DNA of 64,000 bases from Bacteroidales bacterium (GCA_016933335.1 JAFGBD010000037.1:9695-73694), one strand, 5' to 3'. Counted from the stretch's first letter, positions 1 to 64,000 are shown. The notes: generated from the letters alone by a model not told the origin. Program-made: numbers and translations.

Positions 1-2
1 TG

Positions 3-980
3 CGTGAATGGATTGCCGGAAGATATTATAAAAGATTTGGCATAAAGGTTGCCCCGGACAATATTCTGATTACAAATGGTTCTCAGCAGGCTCTGGATCT
101 TGCAGGGAAGCTTTTTCTTGATCCGGGAGATTGCATCCTGATGGAAAAACCTTCCTATATCGGAGCAATTCAGGCTTTTTCGGCTTATGATATTAAGATG
201 GAACAAATATCACTTGAACATGACGGAATATCCATTACAGAGTTGAAAGAAAAATGCAGGCGCTGCAATCCCAAGTTTCTTTATGGAATACCGAATTATC
301 AGAATCCAAGCGGAATTAGTTATTCCGAGGGAAAAAGGCTATTACTGGCTGAGTGGCTTAGAACAAAGAAATTACCGTTTATTGAAGATGATCCATACAG
401 TGAAATATACTTTACAAAAACAAACGGTATTCCGGTTTCATTTCTGTTGCCGGAACAGTGTATTTTAACAGGCTCCTTTTCAAAAATGATTTCACCCGGA
501 ATTCGCACCGGCTGGATGCTCGTGCCTGATAAGCTGAAATCATATCTGTTAAAGGCCAAGCAGGCTGCCGACCTGCATACCAATAATATCGTCCAGCAAC
601 TGATATACAGATTTCTTGTTGATAACGATGTTGACATGCATCTAGACAGAATCCGGATTCATTATCATCAACAGAAGGAAACCATGCTGATGCTGGCAAG
701 ACATTTCCTGCCTCAACGCACAAGATTCACCAATCCGGACGGAGGGATGTTCATCTGGGCCACATTGCCGGATGAATTTGATACCACTGAACTGGTGAAA
801 TATGCAATATCGGAAAAAGTCATTTTTGTTCCGGGTAAGACCTTTTATGTCAATGGAGAAGGCAATCACAGCATGCGCCTCAATTTTACGAGTTCATCCC
901 CTGATGAAATGGAAGATGGAATGAAGCGGCTCAGGCAGGCAATTAATTTATATATGGAACATATGAAGGTAAAGGTCTGA
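3..980 (+). CDS. PLP-dependent aminotransferase (class I/II fold), 5' end cut by window edge
   Basis: The frame of ORF 141..980 stays open back to nt 3 (REWIAGRYYKRFGIKVAPDNILITNGSQQALDLAGKLF...). It has an SFSK PLP-lysine motif and the overall pattern of 2-aminoadipate/aromatic aminotransferases. Confidence 0.85.
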   Translation, partial: REWIAGRYYKRFGIKVAPDNILITNGSQQALDLAGKLFLDPGDCILMEKPSYIGAIQAFSAYDIKMEQISLEHDGISITELKEKCRRCNPKFLYGIPNYQNPSGISYSEGKRLLLAEWLRTKKLPFIEDDPYSEIYFTKTNGIPVSFLLPEQCILTGSFSKMISPGIRTGWMLVPDKLKSYLLKAKQAADLHTNNIVQQLIYRFLVDNDVDMHLDRIRIHYHQQKETMLMLARHFLPQRTRFTNPDGGMFIWATLPDEFDTTELVKYAISEKVIFVPGKTFYVNGEGNHSMRLNFTSSSPDEMEDGMKRLRQAINLYMEHMKVKV

Positions 981-1105
981 ACAGTCATATTTTTGATTTT
1001 CCGTAAAGTAAGAACCGATAAGATGTAATGACTCATCAGTCCTTCAGTTATTTGTCACAGGTATATGGTAATATGACCAGACAAATGATTTTTCTTTCCG
1101 GGGCA

Positions 1106-2176
1106 TCATTCGTGATATTTTTCTGAGAATGTGCTGAAAATCTCCTCGATTTCATTCCTTGAAAGAAATCCGTCTGAACTTATAACCAGCCGGTGCCTGA
1201 AAATGCATGAATCACCTTTCGGCAGATTCAGCTCAATAGGTTCGAATGCATTGTTGTATGCATTTCTTCCCAGATTATTTACAGAGAACAGACCGTAGTC
1301 CCTGGCATGCCAACATGACGGGAAACCAAAATTTTTAGGATGATCAAGTATAACGATTGAAACAGAATCATCTCCGCTAAAGGCTGACAATGAAATCCAT
1401 TTGTTCTGCGTACCCCAGACCTCCTTACCTTCAAGGCCATTACTGCCAATATAATAACCATTAACCCCTTCCTGGTTAATTACAGGAACAGACGAAATCT
1501 TCAAATTTTCACCGGTCAGGATTGCCGGCTTGTCTGAATGTAATTCAAATGATCTTGAGACCCTCAGTGCAAACAATCCTTCTTTATTATCACCAAAAAG
1601 AACATTTTCATATTCAGCAATCAGGGTTGTTATTCTGTCCATGATATATCTGTTTTTTTCCTTACTAAAAATAAATCTGGTGTTTTCAGTAAGTATACGG
1701 TTGCCATTGTTTGAAATCCAATCCATTTTGGCCTCGATGATACCCTGATTTCCATCCTTTGAAATATTCATTTGAGTTTGCACAATCCTGCCATATTTAT
1801 GCAGTCTCTCTTTGGGTATGGCATATGAATTGTTCCAGAAATCGAGTCCGTTCACATCTCCGAAATTAAACCAGCAACCGGTCTGATGCGGGTGATCTGT
1901 CCGTTCAAAAGCCCGGGGCTTAATGGGATATCCTCTTGTAATAATAACACCTTCAGGTGAACAGACAGGAAAGAAAAATGGCTTTTTAAGCGTATCGTTG
2001 TAATGATAAATTGTGAAGAGCTTGTCATTGATATAAATACTGACTTTTTTGCCAGGCTGATGATGTTCAAACCGGACCTCACTTGCATCGGAAGATTCCT
2101 GCCCGAATAAATCCACTGCAAAAATCAGGATGGCTGCAATAAATAATATGAAGACACTTGTTTTTTTGTTTTTCAT
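1106..2176 (-). CDS. PmoA-family (DUF6807) exported protein, function unknown
   Basis: 356-aa ORF with an N-terminal signal peptide (MKNKKTSVFILFIAAILIFAVDLFGQ). Contains the block KPFFFPVCSPEGVIITRGYP...RTDHPHQTGCWFNFGDVNGLDFW typical of the DUF6807/PmoA-like family. Lies 9 nt downstream of the Gfo/Idh/MocA gene. Confidence 0.75.
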   Translation of the reverse strand: MKNKKTSVFILFIAAILIFAVDLFGQESSDASEVRFEHHQPGKKVSIYINDKLFTIYHYNDTLKKPFFFPVCSPEGVIITRGYPIKPRAFERTDHPHQTGCWFNFGDVNGLDFWNNSYAIPKERLHKYGRIVQTQMNISKDGNQGIIEAKMDWISNNGNRILTENTRFIFSKEKNRYIMDRITTLIAEYENVLFGDNKEGLFALRVSRSFELHSDKPAILTGENLKISSVPVINQEGVNGYYIGSNGLEGKEVWGTQNKWISLSAFSGDDSVSIVILDHPKNFGFPSCWHARDYGLFSVNNLGRNAYNNAFEPIELNLPKGDSCIFRHRLVISSDGFLSRNEIEEIFSTFSEKYHE

Positions 2177-2185
2177 GTTCGGATA

Positions 2186-3535
2186 TTAATATTTAAATAC
2201 TTTACCTGCCGCCATAACCTCCTGCAATTCTTCATTATAAGTAACCTTTTCCCCTGTGCGCAAAGCCGCATTGGTCAATATAACAGCAACAGAGTGGTTG
2301 AAACCTGCCATCTCATCTGCATTGGGTATCTTCCTTGATCGCATGCAATCCATCCAGTTGCGCATATGAGCAACAGTCATATCATCCGCACCTGTATTTG
2401 CCGCAGTTTCAACAACAGTCTCCGGCAGTTCAAGTTCTTTCAGTAAATTAGCCTTCATGCCCATGGTCTTTGCATGATTTTCAGTCAGTCCGCCTTCCGA
2501 AGTTACCTTGTTGGTATCCAGATTCAGTGTGCCGCCATTAGAAAAATACAGCTCTTTGATGCCGCCTGATGAATTGTGCATGCGCGAACTATATACCACC
2601 TGGAATCCGCTTCCCGGATCTTCTGACGGGCCGTAATCAAATACAGCTGTCATGGTATCATCATTACTCCTGCCGTCTTTCCAGACATATATACCTCCAT
2701 TTGCAACAACACTTCTCGGATGGTTTAATCCGGTAAACCAGTGAATGGTATCTATCTGATGGCACATCCATTGCCCGGGAATACCCGATGAGTATGGCCA
2801 GAAGAGTCTGTATTCAATATATTTCCTTGGATCCCAGGGTTCATAGGGTCTGTTTAATAAATACCTTTTCCAGTCGGTATCAGTCTCTTTGATATTGTTA
2901 ACCAGGTCTGGTCTTCTCCATCGTCCGGGCTGGTTAACATTCCAGCACATTTCAACCATGGTGATGGGACCGAAATCTCCTGATTTGATATAAGCGGCAG
3001 CCTTTATATAGTTTGCGCCGCTTCTTCTCTGGGAACCTATCTGGACTATTTTCTCAGATGCCCGGATAGTCTTTAAAGCCGACCTGTTATCATCCATGGT
3101 TTCTGCGAAAGGTTTTTCCACATACACATCGCATCCTGCCTTTACAGCCTCGATGGTATGAAGTGCATGCTGAAAATCTGCTGTTGAGATAATCACGCCA
3201 TCCGTAATGTTCCAGTCGTACAGTTCTTCATTATTACGGGCAAGTTTAACCGGGATTCCTTTCCTTCTGAAATATTCATCCGCTTCTGCCCTTCTCCGGT
3301 TCCAGATATCTGAAACGGCTACGATTTCCATATTTACAAGAGGTGCCTGGCTTAGGAATGCCGGAATCAGGGTTTGTCTGGCTCTGTCGGAGAAACCAAT
3401 AATACCCGCCCTAATCCGGTCGTTTGATCCTATTATCCTTTTATAACTTTTGGCACTGAATGTTACTGATGGTACAACAATTCCGGCAGTACCGATAGCT
3501 AAATTTTTTATAAATCTGCGTCTGGAGTTTTTCAT
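2186..3535 (-). CDS. Gfo/Idh/MocA family oxidoreductase with twin-arginine (TAT) signal
   Basis: 449 aa. N-terminus SRRRFIKNLAIGTAGIVVPSVTFSA is a TAT signal. Has a Rossmann start (RAGIIGFSDRA) and the family EKP motif (VYVEKPFA). Confidence 0.9.
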   Translation of the reverse strand: MKNSRRRFIKNLAIGTAGIVVPSVTFSAKSYKRIIGSNDRIRAGIIGFSDRARQTLIPAFLSQAPLVNMEIVAVSDIWNRRRAEADEYFRRKGIPVKLARNNEELYDWNITDGVIISTADFQHALHTIEAVKAGCDVYVEKPFAETMDDNRSALKTIRASEKIVQIGSQRRSGANYIKAAAYIKSGDFGPITMVEMCWNVNQPGRWRRPDLVNNIKETDTDWKRYLLNRPYEPWDPRKYIEYRLFWPYSSGIPGQWMCHQIDTIHWFTGLNHPRSVVANGGIYVWKDGRSNDDTMTAVFDYGPSEDPGSGFQVVYSSRMHNSSGGIKELYFSNGGTLNLDTNKVTSEGGLTENHAKTMGMKANLLKELELPETVVETAANTGADDMTVAHMRNWMDCMRSRKIPNADEMAGFNHSVAVILTNAALRTGEKVTYNEELQEVMAAGKVFKY

Positions 3536-3661
3536 TTGAGTTGTTTTTTAAATGTCATGTAGACCTAGTTGTTTCCTTTGATTTACCTCACTTCAGTAAT
3601 ATTTCCCTGCCAAGTCCTGTGCTTTTTCCCGGCATCCGCCAGGCATATTTCAAGGAAGATT

Positions 3662-5053
3662 TTATTCATTTTCTGAAATCTTGATTTTAATGTTTTTAAA
3701 GGAGACTTCATCTCCATGATCCTGAAGAAGGATATGCCCTTCTTCTGCTTCTCCGAAACGACTATGGCTATTGTATTCGGGAGCAGCATATTTGCTCTTT
3801 TTAACCAGATTACGAAATTCCTGACTCCCCCTGTCATATTCAAGTATTTTTACTTCGTTCAGCCAATGCTCGACATGGTTGTCCTGTGACTTGATCAAAG
3901 CATGATTCCACTGGCCTGGAGGATATACCAGTTTGTTTCTGGCTGGTATCAGATCGTAAAGTGAACCGACTGTCCGGTTGCCATCTCTGCCCAGCCTGGC
4001 ATCAGGATGATTGACATCATCGAGGATCTGAAATTCAAGTCCGAATGCCGATCCTTTGTTACCTTCTTCCTGCAGGGTTACATAATATTTAATACCGCTA
4101 TTGGCTCCCTTTGTGATTCTGAAATCAACCTGCAGCTCAAAATCATCGTACTTATCAAGTGTTACGATGTCACCGCCGTATTTTGATTCGTTTCCGCCTG
4201 AGGCAGAAACCGTCATCATATCATTTTCGACTTTCCAGCCCTTTTCAGGAAATGCATCTTTAAAAGCACCTTTCCATCCGGCTGTCGACTGTCCATCGAA
4301 TAATAGCTGCCAGCCCTCCTTCACTTCTTTTTTTGTAAGCTTATTGGATGTATTGATTTCCTTAATGGTTGTTGCCGTGCTATATTTCCCGGGATCATCA
4401 GTTATTATCCGTATATTCTTCCATCTGACCTCCAGTTTGTCACATAAACTGTCGTCCGGAACAGAATGCACCTGTAAACCGATGAATCCTGCCGGAGTTA
4501 AATCATCAACCAGATTAGCCGTGGGTATACCGTTTACCCAAACCCTGATTGACGGACCGATGGCTTCTATTCTGTATTTATTCCATTCACCAAAACGGTA
4601 AGCTTTCTTCCCTTCGGGATGATAATCCAAATCGTACAGCCACTCTCTTCGTGCTTCATCATATATTCCTCCCGACAAGGATCTTTCCGGACGGTTATCA
4701 ATTTCGACCTGGTAGCCGAATACCCTTCCGCTTTTGTATTGGGGATAACTGTTGCTTCTGATTTGTACGCCAGAGTTAAGAATAATGTCTTTCTTTACTT
4801 CGAATTCCAGGATAAAATCACCATATATATTTTCAGTACATAAAAAACTGTTTGGACTACCCGGGACAGTTCGTCCCACGATAGTTCTGTCTTCCACAGT
4901 ATATTTTGCTATGCCGTTAAGTTGAACCCAGCCACTCAGGTTTTCTCCATTAAATATACTGATCCAGTGAGTTTTTCGGTTCTGTGAAAAGCAGGCTGGG
5001 TGTTTGCATGTTATTGCAGTGATGCATAACATAATATATACAACTCTTCTCAT
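3662..5053 (-). CDS. Exported protein with two tandem DUF1080 (3-keto-disaccharide hydrolase family, PF06439) domains
   Basis: Two copies of the DUF1080 pattern: WISIFNGENLSGW...GFIGLQVHS...VRWKNIRI, and WQLLFDGQSTAGWKG...HILLQDHGDEVSFKNIKIK. I prefer the start at Met21 (cat at 5051..5053, MRRVVYIMLCITAITC signal peptide) over the ORF-track start at 5113. Confidence 0.8.
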   Translation of the reverse strand: MRRVVYIMLCITAITCKHPACFSQNRKTHWISIFNGENLSGWVQLNGIAKYTVEDRTIVGRTVPGSPNSFLCTENIYGDFILEFEVKKDIILNSGVQIRSNSYPQYKSGRVFGYQVEIDNRPERSLSGGIYDEARREWLYDLDYHPEGKKAYRFGEWNKYRIEAIGPSIRVWVNGIPTANLVDDLTPAGFIGLQVHSVPDDSLCDKLEVRWKNIRIITDDPGKYSTATTIKEINTSNKLTKKEVKEGWQLLFDGQSTAGWKGAFKDAFPEKGWKVENDMMTVSASGGNESKYGGDIVTLDKYDDFELQVDFRITKGANSGIKYYVTLQEEGNKGSAFGLEFQILDDVNHPDARLGRDGNRTVGSLYDLIPARNKLVYPPGQWNHALIKSQDNHVEHWLNEVKILEYDRGSQEFRNLVKKSKYAAPEYNSHSRFGEAEEGHILLQDHGDEVSFKNIKIKISENE

Positions 5054-5324
5054 AATTGATTTATTTGAATGATCTGGGTAAAGATAATTGCAAATTCTGA
5101 ACCATAAGTCCAAAATTGCAGGAGAAATTCATTGTATCTATCTTGGATTGCAGAATAAGAATATCAAAAAAGGAAATTGCTTCATGGTAATTCAGACAGA
5201 TATCCTAAACCTGCTCCATGCGTGTTATCATGAGTAGAAAAAAACAATGATTAATTCCTTATTGAATAATATCAAATAATTGTTTTACTTTGTTGCAAGT
5301 AATTGTCATCAATTTATTACCATC

Positions 5325-6014
5325 ATGCTTAAAACGGTCGATCTGACAAAAATATTCCGTACCGACGAAGTTGAAACAACTGCTCTTAACAGGGTCAATC
5401 TCGAGATCCGGGAAAAGGAATTTGTTGCCATTATGGGCCCGTCAGGTTGCGGAAAATCAACATTGCTGAATATCCTGGGACTGCTGGATAATCCCACCAC
5501 GGGCAAATATTATTTCAATGGGACAGAGGTCTCTAAATACAGGGAAGGTCAGCGAACAAAGCTGAGGAAGGGTAATATCGGCTTTATCTTTCAAAGTTTT
5601 AACCTGATTGACGAACTGAATGTTTATGAAAATGTTGAACTTCCGTTGCTTTATTTACGGACAGGTGCCTCTGAAAGAAAGCGTCTCGTTAATGAAGTGC
5701 TTGATCGCATGCAGATCAGTCACAGGAGAAAGCACTTTCCGCAACAGCTGTCCGGAGGTCAGCAGCAGCGGGTTGCCGTGGCCCGTGCTGTTGTTACCAA
5801 TCCGAAGCTGATTCTGGCAGACGAACCCACAGGAAACCTTGATTCCAAAAACGGGGAAGAGGTGATGACCCTTCTTGAAGAGCTCAATAACCAGGGGACA
5901 ACACTTGTCATGGTCACCCACTCACCGGCACATGCCGACAGAGCCCACCGTATTGTTCATCTCTTCGACGGTCATATTGTTACCGAGAATATCAGGGAAG
6001 AATTCAGGGTCTGA
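5325..6014 (+). CDS. ABC transporter ATP-binding protein (MacB/LolD-type)
   Basis: Walker A GPSGCGKST, signature LSGGQQQRVAVARA, Walker [16 protein letters not shown] at 5325 (MLKTVDLTKIF) is preferred over the TTG at 5280. Confidence 0.9.
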   Translation: MLKTVDLTKIFRTDEVETTALNRVNLEIREKEFVAIMGPSGCGKSTLLNILGLLDNPTTGKYYFNGTEVSKYREGQRTKLRKGNIGFIFQSFNLIDELNVYENVELPLLYLRTGASERKRLVNEVLDRMQISHRRKHFPQQLSGGQQQRVAVARAVVTNPKLILADEPTGNLDSKNGEEVMTLLEELNNQGTTLVMVTHSPAHADRAHRIVHLFDGHIVTENIREEFRV

Positions 6015-6102
6015 AAACATCTGGGGATCAGGGATCTGAAAATGACTGTAAACCTTTTCCAGAATGATCTGTTCTTAACAGGTACAGGTTTAAACGTGGG
6101 GC

Positions 6103-6849
6103 TTATTTCACTGAAAAGATACTGAACCTGCACAATCTCATTTTCTGCAGCAGATAAGATACCGAAACTCCCAGCACACCGAGCCCGTATTTAATGCTGC
6201 GGAAAAGGTTGATGGAAGAGGCTTCGGCAAAGTACCTGGTGGGACAGGTAACCTCGGCGATCTCGAATCCCGCCATAAATATCTGTGCAATCATCTGGTT
6301 ATCAAAAATAAAATCATCAGAATTCGCATTATAATTGACTGATTCCAGCACTTTGCGTGAAAAGGCCCTGAATCCGGTATGGTATTCGGACAGTTTTTGG
6401 TTCATCAGCAGGTTCTGGACAAATGTAAGCACCCTGTTTGAAAAATACTTATAAACGGGCATGCCTCCTTTCAATGCTCCTTTCCCCAATATTCTCGAAC
6501 CCAGCACTGCATCATACAAACCGTTAGCTATGATGTAACACATGGAGTGGATGAGTTTTGGAGTGTACTGGTAATCGGGGTGCAACATGACCACAATATC
6601 GGAATTTAATTCCAGCGCCTTGTTATAACATGATTTCTGGTTTCCCCCGTAACCTTTGTTACTTTCGTGTTCGATGATATGCCTGATTCCTATCTCCCTG
6701 GCTTTCCGGATGGTCTGGTCACTGCTCAGGTCATCGACCAGGATAATTTCATCAACAACATCCATGGGAATCTCACTGTATGTCTGTTCAAGGGTTTTTT
6801 CTGCATTGAATGCAGGCAATACAACCGTAATTTTCTTATTGTATATCAT
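6103..6849 (-). CDS. Family 2 glycosyltransferase (ArnC / polyprenyl-phosphate sugar synthase-like)
   Basis: 248 aa. Has the GT2 N-terminal pattern VVLPAFNAEKTLEQT...ILVDDLSSDQT...VMLHPDYQY and a C-terminal hydrophobic segment. Confidence 0.85.
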   Translation of the reverse strand: MIYNKKITVVLPAFNAEKTLEQTYSEIPMDVVDEIILVDDLSSDQTIRKAREIGIRHIIEHESNKGYGGNQKSCYNKALELNSDIVVMLHPDYQYTPKLIHSMCYIIANGLYDAVLGSRILGKGALKGGMPVYKYFSNRVLTFVQNLLMNQKLSEYHTGFRAFSRKVLESVNYNANSDDFIFDNQMIAQIFMAGFEIAEVTCPTRYFAEASSINLFRSIKYGLGVLGVSVSYLLQKMRLCRFSIFSVK

Positions 6850-6861
6850 CCGGCGTTCAAA

Positions 6862-8496
6862 TTATTTTTCTCTTAAAAGGAAAACGTAACCGTTCTTTTC
6901 ATACAGGATTTTCAATCCTGGATAATTCCTCAGGATTCTGTCCCTGCTTGTTATTTTGCAGGTAAAATAAGCATTTTTATCAATACTGCCTGTTAGCAGC
7001 CAGTTCTTTTTATAAGATAAAGGATTTTCAGGCATCTTCTTTTCAGTATAAAAAAGGTGGGCGTAGCTTTTATATCCGAGTGTCTCAACATAGGCATCCT
7101 TGTCTGAGAGATCTTTGAAAAAAGCAATGGCAGCACCCTGTGAGTATGCTTCAATTCTGGTTGTGTACATGATCAGGGTAAGCATTACTGACAGTCCTGA
7201 TGATGCAAAGAGGGTAACCATCGCCTGAAAAGACAACCTTTTCTTATGAAAAACGAGAAACAGGATCAGCCCTGCAATAAGGATCAGTCCCGCAACCGGT
7301 TCATAGCCATGCCAGCGTACATCTGCCAGCACGATATTTCTGGCAAAATCGTCTGTTATAAGAGATGAACCTGCAATCTGGTGCTTAAAGTAACCCAGAA
7401 AAGGAAAAACAATAACTATCGCAGATACAATGGAACCAACAATAATCAGTCCGGCAACAATCCATCCCGGTAAGAAAATTTTTCTGTCAATGTATTTGAA
7501 TATGACCAGGGCACTCAGAAATGTAAGCGGGAAATAACACAGCGATGAATAATGAACAATTTTGGTTTTCACGATGGAAAACAGGATCAGAACGATCCAG
7601 AACAAGATGAGCATCCATTTTTTATAATTCCTCTGAACCGGGGTATCATCCCTGAAAGCCAAAAATCCCATGAAAGCCGGAACAGATGCAGGAAAAACCC
7701 CGATCAGCAATACGATAAAATGATAAAGAAAAAAGCCTCCGTGACCGGCATCCTCTGTCTGGAACAGTCTTATCTGATAAGCAATAAAATCCTTTAACAC
7801 TGAGAAATTACCATCCAGTATCTGAAGGATAAACCAGGATCCCCCGGTAAGGAGAAGCACAATGATAAATATAAATGTGTCCCTGATGGATAAGATCGTT
7901 CTGAAACGGTTCAGTGCCCAGTATATGCCGGCAGTCAGCAAAAACACCAGAAGGGCAACCGGGCCCTTGGTCAGTATGGCCAGACCAATGAAGGCTGCTG
8001 ACATGAGTATACTGATGACAGCTTTTTGCCTGGTGTGTTTGATGAAATGGTGAATTCCAAGAAAGATAAAAAGGTTGAACCAGGGATCAATGATGCCCGA
8101 CTTGAAATACAAAAAAGGAAGGATGCTGCAGGCATAGGTCATTACCCACAAAAGTCCGAATTTATTGTTATACAGCTTTCTCCCGGCATTGAAAAGTACC
8201 GGCAATGTAACTGTACCGCAGATGGCATTGGGGAACCTGGCGGCAAATTCATTGATTCCGAATACTTTCATTGAAAGAACCTGTAACCAGATGAACAGAG
8301 GAGGCTTTTCCCAGAATGGCAGGAAATTGATTCTGACTGTAAGATAATCACCTGTTACAATCATTTCCCTGGCCGATTCGGCAAAGTTGATCTCATCCCA
8401 GTCAAAGAGATGAACACCGCCCAGGAATGGCACAAACAAAACCAGGGATGCAACTGCAATTGCAGTGTTTATGAAGATGCTCCTATTTTTTTGCAT
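6862..8496 (-). CDS. ArnT/PMT-like membrane glycosyltransferase (GT39/GT83)
   Basis: 544 aa with more than 10 predicted TM segments. N-terminal loop motif FDWDEINFAESAREM (the DE motif of the ArnT/PMT family). 12-nt gap to the GT2 gene and 14-nt overlap with the PAP2 gene. Confidence 0.85.
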   Translation of the reverse strand: MQKNRSIFINTAIAVASLVLFVPFLGGVHLFDWDEINFAESAREMIVTGDYLTVRINFLPFWEKPPLFIWLQVLSMKVFGINEFAARFPNAICGTVTLPVLFNAGRKLYNNKFGLLWVMTYACSILPFLYFKSGIIDPWFNLFIFLGIHHFIKHTRQKAVISILMSAAFIGLAILTKGPVALLVFLLTAGIYWALNRFRTILSIRDTFIFIIVLLLTGGSWFILQILDGNFSVLKDFIAYQIRLFQTEDAGHGGFFLYHFIVLLIGVFPASVPAFMGFLAFRDDTPVQRNYKKWMLILFWIVLILFSIVKTKIVHYSSLCYFPLTFLSALVIFKYIDRKIFLPGWIVAGLIIVGSIVSAIVIVFPFLGYFKHQIAGSSLITDDFARNIVLADVRWHGYEPVAGLILIAGLILFLVFHKKRLSFQAMVTLFASSGLSVMLTLIMYTTRIEAYSQGAAIAFFKDLSDKDAYVETLGYKSYAHLFYTEKKMPENPLSYKKNWLLTGSIDKNAYFTCKITSRDRILRNYPGLKILYEKNGYVFLLREK

Positions 8497-9178
8497 GGTA
8501 TCCTGATTTAAGAAGATCCGGAATACTCAGGTCCAGCCATTTTTTACCGGATGAGAACAACGTCCGGTACACAAACAGGGCAAATGTAACTCCGATGATT
8601 GATCCGAAATAGATATCTGCCAGAAAATGCTGGGACAAATATACTCTTGAAAAGGCTGTAAGCGTGGCCATAAAGAAACAGATCAGCTTAACCGCATTGT
8701 TCTTTGTCAGGACGGCCAGACATAAGAAAAGTCCGAATGCCGTTGCGGCATGACCTGAAGGAAAGCTCAGGTAATATCTCATTTTAACGCCTTCAATAAG
8801 ATGAAGATCATATATTCCATTCAGATATTTAACAGGCCTTAGCGCATCAGAGAAAAATATTCTTTTGAGGATCTGGACAAAAAGTCCTCCGCCAATATAA
8901 GTAAGCAAAATAAACAATGACTTTCTTAAGGAGACCAGTAGGAAAAGCACGGTTATGATAACGGCGAACAATCCACCGCCAAGGTGGGTTATGTATTTAA
9001 AAAAACCGTCCGATACAGAACTGTGATGATTATTGATAAAAATGTGAACAGCTGTCTTTGATTCCAGAATCAATGGCAGAAGTAAAATTATCAGGAAGAT
9101 AAACCAGGGAATAAAAAAGTACAGGTTTTGGTTAAATAGTTTTTTCACTGAAATTCTGTCAAAAAATTTTCCCTTCAA
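8483..9178 (-). CDS. PAP2-family lipid phosphatase
   Basis: All three PAP2 motifs are present: KRIFFSDALRP, PSGHAATAF and SRVYLSQHFLADI. Multi-TM protein. Confidence 0.85.
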   Translation of the reverse strand: MKGKFFDRISVKKLFNQNLYFFIPWFIFLIILLLPLILESKTAVHIFINNHHSSVSDGFFKYITHLGGGLFAVIITVLFLLVSLRKSLFILLTYIGGGLFVQILKRIFFSDALRPVKYLNGIYDLHLIEGVKMRYYLSFPSGHAATAFGLFLCLAVLTKNNAVKLICFFMATLTAFSRVYLSQHFLADIYFGSIIGVTFALFVYRTLFSSGKKWLDLSIPDLLKSGYHAKK

Positions 9179-9405
9179 AGAAAAGAAATTTTAAGCATTT
9201 GTTTGCCTGAACGGAAACGTTTTTTGACAGATTGTCGGATTCATTGACCGGCATTACCTTGTCAGATACAGAAAACAAGCCTGTTAAATCAATGCAGCAA
9301 GATGCTGTTTTGCAGGTTATTCCGGACTTCATGGAACCGTGTCTCCTGGTTTCTTTCGGGGCTGGTGTAATAAGACATTCGGGCACATCCGGTTTCAGGG
9401 AGTGG

Positions 9406-10089
9406 TCAATCGCCGTTGTCATTTTGATCGGTAAAATCTTCATCAAAACCTGCCGGCTGGTTTTCTGATTCAAAATAATAAATTCTTATTCTTGCAGTAT
9501 CACGGAGAAAATCCACGCGGCCTATCTCTACCCTGTTGATTTTAATACCCGTTCGTTCCTCCAGGTCTTTGATCAGTTCCGCTCTTTTTTCAGGTTTGAT
9601 CAGGTCAATTTTTTCATAAACAATGGTTTTTCTTGATTCATGTTTCAGAAGAAACACCTTTTCGAGCAGGTACGTGACAAGAATAAGGGCAAGATTTGCA
9701 AATATCAGCTCGGCATAGCTTATTTTTTTGTTTGCCAAAGCATTGATTACCGAAATACCGATAATCAGGAACAGATAGGTCATTTCCTTGATATCTATCT
9801 GCAAGGTGCGGTACCGGATGATGCCAAATATGGCAAAGAGTCCCAGTGCAAAACCAAGCTGAAGCTTTACATTCTCAAGGAGAAAGCACAGTGCAAATAT
9901 GACAGAGGATATAAGTATATAAGTGAACAGGTAATCCTTGCGTCTTGCGACAGGGTAATAAATGAACCTCACTATTATAATAACCACAATCAGATTAAAA
10001 CCAAGACGCACCAGTAATTCAAGGAAGTCGGAGAGATTGATTAACCTGATTCCGAATATTTCAGGAACAACTCTTTCAAGGAAGATCAT
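9406..10089 (-). CDS. DUF4956-type membrane protein (partner of the VTC-domain protein)
   Basis: 227 aa with 4-5 hydrophobic helices followed by a soluble C-terminal part (KTIVYEKIDLIKPEKRAELIKDLEERTGIKINRVEIGRVDF). Its start overlaps the VTC gene stop by 14 nt (ATGATCTTCCTTGA). Confidence 0.7.
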   Translation of the reverse strand: MIFLERVVPEIFGIRLINLSDFLELLVRLGFNLIVVIIIVRFIYYPVARRKDYLFTYILISSVIFALCFLLENVKLQLGFALGLFAIFGIIRYRTLQIDIKEMTYLFLIIGISVINALANKKISYAELIFANLALILVTYLLEKVFLLKHESRKTIVYEKIDLIKPEKRAELIKDLEERTGIKINRVEIGRVDFLRDTARIRIYYFESENQPAGFDEDFTDQNDNGD

Positions 10090-10843
10090 TTTGTTTATGT
10101 ATTTTATTGATGAATAATAATTTTTCTTTAAAACGGTTGTATTTTACAGAATCGTCGGTTAAGATCCTGCCGATGCAATATTTGCTTAAACCGCGGGGAG
10201 TGATTCCCAGGTTTTCAAGTATCCCGGTAAAGTCAGATACATGTCCGTTTGAATTGCTGCGCTTGATTTCTGCTATTGCCAGTTTAGGGAGGTCTCTGTG
10301 CACATGTCCGTTATCAAAAAGAATATTGTGGTCAATGGTTATTCTTTCTGTCAGTTCTTTATTTACAAGGGTCATCCTTAGAAAGGACGTATATATTTTT
10401 GGTTCGAGCTGTTTCGAATCAACAGGTGAGTTTTCCCTGATGAAATTTATGGATTCTCTGGTCAGTTCGGTTTCAAGTCCGTGCATCCTGATGCGTTTTT
10501 TAATGGTTCTTCCGTATCTGGTCTTGTATTTTATTTCAAGGAAAAACACATTTGTCTCCTGGTAAGCCCTGAACCTGATCTTATAGCGGTTAACCCTGCC
10601 GTTATGGTGATCGAGATACAGCTTGTTATCGGGAGTGTCATAATATAACGAACGGTAAGAAAAAATACGGTCATCTCCTATTGCCAGGATCCTGTAATAA
10701 GGCATCGATTTTTCAAGGATTTGAGGCAACAAAAGGTTGGAAAAAACATATTTGGAGTCTACCCGGTTCATCAGGCTGACCGAATCCATCTCCTGAAGTG
10801 TTATGCCTTCGAAACCGGATATTATTTTATTGATAGTCTTCAA
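10076..10843 (-). CDS. VTC-domain (polyphosphate polymerase / CYTH-like tunnel) protein
   Basis: 255 aa. Pattern SKYVF...YRSLYYDTPDNKLY...RYKIRFRAY...FLEIKYKTRYGRTIKKR...ERITIDHN...IAEIK matches the alternating basic/acidic beta-strands of VTC/CYTH tunnel enzymes. Confidence 0.75.
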   Translation of the reverse strand: MKTINKIISGFEGITLQEMDSVSLMNRVDSKYVFSNLLLPQILEKSMPYYRILAIGDDRIFSYRSLYYDTPDNKLYLDHHNGRVNRYKIRFRAYQETNVFFLEIKYKTRYGRTIKKRIRMHGLETELTRESINFIRENSPVDSKQLEPKIYTSFLRMTLVNKELTERITIDHNILFDNGHVHRDLPKLAIAEIKRSNSNGHVSDFTGILENLGITPRGLSKYCIGRILTDDSVKYNRFKEKLLFINKIHKQNDLP

Positions 10844-10851
10844 TATTGATA

Positions 10852-11253
10852 TTATTTTGAAAACTTATATTTGTAGACCTTCGACGACACAAGTTTTCCT
10901 TTTTCATTGAATTCTTTTTTGGATATTTTCAACAGACCCTCATAAACATGCTCGGTTTTATAGATGACCCTGCCTGAAGCATCGTATTCAATCTCTGTAA
11001 GTATATCATTGTTCTCATTAAAAGTATACTTGAAGTGCTTCCTGATGCTCCCATCAGGATTATACTTGATTTCCTCGATTAAGTTACCTTCTTCGTCAAA
11101 CCTGTCAATACCTTCAAGGAATATTGATTTACTGTTGGTATGGTTCCATATCTCTTTTGCCACTATCTCTGTGGCCCTGACTTTTCTTTCGGATTGTGCG
11201 CTGACGAACAGGCATACTGACAGAACCAATAAGGATAAGAGAAATTTCTTCAT
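10852..11253 (-). CDS. Small secreted protein built of YD-like hairpin repeats
   Basis: 133 aa with a signal peptide (MKKFLLSLLVLSVCLFVSAQ). Repeats of the type FDEEGNLIEEIKYNPDGSIRKHFKYTF / EYDASGRVIYKTEHVY / FNEKGKLVSSKVYKYKF. Confidence 0.6.
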   Translation of the reverse strand: MKKFLLSLLVLSVCLFVSAQSERKVRATEIVAKEIWNHTNSKSIFLEGIDRFDEEGNLIEEIKYNPDGSIRKHFKYTFNENNDILTEIEYDASGRVIYKTEHVYEGLLKISKKEFNEKGKLVSSKVYKYKFSK

Positions 11254-11254
11254 T

Positions 11255-11983
11255 TTATTTGATAATTACAAGAGAATCGGAGATTACAATATGTTGAAAA
11301 TCCCGGTAGATGGTTACCGTTTTTGAAACAGGGATGAGCATCCGTGCAAAGGGATCAGAAAGGGCATAAACAGTATAGGTGCCTTTAACCAGGTTTTCAA
11401 ACCTGAATGTTCCGTCGTGGTATGTTTTTACATCATCAAAATGAAAGGGATCATCACCGTAAACGATGAATACATCCTCATCTGCCCCGTAATATTCAGC
11501 TATGATATCGGTCCGCTCTGCGTTCTTATCCACCACCCAGACTTTGCCTGTAACAGATGAGGTGCCTTCATCATAGTCGCATTTATCCAGTGTTATTAAA
11601 TCCTGAACATGCACTGTTTCGTTATTGCCCGGAACATGTACATCGGCGATGACAGGTACAAGTCCTGAGGCTGAATTTCCCGAGGTGTCGGCAGAATAAA
11701 CAAATACCCTGTAATTTCCCTTTCTCAGGTATTCGAACCTGTATGTCCCGTCCCAGTTTGTACTGTAACGGTCGCTGTATGTTTTGTTACTGCCGTAAAT
11801 GATGTATACATCGGCATCCGGCACGTAAAAGCTGTCCAGTAAATGTGTAAAAGAATTGTTATATATTTTTGCAAAGACCTTTCCGGTTATTACCGAGTTA
11901 CCTCCTTCACCTTCTTCCTTGCTGCATGAGAATGCCAAAACTGCCAGAACCATCAGATACATCATACGCTTCATACAAATCAC
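11255..11983 (-). CDS. Lipoprotein with two tandem carboxypeptidase-regulatory-like (Ig-like beta-sandwich) domains
   Basis: Lipobox LAFSC. Internal duplication: VITGKVF..DADVYIIYG..WDGTYRFEYLRKGNYRVFVYS versus SVTGKVW..DEDVFIVYG..HDGTFRFENLVKGTYTVYALS. The start could be Met4 (11974). Confidence 0.65.
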   Translation of the reverse strand: MICMKRMMYLMVLAVLAFSCSKEEGEGGNSVITGKVFAKIYNNSFTHLLDSFYVPDADVYIIYGSNKTYSDRYSTNWDGTYRFEYLRKGNYRVFVYSADTSGNSASGLVPVIADVHVPGNNETVHVQDLITLDKCDYDEGTSSVTGKVWVVDKNAERTDIIAEYYGADEDVFIVYGDDPFHFDDVKTYHDGTFRFENLVKGTYTVYALSDPFARMLIPVSKTVTIYRDFQHIVISDSLVIIK

Positions 11984-12000
11984 GTTTTAAATTTTTTCAG

Positions 12001-12008
12001 CAAATATA
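12001..12008 (-). promoter_or_regulatory. Candidate -7 box (TATATTTG on the minus strand) for the lipoprotein/VTC/DUF4956 operon
   Basis: The plus strand reads CAAATATA, 18 nt upstream of the ATG at 11983. Confidence 0.35.
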
Positions 12009-12169
12009 GTTCCAATATTGATTTTTACTACAGAAAATCGACAAACATGGGATATTTAATGAATAAAAGGATTGCAGATTATTCTGTTCATTGATTTTAA
12101 ATATTGTTCAAGTGAATTATTTCCCTTATACTTACGCAACAGAAATAAGTTGCAAAATTATATATAATT

Positions 12170-12331
12170 ATGAAGAAATATAAATGCACTGTCTGCGGAT
12201 ACATTTATGATCCAGAAGAAGGTGATCCGGATGGCGGAATATCTCCCGGAACATCTTTTGAAGATATTCCTGATAACTGGGCATGCCCCGTATGCGGAGT
12301 TTCAAAGGAAGATTTTGAGGAGACTGAATAA
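12170..12331 (+). CDS. rub: Rubredoxin
   Basis: My own translation gives [53 protein letters not shown] (53 aa). It has the two CxxCG knuckles and the conserved YxYDP and DxW of rubredoxins. Absent from the ORF track because it is under 60 aa. Confidence 0.92.
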
Positions 12332-12410
12332 GGATTTGACATTTAGAAAAATATTGAGTAATATAGTTCAAGTAATTCCAGAATTCATTTAAAACATTAA
12401 ATACTTTAAA

Positions 12411-14012
12411 ATGAAAAAGTTAGCTTTTTTATGCATCTTTCTGTTTACAGGAACACAAATATGGGCTGTTGAAACTGAATCAGTCATCAAAGAGGTGACT
12501 GTCTATCAGAACGGGGCAAAGATCGTCAGGGAAGCTTATGTAAATATTACTGCAGGCAATTCAGAAGTGGTTTTTACCGATTTAACGACTTCATTGAAGC
12601 AGAGCAGTGTTCAGGTGGAACTCGAAGGAAATGCCATATTGCTTTCGGCAACTTCAAGGATTAATTACCTGAAGGAAAAAGAGAAATCGCGCCTGGTAAA
12701 GGTTTTACAGGATTCTCTTAATATGATAGAAAACCAGCTGAAGATACTGGCGGGTGAAAAATCGGTATATACCGGCGAGGAAAAACTGATCAATGAAAAC
12801 ACCAAACTGGGAAGCGAGCAGTCCGGTGTCGAGGTAACCGAGCTGAAGCTCCTGTCTGATTTTTACAGGACGAGACTCATGGATATTAAAAAACAGTTGA
12901 TTAACATTGAAGCCAAAGAACAGGATCTGAAAAATACCAGGACAAGGATACAGCGACAACTGAGCGATTTAAATGCTTTACAGAACAAACCCACCGGTGA
13001 GGTTGTTCTCAATCTTGCTGCCAACAGTCCGGTGAAGGTTAAAATCAGGGTATCATACCTGGCTTCGGGCGCAGGCTGGTACCCGGTATACGATATCCGT
13101 TCAGAGAGCACTGTCAGACCAATCAAGCTGGTCTATAAAGCCAATGTTTACCAGTCCACCGGCTATGACTGGAAAGACGTGAAGATGTCAGTATCTACAA
13201 GAAACCCGGAGGCAGACCAGAACCGGCCGATACTCAATCCCTGGTTCATCGATTTTTACCAGCCCCAGATGCCGGTTCTCAGGGAAATGAAAAGTGCCAG
13301 GGCACCCGAAGCTGCAATGAACATATACCAGGAAGCTATTGAATTTGAGCCGGGTGATGAAATTTCAGCGCCTGTCAGGTATGAAGTTACGGAATCATCA
13401 GGTATGATGGCCACCGAGTATGCCATTGAGAACAGGCAGAGCATACCCTCCGACAGCAAAGAACATATGGTGGCCGTAAAAGAATTCGAAGTGGATGCCG
13501 GGTACACTTATCATGCTGTCCCCAAGCTCAGCGACGGCGTGTTCCTGCTCGCCAAGCTGGCAGATTTTGGCGACCTGAGCCTGCTGCCCGGGAAAGCCAA
13601 CCTGTTCAACGAGGGCATGTATGTCGGGCAGTCAGACATCAATCCGTTTACCACGGCCGACACCATGATGATTTCGCTCGGCAGGGATGAGAAAATATCC
13701 ATCAAAAGAACAGTGCTGAAGGATCTCACAACCAAACATACAATCGGTACCAATATAAAAGAAACCAAAGGCTTTGAACTGCTGATCAAGAATAACAAAA
13801 ACATACAGGTTGACCTGGAAATCCTGGATAACATTCCACTCTCAAAAAACAAGGATATTGAAGTAAACCTCGACAATGACGGGGGAGGAAACCTGATGAA
13901 GGAATACGGAAGACTTCTCTGGCGAGTCAACCTGAAGCCGGGCGAAAGCAGGAAGATCGATTATTCGTTTTCTGTTAAATATCCAAAGGACAGGACCATT
14001 TCAGGATTGTAG
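12411..14012 (+). CDS. DUF4140/DUF4139 family protein (mucoidy inhibitor MuiA-like), secreted
   Basis: 533 aa with a signal peptide (MKKLAFLCIFLFTGTQIWA). N-terminal VTVYQNGAKIVREA beta-region, a central coiled coil (LKILAGEK...IKKQLINIEAKEQDLKNTRTRIQRQLSDL), and a C-terminal block typical of the TIGR02231/DUF4139 family. Confidence 0.7.
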   Translation: MKKLAFLCIFLFTGTQIWAVETESVIKEVTVYQNGAKIVREAYVNITAGNSEVVFTDLTTSLKQSSVQVELEGNAILLSATSRINYLKEKEKSRLVKVLQDSLNMIENQLKILAGEKSVYTGEEKLINENTKLGSEQSGVEVTELKLLSDFYRTRLMDIKKQLINIEAKEQDLKNTRTRIQRQLSDLNALQNKPTGEVVLNLAANSPVKVKIRVSYLASGAGWYPVYDIRSESTVRPIKLVYKANVYQSTGYDWKDVKMSVSTRNPEADQNRPILNPWFIDFYQPQMPVLREMKSARAPEAAMNIYQEAIEFEPGDEISAPVRYEVTESSGMMATEYAIENRQSIPSDSKEHMVAVKEFEVDAGYTYHAVPKLSDGVFLLAKLADFGDLSLLPGKANLFNEGMYVGQSDINPFTTADTMMISLGRDEKISIKRTVLKDLTTKHTIGTNIKETKGFELLIKNNKNIQVDLEILDNIPLSKNKDIEVNLDNDGGGNLMKEYGRLLWRVNLKPGESRKIDYSFSVKYPKDRTISGL

Positions 14013-14049
14013 CAAGTTGATCGCTTTCCTGATCAGGATTTTGTGGATT

Positions 14050-14439
14050 CTATTCTATTTGCTTTTTAATTTCTTCAACGAACTCTTTAACCTGTCCGAT
14101 TAAAGGCTCAACAACCTTTTTATCAAAGTCAAACAAATCGCCATAGTCTCCTTTTTGTCTCAAATCGAATAGCTTTGTGAAAAGCCTGCCAAATTTTTTA
14201 TCGATCTTACCCGATTTTATATAATAAAGCCCAAATTGAGTTCTTGCCCCGTCGTGTGTTTGAGTTTCTATATCATTCTTTAATAATAAAGAAAATACAG
14301 CGTAAAAACACGAATAATACAGTCTGTTTAAAACCGCATTCCATCTTTCTTTTTCTGCAAGAATCAAAGCTTCTTCAAACGTTTCCTCTGATCGATGGAA
14401 TCTATATTTTATATAATCATCTTTATTGCCGATTGTCAT
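14050..14439 (-). CDS. HEPN domain protein (putative toxin of an MNT-HEPN pair)
   Basis: 129 aa, all-helical. Has WNAVLNRLYYSCFYAV and FDLRQKGDYGD blocks typical of the small HEPN subfamily paired with minimal nucleotidyltransferases. ATGA overlap with the upstream MNT gene. Confidence 0.85.
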   Translation of the reverse strand: MTIGNKDDYIKYRFHRSEETFEEALILAEKERWNAVLNRLYYSCFYAVFSLLLKNDIETQTHDGARTQFGLYYIKSGKIDKKFGRLFTKLFDLRQKGDYGDLFDFDKKVVEPLIGQVKEFVEEIKKQIE

Positions 14440-14750
14440 AATTGTATTCCCTCTTTAGTCACTTTCTTATATAAAGGGGAAAATATTAAGGCGCTTTTCC
14501 AGTATTCTTTAGGGTAGATGAACGCTGAGATTATTTGTCCTGAATCTAACTCAATATCAAATAAGCCATCCCTGAACCTGTCCTCAATCTCATTTGTAAT
14601 TTCTTTTGAATCAACCAGTATCAAAATATCCCAGTCTGAATCAGGATGAAAGTCTCCCCTGGCCCGGGATCCAAAAAGATATGCAACAGCCTTTGGATCC
14701 TTTTTATGAATTGTTTTTTTAATTCTATCTTGTATCTGATTCTGGTCCAT
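14436..14750 (-). CDS. Minimal nucleotidyltransferase (MNT; putative antitoxin)
   Basis: Has the GSRARGDFHPDSDWDILIL motif (GSxxRG...SDxD) of Pol-beta superfamily NTases. I prefer the start at MDQNQIQ (cat at 14748..14750), because a TATCTTTG -7 box (14769..14776) lies inside the longer ORF-track version (14813). Confidence 0.85.
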   Translation of the reverse strand: MDQNQIQDRIKKTIHKKDPKAVAYLFGSRARGDFHPDSDWDILILVDSKEITNEIEDRFRDGLFDIELDSGQIISAFIYPKEYWKSALIFSPLYKKVTKEGIQL

Positions 14751-14768
14751 TACCTTCAGTATTATACC

Positions 14769-14776
14769 CAAAGATA
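14769..14776 (-). promoter_or_regulatory. Candidate -7 box (TATCTTTG on the minus strand) for the MNT-HEPN operon
   Basis: The plus strand reads CAAAGATA. Exact TAnnTTTG on the minus strand, 19 nt upstream of the ATG at 14750. Confidence 0.35.
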
Positions 14777-14892
14777 TATATTTATTGTGAAAGTCTGAGA
14801 AGTCAAATTGCAATAAGGGCTAATCAATTGTCTTGTCCCCGGTTGCCCGGATTTTAACAATAATATAACATCAAAATTTATCGCAGATTTAT

Positions 14893-14900
14893 TAATTTTG
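14893..14900 (+). promoter_or_regulatory. Candidate Bacteroidota -7 promoter box (TAATTTTG) for the LTA-synthase-family gene
   Basis: Exact TAnnTTTG match, 27 nt upstream of the ATG at 14927. Confidence 0.4.
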
Positions 14901-14926
14901 GCTTTTTGTTTTGAAGGACAATACCA

Positions 14927-16762
14927 ATGCTGTATCTCTCAACATACTTCACACTGATTAAAAGAATCCTGTTTCTTTTATTGATATATACCATTTCCAG
15001 GTTCGGGTTCTTCTTTTTCAATCTTGGCTGGTTTGGCAGCATGGGTTTCTTTGATGTCCTGACGGCTTTTTTGAAAGGTATTCTCTTCGATCTGAAAACC
15101 ATTCTGATCATCAACCTCCCATTTATCATATTCTCTCTTCTTCCTTTCGGTTTTATTTTTAAAAAATGGTATCAGAAAACTTTGAAAATCTATTTTTTAG
15201 TAACAAACCTGATCCCGTTGTTCTTTAATATTGCCGATTACGAGTATTCAAAATTCATTGGTAAGAGAAGTGATATAAGCCTTTTTGGTGTGAGGAACGA
15301 CATTGTCGAACAGCTTGGCCAGATGGCGGCTGATTTCTGGTACCTTCTGTTGATCGGTGTTATTTCCGGGATTATACTCTGGATATTTTATCCTTTGAGA
15401 ACCAGAAAACTCTACAGAATAAAACCGGCATATGTTCTGCCTGTCTTTATCATTTTCGGGGGATTTGTTTTTCTGGGCATGAGAGGCAGCCTTAGAGTGA
15501 AACCCCTGCTTCCTGTTGCCGCATACGGCGGTTCACCTGAGAGGGCTAACCTGATGCTGAACACACCGTTCTGCATCATCCATACACTGGATAAAGAACC
15601 GCTAAAGGCAGTGGACTATTTTTCCGATGAAGAACTCGAAAAGCATCTCCCTGTTCCTTACACCAGGTCTGATACAAACCGCCTGGGCAATAATATCCTG
15701 ATCATCATCGTGGAAAGTCTTTCACCAGAGTTTGTCGGACACCTGAACAATACAGAGGGATATACACCTTTTCTGGATACGCTTGCAGACAGGGGAATAT
15801 CATTCAGGTACTGCTTCTCAAACGGCCGGACTTCTCAACAGGCAGTACCTTCGATCCTTATCGGGATACCACAACTGATGGATGAATCGATATCCACGTC
15901 ACAATACCAGACCAACCATTTCTTTTCACTGGCTGAACATTTAAAGCAATTCGGTTATCATTCCTGGTTTTTTCACGGCGGCAATAACGGTACAATGGGT
16001 TTTGACACGTTCACGAAGAAAGTGGGATTCACCTATTTCGGTGCTGATGAATATCCTGATAAAAGAGATCATGATGGCAGCTGGGGCATATATGACGGTC
16101 CGTACCTTAAATATTGTGCAGGCATGCTCGATAAACTGCCAAAACCTTTCTTCGGCGCGATATTCACCCTGAGCTCACATCAGCCTTACCTGATACCGGA
16201 CGACCTCAGGGAAAAATTCAATCGTTCAAAGAATCCTGCCCAGAATGTTATGGCATACACCGATTATTCCATTAAAGGATTTTTTAAGGAGGCTGAAAAG
16301 ACTGACTGGTTTAAAAATACGCTCTTTATTATCACGGCAGATCATACCCATCCGCACATTGAGCATAAATACCAGGGATACATCGACGGTTACAGGATAC
16401 CCATGATCATCTGCCATCCATCATTAAAATTAACTGCGGATACAGATAAGATCGTGCAGCAGATTGATATCCTGCCGACGATCGCAGATTTCCTGGGGAT
16501 CGATCCGGCCGGACTGCCCAGGTTTGGCCGGTCTGTTCTGCAGGATGATACAAACCGGAATGCCCTTTTCTATGCCCATCATTCCTGTTATCTTGTCAGA
16601 AAAGATCATTACCTTGAAATGCTGGACGGTGACTTCCGGTTCAAAGACTGGCATGACAACCCTGTTGAATCACCTCCGGCCTCAGCAGAAGATGAAAACC
16701 TGCTGAAAGCTTACAGGCAATATTTTAACAACAGCATGGTGAATAATTCTTTTGTAAAATGA
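14927..16762 (+). CDS. LTA-synthase family sulfatase-fold membrane protein (phosphoglycerol/phosphoethanolamine-type transferase)
   Basis: 611 aa. N-terminal polytopic membrane part followed by an extracytoplasmic alkaline-phosphatase/sulfatase domain (ILIIIVESLSPEF...FFHGGNNGTMGFD...LFIITADHTHPH). Confidence 0.85.
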   Translation: MLYLSTYFTLIKRILFLLLIYTISRFGFFFFNLGWFGSMGFFDVLTAFLKGILFDLKTILIINLPFIIFSLLPFGFIFKKWYQKTLKIYFLVTNLIPLFFNIADYEYSKFIGKRSDISLFGVRNDIVEQLGQMAADFWYLLLIGVISGIILWIFYPLRTRKLYRIKPAYVLPVFIIFGGFVFLGMRGSLRVKPLLPVAAYGGSPERANLMLNTPFCIIHTLDKEPLKAVDYFSDEELEKHLPVPYTRSDTNRLGNNILIIIVESLSPEFVGHLNNTEGYTPFLDTLADRGISFRYCFSNGRTSQQAVPSILIGIPQLMDESISTSQYQTNHFFSLAEHLKQFGYHSWFFHGGNNGTMGFDTFTKKVGFTYFGADEYPDKRDHDGSWGIYDGPYLKYCAGMLDKLPKPFFGAIFTLSSHQPYLIPDDLREKFNRSKNPAQNVMAYTDYSIKGFFKEAEKTDWFKNTLFIITADHTHPHIEHKYQGYIDGYRIPMIICHPSLKLTADTDKIVQQIDILPTIADFLGIDPAGLPRFGRSVLQDDTNRNALFYAHHSCYLVRKDHYLEMLDGDFRFKDWHDNPVESPPASAEDENLLKAYRQYFNNSMVNNSFVK

Positions 16763-17091
16763 GCATGCCGAAACCACAGATCAATGGTTGGATGGTTTAC
16801 CCTGTAAGGAATATGGGTTGTAAAAATAATTTCATGATTTTAACGATATTTATTTATCTTTGCCACTAATTTTTTTCAGGATAGCTGAAAAAATGAATTA
16901 AGGGCTTCAAGAATAAACCACCTGCCTGGTTGATCTGACACTAAAATATCTGAGTGATGACGGCAATACCGATTAAACCCTGAGATCAGCAATAATATTG
17001 TTTTTGAAGTTTTTAATTGAGACGGGTCAACTACGAATATCCATATGGATAAGGATGAAAAAGGAAATTATATAATCATCGAACCAGAATC

Positions 17092-18219
17092 ATGAAAATA
17101 GGAATTCTAAAGGAAAGAGAACCTGAAAACAGGGTTGCTGTTATGCCCGAAACCGTTGCTTCCTTAACTGAGCTCAATGTTGAAATCATGGTCGAAAAAG
17201 AGGCGGGAATGAGATCATTCGTGTCTGATTCCGACTATCAGCAGGCAGGAGCAAAAACTGCTGCCCGCAAAGATGTGATGCAAAATTCAGATCTGTTGCT
17301 GTTTATCAATCCGCCGGATGTTGATGAGCTCGGATCAGTTGCCGGGAACACGGTGCTTATCGGCATGATGAATCCGTTTTTTAATAAAGATCTTGTCAGC
17401 ACACTGGCCAGTAAGAAGGTCACATCTTTCAGCATGGAGCTCCTGCCCCGTACCACGCTGGCACAGGCTATGGATATTCTTTCATCCATGGCAACCATTG
17501 CCGGTTATAAAGCTGTACTGGATGCAGCACAGAATCTCCATAAATTTTTCCCGATGTTTATGTCTGCGGCAGGAACCATCAAGCCGGCAAAGGTGCTCAT
17601 TCTCGGGGCAGGGGTTGCCGGACTGCAGGCAATCGCGGTTGCACGTAAACTGGGTGCTGTGGTTGAAGTATTTGATGTCCGGTCGGCCGTTAAAGAAGAA
17701 GTGCAAAGCCTTGGCGGAAAATTCATTGAAGTTGAAGGGGCAACAGAAGATGCTGATGCGGGAGGTTATGCAGTCGAGCAGACTGAAGAGTTCAGGCAGA
17801 AACAAAGTGAACTGATTCATCAGCATGCAGTCAGATCTGATGTGATCATATGTACTGCCCAGATCCCGGGTAAAAAAGCTCCCCTGCTGGTGAAAAAAGA
17901 AACGGTTGACCAGATGAAACCCGGATCAGTGATCGTCGACCTGGCAGCTTCAACCGGAGGTAACTGCGAACTCACTAAAAACAATGAGACCGTTATATAT
18001 AACCAGGTCAGGATCATCGGCAATTCCTACTATCCTTCTGAAATGCCATATGATGCCAGTGCCATGTTCAGCCGGAATCTGTTTAATTTTATCAGGCTGT
18101 TTATTGATGATAAAGGCAATCTGAATCTCGATTTTAACAACGAGATCATCAAAGGTACCTGCCTTACCCATAATGGTGAAATCACCCATGCAACTGTAAA
18201 AGAAGTAATCAATCAATAA
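17092..18219 (+). CDS. pntAA: NAD(P) transhydrogenase subunit alpha part 1
   Basis: 375 aa. Alanine-dehydrogenase/PNT fold with the NAD site ILGAGVAGLQAIAVARKLGA. First gene of a three-gene pnt operon. Confidence 0.95.
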   Translation: MKIGILKEREPENRVAVMPETVASLTELNVEIMVEKEAGMRSFVSDSDYQQAGAKTAARKDVMQNSDLLLFINPPDVDELGSVAGNTVLIGMMNPFFNKDLVSTLASKKVTSFSMELLPRTTLAQAMDILSSMATIAGYKAVLDAAQNLHKFFPMFMSAAGTIKPAKVLILGAGVAGLQAIAVARKLGAVVEVFDVRSAVKEEVQSLGGKFIEVEGATEDADAGGYAVEQTEEFRQKQSELIHQHAVRSDVIICTAQIPGKKAPLLVKKETVDQMKPGSVIVDLAASTGGNCELTKNNETVIYNQVRIIGNSYYPSEMPYDASAMFSRNLFNFIRLFIDDKGNLNLDFNNEIIKGTCLTHNGEITHATVKEVINQ

Positions 18220-18231
18220 AAACTTATTCCA

Positions 18232-18549
18232 ATGGAAAATGTGCTTGTATTTTTATACACTTATAAAGAAGCTATTTTCATCATTGTATTATCAATCTTT
18301 CTGGGCTTCGAAGTAATATCCAACGTGCCGTCAATATTGCATACCCCTTTGATGTCAGGAGCAAATGCCATCAGCGGTGTCAGTATCATCGGTGGAATCA
18401 TTTTACTGGGACATGCCGATCTTACAACGATCTCATTAAACCTTATCCTCGGGATCTTTGCTGTCCTTTTTGGTACATTGAATGTAGCCGGAGGTTTTGT
18501 GGTTACTGACCGCATGCTGGAAATGTTTAAGAAAAAACAAAAAAAGTAG
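18232..18549 (+). CDS. pntAB: NAD(P) transhydrogenase subunit alpha part 2 (membrane)
   Basis: 105 aa with 3-4 TM helices (PLMSGANAISGVSIIGG), positioned between pntAA and pntB. Confidence 0.92.
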   Translation: MENVLVFLYTYKEAIFIIVLSIFLGFEVISNVPSILHTPLMSGANAISGVSIIGGIILLGHADLTTISLNLILGIFAVLFGTLNVAGGFVVTDRMLEMFKKKQKK

Positions 18550-18555
18550 AAGAAG

Positions 18556-19989
18556 ATGAATAAAGTACTATATGCACTTGACGGCTCAATATTTACGGTA
18601 GGTGATACAATATTGGAATACAGCTATCTGCTGGCAGCCATCTTCTTTGTGATCGGACTGAAACTTCAGAGTCAGCCGGGTACCGCCCGCAAAGGCAATA
18701 TCTGGGCAGGCGGGGGCATGCTGCTGGCCATGATAACAACTCTTTTATTACATAAAAACAGCGACGGGCAGTATATCAGCCTGGCGAATGCTTCAGTTGT
18801 AATAAGCGTGATTATTTTTGGCTCAATCATCGGGTCGGTTGTTGCCCGCAAGGTCAAGATGACTGCCATGCCTCAGCTGGTTTCGTTTTTTAATGCCACA
18901 GGAGGTGCAGCTTCAGGCCTTGTTGCCGTTATGGAATTCTATAATCCTGATAACAAAGCAATTCTCGTTACATTGCTGGGACTTGTAATCGGCAGTCTGA
19001 CTTTCAGCGGAAGCATGATCGCATATGGCAAGCTTGACGGTAAAATAGGGGATATCTTTTCTCCTGTTATGAAGTATATCAATATTGCGATGTTGCTGGT
19101 TCTTGCCGGACTGGTCATATTCCTGCTGATGGCGGGATTTGATTTTCCATACCGCAACGTTCTTGCGGTTGTTTTACTGTTTCTGGCTTTGCTGTACGGC
19201 GTTTCATTTGTCATGCCCATTGGTGGTGCTGACATGCCGGTTGTGATATCCTTGCTGAACTCTTTCTCGGGAATCGCTGCAGCCCTGGCAGGTTTCATCT
19301 ATAACAACCAGGCAATGATCCTTGGAGGTATCCTGGTTGGTGCCGCAGGAAGCATTCTTACCATTCTGATGTGCCGGGCAATGAACCGGTCTCTGCTCAA
19401 TGTGCTTGTCGGCGCATTTGGCGGAGGAGGCGCTGGTCCTGAAGGAAAAGACATTGGTGCCATCAAGGAAATATCATTAAGTGATGCTGCAGTTCTTCTG
19501 AGTTATTCCCAGAAGGTTGTGATTATCCCGGGATACGGACTTGCGGCTGCACAGGCCCAGCATATCTGCAGCGATCTTGATAACCTGCTGACAGATAACG
19601 GGGTGGAAGTGAAGTATGCCATTCATCCCGTTGCAGGCAGGATGCCGGGACATATGAATGTTTTGCTGGCAGAGGCAGATGTGTCGTATGACAAACTCAT
19701 TGCAATGGAAGACATCAATCCTGAGATGCCGAACACCGATGTTGCAGTTGTTATCGGGGCAAACGATGTGGTGAACCCGGCAGCATACGATGATCCTTCC
19801 AGTCCGATTTACGGCATGCCCATTATCAATGCTCACGAGGCACACAATATCATCGTGATGAAGAGAGGCATGGGCAAAGGTTATGCAGCCATTGAGAATT
19901 ACCTGTTTTACAATGATAAAACACGCATGCTGTTCGGAAATGCCAAAGAATCACTTCAGAAGCTGGTAACCGAGATCAAAACACTGTGA
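18556..19989 (+). CDS. pntB: NAD(P) transhydrogenase subunit beta
   Basis: 477 aa. Membrane N-terminal part plus a C-terminal NADP(H) domain (VIIPGYGLAAAQAQH...HPVAGRMPGHMNVLLAEA...VIGANDVVNP). Confidence 0.95.
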   Translation: MNKVLYALDGSIFTVGDTILEYSYLLAAIFFVIGLKLQSQPGTARKGNIWAGGGMLLAMITTLLLHKNSDGQYISLANASVVISVIIFGSIIGSVVARKVKMTAMPQLVSFFNATGGAASGLVAVMEFYNPDNKAILVTLLGLVIGSLTFSGSMIAYGKLDGKIGDIFSPVMKYINIAMLLVLAGLVIFLLMAGFDFPYRNVLAVVLLFLALLYGVSFVMPIGGADMPVVISLLNSFSGIAAALAGFIYNNQAMILGGILVGAAGSILTILMCRAMNRSLLNVLVGAFGGGGAGPEGKDIGAIKEISLSDAAVLLSYSQKVVIIPGYGLAAAQAQHICSDLDNLLTDNGVEVKYAIHPVAGRMPGHMNVLLAEADVSYDKLIAMEDINPEMPNTDVAVVIGANDVVNPAAYDDPSSPIYGMPIINAHEAHNIIVMKRGMGKGYAAIENYLFYNDKTRMLFGNAKESLQKLVTEIKTL

Positions 19990-20350
19990 GAAGGAGACCC
20001 GGTGTCAGCAATCAGCAATGATCAGTGACAGGTGACTGTTGATCAATAAACTGTTTCCGGCGAACAGTAAAACACGACAAGCAAGTAATGTAACTCAAAA
20101 AAGAATATTAAAAAGGCCATGTTATTCCGACATTGACTGTTGACTGATTGTCACTTGCAGTTTGTCAAAACTTACGGTTATCTTAAACCTTCACATTAAA
20201 ATAATAGCGCAATACCATTCCATTTGAAATTCATTTCCTAAATTTGGAGTGCAGGATTTTTTATGATCCTGCTATTTGCAATCATAAATGTTTTGACTGT
20301 CATTTTTTTTTTATTGAACCGGTTTTCCCGTCAAAAGCTGTTATTCAGCA

Positions 20351-22255
20351 ATGGCCGATTATCACGACATACTTCAGAAAGTCTGGGGGTACAGACAATT
20401 CAGACCTTTACAGGAAGAGATCATTAAATCTGTCCTTGAAGGGCGTGATACCCTTGCACTCATGCCGACCGGCGGAGGGAAGTCCATTACATTCCAGGTT
20501 CCCGCCCTTGTTATGGAAGGTATCTGCCTTGTGATCACTCCTCTTATCGCCCTGATGAAAGACCAGGTGGAGAAATTGCAACAGCTGGAAATAAAGGCGC
20601 AGGCCATTTTTTCAGGAATGACCTGGGATGAGATAGACGTTGCCCTGAATAATTGCATTTACGGAAATTATAAGTTCCTGTATATCGCACCCGAGCGTAT
20701 CGGATCAGATCTTTTTCGTGCCAGGTTTCAGAGCATGCCGGTAAACATGATAACAGTTGATGAAGCACATTGCATATCCAAATGGGGTTATGATTTCAGA
20801 CCTTCATACCTGAAGATCTCCGAATTGCGCAAAGTATTTCCCGAGGTACCTGTACTTGCATTGACTGCAACTGCCACAACGGTTGTGGCTGAAGATATCC
20901 AGGAAAAGCTGCTTTTTGGCTCAAAACATATACTAAGACAGAGTTTTGAAAGGAAAAACCTGACATATATGGTCAGACGGTCAGAAGATAAACAGAAGGA
21001 TCTGCTTGAACTGATTAAAAATACGGAGGGAAGTGGTATTGTGTATGTAAGAAACCGTAAGAGATGTAAAGAACTGGCTCTATTACTGAAAAAGAACGAT
21101 ATCTCTGCCGATTACTATCATGCCGGACTGAAACATGAAGTGCGTACACTCAGGCAGGAAAGCTGGACCCGTTCAAATACCAGGATCATGATTGCAACCA
21201 ATGCCTTTGGCATGGGTATCGATAAGGCTGATGTCAGGCTGATTGTGCATATGGATATACCCGACTCGGTCGAAGCATATTTTCAGGAGGCGGGACGCGG
21301 GGGAAGGGACGGAAAACCTGCAAAAGCCATTCTTTTGTTCGGACCTTCCGATAAGAAGGTTGCTGACCAGCGAATAGCAGCCAATTTCCCGGAGATTGAA
21401 ACCATCAAAAAGGTATACCAGGCAGCGGGCAACTATTGTCGCATAGCCATCGGAGGTGGAAAGGGAATGGCATTTGATTTTGATCTGACGGATTTTGCCG
21501 TCCAGTACCGTTTTAATCCCTATATTGCATACAGCAGCCTGAAAATACTTGAAAAGGAAGGATACATCGAGCTCACGGATGAAATGAACAATCCTTCAAG
21601 GGTCAAGTTCCTTCTCACCAGGGACGATTTATACAAATTTCAGGTGGCAAATGCCAGGTTTGATGCTTTTATTAAACTCATCCTGAGATCATACACAGGT
21701 ATTTTTACAGATTATGCTGCCATTGATGAACTGATGCTTGCCAAAAGGGCCGGCGTGGAAGTGGATGTTGTGTTCCAGTATCTCAATAAACTGAATACCC
21801 TTAATGTGATCCGTTACATACCGCAGAGAAAGACCCCCCTGCTGATCTTTAACGAAGAACGCCTGGATGATAAAACGCTGTATATCTCGAAAGAAAATTA
21901 CAGGGACAGGAAAGAAAGATTTGAAGAAAACCTGAAAGCCATCCAGCATTATGCCGGTGCCAATAAATGCCGCAGCCAGGTTCTCCTGGAGTATTTCGGA
22001 GAGAAAAATACCCAACCGTGCGGGCAGTGTGATGTCTGCAGAAGGAGATCAGAGAAGGAGCTTATGGAAGAGGAATTCATGCTGATGAAGGAGGAAATCG
22101 AATCCATTACAAAAATGGGCCCGGTTGGTTTAAATGAACTGGTGGATAAGATACCCCTGAACAAGGAAAAACTGATACAAACCATCCGGCTGCTGCTGGA
22201 TAATGGCAACCTTAAATACAATAAAAACAATCAACTGGAGTGGGGGAGACAGTAA
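20351..22255 (+). CDS. recQ: RecQ-family ATP-dependent DNA helicase
   Basis: FRPLQEEII, Walker A MPTGGGKS, DEAH box TVDEAHCISKWGYDFRPSY, and the zinc-binding region CRSQVLLEYFGE...CGQCDVC. Confidence 0.9.
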   Translation: MADYHDILQKVWGYRQFRPLQEEIIKSVLEGRDTLALMPTGGGKSITFQVPALVMEGICLVITPLIALMKDQVEKLQQLEIKAQAIFSGMTWDEIDVALNNCIYGNYKFLYIAPERIGSDLFRARFQSMPVNMITVDEAHCISKWGYDFRPSYLKISELRKVFPEVPVLALTATATTVVAEDIQEKLLFGSKHILRQSFERKNLTYMVRRSEDKQKDLLELIKNTEGSGIVYVRNRKRCKELALLLKKNDISADYYHAGLKHEVRTLRQESWTRSNTRIMIATNAFGMGIDKADVRLIVHMDIPDSVEAYFQEAGRGGRDGKPAKAILLFGPSDKKVADQRIAANFPEIETIKKVYQAAGNYCRIAIGGGKGMAFDFDLTDFAVQYRFNPYIAYSSLKILEKEGYIELTDEMNNPSRVKFLLTRDDLYKFQVANARFDAFIKLILRSYTGIFTDYAAIDELMLAKRAGVEVDVVFQYLNKLNTLNVIRYIPQRKTPLLIFNEERLDDKTLYISKENYRDRKERFEENLKAIQHYAGANKCRSQVLLEYFGEKNTQPCGQCDVCRRRSEKELMEEEFMLMKEEIESITKMGPVGLNELVDKIPLNKEKLIQTIRLLLDNGNLKYNKNNQLEWGRQ

Positions 22256-22295
22256 ACGAAGATGAAACACGGCTTTCTGAAATTGCAGATCCGGA

Positions 22296-23738
22296 TCAGT
22301 TATTCAGCAATAAAAAGATATTACGGGCATGTTTTCTGATCAGAAAGAGGTAAGCTGACAGAAAAACAGCTCCTTCAACAATGGTAAGCCATTCGTTGAT
22401 TTTTAACCGGAATGCCATTCTTAATAACAGATCCAATCCAAGTTGCACCGTTAAAATGATGAATACCGGCAGCAGGCTTTTTAACAGCTTCATGTCCAGA
22501 TACCTGGTTGAATCAGCGAAATAAAAGAAAAAATAGAGGATCAGGTATGCAACCAGTGTTGTCCAAGCCGCTGCCTGGTAACCCCATACCGGGACCATAA
22601 GAAAATTGAGCAGAATATTTGCCAGAGATGCAATGGTCATACCTGTTATCAAAGGTTTGTACCGGTTTTCAAACTTCAGCTTAGCCTCATTGAACAGGGT
22701 TAATCCGTATATAAATGAGCTGGTCATGATAAAAGGGATCATCCTGTAACCTATGCGGAATTTTTCACCAAGCAGGATAAATGCCATCTGCCTGGAAAAG
22801 ATGGAAAAATAGAATACCAGCGGAAGGATGATTATGATGAAAAACCGGATATAACCTTTGATCTGATCATTTAAATCAACAGGCTTAAAGGTGAGAATTT
22901 TAATCAGGCGTGGATTGATGGTATTGAAATACACCGTTACGAGATGATAGATGCTGAACTGCCCGATCATATAAATCTGGTTGTAGATTCCAACAAAATC
23001 AATGTCTGAAAACAATGCGATGATATATCTGTCGGCAGAAATCAGAATCAATACGCAAAAACTAATGTAAAGTCCTACGGAACCATATGCAAGCAACTCC
23101 CTGACAGATTTAGCCGTAATATGCCTCAAAGAAAGCCTGGGATATTTTTTGATGGTTGCTGATATCACAAGGATAAGTACGACATTCATAATGACCTGCC
23201 CGATGAGCATGGACTCAATCCTGTAGTCCAGGTAAAAGGCAAAGTAAAAAAGCAGGGCAAAGGCCCCGGCTGCCTGTAATGAATACACCAGGTTGTAAAA
23301 GAGCGCTCTTTCCCTGATTCTGACTATAACCAGGTAAAGACCCAAGGCCTGTCCGGAGGTCAACTGCAGGAAGGATAAAAAAACAAGCCTGTAAACGAGT
23401 GTTGATTTAACCATAACCAGCCAGAACGATGTAATTAAGAACATCAGCAGTGAAGAAACCAGGGAAAGAAAAATCAGATTTGAATAAAGTGCATTCAGGG
23501 TATTTTTTTTCTCCGCTTCGGTATGAAAACGCCATAAACATGATGATATCCATGAGAAAAGCACCATTGATATATAGGCAAAAGTCCGCGTGACAAGCGT
23601 ATAGTAACCATATTCTTCAGGTGAAAAATACCTTGTAAAGACGGGTAACCTGATGAATACAATGACAGCAGGAATGACAGAGCCTGTAAAATACCAGAGG
23701 AAATCCCGGTAGAATTTATTTTGCGGGGTATTATTCAT
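22296..23738 (-). CDS. Oligosaccharide/polysaccharide flippase (Wzx / MOP superfamily)
   Basis: 480 aa with about 12-14 TM helices and an architecture typical of polysaccharide biosynthesis (PST) flippases. Adjacent to methyltransferase and GT4 genes. Confidence 0.8.
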   Translation of the reverse strand: MNNTPQNKFYRDFLWYFTGSVIPAVIVFIRLPVFTRYFSPEEYGYYTLVTRTFAYISMVLFSWISSCLWRFHTEAEKKNTLNALYSNLIFLSLVSSLLMFLITSFWLVMVKSTLVYRLVFLSFLQLTSGQALGLYLVIVRIRERALFYNLVYSLQAAGAFALLFYFAFYLDYRIESMLIGQVIMNVVLILVISATIKKYPRLSLRHITAKSVRELLAYGSVGLYISFCVLILISADRYIIALFSDIDFVGIYNQIYMIGQFSIYHLVTVYFNTINPRLIKILTFKPVDLNDQIKGYIRFFIIIILPLVFYFSIFSRQMAFILLGEKFRIGYRMIPFIMTSSFIYGLTLFNEAKLKFENRYKPLITGMTIASLANILLNFLMVPVWGYQAAAWTTLVAYLILYFFFYFADSTRYLDMKLLKSLLPVFIILTVQLGLDLLLRMAFRLKINEWLTIVEGAVFLSAYLFLIRKHARNIFLLLNN

Positions 23739-23854
23739 TTATCAGTATTATAATGAACCTGAACATTCCGGAGAGTCTCATTTTTTATTTATGAATCCAT
23801 GGCTAATATATAATTTTATTATCATTGACAGCCACAAGCCGGTTTGTGTTGTTA

Positions 23855-24649
23855 TTATATTTTGCGCGCTTTCCGGGCGACTATGACCCTTTCATCCGGG
23901 TTCAGGGCCAGTTTGTCAATAGCCGGATAAGTGCTCTCCTTAAAAGGATTGTAAACCTCTACCTCGAAACCGGTATTGGCCAGTCTCTGCAGATAATCTT
24001 TGCCGTAGATCCTTACATGGTCTTTTTGTCCGAAATGTTTCAGCCTTTCTTCTTCTGTTTGGATGGCAGGATCCTCATATGTTTTTTCAAGTATTTCAGA
24101 TACAGGGACCTGCAGTAAAGCAAATCCTTCCGGCCTCAAAACCCTGTATAGTTCCTTCATTGCCAGCCTGTCATCCGGAATGTGTTCCAGAACATGATTG
24201 CATATGATGATATCAAATGTTTCATCATTAAACGGAATTTGTGTAATATTTATTTTTATGGCATTGGTAAAGTGCCTGTACCTGTCAGGTTCAGTATCGC
24301 CGGTAACGTACTTCAGCTGTTTCATCAGGCTGAGCCTCCTGGCAATCATCTCTTCCGGTGCAATATGCAATATGGTACAGCAATTTTCCCGGATCTTCAG
24401 TTCCTGAAGATACAACCATACCATCCGGTGCCGGTAGGTAGATTTGCAGACAGGACAATAATCCTGTTCCCTGTAACCCGCCCCTGTTATCCGGTATTCA
24501 ACAACCGGCGGCAAATCTTCACCTCCGGGACAAAATCTTCTGATATGGCTCTGGCAACAATTGCAGTAATAACTGTTTCCCAGGTAAAAAATTTTCTTCA
24601 ATATGAATTTGATACGGTACGGAATGAATTTTCTGATGCTGTACATCAT
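23855..24649 (-). CDS. Class I SAM-dependent methyltransferase with N-terminal Cys4 zinc-ribbon
   Basis: CNCCQSH...CPVCKS ribbon followed by the Methyltransf_11-like core (ILHIAPE...DIIICNHVLEHIPDD). Confidence 0.8.
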   Translation of the reverse strand: MMYSIRKFIPYRIKFILKKIFYLGNSYYCNCCQSHIRRFCPGGEDLPPVVEYRITGAGYREQDYCPVCKSTYRHRMVWLYLQELKIRENCCTILHIAPEEMIARRLSLMKQLKYVTGDTEPDRYRHFTNAIKINITQIPFNDETFDIIICNHVLEHIPDDRLAMKELYRVLRPEGFALLQVPVSEILEKTYEDPAIQTEEERLKHFGQKDHVRIYGKDYLQRLANTGFEVEVYNPFKESTYPAIDKLALNPDERVIVARKARKI

Positions 24650-24661
24650 AGCCGGGTGATT

Positions 24662-25861
24662 TTATTGCAGAAGCTCCTGATAGATGTCCAGTAATCTTTT
24701 TTCCATAAAGTGCCAGCTGTATTTCCGGGCGACGGCATTCATTCCGTTTGATGAATATCTCATATACAGATCATGGTCTGTCAGCAGGGTGCCGAGCTTG
24801 TCACAAATATCTTCAGGATCAGAAGGGTCAGTCGTCATTCCTGTTTCGTCAGTTTCAATGTAATTTTTCAAATGACCGAAATTGCTGCACAATACCGGGA
24901 GCCCGTACGCCATGTATTCAAACAACTTGATCGGCAGTATGGTCCGGTTCACAGGATTATCATTGAAAATGATCAAACCGGTTTTACTTTGCTCATAGAA
25001 ACTGCCGATCATTTCATACGGAACAGGTTCCTTAATTATAATATTTTGTGTCAGCTTGTATCTGGTCAGAAACCTGAGCAGTTTCTTTTTCAGGTTTTTT
25101 TCGAAAACCGGTCCGATAAACAGAACCCTGAAGGGTTTACCCCTGTCCCCGGCCATTTTAACTGCCCGGATTATCTGCCACACACCCCTTGTGGACCTGA
25201 TGCTGCCGGCATATATGGCATCATAGATTTTGCTTTCAGCAGGAAAGACTTTTTTTGCAGGCTGCAGGTTTGTATAGTTGTAAATAATCCGTACTTTATC
25301 TTCCTGATGCAGGTAATCTTTAAATTTTTTTGCCACATTCTCTTCAGTGGCTATCACCAGATCATATTTACGTGAACATTCCAGCTCCCAATACCTTACG
25401 TATATTGAAAAAAACAAATGGATCAGCCTGCCCAGGAAATTTGAGGTGTGTGCAAAGCGAAAAGATTCCGGATACGGCTCATGCACATCATATATTACTT
25501 TTGGCTTATGGGGCAGCTTCCTGAGCTTTAATCCTATTTTGTTTATTTGCAGATCATGAAAATGATATGCATCTGCTTTGACAACAGCTGCTATATCAAG
25601 GATTTGAAGATAGATTGACGGCCCGGATAAAAAAAACCTCAGAATCTTGTCGGTATAAGGGTTCTTCAGGTATCGCTTCCGTTTAACCTGGACAAGTCTG
25701 ATGCCATGTTCCGAGACATAGTCCGAGTTTTCATCACCAACACCGATATGTGTAACTTCATACCCGTTTTTTCTGAGTGAGAGGGCCTCTTTCCAGTAGA
25801 TTCTGTCGTCGTATAATCCGTGAAGACAGGAAATCATGCATATATGACGGGCTTCATTCAT
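24662..25861 (-). CDS. Glycosyltransferase family 4 (GT-B fold)
   Basis: 399 aa. The C-terminal half has GT4 features (LFIGPV...LFEYMAYGLPVLCSN...E motif region). Confidence 0.8.
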   Translation of the reverse strand: MNEARHICMISCLHGLYDDRIYWKEALSLRKNGYEVTHIGVGDENSDYVSEHGIRLVQVKRKRYLKNPYTDKILRFFLSGPSIYLQILDIAAVVKADAYHFHDLQINKIGLKLRKLPHKPKVIYDVHEPYPESFRFAHTSNFLGRLIHLFFSIYVRYWELECSRKYDLVIATEENVAKKFKDYLHQEDKVRIIYNYTNLQPAKKVFPAESKIYDAIYAGSIRSTRGVWQIIRAVKMAGDRGKPFRVLFIGPVFEKNLKKKLLRFLTRYKLTQNIIIKEPVPYEMIGSFYEQSKTGLIIFNDNPVNRTILPIKLFEYMAYGLPVLCSNFGHLKNYIETDETGMTTDPSDPEDICDKLGTLLTDHDLYMRYSSNGMNAVARKYSWHFMEKRLLDIYQELLQ

Positions 25862-25974
25862 TTATCGGCAGTTGACAGATTGTATCAGACTAATCGTATG
25901 CAATGGACTGCAGGTCATAGAATTGAAAATTGCTGATTTTGACAGTTCATCGGTCGTGGATTACCCGGTTACCT

Positions 25975-26676
25975 TTATTCCAGTGCACTGAAATCAATTT
26001 CTGCCGTCAGTTCCAGTTCTGAGAGTTTTCCGTTTTCGCATTTTAATGTCCTTGCTGAATATTTTTTAAGCAAAGTGTAGTTATGCGTTGCCATGATCAC
26101 GGCTCTTCCCGAATTGCTGATTTCAAAAAGAATTTTTATGATTGATTCCGAAGTTTCGGGATCAAGGTTTCCGGTGGGCTCATCAGCTAGGATGATATCC
26201 GGGTTATTCAATAACGCCCTTGCGATGACAACACGCTGTTGTTCCCCGCCCGAAAGCTGATGGGGCATTTTATAATGCTTGTACTCAAGTCCGGTTTTTT
26301 CAAGTACTTCATTGATCCTTGCTTCAATATCGGCCTGGTTTTTCCATCCTGTGGCCTTCAGGACGAAGAGCAGGTTGTCGTATACCGTCCGGTCAATCAG
26401 CAGCTGAAAATCCTGAAAGACTATGCCGAGCTTTCTTCTAAGGTTCGGAACTGATTTTATCCTGAGCTTTTCGAGCTGAAAACCTGCTACATGGGCCTTT
26501 CCTTCCTTCAAAGGCAATTCGGCATTGATGGTTTTGATCAGGCTTGTTTTACCGCTGCCAACCCTGCCTATCAGGTAAACGAACTCCCCCTTGTTTACCC
26601 TGAATGATACATCAGATAAAACCAGGTAATCATCCTGAAAGACAGAGGCATCCTGAAAATCGATAATCATTTCCAT
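25975..26676 (-). CDS. ftsE: Cell-division-type ABC ATPase FtsE
   Basis: 233 aa. Walker [10 protein letters not shown], signature [14 protein letters not shown], Walker [12 protein letters not shown]. Length and pattern match FtsE. No ftsX is adjacent. Confidence 0.8.
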
Positions 26677-26910
26677 TGGTATTTATGATCCAGCAAGTGG
26701 TTATTCCGGTTATTTCCGGCCTAAATTAAGAATAAAAACAGAAAATATCCGGATGACAGAAACTAAAATAATGATATTATTCAACTCTGTCAAACCTGAA
26801 AACACGGATAAATGAATGAAATTAACACAAAACTGTTAATCAAAACAGAATAAATCCTGATTATCCATCGTTTATAATCCGTAATTTTATCAGAAATTAA
26901 CGGGAGACAA

Positions 26911-29900
26911 ATGACCTTCAAAAAAATCTTAGTTATTTATCTAATGCTCTGCTGGCCTTTATTTTTAAAAAGCCAGCAATCAGCATATTATTTCATGCAG
27001 GATATCACTTATCATACTGCAGTCAGTTTTTATGAAAAAGGGAACTATGGTACCGCAAAAGAGCTTTTTTTACGCGTATCGGAAGCCGCGGAATATGATG
27101 TTAATGCCGGGATCCGTGCCGGCTCGGCTTATTATGCTGCCATGTGTGCAATCAGGCTTTTTCATGATGATGCAGAGTTTCTCACCAACCAATACATCGG
27201 GAAATATCCCGGTCACCTGCATATCAATAATGCAAAGTTTCAGCTTGGCAATTATTTCAATGCTGTTAAGAAATACAAAAAAGCTCTTGAATATTATCAT
27301 ACGGTTGATAAGAATAAACTGACAAAAGAAGAGCGGGCTGAATATTTTTTTAACAAAGGTTACTGTTATTTCATGAGGGATGATCCGGAGAATGCAAGGG
27401 TATCGTTTTTCGAGATCAAGGATCTGCATACCAGGTACACGCCACCAGCCATGTACTATTATTCTCACATCAATTACTCCCAGAAAAACTATCAGACCGC
27501 ACTCAACGGATTTTTAACGCTTTTAAAAGACCCGACTTTCGGGGCGATTGTTCCTTACTATATCACACACATCTATTTTCTTCAGCAGAGATATGATAAA
27601 GTGGTTGAGTTTGCTGGCGGCTTCATGGACCAGGTTACTGAAAAACGCATGGCTGAAGTGGCACGGATCATAGGTGAATCGTTTATTCAGCTGGAAAAAT
27701 ATACCGAAGCCATTCCATACCTTGAGAAATACATGGAAAAGGCAGAATATGTTACCAGGGAGGACAAATATCAGACAGCTTATGCGTATTATAAATCAAG
27801 GAGGTACGAAGAAGCAGCGGATATGTTCGGCAAATTGTCATCCGGTAATTCCCTGTTGTGCCAGAATGCACTTTATCATCTTGCAGACTGTTACCTGAAG
27901 CTCGGCCGTAAACACGATGCACGTATGGCGTTTTCTTCGGCTTCAAAGCTGGATTTCGACGAAAATATACAGGAGGATGCATTGTTCAATTATGCACTTG
28001 TGACATATGAACTCTCGTATTCACCATTCAATGAGGCTGTTCAGGCTTTAAACCAGTATATTGACAAATACCCGTTGTCAAAACGCACCGACGAAGCTTA
28101 TAACTACCTGGTTATGGCCTATATGACAACAAAGAATTACAGGATGGCACTGAGCTCACTGGAGAAGATCAGGAATAAAACACCTGAAATGAAAAAAGCT
28201 TACCAGAAAATTGCATATTTCAGGGCACTGGAGTTCATCAATAATCTGAAATACCAGGAAGCCATTTCCCTGCTTAACAGTTCCGTCTCAAACGGGATTT
28301 ATGATAACAGGCTGAAATCCCTGTCAATGTTCTGGAAGGCAGAAGCATACTACAGACTTGGGGATTACAGTGATGCCATTGCAAATTACATGGCATTTAT
28401 TGAAGAACCCGGTGTTTATCATCTGAATGAATATCCCCTGGCACTTTATGGTGTCGGATATTCCTTTTTTCAGCAGCAGAAATACCAGGAAGCGTCCGGC
28501 TGGTTCAGGAAATTTGTCACACAGATGAACCAGGCAAAGGTGAAAACTGTGGGAGATGCTTTGAACCGTACAGGTGATTGTTTTTTTGTAAGAAAAGATT
28601 ATTATGCCGCCATCGATTTTTATGACCGGAGCATTGAGAATGGTTCTACTGATGTTGACTATGCGCTGTTTCAGAAAGGTCTTTCACTTGGAGTGCTTAA
28701 CAGGGAAGAACAAAAAATCAGTGTTCTGAATAAACTGATCAGCTCTTACCCTGCCTCAAATTATCTGGATGATGCACTTTATGAAACCGGGGAAAGCCAT
28801 GTTGCCATCAACCAGCCTGATAAGGCTGTCGAAAGTTACAGGCGGATTATCGATTCGTGGCCGAACAGCAGTTATGTTTCAGGGGCTCTGGTCAATCTGG
28901 GTGTGATCTATTATAATACCGGCCGCCCGCAGGAAGCCATGAATGTTTATAAACGTGTAATACAGGATTATCCGGGGACTGACGAGGCCAGGGGTGCACT
29001 GAATGGTCTGAAAAACGTGTATGTTGACCAGAACAATGTGGACGGTTATTTTGAATATGCCCGCAATCTTGGCAGTTTTGCTCAGGTGAGTACTCACGAA
29101 CAGGATTCATTGAGTTATATTTCAGCTGAGAATCAGTATATGGCCGGTGATTGTGAAAGATCTTCACAGAGCTTTAAAAGATATATAGAGAATCATCCTG
29201 ACGGAAGTTTTATCCTGAATGCACATTTTTATAAGGGTGATTGCAATTACCAGCAGGAGAAGTATGACGAGGCACTGGCCTCATTCGATTTTATTATCAG
29301 CAAGCCGAAGAATATCTTTACCGAGCAGGCTCTGCTCGGTGCTGCCCGTATTTCTTTTATGCGTGAGAACTGGGTGAATGCGTTGAATTATTATAAAAGT
29401 CTTGCGGAATTGACGGAAACACGCGGGAACCTGCTGGAAGCAAGGGTCGGGCAGATGAGATGCAGTTATTTCCTGGAAGACTTTTCGGGATGCATCGATG
29501 CAGCAAAAACTGTTCTGGAGACTGAAAAGCTTCCTGAGGCAATGGAACGTGAAGCAAGGTTCAAGCTGGCAAAATCTTTATATGCCAATGAAAGGCTGAT
29601 GCTCGCACTTGAAGAGTTCCGGAAGGTAGCTGTTGAAGTCACCAGTCCGGAAGGAGCAGAATCGAAATACCGTATGGCAGAAATCTATTTCAAAAGAGAA
29701 GACATCAAAGAGGCAGACAAGATCATTGCCGATTTTGCCGGTAAAACAACTCCTCACCAGTACTGGATGGCAATGAGCTTCATACTCTGGGCAGATATTT
29801 TTGCCTTGCAGGGTGATTATTTTCAGGCGATACAGACACTTCAGAGTATCATTGATTACTATGGCAGTTCTGATGACGGCATATTGATCCTGGCACGCGA

Positions 29901-29985
29901 CAGGCACAGGAAATATGTGGAATTGCAGCAGTCGGACGAAAAAGTGGTCGATCAGGAAGACCTTGAGATAAACATCGGTCAGTAA
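26911..29985 (+). CDS. Very large tetratricopeptide-repeat (TPR) protein, exported
   Basis: 1024 aa with an N-terminal signal peptide. Throughout there are 34-aa-type repeats with A/Y/F/L spacing (e.g. AKFQLGNYFNAVKKYKKALEYY, ALYHLADCYLKLGRKHDARMAF, ALVNLGVIYYNTGRPQEAMNVY). Confidence 0.8.
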   Translation: MTFKKILVIYLMLCWPLFLKSQQSAYYFMQDITYHTAVSFYEKGNYGTAKELFLRVSEAAEYDVNAGIRAGSAYYAAMCAIRLFHDDAEFLTNQYIGKYPGHLHINNAKFQLGNYFNAVKKYKKALEYYHTVDKNKLTKEERAEYFFNKGYCYFMRDDPENARVSFFEIKDLHTRYTPPAMYYYSHINYSQKNYQTALNGFLTLLKDPTFGAIVPYYITHIYFLQQRYDKVVEFAGGFMDQVTEKRMAEVARIIGESFIQLEKYTEAIPYLEKYMEKAEYVTREDKYQTAYAYYKSRRYEEAADMFGKLSSGNSLLCQNALYHLADCYLKLGRKHDARMAFSSASKLDFDENIQEDALFNYALVTYELSYSPFNEAVQALNQYIDKYPLSKRTDEAYNYLVMAYMTTKNYRMALSSLEKIRNKTPEMKKAYQKIAYFRALEFINNLKYQEAISLLNSSVSNGIYDNRLKSLSMFWKAEAYYRLGDYSDAIANYMAFIEEPGVYHLNEYPLALYGVGYSFFQQQKYQEASGWFRKFVTQMNQAKVKTVGDALNRTGDCFFVRKDYYAAIDFYDRSIENGSTDVDYALFQKGLSLGVLNREEQKISVLNKLISSYPASNYLDDALYETGESHVAINQPDKAVESYRRIIDSWPNSSYVSGALVNLGVIYYNTGRPQEAMNVYKRVIQDYPGTDEARGALNGLKNVYVDQNNVDGYFEYARNLGSFAQVSTHEQDSLSYISAENQYMAGDCERSSQSFKRYIENHPDGSFILNAHFYKGDCNYQQEKYDEALASFDFIISKPKNIFTEQALLGAARISFMRENWVNALNYYKSLAELTETRGNLLEARVGQMRCSYFLEDFSGCIDAAKTVLETEKLPEAMEREARFKLAKSLYANERLMLALEEFRKVAVEVTSPEGAESKYRMAEIYFKREDIKEADKIIADFAGKTTPHQYWMAMSFILWADIFALQGDYFQAIQTLQSIIDYYGSSDDGILILARDRHRKYVELQQSDEKVVDQEDLEINIGQ

Positions 29986-30012
29986 ATATGAATCTGAACT
30001 AAAAAAGAGACA

Positions 30013-31713
30013 ATGAGACGTCCATTAAAAAATTTTCATTTTTTCAAAAAAGGAGATGAAAATATACTTCTCTTCACCGCAGTCACGGCTATCCTGGTCA
30101 GCTCCGGACATTTATCTGCACAGCAGATCAGTCGTGATGTTGTTGTGGTCAAACCCTATGAACCGGCATTATCAGACGCATATAAGATCAGTCCCCTGCC
30201 GAGAATTGAGGATTCGGCTGCAGTATCACCGACTTTTGATTATTCCATACTGCCTTTGAAAATTAACGCCCCGTTTGTGCTTAAACCGATCAATGCGGCA
30301 AAAATGATAGGCACTCCGCTCGAAAGACTATATAACAGTTATATTAAACTGGGCATTGGCAACTATTTTACGCCTGTTGCCGAATATAACATTAATTCCC
30401 TGAGAGCCAAAGACAGATCGATCGGAGCATATTTCAGGCACCGGTCATCAGGGTCGAAGATAACTCTTGACAATGATGACAAGGTACCTGCAGGTTATTC
30501 TGTGAATCAGGCTGAAATATACGGAAAGAAGTTTTATCCTCATGCAGACCTTTCAGGAAGTTTCAGGTTCAGATCTGACGGCATGCATTACTATGGTTAC
30601 AATACCCTTCTTTTTCCGGATACCTTGCCTGATATAAAAGGAAAAGAAATAAAGCAGAATTATGTAAGAGCAGGGATTGAGGTTCGTTATTATTCTACTT
30701 ACACCGATTCTTCCCACCTTAATTATGATCTGGTTTTCAATTACAGTAATTTCAATGACAAGTTCAACCATTTTGAAAATCTGCTGCTTCTTGGAACAGC
30801 TTTGAATAAAAGGTATGGAGAAAAACTGCTGGGAGTTGACCTTGGTTTCAGGCTGAACCATACCAGCAAGTCAATTGATTCAGCAGCTACAACGCTTGTC
30901 AGCGTGAGTCCTTACTTTTCGAAAAAAAATGCCGATTATGAATTCGAGGTTGGCGGCAGGGTGTTTTTTTCCGCTGGCAATCAAAAAAACACCTTCTTCT
31001 ATCCCAGGGCTAATTTGAAGTTCAGCGTGGTGGAAAGAATGCTGGTTCCTTATGTCGGTATTGACGGTCATGCAAATCTTGTCACCTATGAACGACTCTC
31101 AGAAGAAAACCCTTATATTATGCCGGCTTCATCTTCTGAAATTACCAACAGGCTTTTTGTTTATGCAGGCATAACAGGACTGTTCAGCTCAAAGTCGGGA
31201 TTTAACCTGAAAGTTTCCTACAACATCATTAACAACACGCCCTTGTTTGTAAATGATTCTGCAGGCAAATACCAGAATCGTTTTAAGGTTATCAGTGATG
31301 ATGTGGAGTTACTCAAATATTCCGGGGAGGTTTTTTATAATCCCCTGGAAAATTTGGAACTGATCCTGAAAGGGAACCTGTTTGGAACTACCATGAGCAC
31401 TGAGGCAAAAGCCTGGCATAATCCCGATTATGAGTTTGTTTTTCAGACAAGGTACAATCTGAAGAAAAAGATTTATGCCGATATCAATATAAACCTTATC
31501 GGAATCAGATATGCAAAACCATATGATATCATGGATAATGCAATCAGGCTCGATCCTGTCTTCGATCTGAATCTTGGACTGGAATACAGGTATTCAAAGG
31601 TTTTTTCGGTCTTTGCAGATATATACAATCTGACCTCTTCAAAGTATGATCTGTGGAACCAGTACCCGGCCAGGAAAATAAACTTCATTTTAGGTTTTAC
31701 TTATAAGCTGTAG
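30013..31713 (+). CDS. Predicted outer-membrane beta-barrel protein (putative porin-like), function unknown
   Basis: 566 aa with a signal peptide ending HLSAQQ. Alternating-hydrophobicity strands rich in Y/F/N/G throughout, and the C-terminal strand INFILGFTYKL. Starts 27 nt after the TPR gene. Confidence 0.55.
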   Translation: MRRPLKNFHFFKKGDENILLFTAVTAILVSSGHLSAQQISRDVVVVKPYEPALSDAYKISPLPRIEDSAAVSPTFDYSILPLKINAPFVLKPINAAKMIGTPLERLYNSYIKLGIGNYFTPVAEYNINSLRAKDRSIGAYFRHRSSGSKITLDNDDKVPAGYSVNQAEIYGKKFYPHADLSGSFRFRSDGMHYYGYNTLLFPDTLPDIKGKEIKQNYVRAGIEVRYYSTYTDSSHLNYDLVFNYSNFNDKFNHFENLLLLGTALNKRYGEKLLGVDLGFRLNHTSKSIDSAATTLVSVSPYFSKKNADYEFEVGGRVFFSAGNQKNTFFYPRANLKFSVVERMLVPYVGIDGHANLVTYERLSEENPYIMPASSSEITNRLFVYAGITGLFSSKSGFNLKVSYNIINNTPLFVNDSAGKYQNRFKVISDDVELLKYSGEVFYNPLENLELILKGNLFGTTMSTEAKAWHNPDYEFVFQTRYNLKKKIYADININLIGIRYAKPYDIMDNAIRLDPVFDLNLGLEYRYSKVFSVFADIYNLTSSKYDLWNQYPARKINFILGFTYKL

Positions 31714-32083
31714 AATACCGGCTGCAATATTGCTTAATGCGATTATCCATTAAATCCGGACATCATGTGTCTTATTCTATCCATTGTATGTTTTATCTGG
31801 AAATGAAGGTTTTAAAGTGAAGATACTTTTATTTTAGATACGTATGATTTTCACAAGAATGAATTATTAATATTTAATTGGTCTTGTGTAACTTATAAAT
31901 AAAATTTTATTCATTCCCTTTTGTGAAATTTCTGAATAAAATTTTAATGAACGTTTCATCCGGAATAGTTGTATTTTTGCTTTTACTAAATCCTTGTCAC
32001 TAAACCATTTAATTTGTTGATTGTTTGTTGATAATTCCTTGATTATTAGAGGTTTTTTGTCAATTTATTTGACCGGGATTTAC

Positions 32084-32091
32084 TATCTTTG
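32084..32091 (+). promoter_or_regulatory. Candidate -7 box (TATCTTTG) for gyrB
   Basis: Exact TAnnTTTG with TTTG elements upstream (32056..32059 and 32068..32071). Implies a ~120-nt leader. Confidence 0.35.
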
Positions 32092-32214
32092 TAATGCTTT
32101 GAAAAGACAATTTCACTAAGGTTACAGATGACTGAATACATCAAGCACACCTCCTCCTTCAATAAGAATTGGTTTTAAAGCAGTATGAGTTTTTTGGTAT
32201 TTAATACAAGTTGA

Positions 32215-34200
<1,986 letters not shown>

Positions 34201-34204
34201 GATT

Positions 34205-34226
34205 AAAGCCGCATGAGCGGCTTTTT
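34205..34226 (+). terminator. Intrinsic terminator after gyrB
   Basis: AAAGCCGC-ATGA-GCGGCTTT perfect 8-bp stem followed by a T-run, 5 nt after the gyrB stop. Confidence 0.8.
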
Positions 34227-34280
34227 AAATGTTACTGAAAACCGGTCATGCTATGAAACGACCCAATAAATGATCAGCTG

Positions 34281-35279
34281 ATGAAACAATTTGTTATGAT
34301 TCTTTTAATTTATCTGATGTTGCCCGGTTATCTGATTGCACAAAACATACCGGGAGCTTTCGGAATTTCTGAGATCAGATGGGAACTCGATTATCAGATA
34401 TTTCTTAAAATGACAAACGATTCGGGTTATAATTATGACGTCAGACAATTATTTCACATCCCGAAACACGAAACCGGCTTTGAAACTGATTATGTCTATT
34501 ATCCGGTAAATCTTGGTCCTGAATATATCAACGGTGTAAGATATCATGGCGACAGCCTGGGTAAAGCATCCGGTTATAAAACTTTATGGAGCGCATTACA
34601 TGAGGCTGTGGGAGGAGGTTGGGTTCACTTTACCAATTGCCTGCTTTATGCGCTGGAAACAGGCCAGCTTTCATTGACCGCTCCGTTAATGCAGCGGATC
34701 CGCACCAAATGGAAGCCGAAACCTTTTACAGATTCATACCTCAGGACCAGGAAATGGAAATATTATACACCTGTTCGTCAGAAAGAAGCTGCAAAGGAAT
34801 ACAAACTGAGGACAGAGCGCAATGAACTCGGAGATCTTACAAGTATACCGGAGACTTTTATTGAACTGATGCTTAATACAAGTGAAAGAGATTACCGGAA
34901 ACTGGCTGAAAAAGGAGAAAAGAACAGGGCAGCCAAGATCGATCTTGTCAAACTGATGATGGGCAGCAATTTCCTTGGTGAAGTCCAGATTAATTATATC
35001 CGCAGTGCTGTATTAAGGGCAGTAAAAAATTATTCTGCAAGTAAACTCCCATCAGTTGTTATTTTTGATGAATTTGATGCTGCAGCGGTCATGACACTTG
35101 TTCCGGAAGGTTACCAGATTGATGCAGTGGTATTTAAGAACTCCTCAGAACTTACAGAATCAGAAAAAAAAGCAAGAACATCAAAAATGATCGGGATCAT
35201 TGCCGGGATCAATGATTACAATCAAAATTCATTCATTAAAAGGCTGGACAGTTATTATCAGAAACAGGGCATTCCCTGA
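34281..35279 (+). CDS. Hypothetical exported protein
   Basis: 332-aa ORF with a signal peptide (MKQFVMILLIYLMLPGYLIAQ). I recognise no family motif. Confidence 0.5.
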   Translation: MKQFVMILLIYLMLPGYLIAQNIPGAFGISEIRWELDYQIFLKMTNDSGYNYDVRQLFHIPKHETGFETDYVYYPVNLGPEYINGVRYHGDSLGKASGYKTLWSALHEAVGGGWVHFTNCLLYALETGQLSLTAPLMQRIRTKWKPKPFTDSYLRTRKWKYYTPVRQKEAAKEYKLRTERNELGDLTSIPETFIELMLNTSERDYRKLAEKGEKNRAAKIDLVKLMMGSNFLGEVQINYIRSAVLRAVKNYSASKLPSVVIFDEFDAAAVMTLVPEGYQIDAVVFKNSSELTESEKKARTSKMIGIIAGINDYNQNSFIKRLDSYYQKQGIP

Positions 35280-35284
35280 CCGTT

Positions 35285-37213
35285 CTAATACTTAATGATT
35301 TTGGAGGCATAAAGATGATCGTTAATATCTATTAAGAGGATATACGGACCTTTGCGGTATGGCTTGAAATTGATAACTTCATACTGGTTGGTACCGGCAG
35401 CCGAGTGTATAATTTTTCCTGAAAGATCCACAATACGGATAGTATAATCCCCCGGCTCTTCATCAAACAATAGTATAAGCTCGTCTTTTACCGGATTAGG
35501 AAATATGGTATATATATTTCCGGGATTCTTATCTTCTGCGATATGGCCAAACTTGATAACTTCAGACAGCAGCCATTTGTCCGGATCAAATCTCACGTCA
35601 GAGATTATACCGGGCAGATGCTTTTCGAATATCTGAAAATTATTAAGTTGCCTGAATGAGATCGTTGTATCATTTCCGTTGGAAAACAGGACTTCAAAAG
35701 GCATTAAAGTATTAAACAAAGGAGTTGTTTCTGAGCTTGTTTCCTGCAGAGAGTGAATAATAAGCGTATCGTTTCTGGTTAACCATGAGAATGTATAGTA
35801 TGGAAAACCTTCACCATAATACCACTGATTAAAGAAATCAGTAAAATCTATACCTGTCTGCAGTTGCAGGAAGTTTTTGAAATCTTCGCCACTGGCATTA
35901 CCGTTTCTGTAGGTGGATAAAAAATCCCTTAAAATTCTGAAGAACTCTTTGTCATTCCCCAGTTCATGGCGCATCATATGAATGATGGCTGCACCTTTTT
36001 TATATGAGAGGACATAGTCAAATATACGCTTTACGTTCAGCGTATCTTCTGCAGGCAGATATATGCTTCCCGTTTTTATGTTTTTTACATAGTTATGTGC
36101 ATTTTCCATCCAGGCCATTGCACTTTCTTTTGAATCAAGATTTTCGAGAGCCAGGTACTCTGAATAACTTGCAAATCCTTCGTTGATCCATATGTCCTGC
36201 CATGCTGAACAGGTTACATAGTCACCAAACCATTGATGTGCCAGCTCATGGGCAACAAGCAAATAGGAAAAATTACCCAGGGTAGTCATCGTCTGGTGCT
36301 CCATACCACCGCCAAGGGGCACCAGACAGTGTCCGTATTTTTCATCTGCGTATGGATAGGGCCCGTATATTTCACTGAAGAGCAGCAGAAAATTACCTGT
36401 CTCATCAATTCTGCTTTTATTTTCTGTCAGGCAGGGCTCAGGATAAATATAATTTACGACCAGGATCGAATCATCATGCAATGCATCATAAACATAAAAG
36501 CTGTAATCGACATATTTTCCTACAGCCATTGATATCAAATAGTAAGCTATGGGATGACGTGATTTCCATTCGTATCTTGATTTTCCGTCAGGCAGTTTTA
36601 CGGTTTGCTCCAGTATTCCGTTGGATCCTGCTTTCAGGGTTGAGTCAGTTGTAATGAATACGTATGAACTGTCTGCTTTGTCTGTTAATATCTGCTTGCA
36701 CGGATAAAAATACTTTGCTGATAAAGGTTCGGTCAGCGTATAGGTATAATTTCCGAAAGGATCGGCTTTTCTGTTGTAAATGCCTTTCTCCTCACCTGAA
36801 TCATAGGCTTTGCCATGATAATAGACTAAAATATCTGCAATCTGCCCCATAATAAACACATCCGGCAGTTCAATGCTGAGGATGTCTGAATTATGCCGGA
36901 ATTGGGAAGAAATGCTGTTTACCAGAACCGAATCAACCAGGTAATTGCTGACAAGATCAAAACTCAGGCGATTGACCTGCTGCACGACCACCTCAGCCTT
37001 AATAAGGACAGAGCCGGAAATGTATATGCTCGTATCAGAAACATTTAAATCGATTTTATAAAACCTGACATCATAGCTGTCTTTTGAATATTCCGTCTGG
37101 ATATCCCTGTTATTCAGGTTCTGAATAACGGCCTGCTGACTGACTAAATGCCTGATATGCAAAAAACCGAATAATAAAAATACAGGTAAGATTCCTGATA
37201 AAAGTCTCATCAA
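35285..37213 (-). CDS. M1-family zinc aminopeptidase with type IX secretion C-terminal sorting domain
   Basis: GGMEHQ exopeptidase motif, HELAHQWFGD...NEGFASY zinc site, an N-terminal signal peptide, and a C-terminal ~80 aa (IYTIFPNPVKDELILLF...GKIIHS...GPYILLIDINDHLYASKIIKY) typical of the Por/T9SS CTD. Confidence 0.9.
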   Translation of the reverse strand: MMRLLSGILPVFLLFGFLHIRHLVSQQAVIQNLNNRDIQTEYSKDSYDVRFYKIDLNVSDTSIYISGSVLIKAEVVVQQVNRLSFDLVSNYLVDSVLVNSISSQFRHNSDILSIELPDVFIMGQIADILVYYHGKAYDSGEEKGIYNRKADPFGNYTYTLTEPLSAKYFYPCKQILTDKADSSYVFITTDSTLKAGSNGILEQTVKLPDGKSRYEWKSRHPIAYYLISMAVGKYVDYSFYVYDALHDDSILVVNYIYPEPCLTENKSRIDETGNFLLLFSEIYGPYPYADEKYGHCLVPLGGGMEHQTMTTLGNFSYLLVAHELAHQWFGDYVTCSAWQDIWINEGFASYSEYLALENLDSKESAMAWMENAHNYVKNIKTGSIYLPAEDTLNVKRIFDYVLSYKKGAAIIHMMRHELGNDKEFFRILRDFLSTYRNGNASGEDFKNFLQLQTGIDFTDFFNQWYYGEGFPYYTFSWLTRNDTLIIHSLQETSSETTPLFNTLMPFEVLFSNGNDTTISFRQLNNFQIFEKHLPGIISDVRFDPDKWLLSEVIKFGHIAEDKNPGNIYTIFPNPVKDELILLFDEEPGDYTIRIVDLSGKIIHSAAGTNQYEVINFKPYRKGPYILLIDINDHLYASKIIKY

Positions 37214-37250
37214 TGAATAATTTTTATTTCAAGTGCCTTTCAGTCATTTC

Positions 37251-38369
37251 TTAATCTTTTTTTGCCGACACTTTATAAATGGTTGTTTGTGAATAGGTCT
37301 CCCATGGATTTAATATGGTGGATGGAAACCGGGGTTTATTCGGACTATCCGGAAAGTGCTGGGTCTCAAGACAAAATCCATAGTACTTTTTATACCTGAT
37401 ATTTCCTTTACCTGCTATGCTTCCATCAAAATGAATTGCTGAATATAGCTGTACACCTGGCTCGGTTGTAAATACATCCATTTTCAGACCCGAAACAGGT
37501 TCAGATACTTCTGCAATTTTTTCGAGAACTCCCGGTTTTTTATTCAGTACATAATTATGATCATAACCACCTGTTTTCATGTTTTTAATCCTGCTGCCTA
37601 TTTCAGTCATTTCCGTAAAATCAAGGTCTGTGCCCTTTACTGTTGCCAGTTCACCGGTGGGAATAAGTGTTTCGTCAGCCGGTGTGTACTGATCTGCAAA
37701 TATTTTCAGCCGGTGTTTCAGGATATTCCCCCTGCAGCCATTAAGGTTAAAATAAGTATGGTTGGTTAAATTTACGTGTGTGGTTTTATCGGTGGTCGCT
37801 TTATATTCTATTTTAAACTCACCCTCGTTGTTCAGGGAATAAATGACCTCGACATTGAGATTGCCCGGATATCCTTCTTCCATATCATGGCTCAGGTATT
37901 TAAGTTTTAAACCCGTCTGCACAGGTGTGTCAATGATCGAATAATCCCATAAAACCTTGTTAAAACCGATATTACCACCATGCAGATGGTTGGGAGGTTG
38001 ATTGACGGCCAGTTGATAGTCTTTGTCATTCAGTGAAAAGATACCTTTTGCAATACGGTTGCCATATCTTCCGATGATTGCGCCAAGATAAGAGGTATCA
38101 GCAATAAAATCCTCGAGATTATCCCAGCCAAGAACTATATCAAGGGGTTTTCCGCTTTTATCGGGCACAATCCATGATGTCACTATCCCACCAAAATTGG
38201 TAATCTGGCATTTCACACCAGAATCGTTTTCAATGGTTATCAGATCAGCCTGCCTTCCATCGCCGGTATTTCCAAAAAATTGTTTATGAATTTTCATTGC
38301 AGGATGCTTATTAATGAATCCAAGAATGGGTAAAAATAGAAAAATTATTAATTTGAGATTGCGGATCAA
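37251..38369 (-). CDS. galM: Aldose 1-epimerase (galactose mutarotase), exported
   Basis: 372 aa. GRYGNRIAKG, HLHGG, NLTNHTYFNL and FCLETQHFPDSPN blocks of the mutarotase family. Confidence 0.9.
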   Translation of the reverse strand: MIRNLKLIIFLFLPILGFINKHPAMKIHKQFFGNTGDGRQADLITIENDSGVKCQITNFGGIVTSWIVPDKSGKPLDIVLGWDNLEDFIADTSYLGAIIGRYGNRIAKGIFSLNDKDYQLAVNQPPNHLHGGNIGFNKVLWDYSIIDTPVQTGLKLKYLSHDMEEGYPGNLNVEVIYSLNNEGEFKIEYKATTDKTTHVNLTNHTYFNLNGCRGNILKHRLKIFADQYTPADETLIPTGELATVKGTDLDFTEMTEIGSRIKNMKTGGYDHNYVLNKKPGVLEKIAEVSEPVSGLKMDVFTTEPGVQLYSAIHFDGSIAGKGNIRYKKYYGFCLETQHFPDSPNKPRFPSTILNPWETYSQTTIYKVSAKKD

Positions 38370-38643
38370 TGAATTAAATCATATCCCTTTACAATATAAA
38401 GTTTCCGTCTCTATGAATTTATGGTAATACATTAAAAACCAGGTTAAATATTAATATTGAGAAACAGGAAACCCGACCTGTAATCAGGATTATGAACAGG
38501 CAGGAGACTGTTGAATATGTATAAAAACAATGCTGTTCCGGACATTAAATATTCACCCCGAAGATTTAACAATTGGAAAAAATCAAAATAATTTCTAGTT
38601 TTAAGCCCCGTAATGAAACGGATTTTCCGAAAAACATTAAATT

Positions 38644-39537
38644 ATGAAACGATTTGAGATTTACCTGAAGGTTGTATTTGCTGTTCTTATTATTTTTTCA
38701 TCCTGTAAGCAAGCTGAACATAAAGGCACTGATGTCATTGATTATGAAACAATACAGCTGGATGAAAATAAGGAGGTAATTCCCGGCTTTGATACGATTG
38801 GTGAAGGATTGCCTATCTTTTACAATATGTATCTCACTGTTGAGATGGAATCTTTATTTGAATCTGTGCATGCTGTTTTTGACCAGGATTTGCTTAACAG
38901 ATCCGAAAAGGCAGCCGACTATATTACAGCCTCAAAGAAAGCCCTTAACCTTGGAGTATATGCAGTCGACTTAAGTTATTGCAGAATTTTTGAACAGTTT
39001 GAAATGGCAGGCCGGTATTTCAGCGCTATGCAAAGACTCTCAGAAGAGCTTGGAATTCCATCGGATTATTTTATAAACACGGCCAAAAGATTCGACAGGA
39101 ACATCAATAACAAAGATTCACTGATAGAAATTGCCAATGAAGTCTACATGACAACAGATTCATATCTGAAAAAGAATGAACAGTACAGTGCTTCAGCACA
39201 AATCATACTGGGAGGATGGATTGAAGCGATATACATTGCTTCAAATGTAGCCCTTGAAAGTAAGGATATAGATATTATAGAACGGTATGCAGAACAGAAA
39301 TATTCATTGAAAAACCTTCTGGAAATGTTATCAAATTATCCGGATGACGAGGTGATAGGATTGTACGTCAGGAAATTAAGGGAGATTGATATTATTTACA
39401 GCACTTTTGTGCTGGATATCCATGAAGAACTGGATCCTGAATCTGCAAAAGCCAGGAGAATTATTGATAAAGCCCTCGTCAAAATCAGACAAATTGGTGA
39501 ACTGGCTAATGCACTGAGAGAAGAGACCATAGAATAA
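38644..39537 (+). CDS. Hypothetical all-helical lipoprotein
   Basis: 297-aa ORF with a lipobox (LIIFSSC). No recognised family. Confidence 0.5.
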   Translation: MKRFEIYLKVVFAVLIIFSSCKQAEHKGTDVIDYETIQLDENKEVIPGFDTIGEGLPIFYNMYLTVEMESLFESVHAVFDQDLLNRSEKAADYITASKKALNLGVYAVDLSYCRIFEQFEMAGRYFSAMQRLSEELGIPSDYFINTAKRFDRNINNKDSLIEIANEVYMTTDSYLKKNEQYSASAQIILGGWIEAIYIASNVALESKDIDIIERYAEQKYSLKNLLEMLSNYPDDEVIGLYVRKLREIDIIYSTFVLDIHEELDPESAKARRIIDKALVKIRQIGELANALREETIE

Positions 39538-39627
39538 AGATTTCTGCAGCCATATTATCGACAGTTTGCCGGATAATATGATCAACCGGAGTTGTATCGT
39601 CTTTACAGACCGGGAAAAAGCTTCAGC

Positions 39628-40281
39628 TTAAGTTGCCTTTTTCAGGTCGCTGATCATCTTTTTTGGATTATCAGCCCGGAATACCGTTGTGCCGGCAACC
39701 AGAATATTTACCCCTGCATTGAATAATTTTCCTGCATTGGTAAGGTCTACACCACCATCTACTTCAATAAGCACATCCGGTTTTGCTTCATTGCACATCT
39801 GCCTTAAACGGCTAATCTTGGAATAGGAACGTTCGATATATTTCTGTCCTCCGTATCCGGGATTGACCGACATGATCAGGACAAGATCAATATCCTGTAA
39901 TATGTCAGTGAGCAGGTCAACAGGAGTATGCGGATTCAGTGATATCCCGGCTTTCATACCCAGGTTTTTAATCTCTTCTATCACCCTGTGAAGATGGGTA
40001 CATGCCTCCCAGTGAACTGTAAGAATATCTGCACCGGCTTCTTTGTAACGTTGAAGATAGTTTTCCGGATTGACAATCATCAGGTGGACATCAAGTGGTT
40101 TTTCAGCATACTTTTTAACATATTCAAGCACCGGGAATCCGAATGAGATGTTCGGCACAAACACACCATCCATAATGTCACAGTGAATATAATCTGCTTC
40201 ACTTTCGTTAACCATGCAAATATCTTTTTGCAAATTTCCAAAATCGCATGCCAGTAAAGAAGGTGCAATAAGTCTTTTCAT
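39628..40281 (-). CDS. rpe: Ribulose-phosphate 3-epimerase
   Basis: IAPSLLACDF, HCDIMDGVFVPNISFG, DVHLMI and MSVNPGYGGQ motifs. The start at MKRLIAPS (cat at 40279..40281) is preferred. A CAAAAATA (= TATTTTTG) box at 40296..40303 lies inside the longer ORF. Confidence 0.93.
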   Translation of the reverse strand: MKRLIAPSLLACDFGNLQKDICMVNESEADYIHCDIMDGVFVPNISFGFPVLEYVKKYAEKPLDVHLMIVNPENYLQRYKEAGADILTVHWEACTHLHRVIEEIKNLGMKAGISLNPHTPVDLLTDILQDIDLVLIMSVNPGYGGQKYIERSYSKISRLRQMCNEAKPDVLIEVDGGVDLTNAGKLFNAGVNILVAGTTVFRADNPKKMISDLKKAT

Positions 40282-40295
40282 GTTTTGTTTTTTGT

Positions 40296-40303
40296 CAAAA
40301 ATA
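40296..40303 (-). promoter_or_regulatory. Candidate -7 box (TATTTTTG on the minus strand) for rpe
   Basis: The plus strand reads CAAAAATA, 15 nt upstream of the preferred ATG at 40281. The very short leader lowers confidence. Confidence 0.25.
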
Positions 40304-40375
40304 TAACTTTCATTCACAAAAAAAGAGGAAATTTAAATCTTAATTTCCCCTGGATCACAGATTATAAGAGATTAT

Positions 40376-41239
40376 TCAGCCAAGATAGGTTTTCAGGATT
40401 TTACACCTGGTGGCATTTTTCAGTCTTTTAATGGCTTTTTCTTTGATCTGCCTGACTCTCTCGCGGGTAAGGTTAAACTCTTCTCCGATTTCTTCAAGTG
40501 TATGCTGGTGTTTGCCGTTCAATCCGAAATAAAGCCTGATGATATTTGCTTCACGATAGGTAAGTGTTGATAATGCCCTTTCAATTTCTTTTCTTAACGA
40601 TTCGGTTAATAAACCTTTATCAGGACTTGGACTCTGATTGCCAAGCAGGATATCGTAAAGGGTTCCCTCTTCATCCTGCTGTAACGGGGCATCCATGGAA
40701 ACATGGCGCCCTGCACTTTTCAGCGATTCTTTAAGATCATCAGGGGCCATTTCCATGGCTTCTGCCATTTCCTGGATGGATGGTTCCCTTTCAAATTTCT
40801 GTTCAAGTTCAGCAAATGTCTTGTTGATCTTATTGATCGAACCAATTTTGTTAAGCGGTAACCTTACAATGCGCGCCTGCTCAGCCAAAGCCTGTAAAAT
40901 AGATTGTCTTATCCACCATACTGCATAGGATATGAATTTAAATCCTCTGGTTTCGTCAAATCTTTGTGCTGCCTTTATCAGGCCCAGGTTACCTTCATTA
41001 ATCAGATCAGACAGGCATAATCCCTGATTCTGGTATTGCTTCGATACAGAAACAACAAACCGTAGATTGGATTTGATCAATCTTTCCAGGGCAGTATCAT
41101 CACCAAGCTTGATTTGTCTTGCCAGATCGACTTCCTCTTCCGCCGATATCAGGTCAACTTTCCCAATCTCATGAAGGTATTTATCCAGAGAAGGTGTTTC
41201 GCGGTTGGTAACCTGTTTGATAATCTTGAGCTGTCTCAT
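40376..41239 (-). CDS. rpoD: Primary RNA polymerase sigma factor (Bacteroidota sigma-A)
   Basis: 287 aa. Region 2 is [13 protein letters not shown] and region 4.2 is [23 protein letters not shown]. The short N-terminus is typical of Bacteroidota RpoD. Confidence 0.93.
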
Positions 41240-41489
41240 AAGAAAGGGAATGTTAATTATTTTTGAGAACGGGTTTATGTAAATGTTAAGGTATTATTAT
41301 AATCATATTATAATCCAATTATTCTCAGACAATACCCTCTAACGATGAATTTCAACTACCAGCTCCCTTTCTGCAAACCCATAATTATTCTGTAAAGCAG
41401 AGGATAAAATTATAAATTTTTTTGATAAATCCCCTGATATAAAAATAAATTGTATTTTTATTTGTGTAATTCTCACTAAATCCTTATTA

Positions 41490-41511
41490 TTGTACAGATT
41501 TTCCTGTACAA
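41490..41511 (+). promoter_or_regulatory. Perfect 8-bp hairpin in the rho upstream/leader region
   Basis: TTGTACAG-ATTTTC-CTGTACAA, 120 nt upstream of the rho ATG. Not followed by a T-run, so it is not a classical terminator. Confidence 0.3.
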
Positions 41512-41631
41512 GAATTCCAAACGCATTAGTGGCAAATTCCTTGATAGAGGTTTCGATATTTCCCGGTACAAAGATGAGATAAGAAACACAACAGCGGCAT
41601 TTCATCCTTTTATGAACAATTTTCTTTTATT

Positions 41632-43296
41632 ATGTACGATATTTTAGAACTTAACAAAAAGCTCGTTACTGAGCTTAGAGATATTGCCAAGCAATTGAAT
41701 ATTAAAAAGTTCGAATCTTTAAGAAAACAAGATCTGGTATATAAAATTCTTGATCAGCAAGCAATTGACGCAACTGATGGCAAGAAAACGGATAAAAAAT
41801 TCAAACCAAAGCCTAAAATAGAAAAGGTGACTTCCTCCGATACATTTGACACCGCTGGTGCAAGCCCTGAAAAAAAGAGAAGGAAAAGACATTTCAGAAG
41901 AGATAACAAGGAAGAGCTGTTGCACAAAACAATAGAAGAGGTTGATAATCAACATAAAAATAATAAGGAGAAATTACCTGAACTGTTAACCGATAATGGT
42001 TTTTCCGACATCGAAAATGATGAATCGGTTAACTATGAGCCCATTCCGTCAAATGTTGAAACAGAATCCCCGGCTGAAGCAACGCCTGTTGCTGATTCTT
42101 TTGAAAAACATTATGAAAGCGGAAAGCAACGGCCACACCCTGAAAGAATGAGTAATGAGAGAGCATATGAATTTGATGGTATCATCAGTGCTTCGGGAGT
42201 GTTGGAAATCATGCCTGATGGATATGGTTTTTTAAGGTCTTCTGATTACAATTATCTCAATTCTCCTGATGATATTTATGTAAGCCAGTCACAGATAAAG
42301 CTCTTCGGGTTAAAGACCGGCGATATGGTTGAGGGTACGATCAGGCCGCCTAAGGAAGGTGAGAAATATTTCCCGCTTATCAAGGTGGAGGAAATCAATG
42401 GAAGAAATCCCGACTTTATCAGGGACCGTGTGCCGTTTGATTATCTGACACCTTTGTTCCCGAATGAAAAATACACACTCATCGGACCTGATTACAAGGG
42501 CAATCTGAGTGTCAGGATTGTGGACATGTTTTCCCCGATAGGCAAAGGTCAGCGGGGGCTGATCGTGGCACAGCCCAAAACAGGAAAAACCATCCTTTTA
42601 CAGGATATTGCAAATGCAATTGCAGCCAATCATCCGGAGGCATACCTGATCATACTGCTGATTGACGAACGTCCTGAAGAGGTTACGGAAATGGCACGCA
42701 ATGTTAAGGCGGAAGTAATTTCATCCACCTTTGATGAACCTGCTGAACGTCATGTAAGGGTATCCAATATCGTACTTGAAAAAGCCAAAAGACTTGTTGA
42801 ATGTGGTCATGATGTGGTCATACTTCTTGATTCAATTACCAGGCTGGCCAGGGCTTATAACACAATTGCCCCGGCTTCAGGCAAGGTATTGTCCGGCGGC
42901 GTTGATTCAAATGCACTTCATAAACCCAAACGTTTTTTTGGTGCAGCAAGAAACATTGAAAACGGTGGCTCACTGACCATCATTGCAACAGCATTAACAG
43001 AAACAGGTTCCAAGATGGATGATGTCATTTTTGAAGAATTCAAGGGTACAGGCAATATGGAACTTCAGCTTGACAGAAAGCTTTCAAACAGAAGAGTCTA
43101 TCCTGCAGTAGATATTACTGCTTCAAGCACCCGCCGTGAAGACCTGCTGCTTGATAAAAATTTCCTCAATAAAATCTGGATTCTCAGAAAATACCTGACC
43201 GATATGAATAGTGTTGAAGCTATGGAATTCTTAAGAGACAGGATAGTAAAGACTGAATCCAATGAAGAATTCCTGATATCAATGAACGGTGAGTAA
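41632..43296 (+). CDS. rho: Transcription termination factor Rho (with ~135-aa N-terminal insertion)
   Basis: Rho_N helix bundle ([18 protein letters not shown]), CSD-like RNA-binding domain ([15 protein letters not shown]), Walker [16 protein letters not shown], and the C-terminal RRVYPAVDI. Confidence 0.95.
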
Positions 43297-43441
43297 TCCA
43301 TTAATCCGGGCAGGTTTTACCCTCTTTTTTTCTGAAAAACTTTATTACATGCTCAAGTATGTACAATACTTGTAATTATTTGTAATGAAAATGAATTATC
43401 CTATTATGATATTAAACAGCACAAAAAACAACTCTTTTTTA

Positions 43442-43449
43442 TAATTTTG
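43442..43449 (+). promoter_or_regulatory. Candidate -7 box (TAATTTTG) for nifJ/PFOR
   Basis: Exact TAnnTTTG, 52 nt upstream of the ATG at 43501. Confidence 0.4.
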
Positions 43450-43500
43450 TACTTTTTATTTTTCAGACTTTTATAAAAGATTAATTATAAGCATATTAAA

Positions 43501-46500
43501 ATGGCAAAGAAAAATCATATTACGTGTGACGGAAATTATGCTGCCTCTCATATTGCATATATGTTCAGCGAGGTTGCTGCTATTTATCCTATTACTCCAT
43601 CATCTACAATGGCAGAATATATAGATGAATGGTCTGCAGTTGGCAGGAAAAACATGTTCGGTGAGATCGTCAAGGTTGTTGAGCTGCAATCTGAAGGAGG
43701 TGCTTCAGGTGCTCTGCATGGTGTCCTTCAGTCAGGTGCTCTTGCATCAACATTTACTGCCTCTCAGGGTTTATTGCTCATGATTCCCAATATGTATAAA
43801 ATATCAGGTGAGCTTTTGCCGGGAGTTTTCCATGTATCTGCACGAAGCCTTGCTGCACAGGCGTTGTCTATATTTGGTGATCACAGCGATGTAATGAGTA
43901 CTCGTCATACCGGCTTTGCCATGCTGGCGTCAGGCAGTGTACAGGAGATTATGGATATTGCAGCGGTTGCGCATCTAACGGCCATTAAATCAAGGATACC
44001 GTTTTTGCATTTCTTTGACGGATTCCGGACTTCAAGCGAGATCCAGAAGGTTGAGATTCCGGCAACTGAAGATATGGCAAAGCTTATGGATTTTAAAGCG
44101 TTGCAGGAATTCAGAAACAGGGCATTGAATCCGGAACATCCGGTAACAAGAGGAACTGCCCAGAACCCTGATATCTATTTTCAAACAAGAGAAGCGATCA
44201 ACAGGTTTTATGAGCCTGTACCTGACCTGGTGGAGGAATATATGAAGGAAATATACAAATTGACCGGCAGGGAATATCATCCATTTGTATATTATGGTGC
44301 ACCGGATGCTGAAAATATCATCATGGCCATGGGTTCTGTTACTGACACCACCCGTGAGGTAATTGACTATCTGAATGCACAGGGCAAGAAGGTCGGGATG
44401 ATCATTGTTCATCTGTACCGTCCCTTCTCATCAAAATATCTGTTAAAGGTTCTGCCCGGATCCGTCAAACGCATTGCAGTGCTTGACAGGACAAAAGAGC
44501 CCGGGGCAGAAGGAGAGCCTTTGTATCTCGATGTACGCAACACATTCTATGAGAAAAAGAATCCCCCGTTAATTGTCGGAGGAAGGTACGGACTGAGCTC
44601 TAAAGACACAACACCGGTACAGATCATGACTGTCTATGAAAATCTCGAACTTGCCGAGCCAAAGAACCGGTTTACACTTGGTATCGACGATGATGTAACC
44701 TATACTTCCCTTCCTTTGAAGCCTGAAATTAAAATATCGGGGAAAGGCACTTTTGAAGGTAAATTTTATGGTATAGGCGGGGATGGTACTGTTGGCTCAA
44801 ATAAAAACTCGATTAAAATTATAGGAGATAACACCGATAAGTATGCACAGGCATATTTTGCCTATGATTCCAAGAAATCAGGCGGTACCACAGTTTCACA
44901 TCTGCGTTTCGGAGAAAAACCGATCAAGTCGCCGTACCTGGTGAACACACCTGATTTTGTTGCATGTCATGTTCCGGCCTATCTTGAAAAATATGATATG
45001 CTGAAAGGCCTTAAGAAAGGTGGCACATTTCTTTTGAACAGTATCTGGGATGCTGAAGAAACAAAGCAAAAACTTCCCGACAACATAAAGAAATATATGG
45101 CCGGGAACGACATTCAGTTTTATATCATAAACGCAACAAAAATTGCAAAGGAAATCGGACTGGGGAGCCGGACCAATACCATCATGCAATCGGCATTTTT
45201 CAAGATTGCCGATGTGATTCCGCATGAGGAAGCCATTTCTGAAATGAAAAAAGCAATCGTCAAAACCTTTGGCCGCAAAGGTGAAGATATCGTCAGGATG
45301 AACCATGCTGCGGTAGACAGGGGATGTGAAGAAGTTGAGAAAGTGGAGATCCCGCCGGAATGGGCCAAAATTGAAGTAAAACCAAAAAAAGAAACCAGGG
45401 TAAATGTCCCTGAATTTGTAAGGAAAGTTGTTGAACCCATCAACCTGCTGAAGGGTGACGATCTGAAGGTCAGTGCATTTCTGGGCCGTGAAGACGGAAC
45501 ATTCCCGTCAGGTACCACTGCTTACGAAAAGCGTGGGGTTGCAATCAATGTGCCTGAATGGATACCTGAAAACTGCATCCAGTGTAACCAGTGTGCCTTT
45601 GTTTGTCCCCATGCATGTATAAGGCCATTTTTAATGACTGAGGAAGAACTTAAGAATGCCCCTGAAGGGACATTGGCACTTGAAACAAAAGGTAAAGACT
45701 ATGAGGGTTTGAAATACAGGCTGCAGGTTAGTGTTCTTGATTGTACCGGTTGCGGGGTTTGTGTAAATATATGTCCTTCAAAGATCAAATCACTTGAGAT
45801 GAAACCACTTGAATCACAAATGGATGAAGTCAAAAGATGGGAATATATTTCCGAAAAAGTAAACTATAAAACCGAGAATATCGATATAGAAAAATCGGTC
45901 AAGAACAGCCAGTTTGCCCAGCCCCTTTTTGAATATTCGGGAGCCTGTCCCGGCTGCGGTGAAACTCCTTATATCAAGCTGATAACCCAACTGTATGGTG
46001 ACAGAATGATAGTGGCAAATGCGACTGGCTGTTCTTCGATATACGGGGGCTCGGCACCGTCAACACCTTACTGTACCAACAGCGAAGGTAAAGGTCCGGC
46101 CTGGGCAAATTCACTTTTCGAAGACAATGCCGAATACGGTTTTGGACTTGCACTTGGCGTTAAAAAACTGCGTGAGCGGATTGATGCTGTCATGAGGGAT
46201 GCCATTACCAATAATGACAATATATCAGGCGAAACAAAAACTGCCTTCCGGGAATGGATTGACGGAAAAGAGAATGCCGGTCTATCTAAAGCTGCATCGG
46301 CCAAAGTGGTGAAACAGCTTCAAAAAGAAAAGGACCCTGTTGCAAAAAAGATCCTGGATCTGGAACAATATCTTATTAAAAAATCAGTATGGGTATTTGG
46401 TGGTGACGGCTGGGCTTACGACATAGGTTTTGGGGGACTTGACCATGTGCTTGCCTCAGGTGAGGACTTTAATATTCTGGTACTCGACACAGAGGTTTAT

Positions 46501-47049
46501 TCAAACACCGGGGGACAGTCTTCAAAATCGACACCTACGGGTGCCGTGGCAAAGTTTGCAGCTTCCGGCAAGAAAATCAGAAAAAAAGACCTGGGTGCAA
46601 TGCTGATGACATACGGTTACATATATGTTGCCCAGGTGGCAATGGGAGCCAGCCAGAACCAATACCTGAAAGCATTGCGTGAGGCCGAAGCCTATCCCGG
46701 GCCATCGATCATCATCGCTTATTCACCCTGTATCAATCACGGACTGAGAAGCGGTATGGATAAATCACAGGAAGAGATGAAAAAGGCTGTTGAGGCTGGA
46801 TACTGGCACTTATACAGATATAATCCCCTTCTTGAAAAAGAGGGAAAGAATCCTTTTGAACTGGATTCAAAAGAACCGGACTGGTCAAAATTCCAGGAAT
46901 TCCTTGCCGGTGAAATACGTTATACCTCACTGAAAAAGGCATTCCCTAAAGAGGCTGCAGACCTGTTTGCGGCCGCTGAGGAAGATGCAAAGTGGCGATA
47001 CAACAGTTATAAGCGGCTGGCTTCCCAGGATTACTCGGGTCAGCCTTAA
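43501..47049 (+). CDS. nifJ: Pyruvate:ferredoxin (flavodoxin) oxidoreductase, single-polypeptide type
   Basis: 1182 aa. Two ferredoxin-type clusters (CIQCNQCAFVCPHA and CTGCGVCVNICPS) and a TPP-binding region GGDGWAYDIGFGGLDH. Confidence 0.96.
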   Translation: MAKKNHITCDGNYAASHIAYMFSEVAAIYPITPSSTMAEYIDEWSAVGRKNMFGEIVKVVELQSEGGASGALHGVLQSGALASTFTASQGLLLMIPNMYKISGELLPGVFHVSARSLAAQALSIFGDHSDVMSTRHTGFAMLASGSVQEIMDIAAVAHLTAIKSRIPFLHFFDGFRTSSEIQKVEIPATEDMAKLMDFKALQEFRNRALNPEHPVTRGTAQNPDIYFQTREAINRFYEPVPDLVEEYMKEIYKLTGREYHPFVYYGAPDAENIIMAMGSVTDTTREVIDYLNAQGKKVGMIIVHLYRPFSSKYLLKVLPGSVKRIAVLDRTKEPGAEGEPLYLDVRNTFYEKKNPPLIVGGRYGLSSKDTTPVQIMTVYENLELAEPKNRFTLGIDDDVTYTSLPLKPEIKISGKGTFEGKFYGIGGDGTVGSNKNSIKIIGDNTDKYAQAYFAYDSKKSGGTTVSHLRFGEKPIKSPYLVNTPDFVACHVPAYLEKYDMLKGLKKGGTFLLNSIWDAEETKQKLPDNIKKYMAGNDIQFYIINATKIAKEIGLGSRTNTIMQSAFFKIADVIPHEEAISEMKKAIVKTFGRKGEDIVRMNHAAVDRGCEEVEKVEIPPEWAKIEVKPKKETRVNVPEFVRKVVEPINLLKGDDLKVSAFLGREDGTFPSGTTAYEKRGVAINVPEWIPENCIQCNQCAFVCPHACIRPFLMTEEELKNAPEGTLALETKGKDYEGLKYRLQVSVLDCTGCGVCVNICPSKIKSLEMKPLESQMDEVKRWEYISEKVNYKTENIDIEKSVKNSQFAQPLFEYSGACPGCGETPYIKLITQLYGDRMIVANATGCSSIYGGSAPSTPYCTNSEGKGPAWANSLFEDNAEYGFGLALGVKKLRERIDAVMRDAITNNDNISGETKTAFREWIDGKENAGLSKAASAKVVKQLQKEKDPVAKKILDLEQYLIKKSVWVFGGDGWAYDIGFGGLDHVLASGEDFNILVLDTEVYSNTGGQSSKSTPTGAVAKFAASGKKIRKKDLGAMLMTYGYIYVAQVAMGASQNQYLKALREAEAYPGPSIIIAYSPCINHGLRSGMDKSQEEMKKAVEAGYWHLYRYNPLLEKEGKNPFELDSKEPDWSKFQEFLAGEIRYTSLKKAFPKEAADLFAAAEEDAKWRYNSYKRLASQDYSGQP

Positions 47050-47065
47050 TAACCAGGTATTCTGG

Positions 47066-47088
47066 AGCGGCATTTTGCCGCTTTTTTT
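47066..47088 (+). terminator. Intrinsic terminator after nifJ/PFOR
   Basis: AGCGGCA-TTT-TGCCGCT 7-bp GC-rich stem followed by TTTTTTT, 17 nt after the stop. Confidence 0.8.
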
Positions 47089-47120
47089 ATTAATTTTGCA
47101 GGATTAATCCCGGTTTACAA

Positions 47121-47543
47121 GTGGATAGAATACTGGCAATCGATTATGGTACAAAGCGAATTGGTATTGCAGTTACTGATCCGATGAAGATCATTGCATC
47201 TGGTCTGAAAACGGTTCCTTCTCATCAGATATTTGATTTTCTGAAGTCTTATTTTTCTGAGGAAAATGTCAGCGAGATTGTGGTCGGATATCCCAAAAAA
47301 ATGAACAATCAGCCCTCTGAAAGTGTTAAATACATCAGACCATTTGTTGAAAAGCTGGTACAGCTTTACCCTGAAAAGAAGATATCTTTGATGGATGAAA
47401 GGTTTACCTCTAAAATTGCTTTTCGCAGTATGATTGACGGAGGTTTGAAAAAAAAACAAAGACAGAACAAAGAACTGGTTGATCAGATAAGTGCAGCATT
47501 GATATTGCAGGGATATCTGGAATACAGGAAGGTCAGCAAATAG
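47121..47543 (+). CDS. ruvX: Holliday-junction resolvase-like nuclease RuvX/YqgF
   Basis: 140 aa with the ILAIDYGTKRIGIAVTD motif. Apparent GTG start. Confidence 0.9.
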   Translation: MDRILAIDYGTKRIGIAVTDPMKIIASGLKTVPSHQIFDFLKSYFSEENVSEIVVGYPKKMNNQPSESVKYIRPFVEKLVQLYPEKKISLMDERFTSKIAFRSMIDGGLKKKQRQNKELVDQISAALILQGYLEYRKVSK

Positions 47544-47584
47544 AGAAAAGTGTCGTATTGAAGGTATTAAAATTTATCTGAGCC

Positions 47585-48142
47585 ATGGTATACCCGATTG
47601 TAGTTTACGGATCTCCGGTATTAAGAAGAAAAGCCGGTGAGGTTAACAAAGAGGAACCCGGCCTTAAAAAGTTCATTGCTGATCTGTGGGAAACAATGTA
47701 CAAATCAGACGGTGTTGGTCTTGCTGCGCCCCAAATCGGGAAATCAGTCAGGATTTTCGTTATAGACACCGCTGAGCTGGATAAAAATGATCCTGCTTTA
47801 CAGGATTTTAAAAAGACTTTCATTAATCCTGAAATAATTGGCAGAGATGGTGAAATGTGGAACTTTAACGAAGGGTGCCTGAGTCTTCCGAAAATCAGGG
47901 AAGATGTTGAAAGGAAATCAAAGATAAGGATTCAGTACTTTGATGAAAACTGGGATTTTCACGATGAGGAATATGAAGGGGTTAAGGCAAGGGTCATTCA
48001 GCACGAATATGACCATCTTGAAGGTATATTGTTCATTGATTTGTTATCACCGCTCAGAAAAAAGCTGCTGAAAGGAAAACTGAAAGATATCAGCAAGGGC
48101 AAAGTTGATGTGGATTATCAGATTAAAGTTATAAAAAACTGA
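47585..48142 (+). CDS. def: Peptide deformylase
   Basis: GVGLAAPQIG, EGCLS and HEYDHLEG motifs. Confidence 0.95.
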   Translation: MVYPIVVYGSPVLRRKAGEVNKEEPGLKKFIADLWETMYKSDGVGLAAPQIGKSVRIFVIDTAELDKNDPALQDFKKTFINPEIIGRDGEMWNFNEGCLSLPKIREDVERKSKIRIQYFDENWDFHDEEYEGVKARVIQHEYDHLEGILFIDLLSPLRKKLLKGKLKDISKGKVDVDYQIKVIKN

Positions 48143-48150
48143 GACCACAA

Positions 48151-51100
48151 TCACTCATCTTTTATGGCGGCATAAATCACATCCTGTATCTTGGTCCGGA
48201 CATCATAATCCACCAGCCTGCTGTTTGTTATCTCAGGATAAATCCTGTTTGAAAGAAATACATAGATCAGTTCCTGTTCAGGATCAACCCAGGCCATTGT
48301 TCCGGTAAATCCGGTATGCCCAAAGCTCTTTAAAGAAGCCAGCCTGCTGGAAGGACCGTTCTTTGTTGAATCAGGTTCGGGTTTATCAAATCCCAGGCCC
48401 CTTCGATTCCCGTTTTTACAGTCAGGACATCTGGTAAAGTATTCGATGGTCTCCTTGTCAAGATACCTGATACCGCCATATTCTCCTCCTGATAGTAACA
48501 TCTGCATTATTTTTGCAAGGTCATTTGCATTCGAAAACAAACCTGCATGTCCGCAAACACCGCCCAGCATGGCTGCACCCATATCGTGCACATATCCGTG
48601 GATAAGCTGCCTGCGAAATACCAGGTCATTTTCGGTGGGGGTGATGGTGGTTTTGTCAAAACGGTTTAAAGGATTGAAGCATAACGACCATGCTCCCATG
48701 GTACGATAGAATGCTGAATCGAGATAATCCTCAAATCTCTTGTTTAACAGGTCTTCAATGATTTTATAAAGCACATAAAACCCAAGGTCACTGTATCTGT
48801 ATCCTTCATTACCGTTAAGTTCTGACAGGGCAATGTCTGACCATATCGTATCCAGCAGTGTTTTGTTCATGTAAAGGCCCTCTGCCACCTTGACGGGAAA
48901 TCCGTCAGAAAAATGATCGCTGTAATAATTATCGATGTATTTCAAATGCTTATTGACATAGTAATTGTTTGATATTTTAATAGGATAACTTTCAGAAAAC
49001 CTGTAGCTTGCAAAATTCTGTCCGGGGTATAGAGGTTCCAGTGTCTTAATATAAAAAGGAATCCATGCTTTAAGCCGTGACTGATGAAGCAGGATGTCCT
49101 TGATAGTGATGTCTTTTTTATTGGTTGTATCAAGATATGTCAGATATGCTGATATTTTTTTATCAATATCCAGGAGATGCTGTTCTTTTAACTTCATAAC
49201 AGCAGGCATTGTTGCTGCTATTTTGGTTATGGAGGCCAGATCATACAAATCTGTGTTTTGCACGGGTTTTTCACGGTGATAGGTATGGTACCCGAAAGAT
49301 TTTTGATAAAATACAATCCCCTTTCTGGCTGCCAGTATCTGGCAACCGGGGGTGGACTGCATCGCAATGGCGTTCAGGGCAATTGAATCGATCTTTCCAA
49401 GATAATCCTCGTCAATTCCGGCTTCGGCAGGAGTTGAATACTTCAGCCTTCTGACAGTCCCGGACATGATACCGCTTCTTACAGGGTATTCTTTACTGGC
49501 AGTAACAGGCAGAAGACCTTTGGCAGGTATGACGCCGAAAATCAATTGGGCCGAAAGACTGCGGGTAAGTTCATTGTCTTCGTATGATAAAATAAGCCCT
49601 GAAGTTCGTTTCAGATTTCTGAAATATGACAAAGAATACGGATTGGCAGACAGATTGAGGATAACATTACCGGTTTGAACAATACTGTCAACAAAATCAG
49701 TTGCAAAATGCGGAATGCCATATTTTTTTCCGGCCCTCATATCAGTACCCTGAATACTTACCATGATCAGATTAAAACCTTCCAGACTGGCCATGATTTC
49801 CTTAATATCATTTTCCCCGGCAGCATATGGTAAATGGTAGCTTTTTACAGGTATATATTTCTCAAGCGTCTCATGAAATTCATTATTGCTGTTTCCTCCG
49901 ATGGTAACCGATGCTACCCTGAGCGTGTCAAGTCTTTTAAGAGGGATCAGTTCATTTTTATTTTCCAGCAGGGTTAAAGAGGCTTCCACAAGTTTCTGCC
50001 GGTGCAAAAAATACTCCGGGCTGTTCAGCTCAGCTGTCAGATTATTCAGACTGACAGGTTCATAATTATTAAGGCCGGCCCAGTACTTAGCCGCAAGGAT
50101 TTTCTTGCATCTTTTGCATAATTCTTCATGGCTGATGTTACCTCTGCGTATCTCTCTCTTAATCAATGAGATTGTTTTTGAAATTTCATCAGGCATCAGT
50201 AACATGTCAATTCCCGCCATGATGGCCTTAAGATTGGCGTCAGAGGGTCTATAATGTTCAGAAACAGCGCCCATATTCATGGCATCTGTAAAGACAATAC
50301 CCATGAAATGCATCTCTTTTTTAAGAATGCTGTCTACAATATGCGATGAAAGAGAAGTAGGGAGATTTTTTTGATCATCCAGCGCGGGTACATTCAGGTG
50401 CGCCATCATTATGCCACCGGCCCCGCTGTTAATCAGCTGCTTGAATGGGAAGAGCTCGATGCTGTCGAGACGGTGTCTGTCATGACTGATGACAGGCAGG
50501 GAAACATGCGAATCGGTATCGGTATCTCCGTGGCCCGGGAAATGCTTTGCAACGGCCAGTACGTTATTTTCCTGCATTCCTGCCATATACAGGATGCTTT
50601 TTTTTGCAACATCAGACCTGTCTTCACCAAATGAACGGATATTGATAACAGGATTGCCGGGATTATTATTTACATCCGCGACCGGTGCAAAGTTTACATA
50701 AATACCCATTCTTTTCAGCTGTCCGGCAATATGATAGCCCATATCGAAAAGCAACCTGTCATCCTGTATGGCTCCGAGCATCATCTGCTTGGGATATTTG
50801 ACAGTACTGTCTGTCCGCATGTTAAGGCCCCATTCTGCATCCATGGCAGTTAGAAGAGGTGTTCTGGCAATTCTCTGAAGACGGTTGGTTAGCCGGGCGG
50901 TTTGAGCCGGGGCACCCTGAAATAAAATAATACCGCCGATATTGTACTTGTGAATCAGCGTTTCAATTTCACGAAAGTGACTTTCACCATGCCTGGGATA
51001 AACATCTATCATGAACAGCTGAGCAATGCGCTCTTCTTCTGTCAGTGAATTAAATACGGAGTCCACCCATTCTTCCTCCATTGATCTTAAAAATGGCGGA

Positions 51101-51228
51101 TCAATTTTCGCAATCCTGAATGAATATTCACCGGTCTGATGACTTTCTCCCGGTGTGAACCGAATAAAGGCACCAAGCAGTAACATCCCGGAGAAATAAA
51201 TAAATATCCGCAGAAGAATATTTTTCAT
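48151..51228 (-). CDS. Fusion protein: GH3 beta-N-acetylhexosaminidase (NagZ-like) domain + serine beta-lactamase/PBP-fold hydrolase domain
   Basis: 1025 aa with a signal peptide. The N-terminal half has the GH3 block KHFPGHGDTDTDSH. The C-terminal half has SxxK (LASITK), plus YRYSDLGF and GHTGFTG blocks of class C beta-lactamase-fold hydrolases. Confidence 0.85.
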   Translation of the reverse strand: MKNILLRIFIYFSGMLLLGAFIRFTPGESHQTGEYSFRIAKIDPPFLRSMEEEWVDSVFNSLTEEERIAQLFMIDVYPRHGESHFREIETLIHKYNIGGIILFQGAPAQTARLTNRLQRIARTPLLTAMDAEWGLNMRTDSTVKYPKQMMLGAIQDDRLLFDMGYHIAGQLKRMGIYVNFAPVADVNNNPGNPVINIRSFGEDRSDVAKKSILYMAGMQENNVLAVAKHFPGHGDTDTDSHVSLPVISHDRHRLDSIELFPFKQLINSGAGGIMMAHLNVPALDDQKNLPTSLSSHIVDSILKKEMHFMGIVFTDAMNMGAVSEHYRPSDANLKAIMAGIDMLLMPDEISKTISLIKREIRRGNISHEELCKRCKKILAAKYWAGLNNYEPVSLNNLTAELNSPEYFLHRQKLVEASLTLLENKNELIPLKRLDTLRVASVTIGGNSNNEFHETLEKYIPVKSYHLPYAAGENDIKEIMASLEGFNLIMVSIQGTDMRAGKKYGIPHFATDFVDSIVQTGNVILNLSANPYSLSYFRNLKRTSGLILSYEDNELTRSLSAQLIFGVIPAKGLLPVTASKEYPVRSGIMSGTVRRLKYSTPAEAGIDEDYLGKIDSIALNAIAMQSTPGCQILAARKGIVFYQKSFGYHTYHREKPVQNTDLYDLASITKIAATMPAVMKLKEQHLLDIDKKISAYLTYLDTTNKKDITIKDILLHQSRLKAWIPFYIKTLEPLYPGQNFASYRFSESYPIKISNNYYVNKHLKYIDNYYSDHFSDGFPVKVAEGLYMNKTLLDTIWSDIALSELNGNEGYRYSDLGFYVLYKIIEDLLNKRFEDYLDSAFYRTMGAWSLCFNPLNRFDKTTITPTENDLVFRRQLIHGYVHDMGAAMLGGVCGHAGLFSNANDLAKIMQMLLSGGEYGGIRYLDKETIEYFTRCPDCKNGNRRGLGFDKPEPDSTKNGPSSRLASLKSFGHTGFTGTMAWVDPEQELIYVFLSNRIYPEITNSRLVDYDVRTKIQDVIYAAIKDE

Positions 51229-51388
51229 ACCATCAGCTCTTTGATATTCTGAAAGATTTATTTATGTATTTACTGTTTTTATGCAATCCGGGTTACAGTT
51301 AGTTCCGGATATTTATAAAAATAGCTTCCGGGCATGTTTTTTAAAAAGAAAGTTTTCAACACCAGCCACAGATTGCAGAGTGATGATG

Positions 51389-51604
51389 TCAGAACCATGA
51401 ACCTCTTTTCTGATAGAGTGATATAAAACCTTCGATGCTCCGGTCGTAGCTTTTTTCGTAATCGTCGGGAAAATAACAGGCAGGCAGTTCACCCATCTGG
51501 CGGTGATATTGAAGGCAATCGCAACAGATGCCTTTCCTGCTGCAGGGGTAAGAACAGTTACAAAAGTCGGTGTTTCTTGATTTCTTGCATTCCATTCCGG
51601 TCAT
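51389..51604 (-). CDS. Small cysteine-rich protein (DUF6485-like)
   Basis: 71 aa with 8 Cys in 34 residues ([38 protein letters not shown]). Begins 3 nt after the upstream peptidase gene ends. Confidence 0.55.
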
Positions 51605-51607
51605 GTA

Positions 51608-52816
51608 TTATTTTTTTATCAAATTGATTTTCATAGAAATATGTTCCGGCAGGGCATGTTTGTTAACCATGATTGTTATGGTCTTGAACCTGAGGTAAGA
51701 TTCGGAAACATACATGTAACCGTGATACGGATTACCGGTACCCCAGGAGTTCTTTACATAATAGAATTTCTTACCGGTCTGGTCACGGGCGATGCCTGTT
51801 ATGTGCATTCCATGATCATCCGTTGTGCTATAATTTTCAAATTCCTCCTGCCTGATTGTTTCATTCACCTGTTTTTCTCTTCCCGGATGATTCAGGGCTG
51901 CGGGAACAACATCTTCTTTACCGGGAGCAGGATTACTGTTATCAGATATATCGGAATATCCTTCAATATCGTTCACCGGATTGATGGCTACTCCGCTTTT
52001 AAATGAAAAGCCGTTTTCAGTGTTATCAGTTGCCCATTGCACCGTATACCCGTTCATGATGGAAGAATCAATTACCTGGACCAGCTCATCCAGTGGCAGA
52101 TTGTACACCTTACCCCACGACCAGTTATCAGGTAGTTCAATGATGAAATCTGAATAAAAAGGGTGATGTGTAAAAGATGTCAGTATGATATAATCGTTCA
52201 TGTTCAAACCGAGCTCTTCTGCAAAAGAAGCCGGGGTATATTCTTTATCAGAACAGGCAAAAGTATCCGGTACTTCACCAAGATATGCATCCAGCAATTT
52301 ACAGAAACCATCAAACCATACCGGGCTCAATTCACCATCCTTGTTCCTTATAACTGCATCCACACAAGCTTTCAATACTTCATCCATCTCTCCGTGGATA
52401 TGCATTTTTTCGTCAGCTTTCATGCCCGGATACACATCTTCAGGTACGATCCCCGTCCTTTTTATAATCCTGGTTACGTCATTGGCTTCACTTCCACCGC
52501 TGAAGTTCATCTTTCCGTGCATAAGGACATATTTGGCAGCCTTTTCCATATAAACCTGACGCACAACAAACATTTCCGAAAGATCAGTCTCACCCTTACC
52601 GGTACGGAGTAATTCAGATTCAATGAATGACAGTGTGGAAAAACTCCAGCATGTACTTGATCTGGACTGGTTCTTAACCGGTGTGGCTGCCAGTTTTTTA
52701 ATTATTTCAAACTGATAACCGTTGGATGATACCTGGGCTGATATTTTATGAACGGTCTGGGATAAAACTGCTGAAACCATCAGCAGGAACAATCTTATGG
52801 CGACAGGATTTTTCAT
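51608..52816 (-). CDS. C1-family cysteine peptidase (aminopeptidase C / bleomycin hydrolase-like), exported
   Basis: 402 aa with a signal peptide. Catalytic Cys context QSRSSTCWSFS, plus a late His/Asn region (DHGMHITG...VKNSWG). Confidence 0.85.
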   Translation of the reverse strand: MKNPVAIRLFLLMVSAVLSQTVHKISAQVSSNGYQFEIIKKLAATPVKNQSRSSTCWSFSTLSFIESELLRTGKGETDLSEMFVVRQVYMEKAAKYVLMHGKMNFSGGSEANDVTRIIKRTGIVPEDVYPGMKADEKMHIHGEMDEVLKACVDAVIRNKDGELSPVWFDGFCKLLDAYLGEVPDTFACSDKEYTPASFAEELGLNMNDYIILTSFTHHPFYSDFIIELPDNWSWGKVYNLPLDELVQVIDSSIMNGYTVQWATDNTENGFSFKSGVAINPVNDIEGYSDISDNSNPAPGKEDVVPAALNHPGREKQVNETIRQEEFENYSTTDDHGMHITGIARDQTGKKFYYVKNSWGTGNPYHGYMYVSESYLRFKTITIMVNKHALPEHISMKINLIKK

Positions 52817-53045
52817 ATTGGGTGATATGTTTATTCTGCTTTTAAATTTGATTATTTTTTTTCAAACAACAATGAAAAATAATATACTGATCAGACCTGT
52901 CGGATGAAGTCTGCCTGAAAAATCCGTGACCGTGCCCCAATCAGGGGTATTAATCCATTGCTTTGAGTAACTGCCTGCATGATACCTGAAAGAGGCCGGG
53001 ACAGGCTCCGGGATCAATTAAATGAATTTTTATTATATTCAACGA

Positions 53046-53053
53046 TATTTTTG
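53046..53053 (+). promoter_or_regulatory. Candidate -7 box (TATTTTTG) for galK
   Basis: Exact TAnnTTTG, 44 nt upstream of the ATG at 53097. Confidence 0.4.
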
Positions 53054-53096
53054 GATACATTTGTTTTTTCAATCATAAACAAACCGCGTATTTTAT

Positions 53097-54266
53097 ATGA
53101 ATCTTGAACAGCTTAAAGGGCAATTTATAAAGCTTTATGGCAGGAAACCAGAAAAGATATTTGGCTATTTTTCACCTGGCCGAGTGAATTTAATTGGTGA
53201 ACATACCGATTATAACGGAGGTTACGTTTTTCCGTGTGCCTTGAGTTACGGTACCTGTTTATTTATCAGGAAAACAAATGATCATCAGATTAAATTTGCT
53301 TCTGCCAATTTTGATTTTACGGCAGTCATCAGGCTAACGGATATCAAACAAAAACAGAATGATCACTGGATTAATTACCCGATGGGGGTATTGAATGAAT
53401 TTATAAAGCTGGGAATAAGACTTACAGGCATGGAATTGCTTTTTTCAGGCAATGTTCCAAACGGAGCCGGTTTGTCTTCGTCAGCATCCATTGAGGTTGT
53501 CACTGCCATAGCAATCAATGAATTATATGAAGCAGGATTAAACAGGGTTGAGCTGGCAAAACTGGGTCAGCGCGCCGAGAATCTTTTTGTTGGGGTGAAT
53601 TGTGGTATCATGGACCAGTTTGCCTCAGCAATGGGAAAGAAAGATTCGGCAATTTTCCTGAACTGTGACACCCTGGAATATGAACTTGTTCCGGTGGTGA
53701 TGAATGGTTATAGGCTGGTTATTTCCAATACCAATAAGCGAAGGGGACTGGCTGACTCAAAATATAATGAACGCAGGGGCGAATGTGAAAAGGCAGTGGA
53801 ATATATCAGCAGCAAAAAAAGAATACAGAATCTCGGAGAACTGTCTTTTGATGAATTTAAAGGATTAAAAGACACCATCACAAAGGAGAATATCCTGAAA
53901 AGGGCCAGGCATGTCATTACTGAAATCCAGCGCACAAAGGATGCTGTCAGCGCGCTTAAATCGGGCAACCTGAAAAAATTCGGAGTGCTGATGAATGGCT
54001 CCCATGACTCACTCCGTGATGATTATGAGGTTACAGGCATTGAACTTGATACCCTGGTTGAAGAAGCCAGAAAAGTTGAGGGTGTGATCGGATCAAGGAT
54101 GACGGGTGCCGGATTTGGGGGATGCACGGTTAGCCTCGTTGCGGAGAGCGCTATCGATGAATTTATTGACAAAGTAGGCAGAAATTACCATACCAGAACC
54201 GGTTTAAAAGCAGACTTCTACACTGCTGATATCGGGGACGGAGCCAGAAAGCTGGGTGAATACTGA
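53097..54266 (+). CDS. galK: Galactokinase
   Basis: Galactokinase signature GRVNLIGEHTDYNGG and the GHMP ATP motif PNGAGLSSSAS. Confidence 0.95.
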   Translation: MNLEQLKGQFIKLYGRKPEKIFGYFSPGRVNLIGEHTDYNGGYVFPCALSYGTCLFIRKTNDHQIKFASANFDFTAVIRLTDIKQKQNDHWINYPMGVLNEFIKLGIRLTGMELLFSGNVPNGAGLSSSASIEVVTAIAINELYEAGLNRVELAKLGQRAENLFVGVNCGIMDQFASAMGKKDSAIFLNCDTLEYELVPVVMNGYRLVISNTNKRRGLADSKYNERRGECEKAVEYISSKKRIQNLGELSFDEFKGLKDTITKENILKRARHVITEIQRTKDAVSALKSGNLKKFGVLMNGSHDSLRDDYEVTGIELDTLVEEARKVEGVIGSRMTGAGFGGCTVSLVAESAIDEFIDKVGRNYHTRTGLKADFYTADIGDGARKLGEY

Positions 54267-54350
54267 ATGGACGTTTAATCCGAACCACGTTAACAATATC
54301 TGCGAAATCAGATCTTCATCAGTTAATAAACTTTATAGACGTTTTATCAT

Positions 54351-54379
54351 AAAAAAACCGGATTGTCAATCCGGTTTTT
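54351..54379. terminator. Bidirectional intrinsic terminator between convergent galK and the DHOD-like gene
   Basis: AAAAAAA-CCGGATT-GTC-AATCCGG-TTTTT. A perfect 8-bp stem (ACCGGATT/AATCCGGT) flanked by an A-run and a T-run. Confidence 0.8.
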
Positions 54380-54385
54380 CCTGTA

Positions 54386-55399
54386 TTATTTCGCAGGATA
54401 TTTTTTGAAAATCTCATCCGATTTTATCAGCAGATCAATGTATTGTGCACGCTTGTATACGAACGGATCATTGATATTCTTATTGGATAATTTTCCTTTG
54501 AAATCGGTGATTTGCCGGTAGCCTTTTTTATCCATCCATTTTTGAATGTCAGCGATCATGGTTGCTATATAATCTGCTTTATTCTTGTAAACGGTACTGA
54601 CAACCTGGACACAATCAGCACCTGCCAGAATCATCCTGATCACATCACCACCTGTGAAGATACCTGTGTTACTGCAAATATTTGCCCTGATTGTTCCGTA
54701 CAGCAAACCTGCAAAACGCAGTGCCAGCCTGTTATCTTCAGGATGGCTGATACCGTAAGGTGTGTAATGCTCTTCTTTTTCAATATCGATGTCTGGCTGG
54801 AACAGTCTGTTAAAGAGAACAAAACCGTCAACCCCTGCTTGATCCATTTTTCCGATGATATTTAACGGATTTGCATAGAAAGGGCTTAGTTTGACACTAA
54901 CCGGAAGCTTCACTACTGATCTGACAGCTTTTAAAATATCCATCTGATTTTCGTTAATTTCACTTCCGCCCATTTGCATATCCCTTGGTACAGCATAGAA
55001 ATTCAGCTCAATGGCATCCACACCGGTCTGTTCAATCAGCCTGGAATACTCAATCCATGTTTCCTTAAAAATCGCATTTATACTGGCAATGACAGGAATG
55101 CCGACACTTTCCTTAACCTTTCTGAGGTTTAACAGATGTTCTTCCGGACCGGCATGCTGCAGATTTGGAAATAAACTGATCATCTCCGCATGCCTTTCAG
55201 AATATTCATCCAGCGCATCATCCAGCTGCGCAGTTTCAAGCTGAATCTGTTCTTCAAACAGGGATTTATAGACCACTGCACTGATTCCGGCCTGCTCTGC
55301 CTTTTTAATATTGTCAATATTTGTCACGAGGTTACTGGCCCCAAGTATAACCGGATTTTTCAGTTCCATTCCAAGGTATTTCGTCTTTAAGTCAGCCAT
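54386..55399 (-). CDS. Dihydroorotate dehydrogenase-like flavoprotein (class 1 DHOD/DPD fold)
   Basis: 337 aa TIM-barrel pattern (LKNPVILGASNL...AIELNFY...LSPF...GFVLFNR...GGD). The exact substrate is not determinable from sequence. Confidence 0.8.
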   Translation of the reverse strand: MADLKTKYLGMELKNPVILGASNLVTNIDNIKKAEQAGISAVVYKSLFEEQIQLETAQLDDALDEYSERHAEMISLFPNLQHAGPEEHLLNLRKVKESVGIPVIASINAIFKETWIEYSRLIEQTGVDAIELNFYAVPRDMQMGGSEINENQMDILKAVRSVVKLPVSVKLSPFYANPLNIIGKMDQAGVDGFVLFNRLFQPDIDIEKEEHYTPYGISHPEDNRLALRFAGLLYGTIRANICSNTGIFTGGDVIRMILAGADCVQVVSTVYKNKADYIATMIADIQKWMDKKGYRQITDFKGKLSNKNINDPFVYKRAQYIDLLIKSDEIFKKYPAK

Positions 55400-55454
55400 T
55401 TTTCTTGTTTTAATGATTATTGAATCGTATATATGTTCTATGATAAAAGAATGA

Positions 55455-55462
55455 CAAAGTTA
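55455..55462 (-). promoter_or_regulatory. Candidate -7 box (TAACTTTG on the minus strand) for the DHOD-like gene
   Basis: The plus strand reads CAAAGTTA, 56 nt upstream of the ATG at 55399. Confidence 0.35.
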
Positions 55463-55654
55463 TCAATTAATCTTTAAAAACATCTTACTGTTAGAATTTC
55501 CGTCATTGCAATTATTTTGAGTCAGACGATTTATTGTCATATCCCTTTCTTCTGTATATTTTTAATTAATTTCAACTGTTTTAGCATTTAATCATACTGT
55601 CAAACCCGGCTTTTTTTATATATTTAAGCTCCTGATATCATTAAAACAGGTTAA

Positions 55655-57820
55655 ATGCAATTTTACAGGCAACTGCGGTCTCATCCGTTTACCAGGCTGC
55701 TTATTTCCTTGGTTTCGGGCATTATTGCAGGTATTTACTGCCATCCGGATATTTATTTAACCGGTTTTATATTATTAATTCTGACTACTGTTGCTTTCTT
55801 GACACATGAGTTCAACCGGAGTTACAGGTTAAGGTGGGTTTTCGGTATTGTGATCAGTTCATTCCTGTTCTTAACAGGACTTATGACAGTGAATTTACAT
55901 GATGCAAAGAATGAAACTGCAAGGCAGCTGTCAGGAAGGAGACTGACCTTTGAGGCAGTCGTAAAAGGAGATCTGATCCGGCAGAGGAAGACTGTCCGTA
56001 CCACAATCCTGGTCAAAAAAATCCATGGAGATACCATTATGACCGGAAGAATCAAAGCAGTGGCATATTTCAGTAAATCCCGCATGACAGAGGAGCTGCA
56101 GACAGGAGATGTACTGAGGGTTTGTGCTGTTTTGAATGAAATAGGGGAACCCCGGAATCCATATGAATTCAATTACAAAAGATGGATGCAGAGACGTGGA
56201 TTTGTGCTTACAACTTATTTGTCCGGTGACTGCTGGCAAAAAGTCGGGACGGGAAAGGGATTAAGGACATATTTATCAGAACTGAGACACAAGATAACCG
56301 GTATATATAAAGAATCGGGCATTGGCAACGATGAGCTGGCAGTACTGTCTGCCCTGACCCTGGGAATCAGAGAGAGCCTTCCGGCAGAGATCGAGAGATC
56401 CTTTGCGGTTTCAGGTGCCATGCATGTTCTTGCAGTTTCAGGCCTGCATGTGGGTATTGTCTTTCTGATATTAAATGTGATTTTATCATTTGCGCGAAAA
56501 TTCAGATACGGCAGGTATATAAGACTGGTGGTGATTGTTTTGTTCCTTTGGTTCTTCGCCTTTCTCACGGGGATGAGGCCATCCGTTGTCAGGGCTGTAT
56601 TTATGTTTTCGGTCATACAGGCAGGCAGAAGCCTGAAAAAGCCCCCTGACATCTATAACACCATTTGCCTTTCGGCATTTTGCCTGTTGCTGGCAGATCC
56701 GTATCAGCTGTTTGATGTTGGTTTTCAATTATCATATCTGGCGGTAACCGGAGTTGTATTTTTTCAGCCTAAAATATACAGGCTGGTATATTTCAGGAAT
56801 CCGATCATTGACAGGATCTGGCAGTTATTTACTGTTTCGGTTGCAGCACAGCTCATAACAGCTCCTCTGACCATATACTATTTTCATTATTTTCCGGTGT
56901 ATTTCTGGCTTACAAATCTCTTTGTCATTTTGCTGACAGGACTGATTCTTTATGCGGCAGTTCTTCAGATTTCAGTCTTTTTGGTCCATCTGCCTTATCT
57001 GTTTACCGGAAAGATTTTAAACTTCTTTCTAAGACTGTTAAACGGATTGACCTGTCAGATTCATGGTTTGCCATATTCATTGATTGATAATATCAACATT
57101 TCACTTTATGAAACAATATTATGCTATGCTTTTGTGATATCGGTTACCATATACATATTAAAACGAAATAAGAAAGCATTGATATGTTCATTAATTGTAA
57201 TTCTTATGATGTCTGTTTATGGGACTGTTTTCAGATATAAGACTGAAACACAGGAAAGGTTAGTGGTTTTCGATATCAGCAGTCATTCGCTGGTTGGATT
57301 GGTCAGCGGGAGAGAAATTGTTTTTCTGTCAGACATACCTGGTTTTCCCGTATGTGATGACTCATTCCATGTTAAGAATTACCTCCTGAAAAGGGGAATA
57401 GGAAAAATCTCGCATGTCAGCAGCATCTCTGAACTGCCTGATACTGATTCCCATGCAGGATTATCTATCGAACATGCCGGTGTCAATATTATTTTTGAGA
57501 CGGTCAGTTTCAGGGGGATACTACTGAAAGATCTCAGCGTTTTTCAAAGGAGATCAGCCGAAAAGCTAAAACTTGACTGTATCATCCTTTCTCAAAATGC
57601 AGATGTCACTTTAGAACAGCTCAAAACCAGGTTTCTGTTTAAAAAGGTTATTCTGGATTCTTCGAACAGATACTATTACAGGAAAAAATGGTTGAATATG
57701 GATCACACGGATGAAATTACTGTTCATTCGGTTGCTGAGCATAAGGCATTTGAAATGAAAACCGGATGTAAAATCAACAAAAAAAGTACCGAAAGTCCTA
57801 GATTATTCGTTAGATTATGA
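55655..57820 (+). CDS. comEC: ComEC/Rec2 family DNA-uptake channel protein
   Basis: 721 aa. N-terminal OB/DUF4131 region, then the competence domain (FAVSGAMHVLAVSGLHVG...MRPSVVRA). The C-terminal ~220 aa lacks an obvious HxHxDH motif. Confidence 0.85.
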   Translation: MQFYRQLRSHPFTRLLISLVSGIIAGIYCHPDIYLTGFILLILTTVAFLTHEFNRSYRLRWVFGIVISSFLFLTGLMTVNLHDAKNETARQLSGRRLTFEAVVKGDLIRQRKTVRTTILVKKIHGDTIMTGRIKAVAYFSKSRMTEELQTGDVLRVCAVLNEIGEPRNPYEFNYKRWMQRRGFVLTTYLSGDCWQKVGTGKGLRTYLSELRHKITGIYKESGIGNDELAVLSALTLGIRESLPAEIERSFAVSGAMHVLAVSGLHVGIVFLILNVILSFARKFRYGRYIRLVVIVLFLWFFAFLTGMRPSVVRAVFMFSVIQAGRSLKKPPDIYNTICLSAFCLLLADPYQLFDVGFQLSYLAVTGVVFFQPKIYRLVYFRNPIIDRIWQLFTVSVAAQLITAPLTIYYFHYFPVYFWLTNLFVILLTGLILYAAVLQISVFLVHLPYLFTGKILNFFLRLLNGLTCQIHGLPYSLIDNINISLYETILCYAFVISVTIYILKRNKKALICSLIVILMMSVYGTVFRYKTETQERLVVFDISSHSLVGLVSGREIVFLSDIPGFPVCDDSFHVKNYLLKRGIGKISHVSSISELPDTDSHAGLSIEHAGVNIIFETVSFRGILLKDLSVFQRRSAEKLKLDCIILSQNADVTLEQLKTRFLFKKVILDSSNRYYYRKKWLNMDHTDEITVHSVAEHKAFEMKTGCKINKKSTESPRLFVRL

Positions 57821-57856
57821 CTTATTTTGTCATTGATTTTTTTATCAGAGGCAAAT

Positions 57857-59197
57857 ATGCGGATAATCATTGCAGGAGCTGGCGAGGTGGGATCTCACCT
57901 GGCAAAAATGTTAAGTCAGGAAAAACATGATATCATCCTGATAGACCCTGATGAGGAAAAACTAAAGCAGCTTTCGGCAAGCCTGGATGTTATGACACGG
58001 TCAGGCTCATCCACTTCAATCAGCTTACTGATTGACTGTGATATCAGACGGGTTGATTTGCTGATTGCGGTTGCCACATCGGAAGAAACCAATATCACAA
58101 CATCGATACTCGGGAAAAAGCTGGGGGCGAAAAAAACAATTGCCAGAATTGACAATCAGGAATACCTCTTTCCCAAATATGTTGATTATTTTACAAGTCT
58201 GGGAGTTGATTACATGATTTATCCTGAAAAAATAGCATCACGCGAGGTGGTTGGATTACTTGAACAGACCGGAAGCACTGATTTGGTTAGTTTTGATGGA
58301 GGGAAGCTGACTCTTTTTGCCATAAAGCTGGAAGAAGATGCACCAATCATCAACAAAACGCTTCTTGAGACAGCAAAAAAGCTAAAGAATCAGGATTACA
58401 GGGCAGTTGCCATTACCAGAAGCGGAAAGACAATTATCCCCAGGGGTGACGACTTTTTTCTTGCAAATGATATCATTTATGTGATCAGCAACCAGGAAGG
58501 GATCAGAGATTTGATGGAATACTCGGGAAAGGAACAGATCGACATCAATAACATCATGATACTTGGCGGAAGCCGGATAGGAATGTTAACTGCAAAGGAA
58601 ATCGGGAATCATCATAATGTAAAACTGATCGAACTTGACCGTGAAAAGAGTTACAGGCTCTCCAATTATCTCAACAATACACTGGTAATCAATGGCGACG
58701 GGAGAGATATGAACCTGCTTATTGAAGAAGGATTGAAAAACATGGATGCCTTTATCGCGGTTACAGGTGATTCGGAAACAAACATTTTATCCAGCGTTCT
58801 GGCAAACAGGCTGGGCGTAAAGAAGACCATTGCCGAGGTAGAAAACATAGACTATATAGCTCTTGCTGAGAACATGGGTATTGATACCATCATTAATAAG
58901 AAGATCATTACTGCAAGCCGGATCTTCCGGTTCACAACAAGTGAATCTGTTTCTTCTGTCAAATGCCTGACCGGTACAGAAGCTGAGGTAATGGAGTATA
59001 TTGCAAAACCGGATTCGAAAATAGTTAAAGCCCCTCTTAATCAAATGGGATTTCCAAAAGACTCAATAATTGGTGGTATTATCAGGCAAAACAACAGTTT
59101 TATTGCAAATGGCTATACCATTGTACAACCTGGTGACAGGGTAGTGGTTTTTGCTTTGCCTTCTGCTATCAATAAGGTCGGTAAATTCTTCAATTAG
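57857..59197 (+). CDS. trkA: Trk potassium uptake system NAD-binding subunit TrkA
   Basis: Two RCK units. The first Rossmann motif is MRIIIAGAGEVGSHLA and the second is IMILGGSRIGMLTA. ATG at 57857 is preferred over 57827. Confidence 0.92.
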   Translation: MRIIIAGAGEVGSHLAKMLSQEKHDIILIDPDEEKLKQLSASLDVMTRSGSSTSISLLIDCDIRRVDLLIAVATSEETNITTSILGKKLGAKKTIARIDNQEYLFPKYVDYFTSLGVDYMIYPEKIASREVVGLLEQTGSTDLVSFDGGKLTLFAIKLEEDAPIINKTLLETAKKLKNQDYRAVAITRSGKTIIPRGDDFFLANDIIYVISNQEGIRDLMEYSGKEQIDINNIMILGGSRIGMLTAKEIGNHHNVKLIELDREKSYRLSNYLNNTLVINGDGRDMNLLIEEGLKNMDAFIAVTGDSETNILSSVLANRLGVKKTIAEVENIDYIALAENMGIDTIINKKIITASRIFRFTTSESVSSVKCLTGTEAEVMEYIAKPDSKIVKAPLNQMGFPKDSIIGGIIRQNNSFIANGYTIVQPGDRVVVFALPSAINKVGKFFN

Positions 59198-59203
59198 TTA
59201 TTC

Positions 59204-60652
59204 ATGATTAATTACAGGGTAGTAGGCTTCATTCTTGGAATACTTTTGCTGATTGAGGGATTATTTATGTTCTTGTCTGTTCCTGTTTCCATATTATATC
59301 AGGAAGGGGACAGTCTGCAATTACTGATCTCATCTGCAATAACCTTGTCTACAGGAGCCCTGCTTTATCTTTTTTTTAAAAAATCCATCAAAAGCGTCGG
59401 TAAAAGAGAAGGATACCTTATTGTGAGTTTCGGATGGATCTTATTCTCTTTTTTTGGGACCATGCCATTTTACCTTACAGGTGCGATCCCTTCTTATACG
59501 GATGCATTTTTTGAGACCATGTCGGGATTTACCACCACCGGTGCATCAGTACTTACCGATGTGGAGACGCTCTCGCATGGCCTGCATTTCTGGCGAAGCC
59601 TGACCCAGTGGCTGGGAGGTATGGGCATTATAGTCTTGTCGCTGGTGATCCTTCCGGTACTCGGTATAGGAGGCATGCAGCTTTTTATTGCAGAGGTGCC
59701 CGGGCCTGCTCCCGATAAGATTCACCCCAGGATCAAAGAAACGGCCAAGCGGTTGTGGGCCATCTATTTCATTTTTACCGTTGCAGAAATAACATTGCTG
59801 ACAGCCGGAGGCATGGATATTTTCGATTCTGTCTGCCACTCATTCACAACGCTGGCAACCGGGGGATTTTCAACAAAGAATGCCAGCATCGGGTTTTATA
59901 CTTCGCCTTTTATCCATTATGTCGTCACATTTTTTATGATAGTCGCAGGCACCAATTTCACCCTGTCTTATTTCGCAATACACCTGAAATTCAAACCTGT
60001 ATTTGGAAATGAGGAGTTCCGGTTTTATCTTTCGTTCATTGCTGTTTTCAGTGTCATCATAACTCTGATTCTTGCTCTTACTGTGGCACAGCCGGTTGAA
60101 AAATCATTCCGTGATTCGTTATTCCAGGTTGTTTCCATCATGACAACAACAGGATATACGACCACCGATTACCTTAAATGGATCCCGGTGGGATCTGTGA
60201 TTTTGTTTGCACTGATGTTTTTTGGCGGTTCAGCAGGATCGACGGGCGGCAGTATTAAGATCATCAGAATAGTGCTCATCTTGAAAAACAGCTTTATGGA
60301 ATTAAAAAGGCTGATACATCCAAATGCTGTCATTCCCGTTAGACTTAATACCCAGGCGGTTTCTCAGCAGATTGTAACAAACGTGCTTGCCTTTACATTC
60401 TTATATATCCTGATTGTATTGGTAAGCGTGATCATAATTTCCTTTCTGGGATATGATCTGGATACTTCGTTTGGAGCGGTTGCTGCTACTCTGGGCAATA
60501 TCGGACCGGGAATCGGACAGGTTGGACCTTCATGTAATTATGCCCATTTCCCGATTATTGGCAAGTGGTTCCTGTCGTTCTTAATGCTGATTGGCAGACT
60601 GGAACTTTTTACAGTCCTGATCCTTCTGACGCCTAATTTCTGGAAGGAATAA
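59204..60652 (+). CDS. trkH: TrkH-family potassium transporter
   Basis: 482 aa polytopic protein with repeated selectivity-filter-like motifs (TTTGAS, ATGGFST, TTTGYT, GGSAGSTGGSIK). Starts 6 nt after trkA. Confidence 0.9.
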   Translation: MINYRVVGFILGILLLIEGLFMFLSVPVSILYQEGDSLQLLISSAITLSTGALLYLFFKKSIKSVGKREGYLIVSFGWILFSFFGTMPFYLTGAIPSYTDAFFETMSGFTTTGASVLTDVETLSHGLHFWRSLTQWLGGMGIIVLSLVILPVLGIGGMQLFIAEVPGPAPDKIHPRIKETAKRLWAIYFIFTVAEITLLTAGGMDIFDSVCHSFTTLATGGFSTKNASIGFYTSPFIHYVVTFFMIVAGTNFTLSYFAIHLKFKPVFGNEEFRFYLSFIAVFSVIITLILALTVAQPVEKSFRDSLFQVVSIMTTTGYTTTDYLKWIPVGSVILFALMFFGGSAGSTGGSIKIIRIVLILKNSFMELKRLIHPNAVIPVRLNTQAVSQQIVTNVLAFTFLYILIVLVSVIIISFLGYDLDTSFGAVAATLGNIGPGIGQVGPSCNYAHFPIIGKWFLSFLMLIGRLELFTVLILLTPNFWKE

Positions 60653-60671
60653 CAGGGTGAAAACATTACGA

Positions 60672-61283
60672 TTAATCCAGCACTCCCAGGCCCTGTCTGA
60701 TTAAAACAGGTTCATCACCTGAACAGTCGATAACAGTTGAAGGCTGATTATGGCCATATCCCCCGTCAATCACGATATCTACCTGGTTCATGTAATGCTC
60801 GTAAATCAATTCAGGATCAGTTGTGTAATCCAGAATCTCGTCTTCATCGTGGATGGATGTGGTAAGGACAGGATTTCCCAGTTTTTTGACAATTTCTCTG
60901 ATGATATTGTTATCGGGTATTCTTATTCCTATGGTCTTCTTTTTGCTTCTGAATAATTTCGGGATATTGGAATTTGCTTCCAGTATGAAGGTGAAAGGAC
61001 CCGGAAGGTAATGTTTCATCAGCTTAAAAACCGTATTACTGATGGGTTTGGTATAATCGGATAAGTGGCTCAGATCGTGAAATATAAATGAAAAATTGGC
61101 CTTTTCTATTCTGACACCTTTAATTTTTGCTACCTTTTCGATCGCTTTTGGTTTGGTACTATCACAGCCCAGTCCGTATACCGTGTCAGTCGGAAACACA
61201 GCGGTCCCTTCATTCTTCAGGATATCTGCCGTTTTAATAATCAGGCGTTCGCTTGGTGTTACAGGATGTATTTTTATAAGCAT
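60672..61283 (-). CDS. tsaC: L-threonylcarbamoyladenylate synthase (YrdC/Sua5 family)
   Basis: VFPTDTVYGLGCD motif and ~200 aa YrdC domain. The start at MLIKIHP (cat at 61281..61283) is preferred over 61319. Confidence 0.85.
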   Translation of the reverse strand: MLIKIHPVTPSERLIIKTADILKNEGTAVFPTDTVYGLGCDSTKPKAIEKVAKIKGVRIEKANFSFIFHDLSHLSDYTKPISNTVFKLMKHYLPGPFTFILEANSNIPKLFRSKKKTIGIRIPDNNIIREIVKKLGNPVLTTSIHDEDEILDYTTDPELIYEHYMNQVDIVIDGGYGHNQPSTVIDCSGDEPVLIRQGLGVLD

Positions 61284-61315
61284 AACTGTTTTATAAATCA
61301 AGATTAAATAACAGG

Positions 61316-62128
61316 TCAATTGTTAATTTTATAAAACCTGGCGAGAAACCACCCGAAAATGCTGTATGGAAGAAAATTTCTGGCGAATGGTGTAATCCTT
61401 TCAGTGAATCTTCCCGATTTATAACATAATCTGGGTTTTGCGGATGTTACAATTTTTAAAATCAGTTTACCCAGCACTTCAGGATTGCCTCCTTTTGTAA
61501 TATTTTTATCCAGCAGGTCAAAATAGTTTTTCAGCCTTTTCTGATATGGTGAATCTTTCGTTGGTATGATGTTATGGCGGTTATGAATGGCACCGGTATG
61601 ATAGTCGCCCGGTTCAATCATGCATACTTTGATACCGAAAGGTTTAAGCTCGATGCGAAGGGCTTCTGTCAGGCATTCAATTGCAAATTTGCTTGATGAA
61701 TATATACCCTGAAAGGGCAGGCCAATCCTTCCTCCGATTGAACTCATATTGACAATAAGTCCGTCACCCTGTTTTCGCATAACCGGAATGACATGTCTGA
61801 TGACTCTTATTGTGCCGAAATAATTCGTTTCAAACAGGTTATATATTTCTTCAAAGGGTGTCTCTTCAAGCGGACCTGCCAGTCCGAAGCCGGCACTGTT
61901 AATCAGTATATCAATATGATGAAACTGTTCCATGATACCTGATACAGCTCCTTTGACAGAGTCGTTGTTTTTAACATCCAGGTATCTGTAAAACAAATTT
62001 TGATGACCGGATTCGTTCGGGATATTTCTTCCTGTGGCAAAAACCTGATAACCATTTTCAGCGAGCGATTCAGCCATTGCTTTTCCCATACCGGAAGTTG
62101 CTCCGGTAATAAGGACGATTTTCTGCAT
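61316..62128 (-). CDS. Short-chain dehydrogenase/reductase (SDR)
   Basis: TGATSGMGKA cofactor motif, NSAG, and the catalytic YSSSKFA (YxxxK). Confidence 0.88.
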   Translation of the reverse strand: MQKIVLITGATSGMGKAMAESLAENGYQVFATGRNIPNESGHQNLFYRYLDVKNNDSVKGAVSGIMEQFHHIDILINSAGFGLAGPLEETPFEEIYNLFETNYFGTIRVIRHVIPVMRKQGDGLIVNMSSIGGRIGLPFQGIYSSSKFAIECLTEALRIELKPFGIKVCMIEPGDYHTGAIHNRHNIIPTKDSPYQKRLKNYFDLLDKNITKGGNPEVLGKLILKIVTSAKPRLCYKSGRFTERITPFARNFLPYSIFGWFLARFYKINN

Positions 62129-62154
62129 GTTTATAAGGTTTGTTCCAGGATAAA

Positions 62155-63162
62155 TTAAAAATAATCATAGTTAAGCTTGGTCAGAATCCTGAACTTTGTA
62201 ACGGGATAATAAGTCTCGTATTGGGAACAGATATTATCTTCGTCATACAGGTATGTTCTTACCGAGAAATCTTCGTCTGCGTTTCTTCGCCATCTCATCT
62301 CAGTAAGATTTGCATTCTCATCGTAGAAAAATTGTTTTTTCAGATAGCGTCCTTCATTTGGATTCTCTTCATCAATATTGGTAAGTTCCCCTTTTGAGTT
62401 GTACAGGTAAGTAAGTTTATAATAAAAACTATCTCCCCGGTATTTAACTTCACTGATTACATAACCATCATTGTTATATACGTATAATTTCTTCTCAACC
62501 GGTAAATTATCTGCATTGTATACAACCTCTTCAACGACATTTCCATTACTGTCATATCTCAATGTCAGATATGATATGATATTGTCTGCATGATTGTATA
62601 CGGTTATCTTTGTTATGTCTCCCTCGTGCTCAAAGACTCTTTTTTCATTAATCCTGTCATCCAGGTGATAGGTGATCATTTCCAGTTTCCCCTCATTATT
62701 GTATTCATAATTATTTTGAAAATCTGAAGCACCGTCGAATCCGCTCTCCTGTATTAACAATCCGTCATCGTTATATTTTGAGGTTTTCTGATAGGCTATC
62801 TTAACACCTTTCCTTTTAAGATAATCCGTTCTTTTACCCTCCGGGTTATATTTAAAGGTTTCATAAGCTGCCGTATCCTTGAGTTTGTATGTGATTAGTT
62901 CAATAACATTTCCTGATGGGTCATATTTATTATATGATGTTTTGACTCCGTTCCTGGACGGTTTTCCATTTACATAATTATAATCCCAGGTAGTCATCGA
63001 AAAGATATGATGCTTAATAATCATTTCCTTTTGCTTTTCATCAAAAATATTCTGCGAATGAATGCTGCCAGGTATAATCAGTAATAATAAGAACATGTAT
63101 ATTAAACTGATGCTGAATGAAAAAACATGACCGGATCTTATGTTATTGTAATTTACACACAT
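62155..63162 (-). CDS. Secreted protein made of ~12 YD-like hairpin repeats
   Basis: 335 aa with a hydrophobic N-terminus. Repeats such as YNKYDPSGNVIELITY, FKYNPEGKRTDYL, SKYNDDGLLIQES, YEYNNEGKLEMITY, LRYDSNGNVVEEVVY, YVYNNDGYVISEVKY, YLYNSKGELTNI and FFYDENANLTEM. An alternative start is at 63096. Confidence 0.6.
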   Translation of the reverse strand: MCVNYNNIRSGHVFSFSISLIYMFLLLLIIPGSIHSQNIFDEKQKEMIIKHHIFSMTTWDYNYVNGKPSRNGVKTSYNKYDPSGNVIELITYKLKDTAAYETFKYNPEGKRTDYLKRKGVKIAYQKTSKYNDDGLLIQESGFDGASDFQNNYEYNNEGKLEMITYHLDDRINEKRVFEHEGDITKITVYNHADNIISYLTLRYDSNGNVVEEVVYNADNLPVEKKLYVYNNDGYVISEVKYRGDSFYYKLTYLYNSKGELTNIDEENPNEGRYLKKQFFYDENANLTEMRWRRNADEDFSVRTYLYDEDNICSQYETYYPVTKFRILTKLNYDYF

Positions 63163-63356
63163 ACTTATTTGTTATTAAGTTAAAAATTCAAATCCCTGAT
63201 ATTTATTTATATCTTCGTGGTTATTCAAATTTAAATAAATATTTCGATAATTCCATTGTTGTTTTGCAAGGGTATACATTTGATTTATCCGGGAGACCCG
63301 GATTTCAGAATCACAGGGCATTGAGATGGTACCCCGACAACTTGTCACGGGTTCAT

Positions 63357-64000
63357 TCATTTATCACGATTTTTTACTTCATTGTTATTATCCTCTGTCG
63401 GTTCCTGTTCATTTTCAATCCAGTATTCTTCTTCATCCTCCTCATCCTCTTCATTCCAGACATGAATGGTAGGTTTCGGCCCAATCCTGCGATAAAGGAT
63501 TGACAACAAAAATCCTGCCGTTCCACCTGCCAGGTGCGATTCCCAGGAAATACCCTGGCGGACAGGGAAGATACCCCATACCATACTGCCATAGAGGAAT
63601 GCCACCAGGAGTGATATTGCCAGCAAATTGATGTTTTGGCGGATAATACCGCTGAAGAACAGAAAAGCACCGAGACCATAAATCAGTCCACTCGCGCCGA
63701 TATGATATGAAGGTCTGGCAAATATCCATACGGCCAGCCCTGAAAAGAAATAGATGATAAAGAAAACGCGGTAAGAAACCTTGTTATAAAAGTAAAATAC
63801 AGCCCAGCCAAGGAAAAACAGGGGGATTGAGTTATCCAGGAGATGATTGATATTGCCATGTATCAAAGGTGACAGTATGATTCCCGCCATCCCTTTGATG
63901 CTTCTCGGGTAAACACCATAAAATCCAAGGCTGCTGTTGTCAATGACCTCAATTACTTTTACAAGCCATAATAATGCAACGAAGAAAGCCGGGAAGATGA
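63357..64000 (-). CDS. Rhomboid-family intramembrane serine protease (5' end beyond window edge)
   Basis: GASGLIYG catalytic Ser motif and a downstream SHLAGG His. The reading frame stays open upstream of the ORF-track Met (63890) to nt 64000 (IFPAFFVALLWLVKVIEVIDNSSLGFYGVYPRSIKG-MAGIILSPLIHGNINHLLDN). The true start is therefore outside the window. Confidence 0.85.
   Translation of the reverse strand, partial: IFPAFFVALLWLVKVIEVIDNSSLGFYGVYPRSIKGMAGIILSPLIHGNINHLLDNSIPLFFLGWAVFYFYNKVSYRVFFIIYFFSGLAVWIFARPSYHIGASGLIYGLGAFLFFSGIIRQNINLLAISLLVAFLYGSMVWGIFPVRQGISWESHLAGGTAGFLLSILYRRIGPKPTIHVWNEEDEEDEEEYWIENEQEPTEDNNNEVKNRDK

What the first reader, a model, noticed from the sequence alone, without database searches (positions are those of the whole stretch)
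9406..11983. Tight four-gene envelope operon built around a bacterial VTC-domain (polyphosphate-polymerase-like) protein and a DUF4956 membrane partner
Seen in sequence:
- Four minus-strand ORFs are packed with a 1-nt gap (11255/11253), an 8-nt gap (10852/10843) and a 14-nt ATG...TGA overlap (10076..10089).
- An exact TAnnTTTG box precedes them at 12001..12008.
- ORF1 has a lipobox and an internal domain duplication.
- ORF2 is a signal-peptide protein of YD-like repeats.
- ORF3 carries the VTC/CYTH-tunnel pattern (YYDTPD, RYKIRFRAY, FLEIKYK, IAEIK).
- ORF4 is a 4-5 TM DUF4956-type protein.

Established: the VTC domain is the catalytic polyphosphate polymerase module of eukaryotic Vtc4, which functions coupled to a membrane channel. 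Bacterial VTC-domain/DUF4956 pairs are annotated, but to my knowledge they are not functionally characterised.

Inference: this could be a PPK-independent, membrane-coupled polyphosphate (or other triphosphate-tunnel) synthesis and translocation device linked to two envelope proteins. It is the best candidate in the window for an undescribed system.
Basis: partly seen in the sequence, partly recalled or inferred. Interest (0 to 1): 0.6.

Follow-up and report, generated by a model that had tools for sequence, protein, structure and literature searches.

The report
Bacterial VTC-like polyphosphate polymerase envelope operon
A Bacteroidales operon pairs a yeast-Vtc4-like polyphosphate polymerase domain protein with a five-helix membrane protein and two dedicated envelope proteins; it belongs to a widespread, annotated but functionally untested bacterial gene module that may make polyphosphate at, or push it across, the inner membrane.

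Summary
Four tightly packed minus-strand genes sit at 9406-11983. They encode a lipoprotein with a duplicated beta-sandwich domain, a secreted hairpin-repeat protein, a VTC-domain protein (Pfam E=9.5e-27) and a DUF4956 membrane protein (E=3.3e-56). GenBank already annotates them on a Bacteroidales MAG (MBN2214059-62).

- **ORF3.** It models confidently (pLDDT 92) as a triphosphate-tunnel enzyme. Its best structural matches are yeast Vtc3/Vtc4. Every Vtc4 catalytic or tunnel residue I could map is invariant in 93 relatives.
- **ORF4.** It has five TM helices (predicted N-out, C-in), a small ACT-like cytoplasmic domain and an acidic tail. It shows no detectable relation to the Vtc1/3/4 channel.
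- **Linkage.** VTC and DUF4956 are adjacent in 61 of 62 dereplicated loci and usually overlap. ORF1-like genes precede VTC in 30 of 62 loci and ORF2-like genes in 21 of 62. Four of four independently chosen ORF1 homologues sit directly upstream of VTC.
- **Wider module.** Elsewhere the module also carries a DUF2490 outer-membrane barrel and a T9SS-secreted CotH kinase. Both are absent from this window.

No functional study was found. Polyphosphate synthesis is a reasonable inference, and export is a weaker one. I rate this a new variant of a known, uncharacterised kind, of moderate to high interest.

The parts
12001..12008 (-). TATATTTG, a candidate Bacteroidota -7 promoter box. It lies 27 nt upstream of the ORF1 ATG.
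   Evidence: Exact match. The motif is not enriched window-wide. A box is present 70-200 nt upstream of the lipobox Cys codon in 16 of 40 ORF1-family loci against 7% background. Its offset is 82-91 nt in the window, L003, L013 and L001.
11255..11974 (-). ORF1 ('O1'), a 239-aa acidic lipoprotein (mature pI 4.7) with two tandem CarboxypepD_reg / transthyretin-like beta-sandwich domains.
   Evidence: Pfam PF13620 E=1.2e-8, above cut-off. GenBank MBN2214062 has the same 239-aa product. The lipobox Cys and the C-x-K-E-x-G-x-G-G motif are conserved in the family. pI.
11582..11902 (-). ORF1 repeat domain 1 (residues about 25-131)
   Evidence: Self-alignment score 146 against shuffle mean 29 (sd 5.2), z=22. 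Most relatives carry a single copy of about 133 aa; some carry two or three.
11258..11566 (-). ORF1 repeat domain 2 (residues about 137-239)
   Evidence: SpaA and fn3_3 prealbumin-like matches fall at residues 172-213.
10852..11253 (-). ORF2 ('O2'), a 133-aa secreted protein with an SPI signal peptide (…LFVSA|QS) and about five YD/MORN-like beta-hairpin repeats
   Evidence: Sequence. Family found in 28 loci. Relatives hit RHS_repeat or MORN_2 weakly. ORF2 itself has no significant Pfam match. GenBank MBN2214061, 'hypothetical protein'.
10076..10843 (-). ORF3, a 255-aa cytoplasmic VTC-domain triphosphate-tunnel enzyme (pI 9.6). It has no TM segment and no SPX domain. It carries an extra basic C-terminal helix (residues 236-250).
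   Evidence: PF09359 E=9.5e-27. AF2 pLDDT 92.2, pTM 0.89. Top Foldseek PDB hits are Vtc3/Vtc4 at E about 1e-11 and TM 0.58-0.62. Residue map to Vtc4.
9406..10089 (-). ORF4, a 227-aa DUF4956 inner-membrane protein with five TM helices (19-48, 52-70, 74-95, 100-118, 125-146), a cytoplasmic beta-alpha-beta-beta domain (151-206) and an acidic disordered tail
   Evidence: PF16316 E=3.3e-56. AF2 pLDDT 73.7. Only weak ACT-domain fold hits. Positive-inside counts favour N-out, C-in. The gene overlaps ORF3 by 14 nt.
9179..9405 (-). 228-nt spacer between ORF4 and the PAP2 gene. The operon boundary here is uncertain.
   Evidence: No minus-strand TAnnTTTG box in the spacer. The only terminator-like site is a weak 5-bp stem at 9307-9295. 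No Rfam match.
6103..9178 (-). Downstream same-strand trio: PAP2 phosphatase (8483-9178), ArnT-like PMT_2 glycosyltransferase (6862-8496) and GT2 (6103-6849). It is a probable lipid-A / undecaprenyl-phosphate modification module, possibly co-transcribed. It is context and not shown to belong to the system.
   Evidence: Pfam and NCBIfam matches. The same trio follows DUF4956 in L001, L003 and L005 but not in more distant loci.

Best explanation
The locus is the Bacteroidota form of a widespread bacterial VTC-DUF4956 module.

**Shown**
- ORF3 is a soluble, very basic triphosphate-tunnel enzyme of the Vtc4 type.
- ORF4 is a five-helix inner-membrane protein whose small ACT-like domain and acidic tail are predicted to face the cytoplasm.
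- The two genes are almost always adjacent and usually overlap.
- ORF1, a lipoprotein, and ORF2, a secreted repeat protein, are dedicated but optional partners.

**Inferred mechanism**
1. ORF3 docks on an ORF4 oligomer at the cytoplasmic face of the inner membrane.
2. ORF3 polymerises polyphosphate from the gamma-phosphate of ATP, as Vtc4 does.
3. ORF4 anchors and regulates the enzyme and most likely passes the nascent chain into the periplasm.
4. ORF1 and ORF2 receive or organise the chain in the envelope. In other taxa a DUF2490 outer-membrane barrel and a T9SS-secreted CotH kinase would do so too.

My rough confidence by step is about 0.95 for the identity of the parts, 0.55 for polymerase activity and 0.3 for export across the membrane.
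For: **ORF3 is a Vtc4-type enzyme**
- VTC and DUF4956 HMM matches are far above their cut-offs.
- The ORF3 model has pLDDT 92. The yeast VTC complex and Vtc4 crystal structures are its best PDB matches, ahead of YgiF and CYTH hydrolases.
- Profile alignment to Vtc4 (sequence verified against 8i6v_E) gives this map: K31=K200, R90=R264, R92=R266, K105=K281, R156=R361, R167=R373, E192=E426, S220-K221=S457-K458.
- R264, R266 and E426 are the residues mutated to inactivate VTC (PMC9911596). K458 is called the catalytic lysine (PMC4641920).
- All of these residues are invariant in 93 of 93 relatives.
- In TTM hydrolases an acidic patch of four residues binds the second metal. Three of these four positions are basic in ORF3 (R27, K115/R117, K194), as in Vtc4.

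**Gene linkage**
- VTC is followed by DUF4956 in 61 of 62 dereplicated loci.
- The two reading frames overlap in 65 of 86 loci, with a median overlap of 14 nt.
- Operon partners carrying signal peptides recur: O1 in 30 of 62 loci, O2 in 21 of 62 and DUF2490 in 28 of 53. CotH often carries a T9SS tail.
- In the reverse test, four of four O1 homologues chosen without reference to VTC lie directly upstream of VTC.

**ORF4 topology and published phenotype**
- DUF4956 topology is predicted N-out, C-in, with conserved basic clusters on the cytoplasmic loops.
- In Streptococcus intermedius, deletion of the gene corresponding to DUF4956 and of the CotH gene lowers Pel-dependent aggregation (PMC12345266). 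This points to an extracellular read-out.
Against: - No biochemical data exist for any bacterial VTC protein in the searched literature.
- Vtc4 is the only TTM known to polymerise. All other characterised TTMs hydrolyse or cyclise.
- ORF3 keeps an acidic residue, D29 (D or E in 93 of 93), at the second glutamate position of the ExExK hydrolase motif, where Vtc4 has Thr.
- DUF4956 has no sequence or fold similarity to the Vtc1/3/4 transmembrane channel or to any solved transporter.
- The DUF4956 model is only moderately confident (pLDDT 74). No oligomer or complex could be modelled.
- An ACT-like domain suggests regulation more than transport.
- ORF1 is acidic (pI about 4.5), so it is not an obvious polyanion binder.
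- ORF1/ORF2 are absent from about half of relatives. At least one locus, L093, has VTC without DUF4956.
Confidence: 0.45

Rival explanations
1. This is a membrane-tethered but purely cytoplasmic polyphosphate synthase. ORF3 makes polyphosphate that stays inside the cell. ORF4 is an anchor or sensor: its ACT-like domain would bind a metabolite, in the manner of MgtC-type regulators of phosphate and ATP homeostasis. The envelope proteins would be linked only by regulation or physiology, for example cation or phosphate handling.
For: - The catalytic-residue evidence is the same as for the best explanation.
- The ORF4 C-terminal domain is cytoplasmic and gives its only, weak, fold hits to ACT domains.
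- The Streptococcus homologue was described as an MgtC-like TM domain plus an ACT domain.
- ORF4 has no channel-like homology.
- About a quarter of loci carry VTC-DUF4956 with no envelope partner nearby (13 of 49).
Against: - Secreted, lipoprotein or outer-membrane partners recur in the same operon across 39-79% VTC identity.
- O1 is strictly associated with VTC.
- The published phenotype is extracellular, namely Pel aggregation.
Confidence: 0.25
2. ORF3 is not a polymerase. It would be a TTM hydrolase or cyclase, for example a tripolyphosphatase, a polyphosphatase, an NTP-triphosphatase or an adenylate cyclase, acting at the membrane. It might degrade or sense imported or periplasm-derived polyphosphate, or generate a signal. 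ORF4 would be its membrane receptor.
For: - Most characterised TTM enzymes hydrolyse.
- An acidic residue (D29) is retained in the ExExK-equivalent strand.
- YgiF and CYTH proteins are also significant structural matches.
- LytTR two-component regulators are adjacent in 7 of 34 loci, which would fit a signalling role.
Against: - The best fold and HMM matches are to VTC proteins, not to CYTH.
- Three of the four acidic-patch positions needed for the hydrolase second metal site are basic, as in Vtc4.
- The lysine equivalent to Vtc4 K458 is invariant. K458 is catalytic in Vtc4 but dispensable in the hydrolase AtTTM3.
Confidence: 0.2
3. The four genes are not one functional unit. ORF1/ORF2 would be unrelated envelope genes that happen to sit between the rubredoxin gene and the VTC-DUF4956 pair in this lineage.
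For: - Relatives at about 49% identity share the rubredoxin/M20 flank but lack ORF1/ORF2.
- Only 30 of 62 loci have O1 and 21 of 62 have O2.
Against: - O1 and O2 recur next to VTC in many unrelated flanking contexts.
- Four of four O1 homologues chosen independently are directly upstream of VTC.
- The intergenic gaps are 1 nt and 8 nt.
- O1 relatives are few and carry only 'hypothetical protein' names where any name is given (237 hits).
Confidence: 0.05

Closest known systems
Eukaryotic VTC complex (yeast Vtc4 catalytic TTM domain; PDB 3G3Q/3G3R, 8I6V, 7YTJ)
   Same: - ORF3 matches the Pfam VTC domain.
- Its predicted eight-stranded tunnel with plug helix has Vtc3/Vtc4 as the best structural matches.
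- The Vtc4 tunnel and catalytic residues (K200, R264, R266, K281, R361, R373, E426, K458) are all conserved.
- The gene is coupled to a membrane-protein gene.
   Different: - ORF3 has no SPX domain and no fused transmembrane domain.
- The membrane partner is a five-TM DUF4956 protein with an ACT-like domain. It is unrelated, as far as detectable, to the three-TM Vtc1/3/4 channel subunits.
- Sequence identity to Vtc4 is only about 15-18%.
- ORF3 has D29 where Vtc4 has T198.
- The target compartment would be the periplasm rather than a vacuole.
Gram-positive Pel-locus accessory genes cotH - 'PPP' (polyphosphate polymerase) - DUF4956 (- DUF4832), e.g. Streptococcus intermedius SIR_1592-1594
   Same: - The VTC-domain plus DUF4956 gene pair is the same.
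- The function is equally uncharacterised.
- The genes are associated with cell-surface processes.
- The same pair with CotH is seen in C. perfringens NELoc-2.
   Different: - This window has no CotH, DUF4832 or pel genes.
- It instead carries a Bacteroidota-specific lipoprotein (O1) and a secreted repeat protein (O2).
- The host is diderm, so any exported product must also deal with an outer membrane. Related loci carry a DUF2490 barrel.
Fuller Bacteroidota cluster found here: CotH(T9SS) - O1 - O2 - VTC - DUF4956 - DUF2490, e.g. L034, L065, L094, L096 (Sunxiuqinia) and L002 (Flavobacterium)
   Same: The O1, O2, VTC and DUF4956 families appear in the same order.
   Different: - The window lacks DUF2490 and CotH anywhere in its 64 kb.
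- Its O1 is a tandem duplication (239 aa against about 133 aa).
- Its O2 is short (133 aa against 140-200 aa).
- It is followed by a PAP2/ArnT-like/GT2 trio.
Hydrolytic TTM/CYTH enzymes (E. coli YgiF, AtTTM3, ThTPase, CYTH adenylate cyclases)
   Same: They share the tunnel fold and give significant Foldseek matches, E 1e-9 to 1e-4.
   Different: - They rank lower than VTC proteins.
- The ExExK motif and acidic patch are largely replaced by basic residues in ORF3 (R-x-D-x-K; K115/R117; K194).
MgtC/SapB-type membrane proteins (multi-TM domain plus C-terminal ACT-like domain)
   Same: The overall architecture matches what was reported for the Streptococcus DUF4956 homologue. My model shows 5 TM helices plus a beta-alpha-beta-beta domain with weak ACT hits.
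   Different: There is no Pfam MgtC match at E<=0.01. The ACT similarity is not significant (E about 0.4). Homology is not established here.

Membership tests
Pfam VTC domain (PF09359) | HMM score above the gathering threshold | tested here: met
   94.5 bits against cut-off 23, E=9.5e-27, model positions 1-231 of 235.
Triphosphate tunnel metalloenzyme fold | Closed eight-stranded beta-tunnel with inward-facing charged residues and a C-terminal plug helix | tested here: met
   AF2 model with pLDDT 92.2. Foldseek gives 42 PDB hits at E<=1e-3, 39 of them TTM-type proteins (Vtc, YgiF, CYTH, ThTPase, AtTTM3) and 3 Mediator chains. Invariant residues alternate i, i+2, i+4 on the strands. This is a prediction, not a solved structure.
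Vtc4-type polyphosphate polymerase | Catalytic and tunnel residues K200, R264, R266, K281, R361, R373, E426, K458 | tested here: met
   hhalign map gives K31, R90, R92, K105, R156, R167, E192, K221 (E about 1e-4). All are invariant in 93 of 93 relatives. Their role in Vtc4 is taken from PMC9911596 and PMC4641920.
Vtc4-type polyphosphate polymerase | The acidic patch of TTM hydrolases (four Glu) is replaced by basic residues | tested here: inconclusive
   Three positions are basic (R27, K115/R117, K194). The position of the second ExExK glutamate is D29, where Vtc4 has T198. The equivalences rest on a sequence alignment, not on a superposition.
Vtc4-type polyphosphate polymerase | Synthesis of polyphosphate from ATP | not testable with these tools
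   This needs an enzyme assay. No report of one for a bacterial VTC protein was found.
Eukaryotic VTC complex | N-terminal SPX regulatory domain | tested here: not met
   ORF3 is 255 aa and VTC is its only Pfam match. The relatives listed are mostly 232-288 aa, with two outliers of 209 and 352 aa, and all carry PF09359 alone.
Eukaryotic VTC complex | Three-helix (DUF202-type) transmembrane domains of Vtc1/3/4 forming the polyphosphate channel | tested here: not met
   ORF3 has no hydrophobic segment. ORF4 gives no sequence hit to VTC chains in the PDB. It gives no significant Foldseek hit either, although 8I6V and 7YTJ are in the library.
Pfam DUF4956 (PF16316) | HMM score above the gathering threshold | tested here: met
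   190.1 bits against cut-off 30.6, full-length model match. There are 1934 50%-identity cluster representatives at E<=1e-3.
Bacterial cotH-VTC-DUF4956 accessory module (Pel loci) | VTC and DUF4956 genes adjacent on one strand | tested here: met
   14-nt overlap in the window. Adjacent in 61 of 62 dereplicated loci.
Bacterial cotH-VTC-DUF4956 accessory module (Pel loci) | Adjacent CotH kinase gene | tested here: not met
   The CotH HMM finds nothing in the 64-kb window. CotH is present near VTC in some related loci (6 of 34 within 3.5 kb; also L002 and L096).
ACT / MgtC-like architecture (for ORF4) | C-terminal ACT-fold domain | tested here: inconclusive
   The beta-alpha-beta-beta domain at 151-206 has its best Foldseek hits to aspartate-kinase ACT subunits (probability up to 0.9, E about 0.4, 61 columns).
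Bacterial lipoprotein (ORF1) | Signal peptide ending in a lipobox with an invariant Cys | tested here: met
   MKRMMYLMVLAVLAFSC. The Cys follows a hydrophobic stretch in all about 42 family members. No dedicated predictor was available. A-F-S at positions -3 to -1 is non-canonical for E. coli.
CarboxypepD_reg / prealbumin-like beta-sandwich (ORF1) | Pfam score above the gathering threshold | tested here: met
   PF13620 at 35.6 bits against 32.3. SdrD_B, SpaA and fn3_3 are also just above their cut-offs.
RHS/YD repeat (ORF2) | Significant RHS_repeat (PF05593) match | tested here: not met
   ORF2 has no match at E<=0.01. Relatives reach 16-23 bits against a cut-off of 22. The window paralogue at 62155-63162 reaches 30.4 bits. 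'YD-like' therefore describes a pattern and does not establish membership.

The most novel reading that the evidence does not exclude
Bacteria would possess a second, PPK-independent route to polyphosphate that is vectorial. A Vtc4-like polymerase docked on a DUF4956 oligomer would synthesise polyphosphate and thread it across the inner membrane. In Bacteroidota, a dedicated lipoprotein (O1), a periplasmic repeat protein (O2) and a DUF2490 outer-membrane barrel would carry it to the cell surface. There it would serve as a matrix polyanion or as the phosphoryl donor for T9SS-secreted CotH kinases, which have no ATP supply outside the cell. This would be a convergent analogue of the eukaryotic VTC machine built with a different channel.
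Probability: 0.2. Interest if true: 0.85.

Novelty: new variant of a known kind. Interest (0 to 1): 0.55.

Why it matters
Bacterial polyphosphate is generally attributed to PPK1 and PPK2. The Vtc4-type polymerase is treated as a eukaryotic invention whose hallmark is coupling synthesis to membrane translocation.

A bacterial VTC-domain enzyme with every Vtc4 catalytic residue intact would change that picture. It is locked by gene overlap to a conserved membrane protein and embedded among secreted, lipoprotein and outer-membrane partners. It would be a second polyphosphate synthase in bacteria and possibly a polyphosphate secretion pathway.

- **How common it is.** The DUF4956 family has about 1,900 cluster representatives at 50% identity.
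- **Where else it appears.** The module occurs in gut Bacteroides, Flavobacterium, streptococcal and bifidobacterial Pel loci, and a C. perfringens pathogenicity locus.
- **What a mechanism would explain.** It would bear on biofilm matrix chemistry, the role of secreted CotH kinases, and phosphate cycling in sediments and guts.
- **How testable it is.** One enzyme assay and one deletion would settle the core claim.

Tried and rejected
- **Genome-contig scan.** Neighbourhoods were obtained from the look-up of encoding contigs and one metagenome scan instead.
- **PDB sequence searches.** phmmer of ORF3 found nothing. A 27-sequence profile reached only Vtc2, at E=0.04. The residue map therefore rests on hhalign to a Vtc4 sequence that I recalled and then verified against 8i6v_E.
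- **Global hhalign.** It misplaced the C-terminal S-K motif. The local alignment and the predicted plug-helix position resolved this.
- **Gene fusions.** I looked for them as evidence of physical coupling. The long DUF4956 proteins P0371 (+CotH), P0396 and P0464 (+DUF2490) each retain an internal signal peptide. They are merged adjacent ORFs, not fusions.
- **Polyanion binding by the envelope proteins.** O2 and DUF2490 are mildly basic, but O1 is acidic. There is no clear signal.
- **TAnnTTTG enrichment.** The motif is not enriched in the window overall.
- **Rfam.** No RNA family reached threshold anywhere in the window.
- **Literature.** Searches for DUF4956, DUF2490, bacterial VTC, and CotH with polyphosphate found only annotations, operon drawings and one mutant phenotype. 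None reported biochemistry.
- **Complex prediction.** It could not be run because the structure tool takes one chain only.

Full report
**1. What is in the sequence**

The stated coordinates hold four minus-strand ORFs.
The likelier start is ATG 11974, which gives the 239-aa product that GenBank annotates.
- ORF2 is 10852-11253.
- ORF3 is 10076-10843, with a TTG start.
- ORF4 is 9406-10089.

The junctions match the description: a 1-nt gap, an 8-nt gap and a 14-nt ATG...TGA overlap.

TATATTTG lies at 12001-12008 on the minus strand. The motif is not enriched in the window overall (51 matches against 61 expected). A TAnnTTTG box does lie 70-200 nt upstream of the lipobox codon in 16 of 40 ORF1-family loci, against 7% of background windows. 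Its offset is the same in the closest relatives.

The window comes from a Bacteroidales MAG. The four products are GenBank MBN2214062, -61, -60 and -59. They are named hypothetical, hypothetical, 'polyphosphate polymerase domain-containing protein' and 'DUF4956 domain-containing protein'.

**2. The four proteins**

*ORF1* is a lipoprotein.
- Its signal peptide ends in LAFSC. The Cys and a following C-x-K-E-x-G-x-G-G motif are conserved in about 42 relatives.
- It contains two copies of a roughly 105-residue beta-sandwich. The self-alignment gives z=22. CarboxypepD_reg, SdrD_B and SpaA score just above their Pfam cut-offs.
- Most relatives have one copy of about 133 aa.

*ORF2* has an SPI signal peptide and about five 14-residue hairpin repeats.
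- It has no significant Pfam match. Its relatives touch RHS_repeat and MORN_2 only weakly.

*ORF3* matches Pfam VTC at E=9.5e-27.
- It has no hydrophobic segment.
- Its AF2 model has pLDDT 92.
- The best PDB matches are the Vtc3/Vtc4 tunnel domains, at E about 1e-11 and TM about 0.6. Hydrolytic TTMs rank lower.

*ORF4* matches DUF4956 at E=3.3e-56.
- Its AF2 model (pLDDT 74) has five TM helices, a beta-alpha-beta-beta domain and a disordered acidic tail.
- Positive-inside counts over 70 homologues favour N-out, C-in. The soluble domain would then share the cytoplasm with ORF3.
- Foldseek finds nothing significant. The only hints are ACT domains. A profile search of PDB sequences finds nothing.

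**3. Is ORF3 polymerase-like?**

I verified a recalled Vtc4 sequence against 8i6v_E residues 191-481 and aligned the bacterial profile to it.

| ORF3 | Vtc4 |
|---|---|
| R27 / D29 / K31 | R196 / T198 / K200 |
| R90 / R92 | R264 / R266 |
| K105 | K281 |
| K115 / R117 | K294 / R296 |
| F154 / R156 | Y359 / R361 |
| R167 | R373 |
| E192 / K194 | E426 / K428 |
| S220-K221 | S457-K458 |

- The mapped tunnel and catalytic residues (K31, R90, R92, K105, R156, R167, E192, K221) are invariant in 93 of 93 sequences from the fetched loci. Position 154 is F in 73 and Y in 20, and R117 is Q in 2.
- R264A/R266A/E426N is the published inactive VTC mutant. K458 is described as the catalytic lysine.
- Martinez et al. 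report that TTM hydrolases carry a four-glutamate acidic patch, which Vtc4 replaces with basic residues. ORF3 is basic at three of those four positions and keeps Asp at the fourth.
- I conclude that ORF3 resembles Vtc4 more than it resembles any hydrolytic TTM. Activity remains untested.

**4. Conservation of the arrangement**

I collected 96 related loci. I clustered their ORFs and built HMMs for the recurrent families. After dereplication at 90% VTC identity the counts are as follows.

| Partner of VTC | Loci with partner / loci with enough flank |
|---|---|
| DUF4956 directly downstream | 61 of 62 |
| ORF1 family upstream | 30 of 62 |
| ORF2 family | 21 of 62 |
| DUF2490 outer-membrane barrel after DUF4956 | 28 of 53 |
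| CotH kinase within 3.5 kb, often with a T9SS sorting domain | 6 of 34 |
| LytTR two-component genes | 7 of 34 |
| Cthe_2159 | 3 of 41 |

Sources for the table are.

- The VTC and DUF4956 frames overlap in 65 of 86 loci.
- The typical full cluster is CotH - O1 - O2 - VTC - DUF4956 - DUF2490.
- The window has only the middle four. No CotH or DUF2490 lies anywhere in its 64 kb.
- Relatives at 54-79% identity keep the four-gene set plus the divergent rubredoxin gene. Relatives at about 49% identity keep the rubredoxin/M20 flank but lack O1/O2. O1-O2 therefore behaves as an optional cassette.
- In the reverse test, four O1 homologues chosen without reference to VTC all lie immediately upstream of a VTC gene. 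They have 36-50% identity and include Lentimicrobium and Sunxiuqinia isolates. O1 is thus a dedicated partner.

**5. Literature**

- The VTC ('PPP') / DUF4956 / CotH trio is drawn as an accessory set of Gram-positive Pel operons.
- In S. intermedius, loss of SIR_1592 or the CotH gene reduces Pel-dependent aggregation. SIR_1592 is the four-TM-plus-ACT protein that I equate with DUF4956 by gene order.
- The pair, mis-annotated as 'tubulin', lies with CotH in C. perfringens NELoc-2.
- B. thetaiotaomicron BT3498-99 are DUF4956 and DUF2490 proteins.
- DUF2490 is treated as an outer-membrane barrel family.
- I found no biochemical study of a bacterial VTC protein.

**6. Mechanism**

The best-supported reading has four steps.
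1. ORF3 sits on ORF4 at the inner face of the membrane.
2. ORF3 polymerises polyphosphate from ATP.
3. ORF4 anchors or regulates it and may conduct the chain outward.
4. O1 and O2 act on the product in the envelope. Elsewhere DUF2490 and CotH would as well.

The identity of the parts and their genetic coupling are shown. Polymerase activity is inferred from residue conservation. Export is inferred only from the persistent company of exported proteins and from the VTC precedent.

Several points argue against export. DUF4956 has no detectable channel homology. Its soluble domain looks regulatory. O1 is acidic. One locus has VTC without DUF4956.

A speculative detail: the conserved acidic tail of DUF4956 could dock into the strongly basic ORF3.

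The rivals are a cytoplasmic synthase with a regulatory anchor, a hydrolase or cyclase, and a non-unit operon.

**7. Comparison and novelty**

This is not a member of the eukaryotic VTC complex. It has no SPX domain and no Vtc-type TM domain. It does carry a bona fide VTC catalytic domain. It belongs to the annotated but uncharacterised bacterial VTC-DUF4956 module. The O1/O2 association and the wider Bacteroidota cluster do not appear in the papers I could search. I rate it a new variant of a known kind, with interest 0.55. The most novel reading not excluded is a bacterial polyphosphate secretion pathway that may feed extracellular CotH kinases. I give that reading a probability of about 0.2.

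Noticed in passing
window 6103-9178 (-): A PAP2 phosphatase, an ArnT-like PMT_2 glycosyltransferase and a GT2 follow DUF4956 after a 228-nt spacer. The spacer has no TAnnTTTG box and only a weak terminator-like stem. The same trio follows in L001, L003 and L005. It looks like a lipid-A / undecaprenyl-phosphate modification module that may be co-transcribed with the VTC operon.
   Followed up: partly
window 12170-12331 (+): A 53-aa rubredoxin gene is transcribed divergently from ORF1. It was too short for the ORF list. It remains the immediate divergent neighbour of the VTC cluster in relatives down to about 49% identity, whether or not O1/O2 are present. I did not resolve whether this is synteny or a functional link.
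   Followed up: partly
window 14050-14813 (-): Two overlapping genes encode a HEPN protein (PF05168, E=8e-15) and a nucleotidyltransferase (PF01909, E=3.5e-11). This is a toxin-antitoxin-type cassette lying between the DUF4139 (MuiA-family) gene and the sulfatase-domain (PF00884) gene. The equivalent position in L003 has only 93 nt and no such genes.
   Followed up: partly
window 62155-63162 (-): A 335-aa protein is a paralogue of ORF2 (O2-family HMM E=2.5e-24). It is the only member that passes the RHS_repeat cut-off (30.4 bits).
   Followed up: partly
L093 5001-7203 (Lentimicrobium, GCA_013166635.1): The order here is O1 - VTC - DUF2490, with no DUF4956 gene within the 10-kb locus. This is an exception to the near-obligate VTC-DUF4956 pairing.
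   Followed up: no
P0371, P0396, P0464 (from the representative search): These look like DUF4956-CotH and DUF4956-DUF2490 fusion proteins, but each keeps an internal signal peptide at the junction. They are therefore merged calls of adjacent genes, caused by a lost stop codon, an alternative genetic code or an assembly error, and not true fusions.
   Followed up: yes
window 9406-9474 (ORF4 residues 206-227) and relatives: DUF4956 proteins end in a conserved Asp/Glu-rich disordered tail, with a mean of 4.7 acidic residues in the last 21. The partner VTC proteins are strongly basic (median pI 9.5). This suggests an electrostatic docking or autoinhibitory contact.
   Followed up: no
window 10789-10843 (-): GenBank starts ORF3 at the internal ATG (237 aa). 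The 18 residues upstream, reached from the TTG start, are conserved in homologues and modelled at high confidence. The deposited start is therefore probably too short.
   Followed up: partly
window 35285-37213 (-): An M1 peptidase carries a Por_Secre_tail domain, so this organism has type IX secretion substrates. That is relevant because CotH partners of VTC clusters elsewhere carry the same sorting domain.
   Followed up: no
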